Below, one piece after another: positions 1-64,000 of a stretch of DNA of 64,000 bases (its first letter is position 1; each line of letters opens with the position of its first letter). The stretch covers positions 113,522,001 to 113,586,000 of the forward strand of contig OX597821.1 of the NCBI GenBank assembly GCA_951406725.2. Reading direction: 5' to 3'. This stretch comes from Octopus vulgaris (lineage: Eukaryota). Below the pieces are notes generated by a model. The model searched no databases. It had not been told where the DNA came from and worked only from the letters and a program-made list of their open reading frames with translations. The position numbers and the translations under genes are program-made.

Positions 1-182
1 TCCCCCCACCATTGCTTGACAACCGATGCTGGTGTGTTTACGTCACTGTAACTTAGCGGTTCGGCAAAAGAGATTAATGGAATAAGTACTAGGCTTACAA
101 AGAATAAGTTCTAGGGTAGATTTGTTTGACTAAAGGCGGTGTTCCAGCATGGCCGCAGTAAAATGACTGAAACGAATAAAAG
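1..182 (+). mobile_element. 3' half of tRNA/CORE-type SINE family A
   Basis: Matches the 3' half of the copies at 3304, 8259, 20448 and 42113. Confidence 0.85.
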
Positions 183-2399
183 AATATAATGTATTTATTC
201 ATATATAAGTAATTCCCCTAATTTAGTGCGAAATCTTGATACAAAATTTTCTCTTCATATTCAAGCTTGATATGAGCCATGCCCCATGTATAAGCTGCAC
301 ACCAGCTTTTTGTCGTTTTTTTTCAGAGAAAATTAAGTGGTAAACAGTTTATTTGTTCATTGCCATTAAACTTAACACAGCTGACAATGAAGTGGAGTGT
401 TGGGGGATGTAGGTCACTTTAACCCCTTTTGTTATCATATTTCTGATGAAATACACTGCCTTTCTTTCAATTAATTTGGAAAATAAGAATTAAGTTGGTG
501 TTTGGAACTTACATCCTGGAGGAGAGCGGGGAAAGTCCAGCACTTAACTGGTACTTTATTTTGTTGACCACTGGAGGATGAACAGCAAGGTTGACCTGGG
601 CAGAATTTGAACTCAGAATATAGAAAGCTGGCAGAAATGCTGCTAGGCATTTTGTCCACCTTGCCTTCTAACATTTATTAATTTCAAATTTTGGCACCAG
701 GCCAGCAATTTGGGCGTGGGGTAAGCCGATTTCACTGACCCCAGTATTCAACTGGTACTTATTTCATCAACCCCTAAAGAATTAAAGGCAAAGTCGACCT
801 CAGCAGAATTTGAACCCAGAATGTAAAGATGAATGGGATACCACTAAGCATGTTACATGTAGGGTAACAGTCCTGCCATGTCACTGCCTCTCAGCCCTGT
901 CACATTATATTAACATGGAATTTTGATTTAGATCACTTGAAAAACAAAAAAAGAGGGTGAATTTGTATCATAGAATTAGGGGCAGTCTCGGGTATGGCTA
1001 AAGGATAAAAATAAATATCTGAATAACAAGACTAATACAATATTTTCCTGTTCTATATCGAGTTAGAGATGGCCTTTTGTCATTGTTTTCTGTCGTATTA
1101 ATAGTATGTTGGTTACTACTATGTACAGGACTTGTAAAAGTAGTTCACTCTAATTGTCAGTAAAGCTGAACCTGTACCAGGCTATAGTACTTTGTTGCTT
1201 GGTTAGTTTTCGTGGTATTATACTCTCAATTTATTCTTCTCATTCTATTTTTTACAACCTTTCCACTCTCACCTATTTATTCTTCTTGGCTCTATCGTTC
1301 TTTTTTCTTTCTTTCTGTGAGACTAATATACAATACTGTGTGATAGACAGTAAATGGTTCGATAATAGTAATAACAATGATATGTAGAAATTAACCATGT
1401 TGATATCAGCTCACCTGTGGCTGCTCATACAAAAGTATTCATATTCAAATTAAAATCTCATGATAAAATGAATGGAAACGTGAGCTTTCAGTTTGTCAAC
1501 ACCAGCATGATACACATGCACACACACATACACACACGTGTATTTAAAGTTACAGACATTCACTAAAAAGTCTTCTGGAAGCCTCGGTTATATTGATATT
1601 TAATTGAAGTTCATAGTGTAAAGTCGTTAGATATATACAATCATGAGAGGCTTAAAGAATTACGGATCAATATTTTTACACGGACAACCATTTTATTCTT
1701 TTATGGAACAATGTAACTCAATGCAGATAAAGCTATGAAGAATAGCGTGTAAACCTTAGCTTTAAAAAAACTCCTTTGGATAGAAAAAGTCAAATGCTGC
1801 TTTGAAGCTGTTAGAATTAATTTCCCTTTCTCATGGGTGTAACTAGTGAGTATACTTTTATTGTTTGTCTAACTAAATTTTTTTTTTTTAAATTACATTT
1901 TACTCGCCCTAATTTTGTGCCTGGTTTTTTTATATTTTAATTTATTTTTTACTTCTATAATTCAATATCACATTTCACAACATAACACCTCATTTGTAAC
2001 GTATGCCACCTTTCCATACCTATTTCTTTATTACCCACAAGGGGCTGAACATAGAGGGGACAAACATGGACATCTTTCCATACCATTATCTCCAAGGGCC
2101 ATCGTTTTCACTATTCATTCTTTTCTCTGAAAGGATTATGTTACACCCAAATCCCTCCACCATTCACCAGTTGTTCTCTTCTAAATCTTTCTTGTTAATC
2201 CTTTACACACAACAAATATATAACCCATATCATTATGAAATGATGGTACTTCTTATCAAAATAAAATAAATTGACATTGTTTTAAATGATACTTTTCTGA
2301 AATCGTTATCTTTATCATAGTTCTGGTGTGACTTTGTTGTTCATGCATATTGCAACTGTAAATGAACTGTCGTTTTAATATTTGAACAAAATAATAATA

Positions 2400-3280
2400 A
2401 TGATGATAATCCTTTCTGCTATAGGCACAAAGCTTGAAATTTGGGGTGGGTGGGGGATTAATTGATTACATCAACTCCAGTGCATAACTGGTACTTATTT
2501 CATTGACCCCGAAAGGATGAAAGAAAAGCAAAGTTGACCTCAGCGGAATTTGAGCTCAAAATGTAAGGATGAACGAAATGCCATTAAGCATTTCACCCGG
2601 CATGCTAACAATTCTGCCAGCTCACTGCCTTCATAATAATAATAATAATCCTTTCTAATATAGGCACAAGGCCTGAAATTTTGGTGGGGTGGGGTCTAGT
2701 CAATTCCATCAACCCAGTACTCAACTGGTTCTTACTTTTATCTACTCTGAAAGGATGAAAGGCAAAGTTGGCCTCGTCGGAATTTGAACTCAGAACATAA
2801 AGACAGTCAAAATGCTGCTAAGCAGATCATCATCTTAATAATAATACTAATAATAACAATATTGAACCCTTAACTGTCACCTTTTTTTATCAACCCTGAA
2901 AGGATGAAAGTTAAGGTCAACCTCTGTGGCATTTGAACTTAGAATGTAAACAAATGGAAGAAATGCTGCGAAGCATTTTATCCTGGTGCAGTAACAATTC
3001 TGCCAGCTTGCTGCCTTAGTATAATAATAATGGTTTCAGATCTTTGCGCAAGGCCCACAAGTTCGGGGAAGTGGGTAAGTTAATTACACCGACCCCCGGT
3101 ACTCATCTGGTACTAATTTTATCAACCATGAAAAGATGCAGGGCAAAAATCGACCCCAGCGAAATTTGAACCCAGAACGTAAGGACTGACAAAAATGCCA
3201 CTAAGCATTTAGCCCAGTGTGCTAACGATTCTACTGGCTTTCCACCTTTATAATCATAACCATAATAATAATAATAATAA
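2400..3280 (-). mobile_element. Tandem cluster of ~4 SINE family B copies separated by (AAT)n
   Basis: Repeated CTGGTACTTATTT.ATCGACCCCGAAAGGATGAAAGGCAAAGTCGACC block and TTTGAACTCAGAA B box. Confidence 0.85.
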
Positions 3281-3303
3281 TTTGAGTGGCTGTGATAGAC
3301 AAA

Positions 3304-3660
3304 GGAGTGGCTGTGTGGTAAGTAGCTTGCTTACCAACCACATGGTTCCAGGTTCAGTCCTACTGCATGGCACCTGGGGCAAGTGTCTTCTTCTATAGCC
3401 TTGGGCTAACCAAAGCCTTGTTAGTGGATTTGGTAGACAGAAACTGAAAGTAGCCCATCATATGTGTGTGTGTGTGTGTATATATGTGTGTGTCTGTTTG
3501 TCCCTCCAACATCGCTTGACAACCAATACTGATGTGCTCACATTCCTGTAACTTAGCGGTTCGGCAAAAGAGACCAATAGAATAAGTCCTGGGGTCAATT
3601 TGCTCAACTAAAGGCAGTACTCCAGCATGGCCACAGTCAAAATGATTGAAATAAGTAAAA
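3304..3660 (+). mobile_element. Full-length tRNA-derived SINE family A (CORE-like; similar to octopus OR-type SINEs)
   Basis: TGGCTGTGTGG A box, GGTTCAGTCC B box, GGCACC(T)TGGGCAAGTG CORE-like block, internal (GT)n. Confidence 0.85.
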
Positions 3661-3795
3661 ATATAAATCAGAATCTGTTATTAGTGTTTTTTGCTAAATC
3701 TATGAATTTATGACTCGAGTGACTCTTTTATTCCGTTGCTTTGCAATCTGGTTGATTTTTATAAAATTATTGTTTATTTTTGGTCTGTTATTATT

Positions 3796-4300
3796 TACAG
3801 TTCTATATTTAAGAGATGAGGAATTATTTACATTTGACGGATATTTGTCCTCATCTTGATTGTTGTTAACATAACGTTTCAGCTGATATACCATCCAGCC
3901 ATTATCAGGTGTCTTGGGAAAATTTAGAACCTGGGTTCTCATTTCTAAGGTATTTTTCGATATTATTATTATTATTATTATTCAGGTCACTGCCTGGAAT
4001 CAAGCTCGGAATTTTAGGGTTAGTAGTCCGCGCTCTTAACCACTATGCCCACAGGCATATGGCATAGTGGTTAAGAGTGCAGGCTACTAACCCCAAGATT
4101 CCGAGTTCGATTCTAAATAGTGACCTGAATAATAATAATAATAATAATAATAACAACAACAACATCAAAAAATACCTTAGGAATGAGAACCCAGGTTCGA
4201 AATTTCCCCAAGACACTTGATGAAGGCCGGAGGGTATATCAGCCGAAACGTTATGTTAACAACAAACAAGATGAGGACAAATATCTGTCTAATGTAAATA
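3796..4300. mobile_element. Palindromic tRNA-headed element with a hammerhead motif in each arm (copy 1)
   Basis: Arms ~3825-4049 and ~4061-4300 are reverse complements. Each has A/B-box-like GGCATAGTGG...GAGTTCGATTC, an (AAT)n tract and a GACAC-(C/T)TGATRA...GAAACGTT motif. Confidence 0.85.
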
Positions 4301-4449
4301 TTATTATTTCATTTTAGTAAACAATAAACATTGGTTTACATTGTGTCACTGAAATTGTTATACTATCCTCTTTATCCAATTAGTAAGGCAAGTTGAAAAT
4401 GATTTGACCCTATGTGCCAGTTAGTTGTATGGTTCCCTTGACACCCAAG

Positions 4450-4750
4450 AAAAGCACATGGCCTAGTAGTTAGTGTGTTGCATTCATGATTGCCTGACCA
4501 AGGTTTCAATTCCTGTCCTGGGCAGTGCATTTATTCTTGAGCGAAATTTTTCGTTTCACATTGCACTGCGATCACTTCGACATCTGACGTGTGGCACACT
4601 GTGCCCTGTACAGGTAATGTCAGTTTGATGGAGCAACTGAACTCGTGTACAGTATAAACATTTGATCACTGTAAACAAATCATTTGTGCAGGTTGTTCAG
4701 CAATAACTTGCAGGGCCCTCTTCTGTCATCTATGACAGAAGGGCCTATCC
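4450..4750 (+). mobile_element. Distinct tRNA-headed SINE-like element with a 3' hairpin
   Basis: TGGCCTAGTAG / GGTTTCAATTCC boxes; GGCCCT(C)TTCTGTCAT-CT-ATGACAGAAGGGCC terminal hairpin. Confidence 0.6.
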
Positions 4751-5004
4751 TCAATGCCCTAACTACCACACACATTTATTAAAATAATAATTATACTTCA
4801 CACAATAAGAACATTCTAATTAAAGCATTTGTAATTGTTTCAGAGTTTAGCTACTTCTTAGTTTTAATCAGATTACAATCCGAGGATGGTAACTAAAGTG
4901 TTTTTAACTTGAAAACCTGTTGGCATGAATGTAGCCTATGCTTGTTGTTTGGGGTATTCCATTCTATGTTGAATCATCACAAGAACTGTCTTTGTCTATT
5001 GCAG

Positions 5005-5124
5005 ATTCCTTGCAGGAGGATAACACTACCTTGCACAATAGTGTAGAAACTGCAACAGAGGCACAGTTATTAGAAAATGATGTGTGCATTAGTCAATCCA
5101 TGCCGAATATTAATATTGGTTCAA
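5005..5124 (+). CDS. OSBPL9: OSBPL9 internal coding exon (low-complexity linker, (D)SLQEDNTT...NIGS)
   Basis: ttgcag acceptor, caa|gtaggt donor, 120 nt, phase 1-1, joins in frame to the 13808 exon. The sequence is not conserved enough to recognise, so assignment rests on splice and phase fit. Confidence 0.65.
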
Positions 5125-5162
5125 GTAGGTATCTGCTTCTTTGATTATTATTTAACTATCTA

Positions 5163-5194
<32 letters not shown>

Positions 5195-5195
<1 letters not shown>

Positions 5196-5374
5196 TATAT
5201 AAAAGGGCTTAGTAAAATACCCCCATACTTTCGTGGGTTGAATTGAGCAAACACTATATGAGAGAGATTTTCTTTAAGTATTGGAAATAGTTTTAAAAAA
5301 GTTTTTTTAGCTGCTATTTCTAATGAGTTCAGTATGCGGCAAAGTAATTTATTTTACTAAGCCCTTTTATATAA
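5195..5374. repeat. Inverted-repeat element in a (TA)n tract
   Basis: TTATATAAAAGGGCTTAGTAAAATA / TATTTTACTAAGCCCTTTTATATAA perfect 25-bp inverted pair. Confidence 0.75.
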
Positions 5375-5750
5375 TGTAATAATTTGAATTCGCCTTAAAT
5401 GGTCCCTTTGCATACCTGAATACTTGGTGAAATTGATTAATTAATTAATTTTACCCTCAATTGTTGAAATATATATATATATATATGACATAGAAATTTT
5501 ATGTCCTGTTTTGAATTCAAAAATAATCTACTGATGTGGTCCAGTTTGTTTGTTTGTTGATCAAAAGTTTTCTCCATTTTCAAATTTGATTCCTGATAAA
5601 ACTTTTGTTTATTCTACTGTTACCTGTAGCCTATGAGCATAGTGTACCTGCATACCAATGGCCAGAGATAGCACAGGTAATTGACACCAATAGTAAATAC
5701 AGATACTTTTATCCCTCAGTCGGTTACTACAACTGCTAACTCTGCTTACC

Positions 5751-5787
<37 letters not shown>

Positions 5788-5892
5788 ATGTATGTATGTA
5801 TGCATAAGATACATATATAGGTTAGCAAATATTCGTTATAAATATCACCACCAGTGGCCTAGCATGTATAAATAGTCAATAGACAACATATT

Positions 5893-6298
5893 CATATTTT
5901 AAAATAGTGTACATTTAAACACAAAAGAAAACTACCCTTTTGCAGGTTATTTTTACATGCTAGAAATAGCAGCCAACATGTCCAAACCACGGCCAAAACC
6001 ACTGAATTATAAGTTAGTTATTGAGGTCGGTTACTGATGAGAATTTGCCTGGTGGGTAATATTGTTTTGCTAAATTACCTATTAAAGGATGGCAAATAAT
6101 CTTATTTGCTAAAGAAATTCGAAACCATGGTATAACCACTAATAAAAATAACAAGGTAAAAGTTTTATTTTTCATTTACTTCGAAAATTGCTATAAAATC
6201 GTGGTTTGGGCCGTGCTGGCTGCTATTTCTAGCATGTAAAAATTACCTGTTAATGGGTAGTTTTCTTTTGTGTTTAAATATACACTATTTTAAAATAT
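5893..6298. mobile_element. Fold-back element with ~100-bp inverted arms enclosing the 6029 hammerhead
   Basis: TATTTTAAAATAGTGTACATTTAAACACAAAAGAAAACTACCC...CCAAACCACG is mirrored at ~6200-6298. Confidence 0.85.
6029..6137 (+). ncRNA. Type I hammerhead ribozyme motif, canonical core, enlarged branched stem II
   Basis: GGTTA-CTGATGA-GAATTT[68 nt]AAATTC-GAAAC-CATG-GTA^TAACC. Stems I and II pair perfectly, and stem III/loop is the palindrome ACCATGGT. Confidence 0.85.
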
Positions 6299-6340
6299 AT
6301 ATAATCAAAATAAGCAACAAGGATATCCAGAGGTAATGCA

Positions 6341-6423
6341 GTACAAACGTTTCACACAACTCCATTTAATTGAACGATGCAACCATTACATCAATCTAAA
6401 TGCAGAGCAATCCTCAGCTGCAC
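6341..6423 (-). ncRNA. Degenerate hammerhead-like motif with long stem II
   Basis: Minus strand GTGCAG-CTGAGGA-...CATTTA..TAAATG...-GAAACGTT-TGTAC. Stem I register is off by one nt and the base of stem II is imperfect. Confidence 0.55.
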
Positions 6424-7493
6424 AAAACATACTAATGTGTCCATTTGTTTTAATTTAATTGAATTCTATGTCTATATACTAGATTCTGGTGCCTCAACGT
6501 AAGTACCATATTAATCTGAATCTATCTATCTATATATATATATATATATATAGATATATATATTATATATACATCAATGTTGAACTGCTAATCTCTACAT
6601 ATTTTTTTCTCTCTCCCTTTTTTTTCTTTTTTTTTTTCCTCTAAATCCTTTCTGTGGAAGAACATTGGCTTGAAAGATAAAAGACTTTTCCATTCTTCCC
6701 GAGCGTTAAACTAACACCTGTCTTCATCTTTTGTTTTCTGTAAATTTGAACGAATCTCTCTCTCTATATATATATATATATCATCATCATCATCGTTTAA
6801 CGTCCGTTTTCCGCGCTAGCACGGGTTGGACGGTTCGACCGGGGTCTGGGAAGCCAGGAGCTGCTCCAGGCTCCAGTCTGATCTGGCAGAGTTTCTACGG
6901 CTGGATGCCCTTCCTAACGCCAACCACTCCGCGAATATATATATGTGTGTGTGTGTGTGTAGGCATGGCTGCAGCTGTGTGGTAAGAAGCTTACTTCCCA
7001 ACCACATGGTTCCAAGTTCAGTCTCACTGCATGGCACCTTGGGCAAGTGTCTTCTACTATAGCCTTGTGGGTGGATTTGATAGACAGAAACTGAAAGAAG
7101 CCCATCTTGTGTGTGTATGTACACACAATTGGATGAAGAATTGTCAATTAGTAGTACTAAACTGTGCTTGTGTAGATAGGTTTCGGAAAGAAAGTCAAGA
7201 AAGAACCAATATCAAGAATGGTTAGGGATGTTGGCAGGGAATTTACTATAAGTAGGGAAACCACTAGCAACAGGGCCAGTGCCGAGGCCTTCAGCCCTTC
7301 CAATATCTGCTTTCTTTCTACAAGTTCTATAGTGGGAACCTCCTCCACAGATTTTTTTTTTAAACTTCTTCCAACTATTACATCCATTTATACCAGATGG
7401 AAAAAATTACAACTAACTTGTAAAGCAGAAATCTATATTTTGTTTTTGTATTTGGCTGTGAAGATTCTTGTGAATTCTTGTGTTGAAACAAAT

Positions 7494-7705
7494 TTTGTTG
7501 TCTTGGGACGGTCATCACACCAATAATGACACATGCACTGGTTCAATATCACTTCTTTATTGTTAGTCAATTGATTAAATATGAAACAAACAAATGATTG
7601 ATTATTTGGTTTGTTAGATATTTAACCAATTGACTAACAATAAAGAAGTAATATTGAACCAGTGTGTGTATTATTATCATTGGTGACCCTCCCAAGATAC
7701 AATAG
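7494..7705. mobile_element. Fold-back (MITE-like) element; relatives at ~26472-26720 and ~52216-52270
   Basis: Near end-to-end palindrome (CACTGGTTCAATATCACTTCTTTATTGTTAGTCAATTG / CAATTGACTAACAATAAAGAAGTAATATTGAACCAGTG). Confidence 0.8.
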
Positions 7706-8258
7706 ACTGAAAGGTATAGTTTTGTATGATCATCCATATCACTGTAAATCTGTTATTAGGTAAAATTTTAAATATTCCAAACCAAATATACAACAGGTCA
7801 TAACACCTCACCCACCTCTCGACTGTCTCACCCACCCATGTCCTCCATCCTTCCATATTCCTGACATAACCTTACTTGGTTCTTCATTGATTCAGTCTTT
7901 GTGTTTCATTGGATTAAAAAGTTCCATATAAGTTATTTGAGGTGCCCTCACTTTTGGCAATCCAAGTGATCTTGTTTCGTGTGTAGCACCAACCCTGAGT
8001 AAAGAGATGTGATTAAGCTTTTCGTTACCATACTCTTCTGTTTAAATTCACTCCTTTTGCTTCGATTAATTTTGAAAACAATGAAGAATGTAGTGAAATA
8101 ACTTTGTTGTTATTTAACTGGTGTTTGGGACATAAATAAACATGCAATTTTGATGGAAGGTTTTTTAATTTTAGATAATTTTAGGATAGTAAGTTTGTAT
8201 CAGAGAACCAAGGTTAATCGTGGGCAGGTTGGTATCAAATGTGTTAAACATTCAAACA

Positions 8259-8640
8259 GGTGCAGGAGTGGCTGTGTGGTAAGTAGCTTGCTTACCAACC
8301 ACATGGTTCCAGGTTCAGTCTCACTGCATGGCACCTTGGGCAAGTGTCTTCTACTATAGCCTCGGGCTGACCAAAGCCTTGTGAGTGTATTTGGTAGACG
8401 GAAACTGAAAGAAGCCCATTGTGTGTATGTATATATATATATATGTTTGTGTGTCTGTGTTTGTTCCCCCAACATCACTTGGCAACCAATGCTAGTGTGT
8501 TTATGTCCCCGTAACTTAGCGGTTCGGCAAAAGAGACCGATAGAATAAGTACTAGGCTTACAAAGAATAAGTCCTGGGGTCGATTTGTTCAACTAAAGCG
8601 GTGCTCCAGCATGGCCGAAGTCAAATGACAAATGAATTAA
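8259..8640 (+). mobile_element. Full-length SINE family A
   Basis: Colinear with 3304-3660. Confidence 0.85.
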
Positions 8641-10477
8641 AGAAAAAAACCTCATCATTTAACATCCATCTTCCTTGCTGGTATGGTTTGGGCAGTTTGA
8701 CAGGAGCTGGTAAGGCTGGTGGGGGTACATTAGGCTCCATTGACTACTTTGGTGTGGTTTCTCTGGCTGGATCCCCTTCCTAATGCCAACTATGCTACAG
8801 AGTGGAGTGGGCACTTTTTACATGACACCAGCACCAAGAGAGTCACTGAGTAACTTGCAAGACAAAACCCCCTCAGCTAGTAGGAGGGAGTAGTAGAGAG
8901 GGTGGTGGTGGTGGCAGCAGTTTTGTGCCAGTTGATGAGAATACAAAGAATGTTACTTTGAGTTCTGCTCAGTTCTGTTTTCACAGTAGGGGAGTCATAA
9001 CGCAACTGGCCAAAAGTTTATAATGCATTGGTGGCGGCACTGCACAGTGTCTTTGGTAAAGTTAGTCAACCGACTGTGGCTCAGTCTACCTAGTTTTAAA
9101 TAGTTTTCCTTAGGAAGAAGTGGGCATTTAAACAATAATTATATATATTCATCTTTGAAAACAAATTTAATCTTGGACATTAACCCATTAACAGTTAAGG
9201 TGGCCACATCAGGCCAGGATATTCTACATGTTTTATGTTCTTATTAGCCTGATCTAGCCTCTCACACCCATTCTACAATGCCATTTTGAATGTTAACAAT
9301 CCCATCATCAAAATCTCGAAGCCACGAGATAATGTGTGAGTAATTCAAAACAGTGTGAATAAATATGCATTACATTTGGTTGTTGAATATGGATGCTAAA
9401 CGATTAACATATGAGCTTCTTCATTTGAGACTCTTTCTAGGCCAACCAATTTGTAATAAAAGACAGGAAAGCTTAAAATTCACAAAATCCTTGCTCAAAT
9501 TTCATTTTGTTCCTCAGTTACTGTCTGTTGCGTCCATATTCTCCCAAACTATCATCGTCACGATAGAGCTGCTCCCCTACTATATCTCCTGTTCTTTCCC
9601 TGATTATTAGGATATATCTATTGTCCTACACTGTTACAATAGTGCTACTCCCCCACTATGCTAGTTACAAAAGTGTTAACCTATAATGTTCATTAGGAGA
9701 GAGCTACTCCTCTTCCAGTTTTACCACAGTAGAGCTACTCCTTAGTATATTTGTTATAATAGTGCTGCTAACCTACTTCACCCACCTAGTGGAAAATAAT
9801 TCCTAAGATTTTATTACTGTTAACGTGATATTCAGTGATAGTGTAATATAGAAGTGTTACATCACTCTGAATCATGTATGACTGTCTTTCTCGTGTCCAC
9901 CACCACCATCATCATCATTATTATTATTATTACAGATCAACTTTCACAGTATTGCAGTAAGACAGATGATTCATGGGAAATCAAATGCTGAACAGCTGTT
10001 CGGTTTATTAGCAACATTACTGATCAAATAATAATTTAACGAAAGGAGGAAGTTGCTAATTAACTGAACGAATAAAATGCTAGACTAAATATTTCACAGT
10101 ATTAGTTTTAATGATTCTGTAGTCCCGGTTCAGAGACAACAAAACAAGTTCTTTCCCCTGTTTCTTTCTTTCTTTTCTTCTCTTTGATACATCAAACATA
10201 TTTATATGTAAGCATAATTGCATGACGTCCATATAATTGAGTCAAGACTTTTGAAAAGGTTGCAAGACCCAACGAAAATTTTAGGAGAATAAAAATAAGG
10301 AATAAGTAGAAATTTTACCGGTGAGTGTGTTAAATTACAAGGCACAAAAAGAAAATGACTCCCCCAGACATAACAGAATAATTAATAATTGTTGATTTTT
10401 TAATGTATCTTCTACTTTATTTACATAAGAACAGTTTAGCTTCCTTTTTTTTTTATTGAAATGTTGTTGTTGTTTTT

Positions 10478-10825
10478 TTACTTATTTTTAGTCATTAGAC
10501 TGTGGCCATGCTGGGGCATTGCCTTGAAGAATTTATTAGCTGAATGAATTGACTCCAGGCCTTTTTTTTTTAAAGCCTGGTACTTATTCTATTGGTCTCT
10601 TTTGCCAAACCACTAAGTTACAGGGACATAAACACACCAACACTGGTTGTCAAGCAGCTGTGGGAGGGGGACACACACACACGTGATGGGTTTCTTTCAG
10701 TTTCTATCTACCAAATCCACTGACAAGGCTTTGGTTGGCTTGTGATATATTAGGAGACATTTGCCCAAAGTGTCACACAGTGGGACTGAACCCAGAACCA
10801 AGCGGTTGGGAAGCAACTTTTGATA
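10478..10825 (-). mobile_element. SINE family A, reverse orientation
   Basis: Reverse complement of the family A copies. Confidence 0.8.
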
Positions 10826-11261
10826 CCAACATATTAACCCTTGTGATATCAACCTGCCTGACACCGTCACCCGTTCTTTTATATAAATTCCTGTTTAAAG
10901 TGATCTAAATCAAAGCCTATCAAATTTATATGTTAATTTATGTTCCAGACACCATCTCAATAATGATAGTTATTTGACTAAATTCTTAGTTAAAGGGTTA
11001 AAAAAAATTTAAAAAGCAGAAACTATAGAATTTAGTGTGTCTGATGGTAATATTTAGTTACTTTGCATATTAGATACAAATTTTGGCAGAAGGCCAGCAA
11101 TTATGACCCCAAAAGGATAAATGGCAAAGTAGACCCTGATGGCATTTAAACATACAACATAAATACTGCTCTGCATTCTGTCTGGTGTGGTAAGAACTCT
11201 ACCCACTCAATGTCTTAATCAGTTTCTTTACATGCAGGTTGTTAAAAAAAAAAGGCTCTCT

Positions 11262-11520
11262 GCAGTGATATTTTTTGACGACACAATCAACACCAAGAGA
11301 TATGACTCAAATATTGTCTATCCATTTGTAGGGGCCAACTCACTGAAAGTGAAATTAATAATGCATATTTTCAGCAAGATGGAGCTACAGCACATACTTC
11401 GCGCATCACCATGGCGCTGCTTCAAGAGTTTTTCGGTGAACGGATTATTTTGAAGGGTCTTTGGCCACCAAGACCATCTGATTTAACACTGCTAGACTTT
11501 TTTTTTCTGGGGAGCAGTGG
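11262..11520 (+). pseudogene. Tc1/mariner-superfamily DDxD transposase fragment
   Basis: IFFDDTIN..RY, then (frameshift) YFQQDGATAHT...FGERII.KGLWPPRPSDLTLLDFF.WG. Confidence 0.8.
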
Positions 11521-11559
11521 TACTGGTTTGGGTGCTTTTCACATGATGCCGATATAATT

Positions 11560-12021
11560 GTAGAAGAAACCTTTTTGAAGGGTTAGATCCAGAAAGATGT
11601 GTGATGAAGTGGTGAGAGAGGATCTGTAAACATTGGGATTAACAGAGAGGATGACAAGGGACCAAAACTCCAGGCAGTTTGCTGTGCTTGAAATGACACA
11701 TCATGCTAAGTTAAAGGCTGGTTGTTGTCATATACAGGTTTGTCCCCTGCGTCCCTCTCCAGCTGAGCATTCCTAATCTTATGGGCTTGTGAGTACAGGT
11801 GCCACATAAAATGCACTGTACTGGTTCCACATAAACACACCCATGCCAGAACTGCCTAAAAGCACCTAGTACTCTCTGTGAAGTGGTTGGCATTAGGAAG
11901 AGCATCTAGTCATAGAAACCATGTCAAAACAGACATGAAACCTAGGCAGCGCTTCAGCTGACCTGCTCCTGTCAAACCATCCAACTCATGCCAACATGGA
12001 AAACAGACATTTAATGATGAT
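11560..12021 (+). mobile_element. 5'-truncated RTE-clade LINE 3' end (ORF C-terminus, 3' UTR, (GAT)n)
   Basis: Decayed R.RK..DEVVREDL.TLGLTE.MTRD....FAVLE, followed by the GGTTGGCATTAGGAAGAGCATC...GATGATG tail. Confidence 0.7.
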
Positions 12022-13807
12022 GTATAAATAGATGTATGTATATATATATAATTACAAAGAAGGAACGAACAAGCAAACTGCTATTACTTTAGAGCTGAAC
12101 TTTTATAATTCAAACATAATTGCAAAGTTGTTGGAGTAGATAAGTGATAAGAAATAATGTGTCTCTTACAGTTCCTGTGCATAGGGTGGTTGGCACTAGG
12201 AAGGGTATCCAGCTGTAGAAACCAAGCCAAAACAGACAACTGGGACCTGATACGGCCCCTGGCCATGTCAGTCCTTGTCAAGCTATCCAACCCATGCCAG
12301 CATGGAAAACAGATGTTAAATGATGATGGTGTGTAAGTCATTGAGCAAAGATTTCCTTATAAGCCAGCTATTCCTTCTTCAGAGAGGAAGAGTCGAGCAA
12401 TATCCTTTATAAAGGATGTTAGTCATTTTCAGTTCCATCATTGAAGAATCAAGGAATACCCTTGATAAATAACTATAAATATATTCTCCATAATTAAGTT
12501 CTTTAAGCAAGAGGTCAAACAACTTGCGTTAAACTGGCAATAATTCAACATAAACTAAAGTAGAAATGGATTAAGCAATGCAGATGGAAGTTCTTAGTTA
12601 TGAGTTGCTTATGATGCATCTATATTTATATATTTTGTCAAGACAAGGGGAAGACGCGCACACACCCAGGTGCTTTATACTGTGTGCTTCTTTCTCCTAG
12701 TTCTACGATGGAAAACCCTGTCTCCAATTATTTTTTTTCTATAACATCCTCCAGCTATTACACTCAATTACACCTGCTGGAAAATGCTCTCGAAATAATT
12801 CTAATTAATGTGCAAACAAGAAATCTATGGTTTTCTTTCTTCCTTTTTTTTTTTTTAATGTCTTTATGGTCATCCATTTCACTGAATAAATCAGTTACTA
12901 AGTAAAATTTGAAATATTTCACACCAAATCATGTGACAAGTCATAACACCACACCAACTTCTCAACTGTTTCACTCACCCATGTCCTCCATCCTTCTATG
13001 CTACAGGAGTAACCTCATTTGGTTCTTGTGGTACTTTCAATATTAAACTAGTGCTTTAGTGATAGATGGTAAATGTTTATATTTTTCATTCCCTTCGAAA
13101 TTTATCCCTAATAGTGGTTTGGATTTTGGCTATTCCTTCTAGCGTGCCAGGTACCCTCTGATGGTTACCTCCTATGTGTTTAAATGTACACTGTATTTAT
13201 TTATTTATATATCAGTCAGATCTGGCAGTGTTTCATCCAGCCGTAGAAACACTGCCAGATCTGACTGGGCCTGACGAAGCCTTCCAGCTTCACAGACCCC
13301 AGTTGACCCGTCCAACCCATGCTAGCATGGAAAACGGACGCTAAACGATGATGATGATGATGATGATGATATATATATATATTTATTAAGGTGGCTATTT
13401 GCAATTTAAAAACCAAAAGGCACAAGTGACAATTGTGTGTGTGTGTATATATTTGGAAAATAAGGATAAACACAGGTTTATATTATAGTTCCTACATGCA
13501 TGTAAACGCGCCCCTGTGTCACGCAAATGGTACCCATGCTGGCATTAGGAAGGGCATCCAACCATAGAAAACCATGTCAAGTCAGACTGGAGTCTGGTGC
13601 AGCCTTCCACTGTGCCAGCCCAGTCAATCCATCCAACCCATGCCAGCATGGAAAGCAGATGTTAAATGATGATGGTACACACTCACACATGTATTTACTG
13701 AGGTTTTCTATGTTTATTCTCCAACGTATCTTCGACTCTGTATCGACAACCAGTCATTTCATGGATGAGACTTTCTAATATGTATGTATTTTACCCATTA
13801 CGTTTAG

Positions 13808-14003
13808 GCTCCATTGTATCCAACTCAGATAGCAGCAACATTCCTACTGATAGCCATGCTCCTGTAAATATGAAGAGAACAGATGCCAGCTCTAATCAAG
13901 TGTCTGTAACACAAGTGCCTGACATTTCCTATTCAAGTAGTGAAGATGAAGACTTCTATGATGCTGAAGAATACCGGTATGGTTCTCCAAAGACTACCTC
14001 AGA
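13808..14003 (+). CDS. OSBPL9: OSBPL9 exon carrying the FFAT motif (YSSSEDEDFYDAEEY)
   Basis: tttag acceptor, aga|gtgagt donor. The acidic FFAT-like motif resembles vertebrate ORP9 SSSEDEFYDA. Confidence 0.9.
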
Positions 14004-14640
14004 GTGAGTATAGCTGCAACACAGACAACTTTGACACTTTACAAGATTTCATACTATGTTAAAAGTATTAACTGATGTGTCTTTGAGGCTGCACCCTAAT
14101 CTCAAATAAATTACTAAAGCCAAGTTTTGTACCACAAAGCAGTTGTTAGGGACAAATGAGCCCTCATCAATTATGTTGTTTCCTTATACTTATGTTAAAG
14201 GGTGACTTCAGTTTCAAAAGAAGTCTAGTTTTATTTTTTTTTCTTCACAAAATGGTATTGTTTTTTCATTGACATCTTCTAGCAAATTACACATCATGAA
14301 TGCATTTTGAAAATGTTTATATGTGTGTTTAATAATGTGAAGGATTAAAAGGAATAATTGGTTGAAAAGCTTCTGTGAAATGTTTATATATACACACATG
14401 TGTATGTATGGATAGCTTATGTACACACACACACACACACACACATTGTTTACTTAAACCAATTTACAGACACCTTCAATTCATTAAGTTTTCAATGGAA
14501 GGTTTGATTAATTATGTTTAAAACAGATCTTTTGGGAATATATTCTTATATTTGCATCTCAGTATTTTCTCCCTTAATAAAAAAAGAACCCAAAAAACCT
14601 AATGAACCTATAAAGAAAGTGTTAATAACTTCTGCGTTGG

Positions 14641-14971
14641 AGTAAAGATTGTTTGCCAACATAACATAGTAGTCCTAGTTTAGGATGAATGTTACTGTAA
14701 TTTTAGCCCCAGGAGACATCGTCTCCAGCTGGCTGTATGACACAATCTGTATCCTTATATTTTCGAACAAGGGAATCTAAATTCCGTAGTTCGAAAATAT
14801 AAGGACACAGATCGTGTCATATAGCCAGCTGGAGACGATTCCCTTGTTCGAAAATATAAGGACATGGATCGTGTTGTATAGCCAGCTGGAAACAATGTCT
14901 CCTGGGGCTAAATTATAGCAACATTCGTCCTAAACCAGGACTGCCATGTTATGTTGGCAAAAATCTTTACT
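14641..14971. mobile_element. Fold-back element with ~135-bp arms and an internal extra arm segment
   Basis: AGTAAAGAT..TTTGCCAACATAACAT / ATGTTATGTTGGCAAAAATCTTTACT termini; 14789-14838 is repeated at ~14847-14896. Confidence 0.85.
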
Positions 14972-17034
14972 ACAAAGTACTGTTGCTGAATATCTCTTGT
15001 GAGATTTAAAAATAGTAATTTTCTAACTTGTGTGTTGTTTGATTAACAGCTGTAGCTGTGTTGTATTTTGGTCTACTTAACAAAAAGAAAGGAAAAAAAA
15101 AACAGTGGCTGCTTTTTATTTCAAGAAGCATAATGGTATTGAAACTGCATGGAATAAGTCATTGCTTTGCCCACATGTTCTGAGTGAGTTCTCTCTCGGG
15201 GAAAAGTCCAGTGCCAACAATATCCAATTTTTACAGCTAGCAAAGGAGCCAGAAGAGAAATGATTTGCAAATAGTTTTTGCTCAGCTCCCCTCCTCCTTT
15301 GATATTGTAAAACCATCCATGGCTTCCAACATCACATTACATTTGTATTGTGTTACAGGTGTAACAGTTTTGCCAGTTTCTTTTATGCCATCTCCCTTAA
15401 TTTTCTTTAAGGTCCCAAAGGGAACATTACAGCCCCATTTGAGATACGCTTGATTTAGGTCACTCTTGGCTTGCTACAAATAGCAACCAAATCTCTCAAA
15501 TCACAATGTACTATCTAGAGGAGAAAAAAAAGGACATCAAATCAGTGGGTTTCAACTAGGTTTCATGTGACTTTTGGGGGTTCATGTTTTTTTATCTGAA
15601 AAAAATTCCTTCTTAAACTTATGTTAAAAATATTATATGTTGGTGTGTAGTGAATATTGTAGCAGTGGTTCACAAAAATAACTGGTAAATTTTCCCTTAC
15701 TTGGGGGCTTATCAATGTCATGCACTCCATTGTCATTTTATTTAACCAAATTCATGCTTTGATATATAGGAAACAGTGAATAAAACATTGACTGATATTG
15801 CAGAAAGCTTGTTGGGCTGAATGAAATTGAAACCACATTCAATCCCCATCTGCGTTTAACAAGTGACAATTCAGTGTACAGCATTAACAAGTTCCAAGTT
15901 GGGCTAAATATATCTGTTGTTCTTGCATGACACTGTTGTGATAATGTTGACCTCATTCTAATATGTGTTGTGTTTTTAGCATAACATGTCTTCAGAGATT
16001 TTCTCTTTGATAAAAGCTTACAGCATCATGTCTTTCAAAGGTGTATATCTTTAAGTATTATTCATGCATTATCTTTTGTATTTTGATTGACTGTTTGTAG
16101 TATTCTGTCTGTTTTTAGCTGTGACTTAAAATTTGTGTTCATTAAATTAATTCTTTGAAAAATGTTAGTTTAAATTCATGATTTGTATAATATTATTTAT
16201 TCATACCATTATTTAATTACTTAAACTGTGATAATTACTTGAAAAGGTAAACCATGTTGTTGCAAGAACAATATTTAAATACATTTGGTCTTATCTAAGA
16301 AATGTACCACTTTGTAAGACTGTTCCTAGTCTGTTAATTCAGGTTTAAAATTCCTGAAGAAAAAAATGGAAAATAAAAAGATAATTTCAAACAAAACGCA
16401 TTGATAATTGCTTTCATTTTTCATAATTTCAATTCAACATAACTAACTTTTAGTTCTCAAATTTTTTATCTAACTCTGTTTATCCAAGAAATAACCATCA
16501 ATTATAGAGTTCACCAATTCCAAACTCTTTGACTATTTTAAAGAAGCAACCACTACTCACCTAATAGCATTTGATTGTTTTGCTTTCGTTGTTCTTGTTT
16601 TATTTTCCACCATTCTGTTCCTATTTAAACTTTAGATCTCATACATATCTGTCCATAATTTTAGATGCTGGTATAGTATTTCTACCAATAATGCCAGTTT
16701 GTTAATTAAAACCTTTAGATTCTACTCCTTAGATATCTTTTTGAATTGTAGCTTAAGTGGTCTATTACAGTGATAGATCTCTAGATAGTTGGCAATGGTT
16801 GTTTAACAAGCAAGCATTGCCCATCTGAATCAGCTTAAATTTTCAGTGTAGATTAATTAATAAATTATAATGGATCAACTAATTTTGATTGTTCTAGTTG
16901 ATCACAGTTAAGATGCACAGACTGAATGAAATCCTCCCCATTTAAGACACAGCCCTAATTACTTTAAGTAATTAGTAATATAGCCACTGTCTTATTAATA
17001 CAATTATCCAAATTGGCTGACTGGCTTCATAATA

Positions 17035-17287
17035 TATTGGGTTTGTGCATAATTATTGCGGCTTTTTTCAACAAATTTTATTCTGCAAAACCAATAACAA
17101 CATGTTATGAAAACATCTTTAAATGATTATTCCGGAGCATATTCACCATCTACTTCAATTACTGCTTCCTATTTGCTTGGCAGACGGTCAGACCGTCATT
17201 TAAAATGTTTTTGGTAAATATTGTTATTGCATTTCTTGAATAAAATTTGTTGAAAAAATGCTGCAATAATTCTGCACCAACCCATCT
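17035..17287. mobile_element. Internally deleted mariner element/MITE
   Basis: TA + TTGGGTTTGTGCATAATTATTGCGGC TIR mirrored at the right end; minus strand LPSK*EAVIEVDGEY transposase C-terminus. Confidence 0.8.
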
Positions 17288-17942
17288 AAGTAATTTACTT
17301 AAAAATTGTTCCATTTGTCAGGTATTGATATGAATTATCTTATTTTACCTTTGTGCCATTTCTTTCTGGTTTCTGACTATACAAACTACATTGGATGTGT
17401 CATTGAATATTCCATCCCTTTGTGATGGAATATCGTTTCAGCATAACTGCTTCATTCCCTGAAAATGTCTTTAAGCCTGAAACATCTGTTTTATTCTAAA
17501 TCATTTTCATCCCATCTCTGTTTATCACAATGTTCAACATTCCAGGCTCCCTTTCTCTTTTCATTGTCCAAGTCTCATTGACGTACACTATTACGTTTTT
17601 CAGTATATAGTTGATTTCATTTACTTTAAAAGCTGCATATTGGCTATTTAATTGTGCATGTCAATCTGCAGCTTTTCAAGCCAACATTTTAGTATTGTCA
17701 GAGCAAGAATTTTCATTCTGTATCTTCCATCATTGCACATTGAAACAATGAGACAGTGTCAGAATAATTGTTTTGATGATATTAAATCATTGTCAAATTT
17801 TAAAAGAAATAGTGAAACTAGAATTATCACCATGGTGACTCTCTTCATTTTGGTCTTGATGTAGAACATCTGCAACCTCAAGAAAAACCAGTTCAATAAT
17901 TAAAAGAGTATCTCACTTTATTTTTGTCTTGATGTCTTACAG

Positions 17943-18052
17943 AAAATCTGCAACTTCAGGAGAAGCCAGTCCAATGCAAACGCCAGCTGAAGAAAGTCCT
18001 GTTGAAACGGCTCTTCCACGTGTTATCACTTCTGAAGACGATATATTTGATG
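17943..18052 (+). CDS. OSBPL9: OSBPL9 exon (KSATSGEASP...SEDDIFD)
   Basis: ttacag acceptor, atg|gtaatt donor, phase 2-1 consistent with both neighbours. Confidence 0.8.
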
Positions 18053-18712
18053 GTAATTCTTTACTCTTTGTATTCTTTTCCTTGTTTCTGTCATTGGGTT
18101 GCGGCCATGCTTGGGCACAGTTTTGAAGGGCTCAGTTGAACAAATTGGCCACAGTGCTTATTTTTTAAGTGCGGTACTTATTTTATCAATCTCTTTTGCT
18201 GAACAACTAAGTTATGGGCACATTAACAAACCAGCAGCAGTTAACAAGTAGTGGGTGGGGGACAAACTCTCACTTATATCATCATCTTTATCATCGTTTA
18301 GCATCCGTTTTCCATGCTGGCATGGGTTGGACGGTTTGACTGAGGACTGGCAAGCCAGGAGGCTGCACCAGGCTCCAATCTGATCTGGCAAGGTTTCTAC
18401 AGCCTGATGCCCTTCCTAACACCAACCACTTTGAGAGTGTAGTGGGTGCTTTTTACTGGCATGGGCCAGTTACACAGCATTGGCATCAACAACGTTTGGA
18501 TGGTGCTTTTTATGTGCCACTAGCATGAAAGCCAGTCAGAGGGCACTGGCATCAACCACATCTGGATGGTGCATTTTACATGTCCCCAGCATGGGAGCCA
18601 GTCAGGGGTATTAGCATTGACCGTGTTTGAATGGTGCTTTTTACGTGCCACTGGTTCAGTAGCCAGTCAGAGGGCACTGGCAGAAAGAGTGGTGGCGGGG
18701 GCATAAGTAGAT

Positions 18713-19110
18713 ACAGGTATGAGTTAAAAAGTTTGTTTCCCAACATCATGGTTTCCAGATTCAGTCTTACAGCATGGCACCTTAAGCAAGTGTTCGACCT
18801 CAGGCCAATCAAAGCCTTGTGGGTGAATTTGGTCAATGGAAACAAAGAAACCCACCTTGTGTGCATGCCTCATCATCTCAGCATCATGTGATAGTTGTAA
18901 ATGAGTGTCACTATTATAAGAGCACTGTCATTCATTTATTTGTTCATTTCGAGTCTTCCATTAAAACATGTTCAATTATGGAGAAATATTAGCTTGCTTG
19001 GAAAGAAAGTGAGGGTTGACAACTGTAAAGGCATCCTCCTATTGAAAATGTGCTTCAACCAATTCCTTCTGATCCAAGCAAACATGGAAAAATTGACATT
19101 AAAATGATAT
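18713..19110 (+). mobile_element. SINE family D (family A head plus RTE-like tail ending in (GAT)n); other copies ~22495-22930(-), 30160-30555(-), 45833-46215(+), 40620-41300(+, interrupted)
   Basis: Same tRNA/CORE head as family A, followed by GGAAACAGGTGAGGGTTGGCAAC.GGAAGGGCATCC...GCATGGAAAAG...GATGATGAT. Confidence 0.75.
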
Positions 19111-19799
19111 GATGATGATCATCATCATCATTTACCTACAAATAATCTCATGTCAGTGTATGTTAATTTGTAATATTTTCATTAGTGGTTTCATTAATAT
19201 TACACCATTGACGTGTTGTTAGAATTATTAGTATATCGGGGAAAATGCTTTGCAGTATTTCTTCTGAATTTACGTTCTAAGTTCAAATTCCACTGAGGTC
19301 AACTTTACCTTTCGTCCTTTCGGGGTCAATGAAATAAATACCAGTTGAGCACTGGGGTCGATGTAATTGACTTACCCTTCACCCGAAATTGGTGTCTTTG
19401 TGCCAGAGTTTGAAACTATTATTACCTCCACCTTAGTGAAGGCATTGTTTTCAGTCTCGTTTGTTTGTCTGTGGACAAGATATCTCATGAGCCACTGGAT
19501 GGATTCAGATGAAACTTCCAGGGTTGTTTGGCCATATGACTGGCATGAACTGATTAGATTTTGTGATTGATCCGGTACCAGACACGGATTCTGGATTATT
19601 TTTCCATTTTTTTTAAACTTAATTTTCTAGAGCAGTCAGGTTCATTTTTAATATTCTTGTTTGTAGGAGCAGTCGAGTTTATTTAAGATACTCTCATTTT
19701 AAAAATCATCTCTGGCTAATCGTTGAGAGGACATTAGTGTTGACTTGACTCTGAGTGCTGCTGCTGTTGTTGATGTTGTTGTTATTTATTATTATTAAG

Positions 19800-20245
19800 T
19801 AAGGCAGCAAGCTGCCTGAATTGTTAGCAAACCAGACAAAATGCTTACTGGCATTTTGTTTGTCTTTATGGTCTGGGTTCAAATTTCACTGAAGTCAACT
19901 TTACCTTTCATCATTTTGAGGTCGATAGAATAAATACCCATTGAGTACTGGGGTCGATGTCATCAACATTCCCCTCTCCAGTGAAATTGCTGGCCTTGTG
20001 CCAAAATTTGAAAAAAGTGGTGAGCTGGCAGTATTGTTAGCATGCCAGGTAAAATGCTTAGCATCATCTCCCCCAGCTTTATGTTCTGAGTTCAAACTCT
20101 GCCGAGGTCAACTTTGCCGTCCATCCTTTCAGAGGTAGATAGCCTAAGTACCAGATGAGCAGTGGGGTTGGTGTAATCAACTTCTCCTATCATCTGAAAT
20201 TGCTGGCCTTGAGCCAAAATTTGAAATCATTATTATTATTATTAT
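19800..20245 (+). mobile_element. Two tandem SINE family B copies (a further copy at ~19240-19425)
   Basis: Same central block on the + strand with an (ATT)n tail. Confidence 0.8.
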
Positions 20246-20363
20246 TTTCCAATATTGTGTAATTACCTGCTTGTGTGGAAAAAACCCAACAAATTGTGAA
20301 TTTTTTTTTAAGCTGTTAATATTTTCTACTTTTATTATTCCAACTTTTTTTTTTTTATTCCAG

Positions 20364-20393
20364 AACTTTATGATGAAGAAGATAGAGAAGAAT
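20364..20393 (+). CDS. OSBPL9: OSBPL9 30-nt acidic microexon (ELYDEEDREE)
   Basis: Long poly-T tract plus ccag acceptor, aat|gtaagt donor, phase 1-1. Confidence 0.8.
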
Positions 20394-20447
20394 GTAAGTA
20401 TCCTGCTTCAATACAGTTAAATACATTATATATATATATAATATACG

Positions 20448-20857
20448 AGGCAGGTATGGCTGTGTGATAAGTAGCTTGCTTACGAACAACATGATTCCGG
20501 ATTCAGTCCCACTGCATGGTACTTTAGGCAAGTGTTGTCTACTGTAGCCTCAGGCCAACCAAAGCCTTGTGAGTGAATTTGGCAGATGGAAACTGAAAGA
20601 AGCCCGTTGTGTATCTGTATGTGTATATATATATGTGTGTGTGTGTGTATGTTTGTGTCTGTATTCCCCCCACCACCATGGCTTGACAACTGATGCTGGT
20701 GTGTTTACGTCCCCGTAACTTAGCAGTTCGGCAAAAGAGACTGATAGAATAAGTACTAGGCTGACAAAGAATAAGTCCTGGGGTCAATTTGTTCAACTAA
20801 AAGCGGCCTCCAGCATGGCTGCAGTCGAATGACTGAAGCAAGAAAAAGAATAAAAGA
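20448..20857 (+). mobile_element. Full-length SINE family A
   Basis: Colinear with the other copies. Confidence 0.85.
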
Positions 20858-21291
20858 AGATATATATATATATATATTTAGTTATGGTATATTCTGTTAA
20901 GAGCATAGTAGAGTACAGTACAAATCTTATCCATCTTCAGATTTCACCCTGTGCTATGCAGTAGTAGTATCATACGTACTTCCAGGTTTGCATTTGGGCA
21001 TCTGTCATGTGTGAATAGATAATTAAAAAAATTGGAGTGAACAAGAATGGGTATGGTTGGACATTTATTTTTTAATCCCTACAATTGTTTCCATGCAATG
21101 TAGTTCTCCAGACATGCACGAACTTGATTATGTAACTGTTTCCTTGCATTATGAGCTCTAGTTGTGTTTCCTCAGGTGATATGTAAATATTGTCTCTGTA
21201 AGTTCAAATTCTCGGCTTCAAGAACATCCTCTTTTTCTCAATTATATATATATATATATATATATTAATTTGAAACTGACTTATTGGAAGT

Positions 21292-21334
21292 CCACCTGAA
21301 GATTGTCGATCAAGACAAGAAACAATTGTAGTGG
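21292..21334 (+). ncRNA. Minimal type I hammerhead ribozyme motif
   Basis: CCAC-CTGAAGA-TTGTC(GATCAA)GACAA-GAAAC-AATT-GTA^GTGG, with palindromic stem III ACAATTGT. Confidence 0.88.
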
Positions 21335-21506
21335 CGGTTTTTTTGACTATTTATTAAAATTTTATGTATTGATTAAGTCTTTCCTTGTTTGTTTTGCAAA
21401 ATAGTGGTTTTGTCTCTAATAATATTTTATAATATTTTACTATAAAATTGGATTTAATCCTAAATCTGATTTTTTCCCTGTAAATTTGGATTTATTCCCT
21501 AATATT

Positions 21507-21539
<33 letters not shown>

Positions 21540-21542
<3 letters not shown>

Positions 21543-21720
21543 TGTTGTGTCTGGGGAGAGTCATTTTCTTTTTGTGCCTTATAATGTAACATACTCACCG
21601 GAAAAGGTTGCTAGATGCAACGAAAATTTTAGGAAAATAAGAATAAGAAATAAGTGGAAATTTTACCAGTGAGTGTGTAAGGCACAAATAGAAAATGACT
21701 CTCCCCAGACACAACAGAAT
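21540..21720. mobile_element. Fold-back element next to (TA)n; right-arm copy at ~10258-10380
   Basis: TTCTGTTGTGTCTGGGGAGAGTCATTTTCT / AGAAAATGACTCTCCCCAGACACAACAGAA terminal inverted repeats. Confidence 0.85.
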
Positions 21721-21937
21721 ATGCTTCAACACACGAACTCATATAAAGAATTTTGCAAACCAAATCCAAAAACGAAATATATATATATATATATATTTAT
21801 TTATTTATATATATGTATATCTACTTACCTAACTTGTTTGTCCTTACTTCTACTTGTCTACCTGCTCAAGTCCAATCTCTTGAGCACTACAAAGTGTATT
21901 CTATGCAGAGAATGGTTGTCTCAAATCTATAAACTAT

Positions 21938-21968
<31 letters not shown>

Positions 21969-22316
21969 CATATATGTATATAAACAATGTACATAAATAT
22001 ACATTTTGAATGTTACGCATAAACATTTATACATGACTGCTTCTTTACCAAGTATTTATCAAGGTTATCCTTCTATTTAAACAGTGTGTATGAGTGGGGT
22101 TGGTGTAAGCACATCATGTATTTGGTGTTTATGAACTTCGTACCTTTTACCATCTTCACTATTCCCCTAACACTGCTTTTGTGAACGTTTATATATATTT
22201 TCGAATGTTTTTCATCTAAATAACAAAAGGTTTGTCTCGGAGGACTTTTCTTGGCAGTTCAACTTTCTTTCTGTTTGGCTTTTAACAAATTTCTTTTGTT
22301 CTTCTTCTTCTTCCAG

Positions 22317-22479
22317 TGGAGTCCTTGGAAAATCATGGCAGTGTCATCACTCATTTGTTATCTCAAGTACGTATTGGAATGGACTTGACTAAAGTGGTGC
22401 TGCCAACATTCATTCTAGAGAGGCGTTCTCTTCTTGAGATGTATGCTGACTTTTTTGCACATCCAGATCTATTTGTTAA
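22317..22479 (+). CDS. OSBPL9: OSBPL9 exon, start of ORD ([42 protein letters not shown])
   Basis: Closely matches the ORP9 lid region; ttccag and aa|gtaagt splice sites. Not in the ORF track. Confidence 0.96.
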
Positions 22480-23764
22480 GTAAGTAACTACATCATCATC
22501 ATCATCATCAATGTTTTAATTTCCACTTCTCCATGCTTGCATGTATCAAATGGAGTTTATTATACTAGATTTTCTATGGCTGGATGGGCTTCCTGTAGCC
22601 AACCCTCATCTGTTCCCAAACAAGTTAATATTTCCCCTGTTCCTTCAAACATTGAACAGCACATCAGCTGGCCATGTTTTCAGGGAAGACTGGAAACAAA
22701 CAACACCATTTGTATGACAGTGATATTCACCTACAACTTTCACATGGTGATAAGGAGGCACGTGCACACACTCACACACACACACACACAAGATTGCCTC
22801 TTCTAAATCCATTCACAGAGCTTTGGTTAGGCTCTTGTAGAGGACACTTGTCCAAAGTGCCATGCTGTAGGATTGAACCCAGAACCATATGGTCAGAAGC
22901 AAACTTCATAACCTCCACAGCAATGTCTGCAGATTACCTGTGCGTGTTAGAGATCCTCTTTGTTTCGAGTCTGTTGACATCATAAATATTTTATGTTTAA
23001 CGGCTTTTACAACCAGTTTTTTTACATAATGGTTTTATGAGTATGAACTTTTGTGTATTTTTAGAGTAATATTATTAACAGGATATTGTTTCCCATTGCT
23101 AATTAATGAGTCATTAAGTAAAGGTGGTTCATTGATTAGTCAGACTAATTAGTCAGAAGCAAGTAGAATAATTTGCTCAGAGTAGCAAAATGTCATGATT
23201 TAAACCCCCTCAGCCATAGCCTCTAAAGACTCTCACCATAATTTCTCTTTGTCATCATCATCATCAGCAGCAGCAACAGCAGCAGCTTTCCATGCTGGTA
23301 TGGGTTGTACATGTTGTCACAGTCTAAGCCAGTTATTTACAGTGACTGCCTTCCCAGACATTTTAGAATCATGCCTTGCTTGTATGGTCTATTTTCAGCA
23401 AGGTTCAAGGTTTCTGCTGCTGGATGCCTTTTTTTCTAATGCCAACCACTTTACAGAACATACTTGATGTATTTTACTGTGGCACCAACACTACAGAGGT
23501 GATCACATTCTCAGCAACACTAAAAGAATCCTTTCACTCCAGTGTTGTCTCCATTTGCTTGATGACCACTTTGCAGGAAAGACATTATAGCTTGTAGTCC
23601 CTGATATACAGAAAGACAGATGGTCATAGCTGGAAGGACTTTTGTCATAGTTCTGCTTATAAAATCTAGTTTATATTTCATTCTTCAAATGTTACAATTA
23701 TCAAGTGATTAAGGATTGACAAATTTGTCATAAATTTAATTGTTTATCTTTTATCTAAATATAA

Positions 23765-23858
23765 CACCTAAAATTATATTTATCACTTACCTAAAACTAT
23801 ATTTATCACTAGCTAAAGTTATTTTTATCACTTGTCTAAAGTTATATTTATCATTTGC
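23765..23858 (+). repeat. ~23-bp minisatellite (about 4 units) abutting an OSBPL9 acceptor
   Basis: CTAAA(A/G)TTATATTTATCACTT repeated. Confidence 0.8.
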
Positions 23859-23869
23859 CTTTATTTTAG

Positions 23870-24035
23870 GATTGCTGACATTGACAATCCCAAAGACCGA
23901 ATGCTACAAGTTGTAAGATGGTACATGTCTGCTTTCCATGCAGGCCGAAAGAGTGAAATAGCTAAGAAACCTTATAATCCAATTCTAGGAGAAATATTCC
24001 GGTGTCACTGGAAAATTCCTGGTGTCTCCAGCTGT
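23870..24035 (+). CDS. OSBPL9: OSBPL9 exon ([41 protein letters not shown])
   Basis: [13 protein letters not shown] motif; ttttag and tgt|gtgagt splice sites. Confidence 0.96.
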
Positions 24036-25060
24036 GTGAGTTAATGTTACGTTGTTTTTACTTGACAAAAAATGTGTTTGGTTTAAAACAAATCTCTCAT
24101 TTTACTTTTACTTTGAAAATCCCCTTAGACACATGAAAGGGCTGAAGACAGACACTTTCCTCTTTGGCCAAGCCCTCATCAACTCTTCTTTCAAGTTTCA
24201 CTTGAAAAAGAAAGTGAGGGTGGAAAGGGAAGCGATGCCTCCCAGCAATTTTGTTAAAAGGTTGGTGAATGTGGCAGGACTGGTCTGAGTGGAGAGGGCA
24301 CTTACCCTAGTTGTCCAAGCAAAACCATGGTTTTGTGGGGTCTCCGTGAGCAGCCCAAGGAAGTCTCCCTCTTTCGGGGAATTGTTTATCATTAGAATTT
24401 ATTCTGTTACTCTTTTACTACTTTTTACACACTTCTTTGTGTAACCCGACATTTTATTGCCCTGTACCACCACTAAGTTTCTGTGAACTCTTAGAGGTGC
24501 ATAAATAAAGTATTAGTGGTGATGGTGTAAGGTGGTGGCAAGTTGGCAGATTTGTTAGCGTGTCAAATCAAATACGAGCATTATAAGTTCAGATCCCACC
24601 AAGGTCAACTTTGCTTTTTGTCCTTTCATGGGTTGATAAGATAAATTGCCTGTCAAATACTGGGGTTGATGTAATCAACTAACCCCTCTCCTCCAAAACT
24701 GGTTAAGGATTCTCCTTGTCATTAAAAAGGAAAACAATCGTTATTGATATTTAAACAGTATTCTTCACTGGAATGTATTTAGACTTTGTTGAGAATTGTA
24801 CAGATGTTATAAAACAAAGCACAGTCTTCATCATATCATTCTCAACACCATCAAAATGCAATCCCTGGAAATACCGTTTCCTAATATTTACTGTGAAAGA
24901 GGAAATCCTTAAATTTGGGGGGGAGATGGGGATGTTTCAAAAGGGTGATGAACTATAGTTGATCAAATTCAATCATGATTGATTTTTGCCTCTCATCTCA
25001 GGTAGATCAATTAAAAATGTAACAAACTAATTTAATCAACTATACATCTTTTCTTCAAAC

Positions 25061-25275
25061 TTTGTACTCTCTTTCACCAGTGTGAGAAACTATTGTACTT
25101 TATCAGTATTCTAATTTGTACTCCCTTTCATGAATGTGAAAATGTATTGTACATTGTCAATAATTAATTAGTACTCTTTCATCAATGTGAAAAATTATTG
25201 TACTTGGTCAGTAATCTAATTTGTACTCCCTTTCACCACTATCAGAAATTATTGTACCTTCTCAGTTAACTAATC
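25061..25275 (+). repeat. ~54-bp degenerate minisatellite, 4 units
   Basis: TTGTACTCCCTTTCA....TGTGA.AAA.TATTGTAC...TCAGTA..CTAAT repeated. Confidence 0.8.
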
Positions 25276-25384
25276 AGAAGATTTCTTTGTACATTACTTT
25301 TAAAGAGATTTGTTTTCAAGTTCAACCATAAACTGTTTGCAATAATTGAAAGCAGTAAAAGAATAAAAACTTTTCATCTTTCAG

Positions 25385-25469
25385 AGTACAGCTGAGAGTC
25401 CACTTTTCCCTTGGGCAAGAGATGATAATTTAATTTTTATTGCTGAACAAGTCTCACATCACCCACCAA
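25385..25469 (+). CDS. OSBPL9: OSBPL9 exon with the OSBP signature EQVSHHPP
   Basis: STAESPLFPWARDDNLIFIAEQVSHHPP; tttcag and a|gtaaat splice sites. Confidence 0.96.
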
Positions 25470-25502
25470 GTAAATACAGCTTTATTTCTCTTTCAAGTAC
25501 TT

Positions 25503-25731
25503 TTAATCCTTTCGTTACCAACCCAGCTGAAACCACCTCTGACTCCGTACTACAAATGTCTTCTTTTCTTAAGTTTTGAATTAAAATCTTCCACCAAACC
25601 TTAGTCACAATTTATGTTCCTAACACTAGCTGAATGGTAACTAAGTTATTTTACTAAATTCTTTGTTATATTTAAAGTAATTGAAAGAAACACAGAACAT
25701 CTCAACAGAAATATGGTAACAAAAGGGTTAA
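25503..25731. mobile_element. TTAA-flanked piggyBac-type MITE (~230 bp); copies at 33031-33244, 40185-40407, 47961-48196, 48220-48447, 49175-49403, partial 10834-11001 and ~8040-8247
   Basis: TTAA-CCCTTTCGTTAC...GTAACGAAAGGG-TTAA termini with a shared interior. Confidence 0.85.
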
Positions 25732-26792
25732 CTACCTTTTCTCTTCATTAGGAGTTAGTGGAACTGTTTGTAGCTAGAAAGGCCCCAATGAAGTTAAAAA
25801 AATTTAAAACCATTAGTTTCATCAAGTATGCATTAATGAATTATTCTCTCCCTCTCTCACACACACTCTTTTTGCCTGGTAAAACCAATATCTAGTAATC
25901 TAAATATAACATTGACATAGAATTGACATTAGAATCTCACCCAAATCTATTCTGTGGATCACTAAGGACTTTTGGAAAGGCATTGCCTCACAACTTTCTC
26001 TCAAAATTGGTCAAGTTAATTATCCATTGTTAGATGTTTTGATGAGGCCTTTTACAGCAGTTTATTAAAAGTTTTGATTGATTTTTCATACAATGATCAA
26101 TAGAAAAGTCTGTACAATCTACTCTTTTTTTTCTCAGTGATAATCACAATTATATTTGATGTAAACCTTTTGTTGTTGTTGTATACATCAGCTTACTTAA
26201 ATGCTAATATTTTCTTTTCTGTATATAGTCTCAGAGTATGTTTATCATGTTGTATAGTTTAAACTAATTAATTAGTTGTTTATTTCAACCTAATTGATAT
26301 TTGGTGATATCTAAAATGGTTATCTGTTAAAAAAATAGGAGGTGGCAAGTAGCATTGTTCTCTTGAATTTTATGGTAACTTTATCATCTTACGTCCGTTG
26401 TTTAATTTTGTAATATTCTTTTGTATTCAACTCATTCATACTCATGTTAGTGAAAGTTACTTTAGATTCAAATTTTGCTGTGTCTTGGGTGAGTCATTGC
26501 ATCAGTAATAACACATGTGCTGGTTCAATTTCACTTCAATGAAAAAAACTTTGACTACAAACAACTGATTGATTGTTTAACCAAGACATTGAACAAATGA
26601 TTGATTAGTTAGATGATGAGATATTTAACCAATTGACTAACAATAAAGAAGTGGAATTGAACCTGTGCATGTGTTATCATTGGCATAATGATCCACCCCC
26701 TACAAGACACAACAAAATATTTTCGAATGTTTATATTTAATTGTATTTATATTTGTTTGAGTTGTATTGAATTTTTTTTTCCTTTTGTCCAG

Positions 26793-26967
26793 TCTCTGCC
26801 TTCTATGCAGAACACTACGATAAAAGAATCAGCTTGGATGGATACATATGGACGAAATCTAAATTTCTTGGTTTGTCCATCGGTGTTCATATGATTGGGC
26901 AAGCTGTTCTATCAGTCACAGATTATGAGGAAGAGTACATATTCACATTTCCAAATGGTTATGGAAG
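26793..26967 (+). CDS. OSBPL9: OSBPL9 exon (ISAFYAEH...[19 protein letters not shown]...FPNGYGR)
   Basis: ORP9-type sequence; gtccag and ag|gttagt splice sites. Confidence 0.96.
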
Positions 26968-27115
26968 GTTAGTAGAGGAGTTTTATTTCATAACTATGAT
27001 GATATTTGTCTTAAAAATTCATTTCAGACACTTGAGTTTCATTTTCTCTTCATAAAATATGCAAACATTTTAATAACTGGAATGTTAACGTTTATTATTA
27101 TTGTTATTGTTGTTA

Positions 27116-27680
27116 TTGAGTGAGAGAGCAGTGCATGCCACCAAAGTGAGACAGGGGTAAAATACATGAAGTCCAGTATATACCCATCATGACTACTCAT
27201 CTGATAAGGGTACACCAGGTACATGTATCACAACCACATGTGTGGAACATGATAATCTCATATCAAGATAAATAGCACATGACCTTGCAGGTGAGGTCCA
27301 GTTAGAATATTCTTCAGGTCGAGTAGCCCATCCTGCTCAAAAGGACACTGAATAAGGGTTGTTTAAGGATGTTGAACGAAACACCCATGTTTCCAAAGGG
27401 GAAGTATCCAAACCCCAAAGAATTTCTCGCAACACTTGGCTAATAATGCTCCTCCACTACTTCTGCTAGTGATCAGAGATGCACATATCGTCAGCCACTA
27501 GGGGACATGCTCAACTGGTTATGGTCAAGCAACTGACAAGCAAATCTGTGGTATTGAGCAGAATATTTGCTGTAGCCCATCTTTTATACCAAGACAAAAC
27601 AATGTACATGTTAACACTTCCAATCAGTTAAGATCAGAAGCCATGAGAGCCACTGCCTGGTACTGCATCAGGGCATTTAC
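27116..27680. repeat. ~560-bp GC-richer non-coding repeat embedded in an (ATT)n tract
   Basis: Abrupt compositional change with (TAT)n on both sides; family not identified. Confidence 0.5.
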
Positions 27681-28523
27681 TATTATTATTATTATTATTA
27701 TTATTATTATGATTATTATTACTACTACTACTTCCAAAACGTAAGATGTTGGGTTTTTTTTTATTAAAGGTAAGAGGAAATGAAACATTTTGTTTTTGTG
27801 CAGCTCACAAGACTAAAAACCTCCTCAGCTTGTGGGGTTACTGTAGAGAGGGAGGTAGCTTTATGCTCTGTTGAAGTGTGAGAGAAGGACCAGAACCAAA
27901 CAGGTTTTTTGCTGTACAGGAGCCACATGGTTACTAATATTATAGGAGAGAAGATGAGGTGAAGCTGGAATGAGGAATAAAGTAAAGGTGAACTGTCAGG
28001 ATGAACCATGAAGGTATAAGAAAGTAAACGGGGGTGGTGACAGAAAAACAGAGAGTGAGAGTGGAGAGAGCGATGGATGTTTAGTGATGGGTAATGGGTA
28101 AGAGCATGGGGTGAAATATAATGAAGGACAAGGGTTGAGGATCGGTTGATGATAGATATACATTCGAGGGAAGGCAAGGAAGAACAAGTGATGACTGTAG
28201 AGATTGGGTGGAGTTCAGGAGTGGAAATAGTAAATGGTGGATGAGGGTGGAAGGATGGTTGATGATACTTATGAAATGGGAGAGTAAGCAATGACTGTCA
28301 TCAAAAGACATGAAATCATGATTTATGAAAATTTATGCCAATATGCAAAATAAAATCATTTTGTAGAATAATGGTATTTTAAGTGTAATTCAATTTATTA
28401 CACAATATTTGTGTACGAGCTGACAGAATCATTAGCACACTGGGCAAAATGCCTAACAGCAGCATTTCATCTGTCTTTATGTTCTTTGTTCATTCTTTCA
28501 AGGCCTATAAAATAAGTACCAGT

Positions 28524-29318
28524 AGAGGGTCATAGCCCAACTGATTAGGGAGAGAGTCAGCTTGGATGAGATGCAGTTTGGTTTCGTGTCAGGGAAAAGC
28601 ACCGCTGATGCCATATTTCTGGTAAGACAGCTGCAGGAGAAATACCTAGCCAAAGATAAGCCCCTGTACCTAATGAGACCATAACCTATGGCCTATGTCA
28701 AGAGCGTAACCAGCCCGCTTATGCATACCTTTTCCTTCTTTGGTCACTAAACTCTGCTTGCGAAGACCTGTTGAGGCAAGTGAAATCAAAATCAAATTCA
28801 ATGACTGGCATCCATGCTAGCTGGGTGCAAAGAGCACCATACAAGTGTGATCGTTTGACAGAGCGGGTAACCGGCTTCCGTGCCAGCGGCACATAAAAGG
28901 GCACCATTTGAGCATGATCGTTACCAACGTCGCCTTACTGGCACCTGTGCTGGTGGCATGTGTAAAAAGATTTGAGCGAGGTCATTGCCAGTACCGCCTG
29001 ACTGGCCCCCATGCCGTGGCACATAAAAGGGCACCATTCAAGCGTGATCATTACCAACTTCGCCTGACTGGCACCTGTGCCAGTGGCATGTGTAAAAAAT
29101 ATTCAAGCGAGGTCATTGCCAGTAGCACCTGAGTGGCACGTAAAAAGCACCCACTACACTCTCTGAGTGGTTGGCGTTAGGAAGGGCATCCATCTCTAGA
29201 AACTCTGCCAGATCAAGATTGGAGCCTGGTGCAGCCATCTGGTTCGCCAGCCCTCAGTCAAAATCATCCAACCCATACTAGCATGGAAAGTGGACATTAA
29301 ACAATGATGATGATGATG
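28524..29318 (+). mobile_element. Internally deleted RTE LINE (RT fragment fused to a repeat-containing 3' UTR) nested in a SINE B
   Basis: RVIAQLIRERVSLDEMQFGFVSGKSTADAIFLVRQLQEKYLAKDKPLYL at 28526-28672, then ~60-bp GGCACNTAAAA..GCACCAT subrepeats and (GAT)n. SINE B halves flank it. Confidence 0.88.
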
Positions 29319-29480
29319 TGTACTGGGGTTGATGTAATCAACTTACCCCCTCCTCAGAAATTGCTAGCCTTGTACCAAAATTTGAAATCAGTGTGTGTGT
29401 GTGTGGACATGCGTATGTTATCTATAGCTGTTGAACTAATCTATATATGTCTTTAAATAACTTTTCTTATTTTCTTACAG

Positions 29481-29577
29481 GTCCATTTTAACAGTTCCTT
29501 GGGTTGAGCTTGGTGGTAAAGTCTCTTTGACTTGTCCAAAGAGTGGCTATAGTGCAAATATTGAATTTCATACGAAG
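29481..29577 (+). CDS. OSBPL9: OSBPL9 exon ([14 protein letters not shown]...[12 protein letters not shown])
   Basis: ORP9/10/11 motif [12 protein letters not shown]; ttacag and aag|gttggt splice sites. Confidence 0.96.
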
Positions 29578-31440
29578 GTTGGTGTACAGGAATCTTTTAA
29601 AGAATTACTTAAACTTTCATTTGTATATGACCCTTAACAGCTTAAAATAATAGCTCTCTATCATACAAAGTAGCATGTTTTGTTTCCAATTTTCCATAAA
29701 AACATGTCAGACGATGGGGAAATATTAGCTTGTTTGGAAACAGGTGAAGATTGGCAACAGGAAGGGCATCCAGCTTTAGAAAATCTTCCTTGATAAATCC
29801 CATCTCCACCATGCAAGCATTGAAAAGGAAAAAAATATGGTATTTTGTAACTTAAAAGGCATAAGAGCGACAGAAATAGTTTTGCCAAACTGAATGGTAG
29901 TGTTGAGTTATGTCCCTTCATCTCTGAGTTAAAACACCCCTGAAGTTGACAATCTGTTTATCAACACCATGAATTAACTACCTGCAATGTACTGGGGATT
30001 GATTCAGTTAACTGTGTCCTTTGTGTGACTTAGTGCCAAAATTACATGTTAGTATTTACAAACATAGGTTATCCAACGCTTAAATTGACATAATTTATGC
30101 AAGAAAGACTCCAACCCATGCTAGCATGGAAAGCGGACGCTAAATGATGATGATGATGATGATGATAGACATTCTATTCATCATCATTATTGTGTTAACA
30201 TTCACTTTTCCATCCTTGAATAAGACAAAACTTGTTGAGGTAGATTTTGTATGGCAGGATGTTCTTCCTGTTGCCAAGCAAGGCAGTAACTCCGAATGAC
30301 CAGACATATTGTTAACGAAGAATGGAAATGCGCAAAAGCATCTGAATAAGGGTGACACTTGTTTACAGCCATCATCTGATGCCAAGACAGAGACACACAC
30401 ACAACAGGATTCCTTCAGATTCCACCTGTCAAATCCATTCACAAGATTTTGGTTGACCCAGGGCTTATAGTAGAAGACAGTTGCCTGAGGTGCCATGCAG
30501 TGGGATTGAACCCAAACCCATGTGGTTGGGAAGTGGACTAAGCCACACCTGCACCTACCGTTGTTGTTCTGAATTTCATAAATCAGTATGTCTATCTCAC
30601 TATAACCTTTACATCATCACCTCCTCCAATGTCACCTCCCCTCTTAAAAGTTTTTGTCTTGCAAGTACTTGGTGACCTTGTCAGTGCAGGTGCCCTCACT
30701 GTAAAGTGGTTGGTGTTAGGAAGGGCATCCAGCTGTAGAAACCTTGCCAAAAATTACCTCACCTGTGCTTGTGCCACGTAAAAAGCACTACTCACCTAAT
30801 CTTGCCAAAACCATCCCAGAAGCCCAGTGCAGGCTTCAGCCTGGCCAGCTCTTCCGGTACCATCCTACCCTTACTAACATGGAACACAGGCTTTTTAAAG
30901 GGCTGGGACAAATTATGTGCATACCTTGTTGGGTGTCATTGCAAAAAGACTTGTTAATTTTCCAAATTTATAAGTATGTAATTTACATCAAATTGCTATT
31001 TTATTCTTAAAGTTCAACTGTTTTTATGGATGTTTTTCTTTTATAGATTTTTAAAGAAGGTTATTAATATATGGTTCCCTTAATGGTCACAGCTATTACA
31101 AGGGAGATAATCATTTCATCAAAATATGAAGCTAGATAAGAAATTTAAATTTGAAATTATGGAATTATATGAATGAAAGATGCATAGAATTCACATGTTT
31201 AAATTTTATTTGTTTACTTAATACAAAGTTATTAAGATTTATTAAAATTTTGAGTTCTTGGCAATCATGTACAGTACCATTGCATCCTTTTTAGAAATCA
31301 TCAATATGATTTACATGGGAGGTAAACATTTCAGCAGGCAGCGAGTTCCTCCACTCTTAGTCTAACATAATTAGAATTATTGTTGTACTTCCTTAAATCT
31401 GTTTTGGTTTTATATATGTATTTTTAATTATTCCACACAG

Positions 31441-31563
31441 CCTTTTTATGGTGGTAAGAAACATAGGATCACAGCTGAAATTCTGGCAGCTAATGAGAAA
31501 AAACCCTTTTGTAGTATTGAAGGTGAATGGAATGGTGTAATGTATGCTAAACATTCATCAGGA
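31441..31563 (+). CDS. OSBPL9: OSBPL9 exon ([14 protein letters not shown]...[12 protein letters not shown])
   Basis: ORP9 motif; cacag and gga|gtaagt splice sites. Confidence 0.96.
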
Positions 31564-32630
31564 GTAAGTAGATGCCTCACCGTTTCATTTTTTATTCTTG
31601 CTTAAAGCTTTTCACTTATTTTAAAATTTAGCATCAAGTCTTCATTATTGAATATATTTTCTTTGTCCATATTTCAACCAAATTCTTAATACAAATAAGA
31701 ATTTTCCAGGCTTGTTCTTATTTTAGCTTTCTATTGAATTTTGTTGGTTGTCATATAAATTTGTATCATTATTGTTGTCGTCATCATTCAACATCTATTT
31801 CCCATGCTAGCATGGGTTGGATGGTTTGATAGGAGCTGGCAAGCCAGAAGGCTACACCAGGCTCCAGGTGTCTGTTTTGGCATGGTTTCTATGGCTGGAT
31901 GCCCTTAACACCAAGACTTTATGGAGTGTGCTGAGTGCTTTTCATGTGGTACCAGCACAAGTGCTTTTGGAAATGATAGGCAAGTAATGTTGACATAAAT
32001 CAGATATGAAGTGAAACTAAAAATTATGTATATGGGTGTTAGGAAAGGTACCCAACCATGGAAACCATGCCAAAACAGACAAGAGAGCCTGCACTGGCCA
32101 GCTCCTGTCAAACGGCCCAACCCAGCTTGAAAAACAGACGTTAAGTGATGATGATGGTATGTGTGTGTATGTGATGAAATTACTTTACTCACAGAGTCGT
32201 TCATCAGAGGAACATCAATTTCTGTCTTGTGTCACAGTCTCAACATATGTCACATTTTTTTTTTTTTTATGTCTAATACCCATATCTACTCCTCTTGAAA
32301 CACATCCTACTTCTTTGAAACGTATATTCTGATTGCACTTGAAGTTGAAGGAAGAAGAGATGTGGTGAGTTGTCTATCAGAACTGGTTTAAATTTTATAT
32401 ATGCACCCAGCCATTGTGAGAAATGGAATGGTAAGGAAGGTTACAGATAAGTTATAGTTGAGGTAGTGCAGTGTAAGATTCGTATCCATATGTGGAATCT
32501 TAGATATTCTGTTTCTGGTGAGACTGTGAAAATATTAGTTTCTCTAGTAAATATAATGCCAACATATTCGAAATAGTTGCTGCTGAATTTGTTTTGTTTT
32601 ATTTTTGTTTCTATTCTTAATAAATTTCAG

Positions 32631-32722
32631 ATGAATGATGTATTTGTTGACACCAAACGAATGCCAATAATAAAGAAACAAGTACAAGAACTTGACAAAC
32701 AAGATGATATGGAATCTCGAAA
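32631..32722 (+). CDS. OSBPL9: OSBPL9 exon (DVFVDTKRMPIIKKQV...MESR)
   Basis: tttcag and aa|gtaaga splice sites; phase 0-2 fits. Confidence 0.93.
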
Positions 32723-34169
32723 GTAAGAAATTATATTTCAAATTTCTTTCTTTTATAAATTTCAGTGACATTTTGTTGTTACATGGCATTGTTTTATATT
32801 CTTCTAGTACTTCTAGTACTAAGTTTGTATTGAAGAACCTGTGGCTCTCCAATACAAGCTCATTGTTTTAAAATGGTTTTTAATTATATTAAAATTAATG
32901 ACTAAGGTTTTTGTTTTTGTAATTACTAAGGAAGACAAAATTAGTGTATCTCTCTGAAAATTCTTTTAACTTCTTCAAACTTAACGAGATCAAATTCTAA
33001 TGATTACAATTTTAAAATTTCCATCTGGCTTTAACCCTTTCTTTACTGTCTTTATTTTGAGATGCTCTATGTTTCTTTCAATTAATCTTAAATATAACAA
33101 AGAATTTAGTAAAATAACTTAGTTATCATTAAGCTAGTGTTAGGATCATAAATTGTGACTAAGGTTTGGTGGAAGATTTTAATTCAAAACTTATGGAAAC
33201 AAGATATTTGTACTCAGAGCCAGAACTGGTAATGAAAGGATTAATTAACTAATTTCATGCCTTGTGCCTAGAGTAGAAAGGAATAAAGGTGGTCCTCTCT
33301 ACATGAAGTGCAAGGCCTGAAATCTTGGGTGGGAAGGGGCTAATCAATTACAGTAGCATCCCCACTGCTTGACTCTTACTTATTTTATCAGTTCTGAAAA
33401 GGATGAAAGGCCAATTTGAACTCAGAACATAAAGCCAGAGAAATGTCACTAAGCACTTTGTCTAGCGCAGTAACAATTCTGACAGCTCAATGCCTTCATC
33501 AACATAATAATAACTCTGCTTGTTATCATCATTTTATATTTTGTTTCTCCATGCTGGCATGGGTTGGATAGATCTGTCTCAATACAGTACATTGCTACGG
33601 AGGTCCTGTTGCTGGATGCCTGTATTCCTGGAGATTACATCAGGGTAGGAGAGTGTGCACCCTCTGGTATCACGAGTAGATGGCTTCCAGAGGAGAAGAG
33701 TAGAAATTGCCTCGTTTTCAGCTCTACAACAATGTCCAGCAAACTGGACTCCTACCTTTCACAAGAGATGATACATGTGGTAATTTCCCATATACTTGTA
33801 CTTTGGTTGGATGAAGCTTCCACGAGAGATTTCACTTCTAACTTTCACCCTTCATTCTCAGATAAATATAGCCATTCAGCATTTTGACCAGCCATATCAG
33901 CTCCAAACATTCTACCTCTTTTATATTCAAACACGCCAGATTCAGCCTCTCACACCTATCCACAATGTCATTCTAAGATTCAGCAATCATATCACTGATA
34001 TATTAAAGCTACAAAATAATGTGTGATTACTTCAAAAGAATATTTGAGGGAATATTCTAAATGCTAACAAATTAATTAACTATTATTGTAAGGTCAACAT
34101 TCTGTTGTATTTTTAATTTAACTTTATTAATTAATATAACTTTTTTTCTTTTTCTTAATTGATCTTCAG

Positions 34170-34305
34170 TCTATGGAGAGATGTTACTTATAACTTGAAG
34201 ATCAAAAATATTAACAGTGCAACTGAAGCGAAGCATCATCTGGAACAACGGCAGCGAGATGAAGCCAAAGAACGGAAAGAAAAGGGATTAGTTTGGGAAA
34301 CTAAA
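34170..34305 (+). CDS. OSBPL9: OSBPL9 exon ([10 protein letters not shown]...[21 protein letters not shown]...WETK)
   Basis: Conserved C-terminal ORD helix; cttcag and aaa|gtaagc splice sites. Confidence 0.96.
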
Positions 34306-35025
34306 GTAAGCACATCTGAGCTTTTAGTAATAATGCATTCTTCTCATTTTATTCTCTCAGATGTTTAATTATTTTTATTTCTTTATCATTTTGAGTTTTT
34401 TCTTCTTTTTTTTTGATAAACACTTTTTTAGCTAGAATTCAACAACAACAGAAATTATCATTCCACTATTTTTTTGAGGTTTTTTACTTTCCCAATTAAG
34501 AAACTTGTCTAAGAGTCTTTTCAGCATCTTCCTGGCAAATGGATCATTTGTTTTGATCACAGGTTTATTGATCTATACATCAACATTAGTTTAATGTATA
34601 TTTGCCTCAGGTCTGCCCTGACCCCTTTTTCTAACTTGAAGGACATTTGGCTGTTACTTCTAGCAAGTCAAGCTATTTCATGTACATCCTATCATTTGCT
34701 CTGTGTTTCATATTAACACAAGTTGAACTGGGTATATAGTTAGCTATAAATTGACCTGTTGTTAAACAAAACAATTTTTAATACCATTCGGCATGTGCTT
34801 GAGTGTTGTGCCTCCAACAAGTAAGACTGTTGAAGATGGACATCATTGAAATCTTAACATAATGAAACAGACTTGTGTGTTTCACTTTAAACCAGCTGAA
34901 CTATGGAAGACAATCAAAAATTTAATCAAAATAGCTATCTGAATATAATAGTTAATGTATACATACTGTGAGAAGGTATGTTGCTGTAGAATTGTCTGAG
35001 ATAAAATATCTTATGTTAAAAATGC

Positions 35026-35080
<55 letters not shown>

Positions 35081-35807
35081 CAGTGAGGTGAACATTATCA
35101 TAACAGTGATTTACGATTAATGATAGATGCATTCTGTTTCGCTAAAGCTTGTCAATGCTGTGCATCTGACAGTCACCTGCTTAAATGAAATTTGTCTCAA
35201 TATATAGCAAATGGTCAATAATATAATACATTCACTGATATTGCAGAAAACTTGCTGGGCTGAAGAAAAACTCAGTATTTGCAGTTGAAACAACTTTAAA
35301 TTACTATCATCTTCTGTGTCTCATACTGAATGTATAAACACCATTAGAAGGCAAGATACTGTGGAATTATCTAGAACTATCTGAGATAAAATCTCTTTGA
35401 CCTGTGTTAAAAACACGGTATATATTGAAGTGAGGCAAATATTGTCACAGCAGTGACTTACAGAAACAAGAAATGGATTTCACTTTTGTTGAGGCTTGAT
35501 AATGCCATGCACGTGTTCATCATCATCATCGTCATCATTTAATGTCCGTTTTCCATGTTGGTACAGATTGGAGGGTTTGACAGGAGCTGTTAAACTGGAG
35601 AGCTGCACTAGGTTCCTGGTGCCTGATTTGACATGGTTTCTATATCTAGGTGCCCTTCCTAAAACCAACCACTTTACAGGGTGAAGCTTGATGGTTACAG
35701 GAAAAACTCAGTGTACACAATTGAATGATTATCAAAGTAAATTCTACTTAAAGAATTCTTTATCATAAAATAAAAACAACATAAAACATTTGATAAACAC
35801 TTGTTTG

Positions 35808-36210
35808 GGGTCTTTTCGGTTTGAACGGCATAATTTCTAGGTAACTAAAAAATTTTAAACTTTGTATACTGGTAGAACATGTTTATAAAACATCTTTTTC
35901 TCTTGGCTTTATTGAGAAAATTCTATGGTTTGTAAGATATTTGTTGTTGTTTTTTCTTCAATTTCTGCAATTTCAACCAATCACTGACGTTTATTGAGGT
36001 AAAAAAAACATTCTGTGCCGTATGAATATGTCTCTCGTGTAAGAAACCGATTGGGTTTATTTACATTTGTGAAGAAAAAAAGATACCCTTCTCCCACCCC
36101 TAACCCTAAAACAGATTGAAATGCAATAGATCGATACAAGGGTCATAATTATGGGTGACAATTTCATATGACACCGCTAGAAAAAACTGCCGTTCAAACC
36201 GAAAAGATCC
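35808..36210. mobile_element. DNA-transposon MITE with ~23-bp TIRs and an 8-bp TSD (Merlin-like)
   Basis: GGGTCTTTTCGGTTTGAACGGCA / TGCCGTTCAAACCGAAAAGATCC, flanked by CTTGTTTG at 35800-35807 and 36211-36218. Confidence 0.85.
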
Positions 36211-36295
36211 CTTGTTTGTGTTTATACTCTACATGTATATAGATGTTTCTTTGATGATATCCATAATCCATAGAAATCTTTTTTTCCATTTTCAG

Positions 36296-36409
36296 TACTT
36301 CCATGAAGTAGGAGAACATTGGGTCTACGACAATCCGTTACTGAAGAGAGTCCCACCCAAGTCATCAGCTGGCAACACCAATCCTGCCTTACAGCAACAA
36401 AGCACATGA
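36296..36409 (+). CDS. OSBPL9: OSBPL9 terminal coding exon (YFHEVGEHWVYDNPLLKR...QQST*)
   Basis: tttcag acceptor, FHE.GE.WVYD.PLLKR motif, TGA at 36407-36409. Confidence 0.93.
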   Translation, partial: YFHEVGEHWVYDNPLLKRVPPKSSAGNTNPALQQQST

Positions 36410-37709
36410 GTTGGCACTTAGCTCAGTGATAATGTGACCTCGACAGTTAAAGTTCTACACCTGACCAGCAGATGTCTCTACCTGCAGCTGTTCAATTTTG
36501 AAACTACTCTGCCCCCGCCCCCTCCCACTACAGCTGCTGCTGCTGCTCTCTGTCAACAGCTGTTCCCTGTACATTTAACAATCAAACAAACTTTACCCTG
36601 GGTTTTTTTTTTTTTCCTTTTTTGGCAAGGCTTTAGGGCAGGGTTAAATGAAGACGTGGAATAGCTTTAATATGGCCAGAGAGAGAGGAGAGAGAGAGAG
36701 AGAGATTGATTGATTGATTGATTGATTGAGGGAGAGATTGAGACAAAAGGAGAGGGAAAGAGATATGCAATATATAATCTACTTTGGCCTGTTAAGTCTA
36801 AAATCACAGGAACCTTAAAACAGTTTACCTTAAGGGTGTCAACACTAACAGAATCACTAAAGGAACAAAATAAATTTTCAAAAATAGATGAAAATAAAAG
36901 AAAAAATTTCACAAGAAAAAAAAAATTGAGATTTACAACACTTTTTTTTTTCTCTCTCTTTTATCATGATTTTCTTTCTCTCTGAAATCAAACAATTCTT
37001 TCTTGTAATTCTGCCATTTCTGTATTTTAAACTCTTGCCTCTTCCATATACTTTTTTTTTTCTTTCTCATAGAGAACTAGATCCATAGTCTCTGGATTGT
37101 GATATGAAAAAGTGATGTTTCCTGCAAAATCAAATTTTTATGGATTTGAACATGTACATTTGTGTGTATGTCAATACACATATGAATGTGTGTGTGTGTA
37201 TTTGTGTTTATATGCGTGTTAGTGGGGGGGTGTATCTGTGTTTATATGTGTGTTTGTAGGTGTCTGTGCACGTGTGCAAGAGTGCATGCATTTGCAGATT
37301 TACCATAAAATTGGACAGATTTTATCAGATCAGAAACTTTTTATTTATTATTCTTATAAGCTTCACTATATTCCAGTATTCTGTATTCTACCATAAATCT
37401 GAAAATAGTAGGAATTTACCCATGTGTCTATTATTTCTGTTAATTTATAGACAAAAACCAACTTTTCTGACCTTACTTGATATACATTTTCCCTGTCCAT
37501 TGTTGTTGATGTTGTTGTTGTTGTTGATGCTGAGTATTTCTTACAAAGTTATAAAGTTTGAGATTTAAGTGATGGAAAATGGCAGATGTGACATTCATGC
37601 CTTTCCACTAGATATTAGTGAATAAGTGGAGTGAAAGTTAAAAGCATTCAAAGCAGGAATAGAAATTGAGTCACATGCCTAGATTTTTAGGAACTCACTC
37701 CAACAGGGA

Positions 37710-38402
37710 TTGTTATTATTATTGTTATTATTATCATTAAGTCAGCGAGCTGGCAGAATTATTAGCATGCTGGATGAAATGCTTAACAGTATTTTGCCCA
37801 TCGCTATGTTCTGAGTTCAAATTCTGCTGAGGTCGACTTTGCCTTTCATCCTTTTGGGGGCCAATAAAATAAGTACCAGTTGAACACTGGGGTCAATGTA
37901 ATTGACTCACCCCCTCCCCTCAAAATTGCTGCCCTTGTGGCAAAATTTGAAACCATTATTATTATTATTATTATTATCATTATTATTTAAGGCAGCTAGC
38001 TGGCAGAATCGTTAGTATGCTGGATGAAATGCTTAGCGGTATTACACCCGTCTCTATGTTCTGAGTTCAAATTCTGCCATTTCATCCTTTTGGGGTCAAT
38101 AAAATAAGTACCAGTTGCATACTGGGGTCATTGTAATTGACTTGTCCCCCCCTCCCACCACAAAATTTCAGGCTGTGTGCCTTTATTAGAAGGGATTATT
38201 ATTTCAGGTGGTGAGCTGACAGAATTGTTAACAACCCCAGACAAAATGCTTAGCGCCATTTCATTTGCCTTCATGTTCTGAGTTCAGATTCCACCAAGGT
38301 CAACTTTGCCTTTTGTTCTTTCGAGATTGATGAAATAAATACCAGATGAAATCAACTAGCCCCCTCCTTCCAAATTTGAGGCCTTGTGCCTTTACTAGAA
38401 AG

Positions 38403-38433
<31 letters not shown>

Positions 38434-38831
38434 GGCCAGACATTTCTTTTGGTTTTACATTCAGAGTTCAGATTTCACCGAGTTCAGTTTTGCCTTTCAT
38501 CATTTTGGGGTCTTTAAATCAAGTGCCATTTGGGCACTGGGGTTGATGTAATTGACTTGCCCCCTCCCCCAAAATTTCAGGTCTTGAAGGGATTATAATA
38601 ATAATTATTATTATTATTATTTTTATTGTTGAAGAATCCTTAGCTTTGCTGAGCTAAATGGCATTTCATCTGTCTTTAGGTTCTTAGTTGAAATTCTGCC
38701 AAAGTCAACTTTGCCTTTCACCCTGTCGGGGTTGATAAATTAAGTACCAGTGAAACACTGGGGTTGATATAACCAACTAGTCCCTTTCCCTCAAATTTCA
38801 GGCCTTGTGCCTATACTAGAAAGGATAATTA

Positions 38832-38865
<34 letters not shown>
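37710..38865 (+). mobile_element. Tandem cluster of ~5-6 SINE family B copies downstream of the OSBPL9 stop
   Basis: Head-to-tail copies, each ending in (ATT)n. Confidence 0.85.
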
Positions 38866-38866
<1 letters not shown>

Positions 38867-40804
38867 CATATTGAAAATCAATAAATCAGAAATAACAATC
38901 ATTGATTGGATGAAGTTATAGTAATTGAAATTATTGGATATGTATTCCTACTTCAGACACATTGTTTTTTATGCTCCAGGGTCAGATAAATAATTAAACT
39001 TGCCTGTGTCTTCATCATGCTTCATTGTGATACAGCTTTTTCTTGGGGGTGGGTGGGGAGCGTGGTTTATTATATTAAAAAAAAAAAAATTCATGAACAA
39101 ATTGACTGATGATGATTTATGGTTAATCTGATATTTGTTCAGAGTATTTTCTACCTTTTTTTTTTTATGTTGTTTAGAATTTTAAATTATTAAAATCCTT
39201 GAAAGATTCATCTTGTTGTTTTTGGCTGGTAGACAAATAATCTGTCTCATAGTTTATGGTTTAATCTACCACTTGTTCATTTAATTCATTTAGTAGGGAT
39301 CAATCTGTAAACAGTGGGCCTACTCTCTGTTTTTGCTCTTAGGATAATTCTTTCCATTAGTCTTGGAAGTTCCTGGAAATGGTTACAGCTGTTGCTTTTG
39401 ATTTTTACATTAAGACATTTAAAAAAAGGAGAGAAATTATGTAAAATTTTAACTAGATTAAATATTCGTATTTTCTCTTAAAATGTGAAATATTTTTAGT
39501 TCATAAAAGTTCCACATTTTAACACACACACTTTTATAACATATTTAAGCTACTCTTGTGACCTGTTACTCTGGAGTTTCCATGGTGTACATCCACTGGG
39601 TCCAGTCTGATTTGCCCAAAGAAACTACTGCACATCTTGGAAACTACAACGTAACAGTACACTGGACCAGTTTAAATAAACTAATACACTCTACATTTGT
39701 ATTGAGTACTTCTTCCCCAGATCATTACCCAACAACTAATATATTCTCACAGACTCGATATTGTAGATCCGTTACAGCCTATCTTACCAATCAGTTTAGC
39801 ACCAGATATTAGGTATTCAGATGATTATCTAATAACTTGGCTCATCAAAGATGGCAAGTATGGAAAAAATGGTGACTGCTCTATCTTTATATATATATAT
39901 ATATAATATCAGCGTTATTCATTGGCGTTGTTTTCCTTTAATTTACAGTCTATGATTAAACCTATGTTGGCAATTTCTTTCACGATGATATATTTTCCTG
40001 GTCTTCATTTCTTTACTTCAGAGAAACAGTAAAACCTCTAAAATTAAAAACTAAACCATGCACTATAAAGAAAAATATTTTACTTCAGTTTCTACTTAAA
40101 CATTATTAGCATCATGGTTTTGTTTTTTATTTATTAATAATCACCAAACATTAAGTTCATTGCTTATCTTTACATTTTAGTTAGTTAACCCTTTCGTTAC
40201 CAACCTGGCTGAAACCAGCTCTGAGTACAAAGGTCTTGTTTTGATAAGTTTTGAATTAAAATCTTCCACAAAATCTTAGTCAGAATTTATGTTCCTAACA
40301 CTAGCTGAATGATAACTAAGTTATTTTTCTAAATTCTTTGTTATATTTAAGATTAATTGAAAGAAATACAAAGCATCTCAACAGGAATACGGTAACGAAA
40401 GGGTTAAAGAATTTTTTTAAATATTAAAGATATCAGCAACAGTGTTTTATGCCTTCCATTGAAATATTTCTGTTTTCCATTTATCTTCAGCACTGTGTCT
40501 TATTTGGAATAATAATTTAGGAATTAAGAACCATGGATCTGCTTGTGTAGCATTGGTAATTTTAAGAGAACTCAAGAGATTGAGATGCTTCACTCCTCTT
40601 GATTATTTCCCTTTTTGGTTCTTTCTGGGTTTTTTTCTTCATGCTTTAGCGGTTTGCTTCCCAACCACATGGTCTTGAGTTCAGTTCCACTGTGTGGTCA
40701 TATGACAGACAAGTGTCTTCTACCGTAGCCTGAAGCTGACCAAAGCTTTGTAAGTCTACCTAGTAGATGGCACCTGAAAGAAATCCATTGTATGTGTGTA
40801 CACA

Positions 40805-40845
<41 letters not shown>

Positions 40846-40932
40846 GAATTTACAAAAAAAACGAAACAAAAGAAGACAGGTGTGTAAACAACAAACAGGT
40901 ATAATAGTTTAACGCTTGGGAAGTGAGAAAGT

Positions 40933-40968
40933 CTTTTACATTTCGAGCCTATGCTCTTCAACAGAAAG
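40933..40968 (-). ncRNA. Hammerhead-like motif with variant core CTGTTGA
   Basis: Minus strand CTTT-CTGTTGA-A-GAGC(ATAG)GCTC-GAAATGTA-AAAG. A decayed copy of the same repeat lies at ~6648-6750 (+). Confidence 0.5.
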
Positions 40969-42112
40969 GAACACAGAAATAAACAGAAAGAAAATAAAAA
41001 ATGGTTTAGTGGCTGGCAATCAATCATGGTGAATGCCGCACAATATGTTTGTGTGTGTGACTGCATGTCTTGTATCTCCTTGTCATGACATCATGTGATA
41101 GTTGTAAATGAGTGTCCCTGTCATACAAGCAGTGTTATTCATTTCCAATATTCTGCAAAAATGTGCCTGGCCATGGGGGAATATTACCTTGTTTGGAAAC
41201 AGGCGAGGGTTAGCAATAGGAAGGGCATCCAACCATAGAAAATCTGCCTCCATAAACTCTCCTGCCTATGCAAGCATAGGAAAGCAGACATTAAGATGAT
41301 GCTGACCGATTGAATGTCATCTTATGAGGCCTAATTGAAATTGAAGATAAGGCTTGAAGGTTGGGCTTAACACAGGAGAGTTCAAGGTCCCATGGAAGTT
41401 GGTGCAAGCTTATCTAAAGACCATATCTTTGAAGACATCATTTATTGTCTGTTTTCCATGCTGGCATAGGTTGGATGGGTTGATGGATTGGTAAGCTGGA
41501 GGATTGTGCCAAGTTCCAATGCCTGCTACTTTGGCATGGTTTCTTTTATAGCTGGAGACCCTTCCCAACAAGGCTAATAAAATAAAATATCAAGGACATA
41601 GTTGTTTATGATATTTCATTTTATGAGGACGGCAGGCTGGCTGGATCATTAGCATACTGGACACAATGCTTAGTGACATTTCATCTGTTTCAACTTCCAC
41701 CCAGGTAGACGTTACCTTTCAACTTTTCGGGCTCAATAAAATAAGTACCAGTTGAGGGGACAGTATAATTGACTTATCCCTCTTCTAAAATTGCTGGTCT
41801 TGTGCTAAAATTTGAAACCAATTTATTTCATTTTATGTGGGGTGTGTTAGGAGACAAAAACAAAAGCTAAAAACGTGTCGCAAATGTATTTGGGTAGCAA
41901 TTTTTTCAGCACTGTTTAGGGTATAAATTTGTGTCATAGCAACTTGTAGCTGAGAGTTTATGGTTTGCAGGTTTGTTGAGGCTTAGATAGTTAGGCTTAC
42001 TGCAACAGGAATAATTTTAATGGGGAATAAGATATTGTAGTAACGAGAAGGGGAGGTGTTATAAATGAGGACCAAACTAACCAGTAAAAAACAAAAAAAA
42101 AAAAAAAAACAC

Positions 42113-42925
42113 AAGTGGCTGTGTGCTAAGAAGCTTGCTTCCCAACCACATGGTTCTGGGTTCAGTCCCACTGCTTGGCACCTTGGGCAAGTGTCTTCTG
42201 CTATAGCCTCAGGCCAACCAAAGATTTGTGAGTGGATTTGGTAGACAGAAACTGAAAGAAGCCCGTCGTATATATTTGTATTTTTGTGTATGTGTTTGTC
42301 CCCACCACCATCGCTTGACAATTGATGTTGGTGTGTTTCTGTTCCCCTAACTTAGTGGTTCAACAAAAGAGGCCGATAGAATAATCATTAGGCTTACAAA
42401 GAAGAAGTCCTGGGGTCGATTTGTTTGATTAGAGGTGGTGCTCCAGCATGACTGAAACAAGTAAAAGGACAATGTTTTATGTTTTTCTTTTTCCATAAAT
42501 GTTACCTTGACACTGTAATGTCTTTTAGACTATTAAAACAATTAATTGTATTTGTAAAAGTAAATGTAACGAATTTATCATAGGCATGAGCATGGCTGTG
42601 TGGGTTAAAAGGCTCACTTTGCAACCACATGGTTTTCGGTTCAGTCCCACTGCATGGTACCTTGGGCAAGTGTTTTCTCCTATAGACTCTGGACTGTGAG
42701 TAAATTTGGTTGATGGAAACTGTGGAAGCTCATTTTGTGTGTGTGTTTGTATTTGTCTTCATCTGCCACTACTTAACAACTGGTGTTGGTTTGTTTATGT
42801 CCTTGTAACTTTGCAGTTCAGCAAAAGAGACTAATAGAGGATGTACCAGACTTTAAAAACAATACTGGGATTGATTGTTCAGCTAAACCTTTCGAGGCAG
42901 TGCCCCAGCATGGCCGTAGTCCAAT
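42113..42925 (+). mobile_element. Two tandem SINE family A copies (42113-42466, 42582-42925)
   Basis: Two heads and two tails in the same orientation. Confidence 0.8.
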
Positions 42926-43448
42926 GAGCAAGACCTGAAATTTCTTCATCATTTCATTCTCATTTTAATCCTAACAATCTTCAGTTTGAGTTGGAATGCA
43001 TCTAACCGTTTTGTTTCCACATTTTTGTTGAAATACTCTGTCTGTATTACAATTAATTTTGAAAATAACAAACAATTTATTTTAAATATTTTTGTCATCA
43101 TTAATCTAATATTTAGATCATAAATTAACTCAAAATTTTAAGATCATTCTACTACAATTCTTTTTTTTTTTTTTTGTTGATCATAGAACCAGGTTCAATT
43201 TAAGGTGGGTTCATATCAAAAGGGTTGAGCTGTAATCTGTTCATGCATTTAAGTTTGGAGATAGTTTCTCTCTGTCAAACTGATTTTCTACATGAAAATG
43301 AAAGGTTTTTTTTTTTTTTTGATGCAATTTAGCCTGAGGTTGGTGTTGATCAAACACATCTTTGTTTAAGAACATTCCAGCCATGACCATCCCACATTTC
43401 CAGAGATGCACACCATTTATCCCCAGCTACACTATCCAATCTGTGCTT

Positions 43449-43663
43449 TTTAAACCTTTTAACATTCAAATTACTCTGTCAAATGTATTGTTTCTTTATT
43501 CACATTGTTTTGAATTAATCTTGCATTATCTCATAGCTTCAAAACTTTGATGATGTGATTGTCTATTTTTAGAATGACATTGTAAGGTAGGTGTGAGAAG
43601 CTAGATCTGGCTGGTTTGAACATAAAACAGAATATTTTGGCCACTTCAAAGCGAAAGGGTTAA
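43449..43663. mobile_element. Second TTAA-flanked MITE family; copies ~9180-9407, ~47240-47415, ~47483-47900
   Basis: TTAA-CC(C)TTTA.CATT...AAAGGG-TTAA termini. Confidence 0.65.
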
Positions 43664-44576
43664 ACATTTTTTTTTTTTTTGGTAACCAATGTTTCTTTTA
43701 AGGCATTACACTTTACAAGAGGAATTCTGATTATTAATAGAAATTTTTTAAAATGAGTTCACATAACAAATATATCATTAGATTTAAGATATATCTCATT
43801 AACCTTAATACACACACCATCGTCATCATTGTTTAACGTCCGTTTTCCATGCTAGCATGGTTCGACCGGGGTCTGGGAAGCCAGGAAGCTGCACCAGGCT
43901 CCCGTCTGATCTGGCAGTGTTTCTACAGCTGGATGCTCTTCCTAACGCCAACCACTCCATGAGTGTAGTGGGTGCTTTTTACGTGCCAGGTGAGGTGGCG
44001 CTGGCATCGACTACGTACGGATGGTGTTTTTATGTGCCACCAGCACAGGTGCCTGGGGAGGCTGGCAACAGCCACGATCAGCTGGTGGTTTTTACGTGCC
44101 ACCGACACGGAAGCCAGTCAAGGCGGCGCCATCATTTAATGTCCATTTTCCATGCTGGCATGGGTTGGACAATTTGACAGGAGCTGGTAAGGCTAGGAGC
44201 TCCAATTGTCTGTTTAGGCATGGTTTCTATGGCTGGATGCACTTCCTAACAACAACCACTTTACAGAGTGCACTGGGGGCATTTTACACTCACACATACA
44301 CATAAGTTATTTCATTGCTTCAATACTGGCTGATTTTTGAGATTAGCAAATTTTGTACTCAGATTTTGTATTTTATTTTACTCAACCCGGTGTCCTAATC
44401 TTGCTTATTATTATGTAGTCACAATATCTTGAACGTTGTGCTATGTCACATTCTTCAGATGCTGGTCATATTTGGTAACATTCTTGGAATTTCAAACTGA
44501 CCCCTTTCTTTGAAACACCCGGTTATTATTCTCATTTGGTGATTCCACTTGCTTGTTGTTTAAACATCATCATTTC

Positions 44577-45008
44577 ACAGTTCTATATTTAAGAGATGAG
44601 GAATTATTTACATTTGACGGATATTTGTCTTCATCTTGTTTGTTGTTAACACAACGTTTCAGCTGATATACCCTCCAGCCTTCATCAAGTGTCTTGGGGA
44701 AATTTCAAACCTGGATTCTCATTCCTAAGGTATTTTTCGATGTTATTATTATTCAGGTCACTGCCTGGAATCGAACTCGGAATCTTGGGCCCATGGATAT
44801 ATGGTGTAGCGGTTAAGAGCCCAGGTTACTAACTCCAAGATTCTGAGTTTGATTCCAGGCAGTGACCTGAATAATTATAATAATAGTAATAATAATAACA
44901 TGGAAAAATACCTTAGGAATGAGAACCCAGGTTTGAAATTTCCCCAAGACACCCGATGAAGGCTGAAACATTGTGTTAACAACAAACAAGATGAGAACAA
45001 ATATCTGT
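44577..45008. mobile_element. Palindromic tRNA-headed hammerhead element (copy 2)
   Basis: Same left terminus ACAGTTCTATATTTAAGAGATGAGG and same inverted architecture as 3796-4300, with internal deletions. Confidence 0.85.
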
Positions 45009-48000
45009 TTTCCATGGGCCGGATAGTATAACAGGATCTGATAAGTTGGAGAATTATGTCTTGAGCCAAAGTCTCATTTTTGTCCTGGTCCCTATAGTTG
45101 GATGCCATTCCTGAGTGTACTGGGGTCTTTTCCTTTCTTTTAGTATCAGCACTTGAGCGATTATCTTGTTCTCAGCAAAACAAAAGAACTCTCTCAAACC
45201 CTGTCTTGTCACAGCTTGCTTCAATTTACCAATCACTTAGAATGTTTGGAGTGCTGATGTGTTCTTGGTAGTGCCATCCCTAATAGGGTCACTTCGTAGC
45301 TTACAAGGTGATAGAAAGCCCCCATGGCTGAAAAAATACAAATTAAAACATAATGTATTTTGTTCTCAGTATTTACATAAAACATTTTTCCCAGAGAAAT
45401 TGCCATCTCTTGCGTTGTGTCTAAATGTCATTTGGAATGGCAAAGACAGTTTATCTTGGCAATGAATACCATTCTACAAAAGTAGAATGGTTTACCCACC
45501 AGAGTAAACCAATTTCAATTCTTGTTTGTAGGATGAAGTGTTTCGTTTGACAACTTTCCTGATACCTTTTAAGAATACCATGAACATCACAGAATTTCTT
45601 TCCTCCTCCCTTATGAAAAAAAAATCAAAGGCTTTATAGCTTTGTAAGAAATTATTGCTTTATAAAATTCAGTCAGTAAAGCAGTGGAGCAAATACAGAA
45701 ACACGCACATTCACTGACCCAGGTTTTGAACTCACACCCACCATCTAAACTGCAACGCTTAATGTTTATATTGACTATAATACTGTACCACAGGACAATT
45801 AGGTAATGGTAATTAGGGGCTTTAAATTTATGTGGGGTTGTGTGGTTAAGAATTTTGCTTCCCAACCACATGGTTCCAGGTTCAGTCCCACTGTGTAGCA
45901 CCTTGGGTAAGTGTCTTCTACTCTAGCCCTGGGCCGACCAAAGCCTTGTGCATAAACAAAAACTGAAAGAAATCCATTGTGTGTTAGTATCTCCTTGTCT
46001 TGAAATTGCATGTTAGTTGTAAAGGAGCACCACTGTTATACAAGTGGGTGCCTTGTTTTTCAATCTTCCATGAAAACATATCTGACCATGGGGAAAATAT
46101 TCCCTTACTTGGAAACAGGTGAGGGTTGGCAACTGGAAGGGCATCCTGCCATGGAAGATCTGCCTCAATAAACTTTAACCAACCCATGCTAGCATGGAAA
46201 AGTAGATGTTAAATGTTGAAAATGATAAGTCTTAGACTTAATGTTCTATCTTTCATATTTAAAAGCCCTAATATGTTGTTACTTTCTATGCTAAACCCTT
46301 TAAAAATTTTGAGAACTTTACTGACAACAGGGAGCTGAAGACAGTCCCTGGCTATAGAAGTCAAAACATAGATCTTACAACCAAAATGAGAGTGCTACTC
46401 TGAAGAATTTTATGTGTTAATAATGGCTCATTACTGTTTCATGTCATGTGGGTGTTTGGCTCGATCTTAATGCCACGAGTACCATTCCTGGAAACGGGCA
46501 CCACATTGTGACCTTGAGCAAGGTACTTCATCTAACAATGCTCCAGGGAGAGAGAGAGAGAGTTGCACCAGCTGGTGTAATTCTCTCTCCCTCCAGATGT
46601 CCCCTCTTAGATGTGAAGTTGGGGCAAAGGGCAGGAGGATCGAGAGGCTGTCGATGTGTGCTCATGACTATACATGCACTTAAAATACTGAAACAATTAG
46701 TAAAAGCAGAAAGTATGATACATGTCAGCAAGCCGTAAAAGCTTACAAGTGACAACTGGCTCTTTTAACTGTTAGAGATTACAATTTCACTCCTCAGAAA
46801 TATCTTATTTGACCTGAAGGTTCTTTGAAATAAGGATGCAAAATTTAAACTTCTCTACTTCTTTAAGAGACAATAAGTTTGTCTATTTCTTGTGATGTAT
46901 AAAACACACACATGTCTAATTTAATTTTAAAATTTATAGAGCATGAATTATTAAAATCTTTAGAATTGTTCATGTGGAAATTGTTACAGTATATGATTTC
47001 TTGTAAAATTACTCTTAGAGAGATTCTTCAAATTGTTACAAGAAAGGTATTTCACTAATAAAATACCACATTTTGTTTCCAATGAAAAGTAAGTACCGAC
47101 TTGAAAATGGTTTTCTCTTTTTCAAATCAATGTAAACTGTTAATAAAATTTATTAATATTATTCAGTGTTTTGTGTCAAAACTTTTATTCTTTCTCTCGT
47201 GAAATTATGAAAAATAAAAAAAAAAGAAAAAAGAAGCATTTTAATCTTTAAGCATCCTGGTTATTCTGTCAAATGTAATTGTTTTATTTTATGTAATTGT
47301 TTTATTTTAGAATAATATTGTAGGGTAAATGTGAGAAGCTGGATATGGCAGGTTCCAATCAATATAAAACAGAATATTTGGACTGGATGTGGCTAGTTTG
47401 AATGTTCAAGGTTTAATTATGTTAAAGTAATATTTGTTGTGTTAGTATTGCTTTTTTTTTATTGAGAAAATTGGAGGTCTGGTTTAACCCTTTAGCATCT
47501 AAACTAACCATATTTGGCCCAAAGGTTCTACCTGTTTTGTACTCAGAATGGCCAGATTCCAACTTTCACATTTACCTTACAATCATCACCATCAATATCT
47601 GTTTTCCATGCTGGCATGGGTTGGACAACTTGACAGGAATTGGCAAGGCCAGGAACCGCACCAGGTTCCATAGTCTGTTTTGGCATGGTTTCTACAGCTT
47701 CATGCCTTTCCTAATGCCAACCACTTTACAGAGTGTACTAAGAACCTTTTACATGGCACCAACACCAGTGCTTTACAATGTCATACTAAAAATAAACAAT
47801 AATATTGAAATCTCAAAGCTATGAGATAAAGTATGATAAATTCAAAACAACCTAATAAATAAGCAAATCACTTGACAGAGTAATTTGAACGGTAAAGGAT
47901 TGAGGCAAATTTCATTTTAGCCTGAATAAACAGAATATCCAGTAAAGGTTACATTTCATTTTAATCCTTTTCGTTTGTTACTGTATTTCTGTTGAGATGC

Positions 48001-51000
48001 TCTGTATTTCTTTCAATTAAATTTAAATATAACAAAGAATTTAGTAAAATTAACTTCGTTATCATTAAGCAAGTGTTAGGAACATAAATTGTGACTAAGC
48101 TTTGATGGAAGATTTTAATTCAGAACTTATGAAAACAAGACATTTGTACAACAGAGTCAGAGGTGATTTCAGCCAGGTTGGTATCAAAAGGGTTAAGAAT
48201 TGTTTCTTTATTATATATTTTAACCCTTTTGTTACTGTATTTATTTTGAGATGCTCTGTATTTCTTTCAATTAATTTTAAATATAACAAAGAATTTAGTA
48301 AAATAGCTTAGTTATCTTTCAGCTAGTGTTAGGAGCACAAATTGTGACTAAGGTTCAGTGGAAGATTTTAATTCAAACTTATGAAAGCAAGACATTTGTA
48401 CTCAGAGCCAGAAGTGGTTTCTGCCAGGTTCGTATCAAAAGGGTTAATACAAAGTATCAAGATTTTTTTTTTTCACTTTCTTGTTCTGTTGAGAGGATAA
48501 ATCTGGAAATATGCGTGGTTAAGAAGCTTGCTTTGTAACCACATGGTTTCAGGTTCAATCTCTGTACATTCCTGTTTATCCTAAAGAACATCTATGGCTA
48601 CTTACTTCTCCTTGCAGCAACATCCACCCAGGGTGGGTTGAGCCAGCTCCGACCTACAAGTTATTTCATCTTTGGCGTTTCAGCATGAATACAGGTTCAC
48701 ATGTGGTCCCTGGACATATGTATACACACTTTGGGATAGTGTGGTTTGCAGCAGTCCATCGATTATTGACCATCACAGACGATTTGCTGACCAAGTCACG
48801 GCCAATTATCAGAGTAGATGTAACCTGGGTCTGAAGGGGGTTCTAGAGACATGCTTTAACAAAGAATAAGTAGGGGGTGCTGGTTTAGTCGCTGACAACC
48901 AAACCATGCAACAAGTTGTACTGGATTCCATTTTCCCAGTAGCAGTCATGAGACTTTATACAAAAAGAGCATTATCAATGTAAATTGAATTGATTTTGAC
49001 TAAGGTTTGAAATTTAGGTTGCATATCAGGTTTATTTTTAAAAAAATCAATAGCTGTATCACAATACTCGCCAATTTATAAGCAACAACTGGCAACCTGA
49101 CAAAGACTGATGTTTGCTGAAGCCTTTCAGATTTTCTGTTCTGAGCTAAATTATTCACTATTTTATAAATGTGATTAACCCTTTCATTACCAACCCAGCT
49201 GAAACTACCTCTGGGTCTGTAGAACAAATGTCTCGTTTTTATAAATTCTGAATTAAAATCTTCCACCAAACCTTAGGCACAGTTTATGTTCCTAACACTA
49301 GCTTAATGATAACTAAGTTATTTTACTAAATTCTTTGTTATATTTAAAGTAATTGAAAGAAACACAGAACATCTCAAAATAAAGACAGTTACGAAAGGGT
49401 TAAATATAACAAAGAATTTAGCAAAATAACTATGTTAAGGGTCATGTGTCTGTGGAGTATTCAGCCACATGCATGCTAGTTTCATGAGCAGGCTGTTCAA
49501 TTGATTGTGATCAACTAGAACTTGCATCGTCATAATCAATGGAGTGTCAGATTCTATCAGCACAACTCTCCCACAAAGGCTAAATGTCTCCAACTATTCT
49601 GTTTTTATCCATGGGAACATGTCTGGCTAAAGGGAAATATCTTCCTTGGAAGCAGTTAAGGTTTGGTGAGAGGGAAGGGATATTTGCCCATAGAAAATCT
49701 GCCTTGGGATATTCCATCTGTGCCATGCAAACATGGCAAAGTGGACAGTACAATGATGATAATGGCATCAATGATCAGCTTAAGGTTTCTCCTCACTGCA
49801 TACACTCTTACCATTCCTACGAAGATAACGGTACCATAACTGATTCCGTAATCTTCACCACCTGAGTGCTATCTCTATGCAGTTTAGGTATTTCTCACTG
49901 GATACATACCACTCCCATGAACAAAATCTTCAATAACACATTATATTGGGGCCACGAGAGGCAATCTAGTCTCTTGAATAAGGCCCTGTCCACATTTTCT
50001 CCTAAGAGATACTGACCCTGACCAGCAGGAATTCAACCTGGACATCATTTGTATTGACCACATCAATTAAGAAAGGTCCACACAGAATATGTATACTGGC
50101 TCTGTTCTCCAAACTAAATTTTAAAAATAGGTTATAAATTCAAAACCACGTGGAACCTTAAACGTCTAAAAATCAAAACTCCTCAATCAATAATGCGTTG
50201 CCATGCAAGAGCTGTAAATTACAACAGCTTGCAGATTACAAACTATAGATTTCTGTGAATAGAAATCTATATTCAATATATGCTTCATTACTGGAAATAC
50301 AGGAGGGAACATGTTGGTTATTCTGATTTCCTAAGGACACACAAATATTTAGCAATCAATGTATGGAGTTGTTGCTAGCTGGTATTTTTTTTTTGTAATA
50401 ATTAGGTAATACTTGTATATTGTGAATATACAAGTTGGTGGGAAAATTTTGTTCATACCAAAAAGAACTTTCCAGAAAAACGTCCTGTGTACAGTTATAT
50501 TTTGTTTGCTGGCAGAGAGCATGTTATTTCTTGTAAGTTGTGAATAAAATACTGGCTTTAAATTTTGGCACACAAGGCCAGTAATTTTGGAGGAGGGGCT
50601 TAATTGATAGCAACAATCCCAGGTTTTCAACTGGTACTTATTTTATCAGCCCCAAAAGGATGAAAGGCAAAGCTGACCTTGGCAGAATTTTAACTCAGAA
50701 TGTAAAGCTTATGAAATACCACAAAACAGTTAGCCTGGTATGCTAATGATTCTACCAGCACACTACTATGATGGGCTCAAATTTCAGCAAAGGGTTAAGA
50801 ATTTGGGAGGGAGGACTAAGTCAATTATATTGACCCCGGTACACAACTGGTATTTATTTTATTGATCCCAGGAAGATGAAATGCAAAGTAGGCCTCGGTG
50901 AAATTTGAACTCAGAATGTAAAGACAGATGAAATGCTTGCAAAGCATTTTACGCAGAGCGCTAACGATTCTGCCAACCTTCCACCTTCAGTTTTAATGAC

Positions 51001-51120
51001 ATTGAAATTCTATAAACCCGGAATCAACCAAGTGGTTTTGGTTTCAGACCTACTGTATAGTACTTTGGGCAAGTGTCTTCCACTATAGATCTGAGCCAAC
51101 TAATGAGTGAATTTGGTAAA

Positions 51121-51752
51121 TCATCATCATCATTGTTTAACGTCCGCTTTCCATGCTGGCATGGGTTGGAAGGTTTGACTGGGGTCTGGCAAGCCAGGAG
51201 GCTGCACCAGGCTCCAATCTGATCTGAGAATGTTTCTACAGCTGGATGCTCTTCCTAACGCCAACCACTCTGAGTGTAGTGGTAGAATTGCAGTATAAGT
51301 TTTCACACACATATAAGCAATGGAATTTGTGGTTTCTGGCTCCCATGCTGGTGGCACGCAATAAGCACCATTCATGTATCGGTCCTTGCCAGTGCCACCT
51401 GAGTGGCTCCCCGGCACAAGAGCCAGATGGGGTGAAGAGGCTGGCATCAACCATGTTTGGATGGCGATTTTTACATGTCACTGGCACGGGAGCCATTCAA
51501 GTCAGAGCTGGCATCAGCCACGTTTGGATGGTGCTTTTTACATTCCACTGGCACAGGAGCCAGTTGGGGTGAGGGGGCTGGCATAAACCACATTCAGATG
51601 GTGCTTTTTACATGTCACCGGCACGGGGAGCCACTCAGGTGGCACTGGCAATGACTGACACATGAATGGTGCTTATTGCGCGCCACCAGCATGGAAGCCA
51701 GAAACTACAAATTCCATTGCTTATATGTGTGTAAAGACTTATACTGCAATTC
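51121..51752 (-). mobile_element. RTE 3'-UTR copy with an internal 128-bp inverted duplication; other minus-strand RTE ends at ~6781-6932, 18280-18680, 43818-44290
   Basis: (CAT)n-GTTTAACGTCCG...GGATGC.CTTCCTAACGCCAACCACT start and subrepeats. Confidence 0.8.
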
Positions 51753-52914
51753 CATCAAAAAGCAGAGCGTTGGATGGTAATGTTTGGAGATATTCTTTGG
51801 ATGGAAATGTTCTGCTTTCGAAGATTAAGTGGAATGAAAATGTCCTTACATGAAAAATAGTTAAGAATTAACAGGAAGGGCAATCAGCAGTAAAAACAAA
51901 ACGATAATAATTTCTATTCATCTAACTCATGCTACCATAGGAACATGGACATAAAACAAACAAATAACACAATTATACTTTTGAAAGGTTGTTTATAATC
52001 TGTCCCTTTTTTACACAGCTTTTTCAAAGTTTTATTAACTTAAAAACCTAAAAGTTCCGACTCTGTTATTGCTTTTATCACCAATATTCTTTTCCTTTTT
52101 TTTTATAGGTTTATTCTGGCAGAATGAGTCATGCTTATGACCTTCACATTTGCTTTGTATTATGTGGTTATTTGAAAAAAGTAAACTAATGCCACAATAT
52201 CAAAGTGGTACTAATAAGAGGGTCATTTTGCCAATGAACACACATGCACTGGTTCTATTTTACTTCTTTCTAATATTATCAGTTAAGGCAGTGAGCTGAT
52301 AGAATCATTACGCCATCAGGCAAAATGTGTAGCTGTATTTCTTCTAGCTTTGTCATTCTGGGTTCAAATTCTACAAAGGATGACTTTGCTGTTCCTCCTT
52401 TTGGCGATTGATAAAGTACCAGTCAAGTACTGGGGGTTGATATGATCGACTTGCTGCCTCACTTCGAAACCGCTGGACTTGTGCCAAGTTTTAAAGAAAA
52501 TTTAAATGTTCCTCTAACTTAGCAGTTCAACAAAAGAAACCGAGAAAATAAGTACCAAGCTTAAAAAAAAAGTCCTGGGGTCAATTCATTCGACTAAAAA
52601 TTCTTCAAAGTGGTGCCCCAGCATGGCTACTGTAATGAATGGAACAAGTAAAAGGTAAAATAATTATTATTAATTACCTAATTAACCAATTAACAAATCA
52701 ATTGCTTGGCTAATCATTCAATCAGGTGACCTGATCAAATAATTAGAGAAGCAACTGTTTAGTTTGTTATTCCAGATCTCGTCAGGTGTGGCACACCCGG
52801 AGTGACAAAGGCAAGTCATTGATGAGGAATGACAACAAACAGACTCTGACGAACAAACTGATTGATCGATTGAACAAATTATTAGTTTTGAATAATTAAA
52901 TAGTTGATTAATAA

Positions 52915-53830
52915 TTTTTTCTGTTATAGGTACAAAGCCTGCAATTTTGTTGGTGGGGAAGGGGCTAGTTGATGTAGATAGACATCAAGGGGCTAGTTGA
53001 TGTAGATACCTCACTGGTACTTTATTTTAACGATTCCAAAAAGATGAAAGGCAAAGTCAACCTCTGCAGGATTTGAACTCAAAACATAAAGACAAAAACA
53101 AAATGCTGTTAAGTATTTTGCCAATTGTGCTAACAATTCTGCCAGCTCACCATCTTTATAGTTGACTAGCACTATGACCCGGCGTTGCATAGTTTCTGCA
53201 TAGTTGATTAATAATAATAATCCTTTTTACTAAAGGCACAAGGCCTGAAATTTGGGGGGAGGGGACCAGGCAATTACATCAACCCTAATGTGTAACTGGT
53301 ACTTCATTTATGGACCCTGAAAGGATGAAAGGCAAAGCTGACCCCAGTGGCATTTGAAAATTAATAATAATAATTATTATTATCTCTACTCCAGGCACAA
53401 GGCCTTGAAAACTTTTGGGGAAGGGGGCTAGTTGGTTATATCAACCCCCGTGTGTAACTGGTACTTATTTCATCAACCCTGATAGGATGAAAGGTAAAGT
53501 CAACCTTGACAGCATTTGAAAATTCATCATCATCATCATCGTTTAACGTCCGTTTTCCATGCTAGCATGGGTTGGACTATAGCATGAATAATAATAATAA
53601 TCCTTTCTACTATAGATACAAGGCCTGAAATTTGGAGGAAGAGGACTAGTCAATTACATCAACCCCAGTGCATAGCTGGTACTTAATTTATCGACCCTGA
53701 AAGGAATTTGAACACAGAACATAGCAACGGGCGTAATACCGCTAAGCATTTCGCTTGTTGCCTTAATAATAATAATCTTTTCTACTCCAGGCACAAGGCC
53801 CCAATAATAATAATAACAATAATAATATTA
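52915..53830 (-). mobile_element. Tandem cluster of ~4-5 SINE family B copies or fragments (also ~50550-50990)
   Basis: Repeated (AAT)n-CCTTTCTACT..AGGCACAAGGCCTGAAA units. Confidence 0.8.
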
Positions 53831-54648
53831 ATAATAATAATCAAGTGATCTAGAACCAGTGATTTTATTAACAAACTGATCCTCCCAACATACAACAATC
53901 AAGGATAATCTTTGGTTTATAATCAAAAATTTAATCTTTTCACTGACAGCATTAAATGAGAGACAAATATTATCCATCTGCATGATCTTGGACTATAGCA
54001 GACAAACTTCCACAGAATCTTTGATACTCATTTCAGCAGTTTGGTGACTAGAAGTAAAAACTTATCTTGTTTAGGGCATTGTACCTAGAGACACAATAAT
54101 GTACCTGAACAAGATTTGAACTCATGAATTGGTAGAGCAATATCTTAAAAGTGTATAAGATGGGCCAATGAGAAGGGTGCGTATATGAGCAGTGAGCCTG
54201 CAAGAAATAGCAGCTAAATCTACTTTGTCACATTCCGCTGTTGATAATAATAAAAGATATAATGGATACTGTAATCTTAAATGTTTTGGCAGGAATCTTT
54301 GATCATAGGACAGGGATTAAACACACACACACACACCTTGCTTTGTCTTGGCCCTTCAACTCTTTGAAAGTGTTTTAGGACATCTCAAATCTGACCACTA
54401 CAGTTGATTTCTTCCAGAAAGAGAGAAACACAGGCAGGAAAAAAAGTGAAGAATCAACCACAGGACAGTACAGGGCTGGTATTTTATTTATCAAGCCCAC
54501 AAGTTGACCTTAATGGAATTTGAACTCAGAGTGTAGACAAGTAGAACAAAAGTCACAAGGTATTTTAACTGACATTCTAATCAATCTGCTACTTGCCCAC
54601 CATATATATCTGTGTGTGTGTGTGCGTGTACGTACGTACAAGACATAC

Positions 54649-54651
<3 letters not shown>

Positions 54652-54733
<82 letters not shown>
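54652..54733. repeat. Compound (TA)n(GA)n microsatellite; other long (TA)n at ~35037-35071, 40807-40841, 60526-60567
   Basis: Direct inspection. Confidence 0.95.
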
Positions 54734-54736
<3 letters not shown>

Positions 54737-55449
54737 GCTATTCGATTAGAAAATGCTTCAATGCCAGAATTTCTTTAAAATTTTCTCTCATTGATATGAG
54801 ATTTGAAGTCAATATAAAAATTATATTTCTATTAACATCAACAAATGTATAGGAAGACCTGAAGATAATAAATACATGATTGCTGTATACACCAAAAGAA
54901 TGCTATATTCTAATACAGTGAAAATGTTTCTGAAAAAAAAATTATTATTATATATATTGGTAATACTAAAAGAATATTTCAGTGTATCACCTAAAAGAAA
55001 AGAGAATGCCAATAATGAATAAAATAAAAATATTCCAATTCAGAAAGATTTTAGAGAGAAATTCTTCACACATTATTAGAAAATTAAAAACAAAAACTTG
55101 TTTTAAAAGAAAAGACTTTCTAAATTTTTGTATACTAAGAGGTATAGTTAAAACGTGCTTCATGGTGAATTGGTTACCTTCTACTTTTGTTAGTACATAG
55201 TACTAATAATATATTGCAGTCACTGTAGTTGATGCAAACTGTTTTTGTAATAACTTAGGTAACGCATTTGTTATAACAATCTGAGGTAGGGGAAAATAGA
55301 AAATGGAAGAAAAATTTGTTCATGCGCAAAAGAAAACCCGGAAAACATGCTAGCACAGGGTTCGTTGTTACTGTACATAAATTAATAAAATATTTCAATT
55401 ATATAAATATTGGTTATAATATAAATATATTATATATATTTATATATAT

Positions 55450-56787
55450 TTAATATAAGATCGTCCATTTCGAAGGCTGTTCACACTCTGCTCCTTCTTC
55501 TTCTTTACATAACCTATTAAAAGTTGTAATTGTTTTAAAACCTAAAATTTCCCTTTCTTCTTGGATTCGAAATGAAAAGGTTGATAAATGTGTTCCAATA
55601 AAGTACCTGGCATGGGCACAGATCCACTGATCGATAATAGCCACGCCACCGTCCATGTATTTTGCTAAAATATCCTTCGGTGGTATAAAGTTATAAACTT
55701 CGTATTTTTTCTTCAACTTCTTTCTTAGCTTTTCGACATCATCTGGATCGTCAGATGCAATAAAAACTTTCTGTAATCCGAATTGTTTCAAGAGTTTTCT
55801 TATTTGTTTAGCTGCAAACTTCAACGTGGGGACATGGTCCCTGTGAGCGCGTAAATAATCTTTACGGCGTAGGTGAACGCCCAGATACGGGCCGCCAAAG
55901 GCATTTCGCTCTTTGCGAATCATTTTCCGCCAGTCTGATTCCCAAATGGTTCTGTCAGTCGCGTCTGTAGAATTAAGGAATTCTGCACGGAATTCGTCAC
56001 CTATAGAACGGAGGTCCTTGGAGAAAACCATGCTTCTCCGAGCACGCCAATATTCTTTGTCGCCGTAGAGGTCATGTAACAAATTTTCAGCACGATCCAC
56101 CAAGACAGATGTGGAAGTAGTATTCTTCAACAAAATAGGCTTCATTATACCGGCATGGCCTTGAACAGACAGACATTTAAAGTGCTTGGCGCGGATGTCG
56201 TCATAGTAACCAAAAAACCAGCCTCTCCAAAGATTATTTTCATCCAAATTGTACCGTTTTTTCTCCAGACATTCACGCTCATCAATTTTCTCTTCAAAAT
56301 TCCCGTCCGTCCAACCTTCTTTATAATGCTGTAAATAATAAACCTGGTCGATATGTCCCTCAGATCCAGTCACTTTCAAAAAGTCATCGAACTCCATCGT
56401 TGGTACATGATAAGACAGACTCTCTACATCAAAAAACAGCGACCATGGTATACGTATCTGTCTTCCTTCCAAATTCTCTGACTGCCAGTGGTAAAGGTTA
56501 CCCCAAGGAGGCAGTACTAATACCCACGGTTCGATCGCGTTGAGACTTTTAGCTAAATTAGCCACTCGCATATAAACGTCTCGTCGAAGGTTGAAGCCTT
56601 CGCCGTGATTTACATCGTACAATAAATACCTGTTGCTTTTTGCTGTCCCAAACGCTACATCCTGCGCCCCAGGTACCTGGTAGGCCATGTCATCAAGGTT
56701 ATCATGGCAGTAAGCGGGAATTAAATATAAAAATAATAGAGAGACTAAAGCACCACATGTTTTTAAATTTGCCACGTAGACGTCCAT
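55450..56787 (-). CDS. POFUT2: GDP-fucose protein O-fucosyltransferase 2 (GT68), 445 aa, single coding exon
   Basis: Hydrophobic signal peptide; RYLLYDVN.GEGFNLRRDVY (catalytic Glu), GGPYLGVHLRRKD, GGVAIIDQWICAHARYFIGT, STFSFRI.EEREILGF motifs; uninterrupted ORF. Confidence 0.97.
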   Translation of the reverse strand: MDVYVANLKTCGALVSLLFLYLIPAYCHDNLDDMAYQVPGAQDVAFGTAKSNRYLLYDVNHGEGFNLRRDVYMRVANLAKSLNAIEPWVLVLPPWGNLYHWQSENLEGRQIRIPWSLFFDVESLSYHVPTMEFDDFLKVTGSEGHIDQVYYLQHYKEGWTDGNFEEKIDERECLEKKRYNLDENNLWRGWFFGYYDDIRAKHFKCLSVQGHAGIMKPILLKNTTSTSVLVDRAENLLHDLYGDKEYWRARRSMVFSKDLRSIGDEFRAEFLNSTDATDRTIWESDWRKMIRKERNAFGGPYLGVHLRRKDYLRAHRDHVPTLKFAAKQIRKLLKQFGLQKVFIASDDPDDVEKLRKKLKKKYEVYNFIPPKDILAKYMDGGVAIIDQWICAHARYFIGTHLSTFSFRIQEEREILGFKTITTFNRLCKEEEGAECEQPSKWTILY

Positions 56788-56806
56788 TTTGATATCGAAT
56801 AAATCA

Positions 56807-56815
56807 ACATCCGGT
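56807..56815 (-). promoter_or_regulatory. ETS-type motif ACCGGATGT 20 bp upstream of the POFUT2 ATG
   Basis: Motif match in a CpG-retaining region; function inferred only. Confidence 0.35.
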
Positions 56816-57720
56816 TTTAAACAAGGGAGACAATTCTAATAAACAAGACCATGTGTGTGTGTGTGTGTGCGTGTGTATGTGTTTGCGCGCGCGTGTGCGT
56901 GTACGTGTGTGTGTGTTGTTTATGTTTCGAGCCTGATCAGCTGATCGAAAAGACTTGTGATTGAACGGGTGTTCCGAGCTGCTTGGGATAACCTTTGATC
57001 ATGACATCTCTACCCCAGGTCCCCAATCTTATATAAGTTTATACATCAGACCCCAAAATGCCGCCTGCATGAAAATGTTGCCAAAGAAAAACCGACCCCT
57101 CGTCCTTCACCCCAGCTACGCTGCTGTTCTGCAATGATCCTCCACTGCTTCTTTTTTTCAAGGCCGCTCCTACCATTTTTTATCATTATTATTATTTTTG
57201 AGAAATCCACGACTAAAAAAAAACTAGTCGCTATGTTCGCGGAATGGAATGTAAGATTTTACTAATAAATTTCATGATAGAAATATCACTTAAGATTTTT
57301 CTAGTGTTCACTGTTAAAAAACTGATTATTATTAATAACATGCAATATTTTGGTCGTGTTGGTATTTTATCTTATCTGTACAAGAGGAATAAAATTCTTA
57401 ATTAATTTCGGCCGGATTTGAACTCACAATTATTTTATCCCACTCTCTAAAGATTCCGCCAAACACAAAAATGCAAGTATATTTCTGTAATAAAACATGT
57501 AGGTATAAAATAATTCAGAAGTTTTGGTGAGCATTTATTCAATTTCATTTATTATTATTTTTTAAAACCTTTTAATATTGAAAATATTTAATTAAAGAAC
57601 ATGAAAGTAAACATTTGCAATGAAATTTTGCAATTTACTGCAAACACTAACACTAACATATCACCTTGTTATTCTTGATGTCAAATCTTAAAACTTTTTT
57701 TTATTTTCATATATAACATA

Positions 57721-58067
57721 CTAGCACTATGACCCGGCATTGCCTGGTCATACTGCTAGTGCATGCATATACAGCTGCATGCGTGCACACATACACGCGA
57801 GTACTGTCCAAATCTCCGACCAATCACATACAGCTAGTTGGCATTCAATTGGCGTATCAAGTTTCGGACATTTTGATTGGGTTTTGGATAGAAATCTATT
57901 GATTTTTTTATGGCTTTACGGGGGTGACTGGGGAAATGTAAAGATGTGCACGACCACCCTTGGACGGTTTTGAATGATCATAGAAAGTGTGAGCCCTCCA
58001 ACAGAAAAATTGTGGGTTTGTATAAAGGACACACACACAGACATTTTGCCGTTTATATATAGAGAGA
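57721..58067 (-). mobile_element. Non-autonomous Helitron
   Basis: Minus strand 5' A|TCTCTCTATATATAAA..., 3' hairpin GACCAGGCA-A-TGCCGGGTC, then ATAGTG-CTAG|T. A 3'-end fragment also lies at 53166-53188. Confidence 0.8.
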
Positions 58068-58249
58068 TAAAGATGTACATCTTTTAGAACACTGGTAAAT
58101 TTTTAAATCATCATAAACATTTATTTACGTGAAACAAAATTACCGGAGAACTTTCATCTAATACTTGCAAATCTTTCTGTTAAAACTATTCGCTATGCTA
58201 CAACTGTATTGAAACCATTTGTGTCTTAAAATTTTTTTTTTTTAATTAC

Positions 58250-59085
58250 AGCAACTGGTCATCCACCACAAGGTTTAACGGAACCTATTGAAGCAAGCCA
58301 GCACGCTCACAGCATTACCACGGGCGATGGTGAGGCTAAGGCGTTGGGAAAGCCAAACACCCTAATGGACATCACCTGACACCTCGGTGAGGCGAGCTGC
58401 CAACGTTGACAAGAACTTCGCGATTAGTGGCCCAGTCACCTCTGAACGTCTCAAACGCCACAGGTTGGAAGAGATAGTTCACTGTCAGGTCCCGATACCT
58501 TAGGGTTTTCTTCCGTTCAGCCGCGGAAGCAGTGACCTTCCCATTAACTGCAGCATCCAGGATGTGGGAGGGAGCAAAGGGATCGCAGACTGTGGCGTCC
58601 CAAATGAGGCACCTACCTGTAACCCAGGGACAGAGGGTAAAACCATCTTTCCATTACTTCTGGATAACCCCGACGGCTCCAGAACTGAAGGTATATTAAT
58701 CCGAGCCAGGGTCCGCTTAATGATTAGGTTTAGCTCGGTGTGACGAGCGAAGTGACCAGCATTTAAGTGGCAAGACAAACCATGAAGACCTGTGGGATTG
58801 AGGAGGCCTACCACAGTGACATCTCAGTTCCCACTCTGAGTGCGAAGTTTATCTAGATTGAGTAAACCTCCAATGATGGCCACAGACAAGGCATCAATCT
58901 AGTCCCCTGAGAATTTTGCACTAGCTGAAAGTAGGCGACACTTTGAGAATTGATCAGATAGATCAAGGAGAGAGTTGAAAGTGACACTTGAACGCAGGTT
59001 GTTCCATACTCTCTGTTTATGTCTAAACTCCACAGTAACCGTAACATACAAACCTAGCTCTTTCCATTGTGATAGAGCTTCACCC
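58250..59085 (-). pseudogene. Relic of an RLE-type (CRE-like) non-LTR retrotransposon C-terminus
   Basis: GLHGLSC...RH.ELN.IIKRTL...IPSVLEP.GL.R.NGK and QRLSLTIARGNA motifs, with frameshifts and stops. Confidence 0.75.
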
Positions 59086-59630
59086 ACTTCCACAAAAAGC
59101 GAAATAGGAGCCGTTCCAACTTCATCATCCACAACTTGGAGCAAGGCACGACGGTTAGGCGGTAGGTTATCACAGATGTTATAAACACCTGTGCAACCTC
59201 CACCCTCCCCAGCAAAACGTCCTTCCAGATCAGGTCTGGGTTAGGGCAGTCACCCTGCCTGTGACCTCGCTCCAGTCTTTATCCATCAGGAGATCTTGCC
59301 AAAACCAAATCCGAGCAGTTTAACCGGACACTCCATCCAACGTCCTACGACGCTGTTGGTGGGCATTGACTTGCCTCTCTAGGTGCCGAGTTGCAAGCCG
59401 ACTGATTTTTTTCTGGTTAATTTCGTATCTTTTGATGGCGTCTTCTACGCGAGGTAGCTGCCCTTCATCAGACATGATACCATAGATCACGCGGATCAGC
59501 CCCTGCAGCCATCAAACTCCGCAGCATCGGCTCAAGCGACACTGCATACAGAAGCGGGGACAGGATGCAATCCTATCGGACCAAACGCTCGATCGGGAAC
59601 GGTTTCGAGGCTCTTTCATTGATTCGATTG
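59086..59630 (-). pseudogene. Relic of L1/Tx1-clade reverse transcriptase
   Basis: VR*DCILSPLLYAVSLEPMLR (VRQGCPLSP motif), KLLG..FG, ITYRLTVVPC..W..KLERLLFRFLWK. Confidence 0.75.
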
Positions 59631-59847
59631 CGTGATGAGATTTTTTTTTTACACATATATGTATGTATATATATATATATCATCGGCAGCAGTTAGTAAG
59701 TCAAAAGCTGAGAGTTTCGTGTATTGGCACTAATCAAACATGAATTTGGCCATTAAAAACATCTCTGGTTATTAAAGAAGGGTTTTGTTAGGGAAGATTT
59801 TCAGCTTAAATTTTTCTGTTGTCGAAGATTCGTCGTTTTGTCAATAG

Positions 59848-59857
59848 ACCCGGAAGT
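59848..59857 (+). promoter_or_regulatory. ETS/GABP-type motif ACCCGGAAGT in the putative MRPL13 promoter
   Basis: Canonical CCGGAAGT ~410 bp upstream of the ATG in CpG-retaining sequence; typical of housekeeping and mitochondrial gene promoters. Confidence 0.45.
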
Positions 59858-60266
59858 TGTTCGCAAACAGCAGCAGTAATTTTCTTCAACTGAATACACG
59901 TCATTGATTGGTTAAGATTACCCAAATACGACAATTTTAACACGAAATAACTTCTAAAATACAAAATTTTGTCAAAAACGTTAAGAGTAAACCCTGTTCT
60001 ACGTGACACATTCTACCAGTATCCGAAATTTCAAAGTGTTTAGTTAAAAAAATTTTTTTTAATGTCTGCATTAGGCACAGGTATTCCGAAAGTTCGCATC
60101 TCAAATTTCATTTTGTGACCATACACTGAAAGAATACTGATACTCCAATAAATCATTTCTACCACGTGGTATAAGAGGAAGAGACTTTATAAAACTTGGA
60201 GGATAGAATTCCTGTCTTTCAGCTTTTCTGATCAAAGGAAGTTCAGAGTTACCTGCCCCTGGCACC

Positions 60267-60296
60267 ATGTCTCCGTCAGCGATGAATCGAGTCTTG
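60267..60296 (+). CDS. MRPL13: MRPL13 first coding exon (MSPSAMNRVL)
   Basis: gcaccATG context, ttg|gtaagg donor in phase 0, joins to the QWATF exon like vertebrate MSSFSRAPQ-QWATF. The second ATG at 60282 is an alternative start. Confidence 0.75.
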
Positions 60297-60519
60297 GTAA
60301 GGTTTTCTTTTTCTTCTTATTATTATTACTGTAATAATGGTTAAAGCTATAAAATTAGAAATATTTTTGGAAACTACACTTCTTTATGTGTGTACAATAT
60401 TTGTTACTTTGGAAAACTCGACTAAAAATAATTATGAAAAGTTAAAGTTAAGAGTTCAGTCTTGTGTTTACGACACGAACGATTTGAAAATGTTCACACA
60501 AAATTATTTTTAAAATGTT

Positions 60520-60576
<57 letters not shown>

Positions 60577-62144
60577 ATATATTATGTGGTTGTGGAAGCT
60601 GAAATATGATAAACCTCATTCTCGTCTTGTTTATTCTCAGTTTCTCTAACAAACGAATCGTCCTTCTGGTGACATTGATATTTCTCCCGCATCAGCGAGG
60701 GATTAAAACCCTTTTAATTGCCATATATATATATATATATATATATATCATTTCTTTGAAATAATTAACTTATTATGAATAAATAATATATAATTTCTTT
60801 TAAATATTTCACGTGTAAATTATAAATGATTTTTTCACGAGCCAACAACGTTGTCGATCTCCCTAAAATCTCCCCGAAAACTACATTCTTCTGTAGAAAG
60901 AACACGTTTGATAATATATTTCTACCTATGTTTGAAAAGTGAAGGAATTTTTACGTTTGGTACACTTTATAACCGTTTTATTCTATCAAAATTGCTTTGA
61001 CTATAAACAATAACGAATATGATTTTCGTCGATACTGTTGCCTAAAATTTGGTTACATGGTAAGCTCCTTTCGGAGCATGTTCACCGACCCGGTTTCGAT
61101 TCCCAATCGATGCTAGTTCGTTAATATACCCGGGATAGGTATAAGATCATATCATTTCCCTCTTCTCTGAAGCCGATATAGTTCGTCTTGTTCGTAAGAA
61201 TAATAGCAGGAGGTCAATTACTTGAGTAGTTGATACATGTACAGTATAGGTGAGATACTGATTCAGTTTAAAATCAAAACATGTGGCGGCCTCTACACAG
61301 TCATTTTGTTTGCTAGAAATAGCAGTTCACTCTCCCTGCTGTTTTAAGACATAGCAGAGAGACAAAAGAGGATTGTACAGTGACAGTCATGACCGGATTA
61401 CTATTGATCACAGATGTAACCATGGCTACATGCTTAAGAAATCGCTTTAATCCCATTGTGTGGCCCTTAGGGCAGATGTCTTCTGCCATGGCGCCAGGTT
61501 GAATTCAGTGGATTTTAGTGGAAAGAAACTATTAAAATGGCAAGAAAATGGTTAATGGTTTGTCATCATTGGAGAGATTTTATAGCTTGAGATTATCTCC
61601 CTTTCTCAAGTGACGATGGACTTCGTTGTCGTCTGCTGCAGTCATGGCTAACGCCTGGCCTGCAGGACTTTCTGAGTGGCAAGCCTCATGCAAAACTACC
61701 TTGACTATTCTATTTTGTTATTATAATTATTGTATGTAGGCCATATTTCCTGATATTACCCTTGGTGGCAAAAGTATACTTCCAAAGTTACCCTTGTTTT
61801 TTTTCAGGGGTAAAGGGATGGATAACACTTAAGTATGAACAATAAATTACTTAGATTAATTTCACAGATTAGCAGAAATTAAATTTTTGTCATATAATCT
61901 ATGTCACCATCATCATCATCATTTTAACATCCAGATTTCCATGCTTGAATGCGTCTGACCGACTTAGCTGCCATATAATGGATAACACTCTTATAATCTC
62001 TTATCTTTGTCTTGTTTCAATCATTAGACTGTGGCCATGCTGAGGCACCGCCTTGAAGAATTTTGTTGAAAGAATTGACCCCAGTACTTTTCAAGCCTTG
62101 TGCTCTCTTTTATGTTATTTTACTTTCTTTTGTTTTCTTTTCAG

Positions 62145-62268
62145 CAATGGGCAACGTTCCATCGAGCCTGGTGGATATACGATGCTTCTCACCAATGTCC
62201 ATTCAAATCTGCACACATGCTAGCCTATGTTTTACAAGGTAGACACAAACCGATATATCATCCCTTAA
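62145..62268 (+). CDS. MRPL13: Mitochondrial ribosomal protein uL13m exon 2 (QWATFHRAWWIYDA...LQGRHKPIYHPL); the gene presumably continues beyond the window
   Basis: Matches MRPL13 QWATF.R.W...D and LQG.HKP.YH.L; strong polypyrimidine tract plus ttcag, a|gtaagt donor. Confidence 0.92.
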
Positions 62269-62421
62269 GTAAGTACTTGAAATGAAATTTATATATGTAA
62301 AAACACACACATGCACACGTATGTATATGTGTGTATATATATGCTCGAATGAATTTTAGTTGTCATAAATCAATAATAATTCATTCGAAATTATGGATTT
62401 CTTTAATCATACTTGCTGTAA

Positions 62422-62978
62422 TTGAGAAGACCCAGCAAGTTGTAGCCTACACCAGTGTCACATAACCAGCCCATTTAAAAAGTACCTTTGAATTGTCGGG
62501 TGACATGCCATGCTTGAGGGGACCTTTTGAGTCAAGAACAATCAAATCAAATGGAAATTGTAGATGTGGGTGATGCCTGTGCCGCCTGACTGGCTTCCAT
62601 ACTGGTGGCATGCAATAAGCACCATTCATGCATGGGTTGTTGCCAGTGTCACCTGACTGGCTCCCCATGCTGCTGGTACATAAAAAGCACCATTCGAATG
62701 TGGTTGATGCCAGCACCCTCGCCTTGACTGGCTCCTGTACCGGTAGCACGTAAAAAGCACCATCTGAATGTGGCTAGTTGACTGGCTCCCATCCCGGTGG
62801 CATGTAAAAGGCACCCACTACACTCTCAGAGTGGTTGGCGTTAGAAAGGGCATCCAGCTGTAGAAACATCGCCAGATCAGACTGGAGCCTAGTGCGGCCA
62901 CCTGGCTTGCCAGTCCCCAGTGAAATCGTCCAACCCATGCCAGCATGGAAAGCAGATGTTAAATGAAGATGATGATGA
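62422..62978 (+). mobile_element. RTE 3' end with subrepeats and (GAT)n tail (another at ~63620-64000)
   Basis: Same UTR as 28673-29318. Confidence 0.8.
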
Positions 62979-64000
62979 TTCTCATCATATTCCATCCCCA
63001 CATGGGCTGGATGTAATTTACTGAAGCCCTTCCTGTTGCCTACCTTCACCTCTTTCCATTTATGGTAATCTTTCCCTTTGACCCAACATGTCTTCACAGA
63101 AGATTGAAAATGAACAACACCGCTTATATGATGGTGAGGCTCATTTACAACTACCATACAATATCAAGATGAGAAGACACTAATACATACCTGTGCACCT
63201 ACATACACCACACCACCACCACCACATCATCATCATTTATTGTCCACTTTTCAAGGCTTTTGTGTGAGGTCAGTTTTGCCTTTCATTCTTTTGGGGTTGA
63301 TAAAAATAAATACCAGTTGAACTCTGGGGCTGATGTAATTGACCTACCCTCCCTCTCCTCAAATTGCTGGCATTGTGCCAAAATCTGAAACCAATATTTT
63401 CCCATGGCCAGGCATGCTTCCACAGAAAATTGGGAACAGACACTGTTTGTGTGATGACACTTGTTTACAGTTATCATGTGAAATAAAAACAAGGAGACTG
63501 TAACACACAAGCCTTCTTTCAGGCAAGTGAAATCAAAATCAAATTCGATGACTGGCGCACAGTGTTGCACAGTGAGACTGAACCCAAAACCATGTGACTG
63601 AGAAGCAAGTTTCTTACTTATGGAGTGCTAGCGAGGTGCAAAGAGCACCATACAAGTGTGATCATTGACAGAGCAGCTAACTGGCTTCTGTGCCAGTGGC
63701 ACTTAAAAAGCACCATTTGAGTGTGATCGTTACCAGCGTTGCATCACTGGCACTCGAGCCCCGTGCTAGTAGGATATTAAGAGCGCCATCCGAGTGTGAT
63801 CGTTGCCAGAGCGGCTATCCGGCTTCTGTACCCGTGGCATGTAAAAGGGTACCATTCAAGCGTGATCATTACCAACGTCGCTTCACTGGCACCTGTGCTG
63901 GTGGCACGTGTAAAAAGATTTGAGCGAGGTCATTGCCAGTACCGCCTGACTGGCGCCCGTACCGGTGGCACGTAAAAAGCACCCCCACTCTCGGAGTGGT

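What the first reader, a model, noticed from the sequence alone, without database searches (positions are those of the whole stretch)
21292..21334. Textbook 43-nt minimal hammerhead inside a (TA)n-embedded insert, sense to OSBPL9
Seen: CCAC-CUGAAGA-UUGUC(GAUCAA)GACAA-GAAAC-AAUU-GUA^GUGG within a ~245-bp AT-rich module (21265-21510) bounded on both sides by (TA)n. Its sequence is unrelated to the 6029 and 4212 motifs but the topology is the same. It has a U-A pair at 10.1-11.1 rather than G-C. Established: palindromic loop III motifs of this kind cleave mainly as dimers. It lies in the intron after the 30-nt microexon.
Basis: partly seen in the sequence, partly recalled or inferred. Interest (0 to 1): 0.75.

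Follow-up and report, generated by a model that had tools for sequence, protein, structure and literature searches.

The report
Spliced Penelope retrocopy carrying hammerhead ribozyme
The 43-base hammerhead motif is real but is the ordinary badge of a young jumping gene; this intronic copy, like hundreds of others in the genome, lacks the element's intron and was likely copied from the start of its spliced message, a clue to how such elements normally keep their introns.

Summary
The motif is there as described and has 492 exact genomic copies. It is the type I minimal hammerhead of a young Penelope-like retroelement of the Hydra clade (840-aa RT + GIY-YIG ORF, (TA)n targeting, ~6.3-kb unit). 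The U-A at 10.1/11.1 is not special: the position varies across sister families and is non-G-C in 18 of 25 published Hydra ribozymes. A lone weak copy is unlikely to cut the host OSBP-family pre-mRNA.

The surprise lies next to the motif. The insert's first 17 bases are a mini-exon joined at GT/AG to the ribozyme exon; intact elements have a ~1.8-kb intron there. At least 458 genomic arms are spliced, 306 unspliced. Spliced copies are short, start at one site and were never seen linked to the ORF (0 of 46); 11 of 11 ORF-linked ribozymes are unspliced. Eleven insertion events begin at the predicted cut site (about 3 expected), one behind a poly(A) tract. So sense, spliced RNA is a template, against a published antisense-template model; productive copies likely come from cut, end-joined RNA. 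Cleavage and circles are untested.

The parts
21243..21265 (.). Left part of the (TA)n target tract
21266..21282 (+). 3' 17 nt of the element's 23-nt first exon, 7 nt short of the common 5' end of spliced copies; in intact elements it is followed by a GTAAGT donor and a 1.8-2.0-kb intron
21282..21283 (+). Exon-exon junction (intron absent); 348 exact genomic copies of this junction
21283..21510 (+). Start of exon 2 (5' UTR / pLTR); identical to the pLTR upstream of an intact ORF (L101) except for one T of a T run
21292..21334 (+). Type I minimal hammerhead; predicted cut between 21330 and 21331
21353..21358 (+). ATTAAA, candidate poly(A) signal of the element; one genomic copy (L221) has A19 added 13-14 nt downstream
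   Evidence: single case
21431..21435 (+). First common 3' end of family copies (inferred priming site 1)
   Evidence: 119 of 231 arms end here
21436..21510 (+). About 75-bp 'tail' up to the second common 3' end (inferred priming site 2), where this copy ends, about 60 nt before the ATG of intact elements
   Evidence: 101 of 231 arms end here
21511..21540 (.). Right part of the (TA)n target tract
20364..20393 (+). Host 30-nt microexon candidate upstream of the intron (context only)
   Evidence: predicted from AG/GT sites, frame and content; not checked on RNA
22317..22478 (+). Host exon, start of the oxysterol-binding domain (context only)

Best explanation
The insert is a 245-bp piece of a young Hydra-clade Penelope-like retroelement that carries the family's hammerhead and lacks the element's intron, likely a dead-end cDNA of the 5' end of the spliced, uncut mRNA. 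Shown: parent element, GT/AG junction, two 3' ends, (TA)n target, short spliced versus long unspliced copies. Inferred: the element's endonuclease nicks (TA)n, the RT primes inside the 5' UTR about 170 or 245 nt from the start and runs off the 5' end, giving a mini copy with no promoter, intron or ORF; often both strands are primed, giving a head-to-head hairpin (this copy has one arm). Inferred, less sure: full copies come from RNA that the two hammerheads cut as a dimer (perhaps protein-assisted) and that is end-joined or crossed by a template jump, so the RT passes from the 5' UTR into the unspliced 3' copy of the intron region; that would explain intron retention and more-than-unit copies. 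At this locus the ribozyme is probably an inert passenger.
For: 492 exact motif copies. Motif 278 nt upstream of an intact 840-aa ORF and again about 6.0-6.8 kb on in 8 of 16 long loci; 8 of 30 ORF loci intact; 0.8% mismatch over 230 arms. Junction variants (donor +0, +4 from GTAAGT, +4 from a mutated donor, a GATAT subfamily) each match a GT donor seen in parent copies and share one AG acceptor. Exact counts: 348 + 110 spliced, 306 unspliced arms (patterns differ slightly in length). Of 46 spliced arms reaching the exon start, 41 stop there and 5 run 25-290 nt further; none reaches the ORF 1.65 kb upstream. 11 of 11 ribozymes directly upstream of an ORF are unspliced (16 loci examined; 5 lacked the start or the ribozyme), and 2 of 5 followed upstream extend 445 and 1,120 nt beyond the inferred start site. 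40 of 41 classifiable head-to-head pairs (48 examined) share splice class, none mixes spliced and unspliced. 13 arms (11 events) of 15 matches start at the predicted cut; controls gave 4 of 5 matches and 2 among 100 listed of 140; background 24 of 230 arms predicts about 3. One locus joins poly(A)19 to a cut-site start. Two internal priming sites defining the tail, and a protein-assisted ribozyme, were shown in vitro for an Anolis Penelope element (PMC11167929, parts 1-2 of 4 read).
Against: No RNA read shows the splice junction, the start site, a cut or a circle. Pfam finds no domain in the ORF; RT/EN identity rests on motifs and unnamed homologues. The cut-site excess is modest (binomial p about 0.014) and 5 of 11 events could be TA microhomology with the target; only 3 must start exactly at the cut. 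The extra G before the start (25 of 46 versus C in 100 of 100 listed unspliced copies) is mostly explainable by the opposite arm; about 3 cases are unambiguous. One pair (L002) mixes two donor classes, so two RNAs can feed one insertion. Loci were not sampled at random. In Anolis the ribozyme was dispensable for insertion in vitro and no reads began at its cut. Unspliced read-through RNA from tandem arrays or host promoters would also give the long copies. The poly(A)/cut junction is a single locus.
Confidence: 0.85

Rival explanations
1. Long, intron-keeping copies come from unspliced read-through or nascent linear RNA, and the hammerhead plays no part in mobility; the mini copies are as described.
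For: Ribozyme mutants did not change insertion in vitro in Anolis; minimal hammerheads cut poorly in vitro (PMC4209133); over 750 exact-match arms carry the sequence upstream of the cut site.
Against: Core, helices and palindrome are kept across sister families while loop II and flanks change; excess of cut-site starts and the poly(A)/cut junction. A regenerated site after ligation would also read as uncut.
Confidence: 0.45
2. The short form is an internally deleted non-autonomous subfamily (SINE- or MITE-like) that spreads from its own master copies.
For: High copy number, 100% identical copies, fixed 5' end and hairpin shape.
Against: The deletion is exactly GT to AG with several alternative donors that track parent subfamilies; hairpin centres differ from copy to copy; the copies lack upstream promoter sequence.
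Confidence: 0.07
3. The sense intronic ribozyme cuts or regulates the host OSBP-family pre-mRNA.
For: Sense orientation, intact core, 0.9 kb behind a microexon.
Against: Only one family copy in the window, so no partner in cis; helices barely form in context; the copy is nearly identical to an intact element, so it is too young to show selection.
Confidence: 0.05
4. Copies are made from an antisense template by self-priming, as proposed for Penelope elements of a rotifer.
For: Head-to-head palindromes and intron-keeping long copies are both present, the two facts that model was built on (PMC3846280 Discussion).
Against: At least 28 head-to-head pairs have two spliced arms; an antisense RNA would not be spliced at these sites.
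Confidence: 0.05

Closest known systems
Hydra-clade Penelope-like elements, incl. Hydra-1_Obim (Craig et al. 2021, PMC8557442; passages, section 11 and supplementary S1/S2 tables read)
   Same: Single RT + C-terminal GIY-YIG ORF, DKT, CxCX5C, CxxC/E/N/CxH, no CCHH, canonical hammerhead, (TA)n targets, inverted 5' copy and one-sided tail.
   Different: Different family from Hydra-1_Obim (other ribozyme and protein, compared by eye). Unit 6.0-6.8 kb rather than under 3 kb, because of 3.5 kb of non-coding DNA with a 1.8-kb intron; tail about 75 bp rather than 30-40; Asn-rich linker insert; KWK for RWK. No intron or spliced copies are described for the clade in the parts I read.
Minimal type I hammerheads of metazoan PLEs (Cervera and De la Pena 2014, PMC4209133; parts 1-2 of 4 read)
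   Same: Short helix I, palindromic helix III, dimer design, mostly solo copies, intron ending next to helix I as in Drosophila virilis Penelope; circular-template idea.
   Different: G10.1-C11.1 absent; intron ends 9 nt before helix I, so splicing does not change the ribozyme; copies very uniform.
Penelope of D. virilis and Chlamys-3_cRei 5' UTR introns (PMC2377424 passages; PMC8557442)
   Same: Start site in the pLTR followed by a short exon and a 5' UTR intron that genomic full copies keep.
   Different: Intron 1.8 kb versus 75 and 398 bp; here spliced genomic copies outnumber unspliced ones.
Poseidon of Anolis, PAc (Frangieh et al. 2024, PMC11167929; parts 1-2 of 4 read)
   Same: Two internal priming sites bounding the tail; AT-rich target; uncut RNA as template.
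   Different: Priming sites lie in the 5' UTR, not the ORF; genomic copies starting at the cut site are seen here, whereas no such RNA reads were found there.
Non-LTR retrozymes (bioRxiv 10.64898/2026.07.22.740005; part 1 of 5 and passages read)
   Same: Small non-coding hammerhead units derived from PLE pLTRs.
   Different: Not tandem; solo or head-to-head; likely not self-propagating.

Membership tests
Type I minimal hammerhead (PLE) | Core CUGANGA ... GAAA ... UH with helices I and II | tested here: met
Type I minimal hammerhead (PLE) | Short palindromic helix III favouring a dimer | tested here: met
   dimer minimum-energy fold is the double hammerhead, (computed only)
Type I minimal hammerhead (PLE) | G10.1-C11.1 pair (typical, not universal) | tested here: not met
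   U-A here; U.U, A.A, A.G, A.C, A-U, U.G in sister families; non-G-C in 18 of 25 Hydra families by my count of table S2
Type I minimal hammerhead (PLE) | Self-cleavage | not testable with these tools
   indirect only: 11 events start at the predicted cut
Type I minimal hammerhead (PLE) | Compensatory base changes in helices | tested here: inconclusive
   helices were invariant in the sister copies viewed (the pattern fixed them), so no covariation
Hydra-clade PLE | Single ORF, RT followed by C-terminal GIY-YIG | tested here: met
   P0002: YRDD; VVYK...VYIG; no Pfam hit
Hydra-clade PLE | DKT motif; CxCX5C linker; CxxC and CxH around E and N; no CCHH | tested here: met
   SDKT, CTCRDKSNC, CYLC..E..N..CRH, one Cys only between GIY and YIG
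Hydra-clade PLE | RWK motif | tested here: inconclusive
   conservative variant KWK at the aligned column
Hydra-clade PLE | (TA)n insertion and canonical hammerhead in pLTR | tested here: met
Hydra-clade PLE | Generally under 3 kb | tested here: not met
   unit 5,996-6,838 bp in 8 loci; ORF itself 2.5 kb; described as a tendency only
Hydra-clade PLE | Placement in the RT tree | not tested
   no labelled reference proteins were held as stored sequences; no tree built
Naiad PLE | N-terminal endonuclease, no canonical hammerhead | tested here: not met
Neptune/Nematis PLE | CX2-5CxxC linker and CCHH | tested here: not met
Non-LTR retrozyme | Head-to-tail tandem units each with a hammerhead | tested here: not met
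   solo here; hairpins elsewhere; short tandems at L044 and L186 only
Host-co-opted intronic hammerhead (human HH9/HH10 type; recalled) | Single copy, conserved across species, stable as monomer | tested here: not met
   492 copies, weak monomer; cross-species conservation of the locus not tested

The most novel reading that the evidence does not exclude
This octopus family records in DNA the two RNA templates of a Penelope-like element: capped, spliced, uncut mRNA gives hundreds of short dead-end copies, while hammerhead-cut RNA closed into a circle gives the intron-keeping, more-than-unit copies. Intron retention would then be a direct consequence of ribozyme-driven circularisation, and the ribozyme would be essential for productive transposition.
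Probability: 0.4. Interest if true: 0.78.

Novelty: new variant of a known kind. Interest (0 to 1): 0.5.

Why it matters
The ribozyme and the clade are known. But why Penelope-like elements keep introns, which RNA strand they copy and what their hammerhead is for are stated as open in PMC8557442 and PMC3846280. A young family with intact ORFs, hundreds of spliced copies, a mappable start site, two priming sites and copies starting at the cut makes those questions testable, and already argues against an antisense template for the hairpin copies. I found no paper describing spliced genomic PLE copies (open-access full text only; Arkhipova 2003, Evgen'ev and Arkhipova 2005 and Repbase reports not seen). 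Practical point: many short hairpin repeats in octopus (TA)n tracts that may be filed as MITEs or SINEs could be such by-products.

Tried and rejected
Rfam scan: no hit. Pfam on the ORF: none. First idea, an internal deletion derivative (note), dropped once GT/AG ends appeared. One search was meant to sample both splice states but its first letter excluded most unspliced copies; replaced. control was swamped by a sister family (only 100 of 140 listed); one search added. Cap-derived G: examined, mostly ambiguous. Search for more poly(A)/cut junctions: one locus only. Earlier-finding look-ups near the locus, by sequence and by eight words were empty. No tree, no structure prediction, no covariance model. 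Supplement of the bioRxiv preprint not available; only parts of the PMC8557442 supplement were read.

Full report
Observation. The 43-nt motif is at 21292-21334 as written. It is the only type I hammerhead match in the window; shuffles gave 0.06 loose and 0 strict matches per window. Rfam has no hit at gathering score. The monomer is weak: -5.4 kcal/mol, helix III probability 0.03, and in the whole module helix I at most 0.01. Two copies fold best as the double hammerhead (-22.0 versus -10.8). The insert lies sense in the intron between a 30-nt microexon candidate (20364-20393) and an exon matching Oxysterol_BP. OSBPL9 is my recall only. The host is an octopus by inference from homologue labels; species not determined.

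Family. The motif has 492 exact copies; the 241-bp module is 100% identical at 11 loci including this one, and most top loci carry an inverted arm. Divergent pairs several kb apart led to an ORF and then to full elements: the exact motif lies 278 nt before an 840-aa ORF and again 5,996-6,838 bp later in 8 of 16 long loci. Eight of 30 ORF loci are intact, and arms differ by 0.8%, so the family is young. Pfam gives no hit; 42 homologues at E up to 1e-3, mostly unnamed, align over RT and endonuclease. The protein has DKT, CxCX5C, CxxC/E/N/CxH and no CCHH, the published marks of the Hydra clade, with KWK for RWK. A Hydra family from Octopus bimaculoides is published, with a different ribozyme and protein. 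No tree was built. The 10.1/11.1 position is U-A, U.U, A.A, A.G, A.C, A-U or U.G among the first 100 of 1,832 matches to a generalised pattern, and non-G-C in 18 of 25 published Hydra ribozymes by my count.

The insert is spliced. Its first 17 nt do not lie next to the rest in intact elements. There they end a 23-nt exon followed by GTAAGT, and the rest follows an AG acceptor 1,788-2,002 nt later in 9 loci, or 1,129-1,136 nt from a duplicated exon in 2 loci. Exact counts are 348 arms with this junction, 110 with a donor 4 nt further on, and 306 unspliced. Each junction variant matches a GT donor seen in parent copies, including parents whose first donor is mutated; a deletion would not do that. 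Of 46 spliced arms that reach the exon start, 41 stop there and 5 run 25-290 nt on; none reaches the ORF, which marks a likely start site. A G stands before the start in 25 of 46 against C in 100 of 100 listed unspliced copies. Untemplated G is a known trace of cap copying in L1 (PMC4859970, two passages), but here only about 3 cases cannot come from the opposite arm or flank. Among 231 arms held, 119 end at one site, 101 at a second about 75 nt on, and 11 run into the ORF, as for the two internal priming sites shown in vitro for an Anolis element. The window copy is one arm, 7 nt short of the start, ending at the second site.

Long copies are unspliced. All 11 ribozymes directly upstream of an ORF (16 loci examined) follow the intact acceptor, and 2 of 5 traced further extend 445 and 1,120 nt beyond the start site, so they cannot come from a linear mRNA begun there. 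In 48 head-to-head pairs, 41 could be classed: 28 spliced/spliced with the same donor, 12 unspliced/unspliced, 1 with two donors, none spliced/unspliced (loci were chosen by query, not at random). Spliced hairpins contradict the antisense-template explanation offered in PMC3846280 (Discussion read), at least for these copies.

Does the ribozyme cut? Fifteen matches had foreign sequence just before the cut site; 2 are internal deletions and 13 arms, 11 events, begin there. Matched controls gave 4 and 2 among 100 listed of 140; background truncation predicts about 3; p about 0.014. Five events could be TA microhomology; 3 must start exactly at the cut. One locus reads unspliced pLTR, ribozyme, ATTAAA, A19, then a cut-site start, as if the RT crossed from a cut 5' end to a poly(A) 3' end; it is the only such locus found. 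Against a role: the Anolis ribozyme was dispensable in vitro and minimal hammerheads cut poorly.

Model. Confident (0.85): the insert is a dead-end copy of the spliced 5' end of the element's RNA and an inert passenger in the host intron. Plausible (0.4): productive copies come from RNA cut at both ribozymes and end-joined, an idea proposed in PMC4209133, which would place the unspliced 3' copy of the intron upstream of the 5' UTR and so explain intron retention. The rival, unspliced read-through RNA, fits the long copies equally well. No RNA-level evidence was obtained.

Novelty. New family and variant of a known clade; spliced genomic copies not found in my searches (listings and the passages cited only). 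An unchecked AI note from another genome (e1-9506236) reports a similar spliced fold-back; I saw it after noting the junction, and it is not independent support.

Noticed in passing
window 21540-21719: A second, unrelated 180-bp near-perfect hairpin element (-92 kcal/mol) sits in the same (TA)n tract, with a GTTGC/GCAAC-GAAA piece resembling helix II of a hammerhead but no CUGA in order; seen also beside L022 and L025. Possibly the same kind of by-product from another family.
   Followed up: partly
window 3908 (-), 4217 (+), 44688 (-): Another hammerhead-like repeat family with core changes (CTGATAA, TTGATGA); 3908/4217 form a head-to-head pair.
   Followed up: partly
window about 6029: CTGATGA inside a long predicted hairpin; no GAAA in type I order.
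   Followed up: partly
L221 9318-9540 (G000:C8 near 73218260, minus strand): Poly(A)19 joined to a hammerhead cut-site start inside one insertion; single case.
   Followed up: yes
L002 1741-1780: Hairpin whose two arms use different splice donors, suggesting two RNAs in one insertion.
   Followed up: partly
L192-L205, L003, L018: Older sister subfamilies (about 83-85% identity where measured) form the same mini hairpins with the same 5' start and 3' ends.
   Followed up: partly
P0002 residues about 495-610: Asn-rich insert between RT and endonuclease, absent or short in 9 homologues; similar inserts are described in rotifer Penelopes.
   Followed up: no
L101 4833-8331: 3.5-kb non-coding region with internal repeats, a CpG-rich block upstream of the inferred start site, and duplicated first exons in some copies.
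   Followed up: partly
window 56835-55453 (-): Intron-less 461-codon open frame that looks like protein O-fucosyltransferase 2 (label recalled, not tested).
   Followed up: no
window 21162-21197: A second AG...GTAAG microexon-like candidate (36 nt) just upstream of the insert; probably chance.
   Followed up: no
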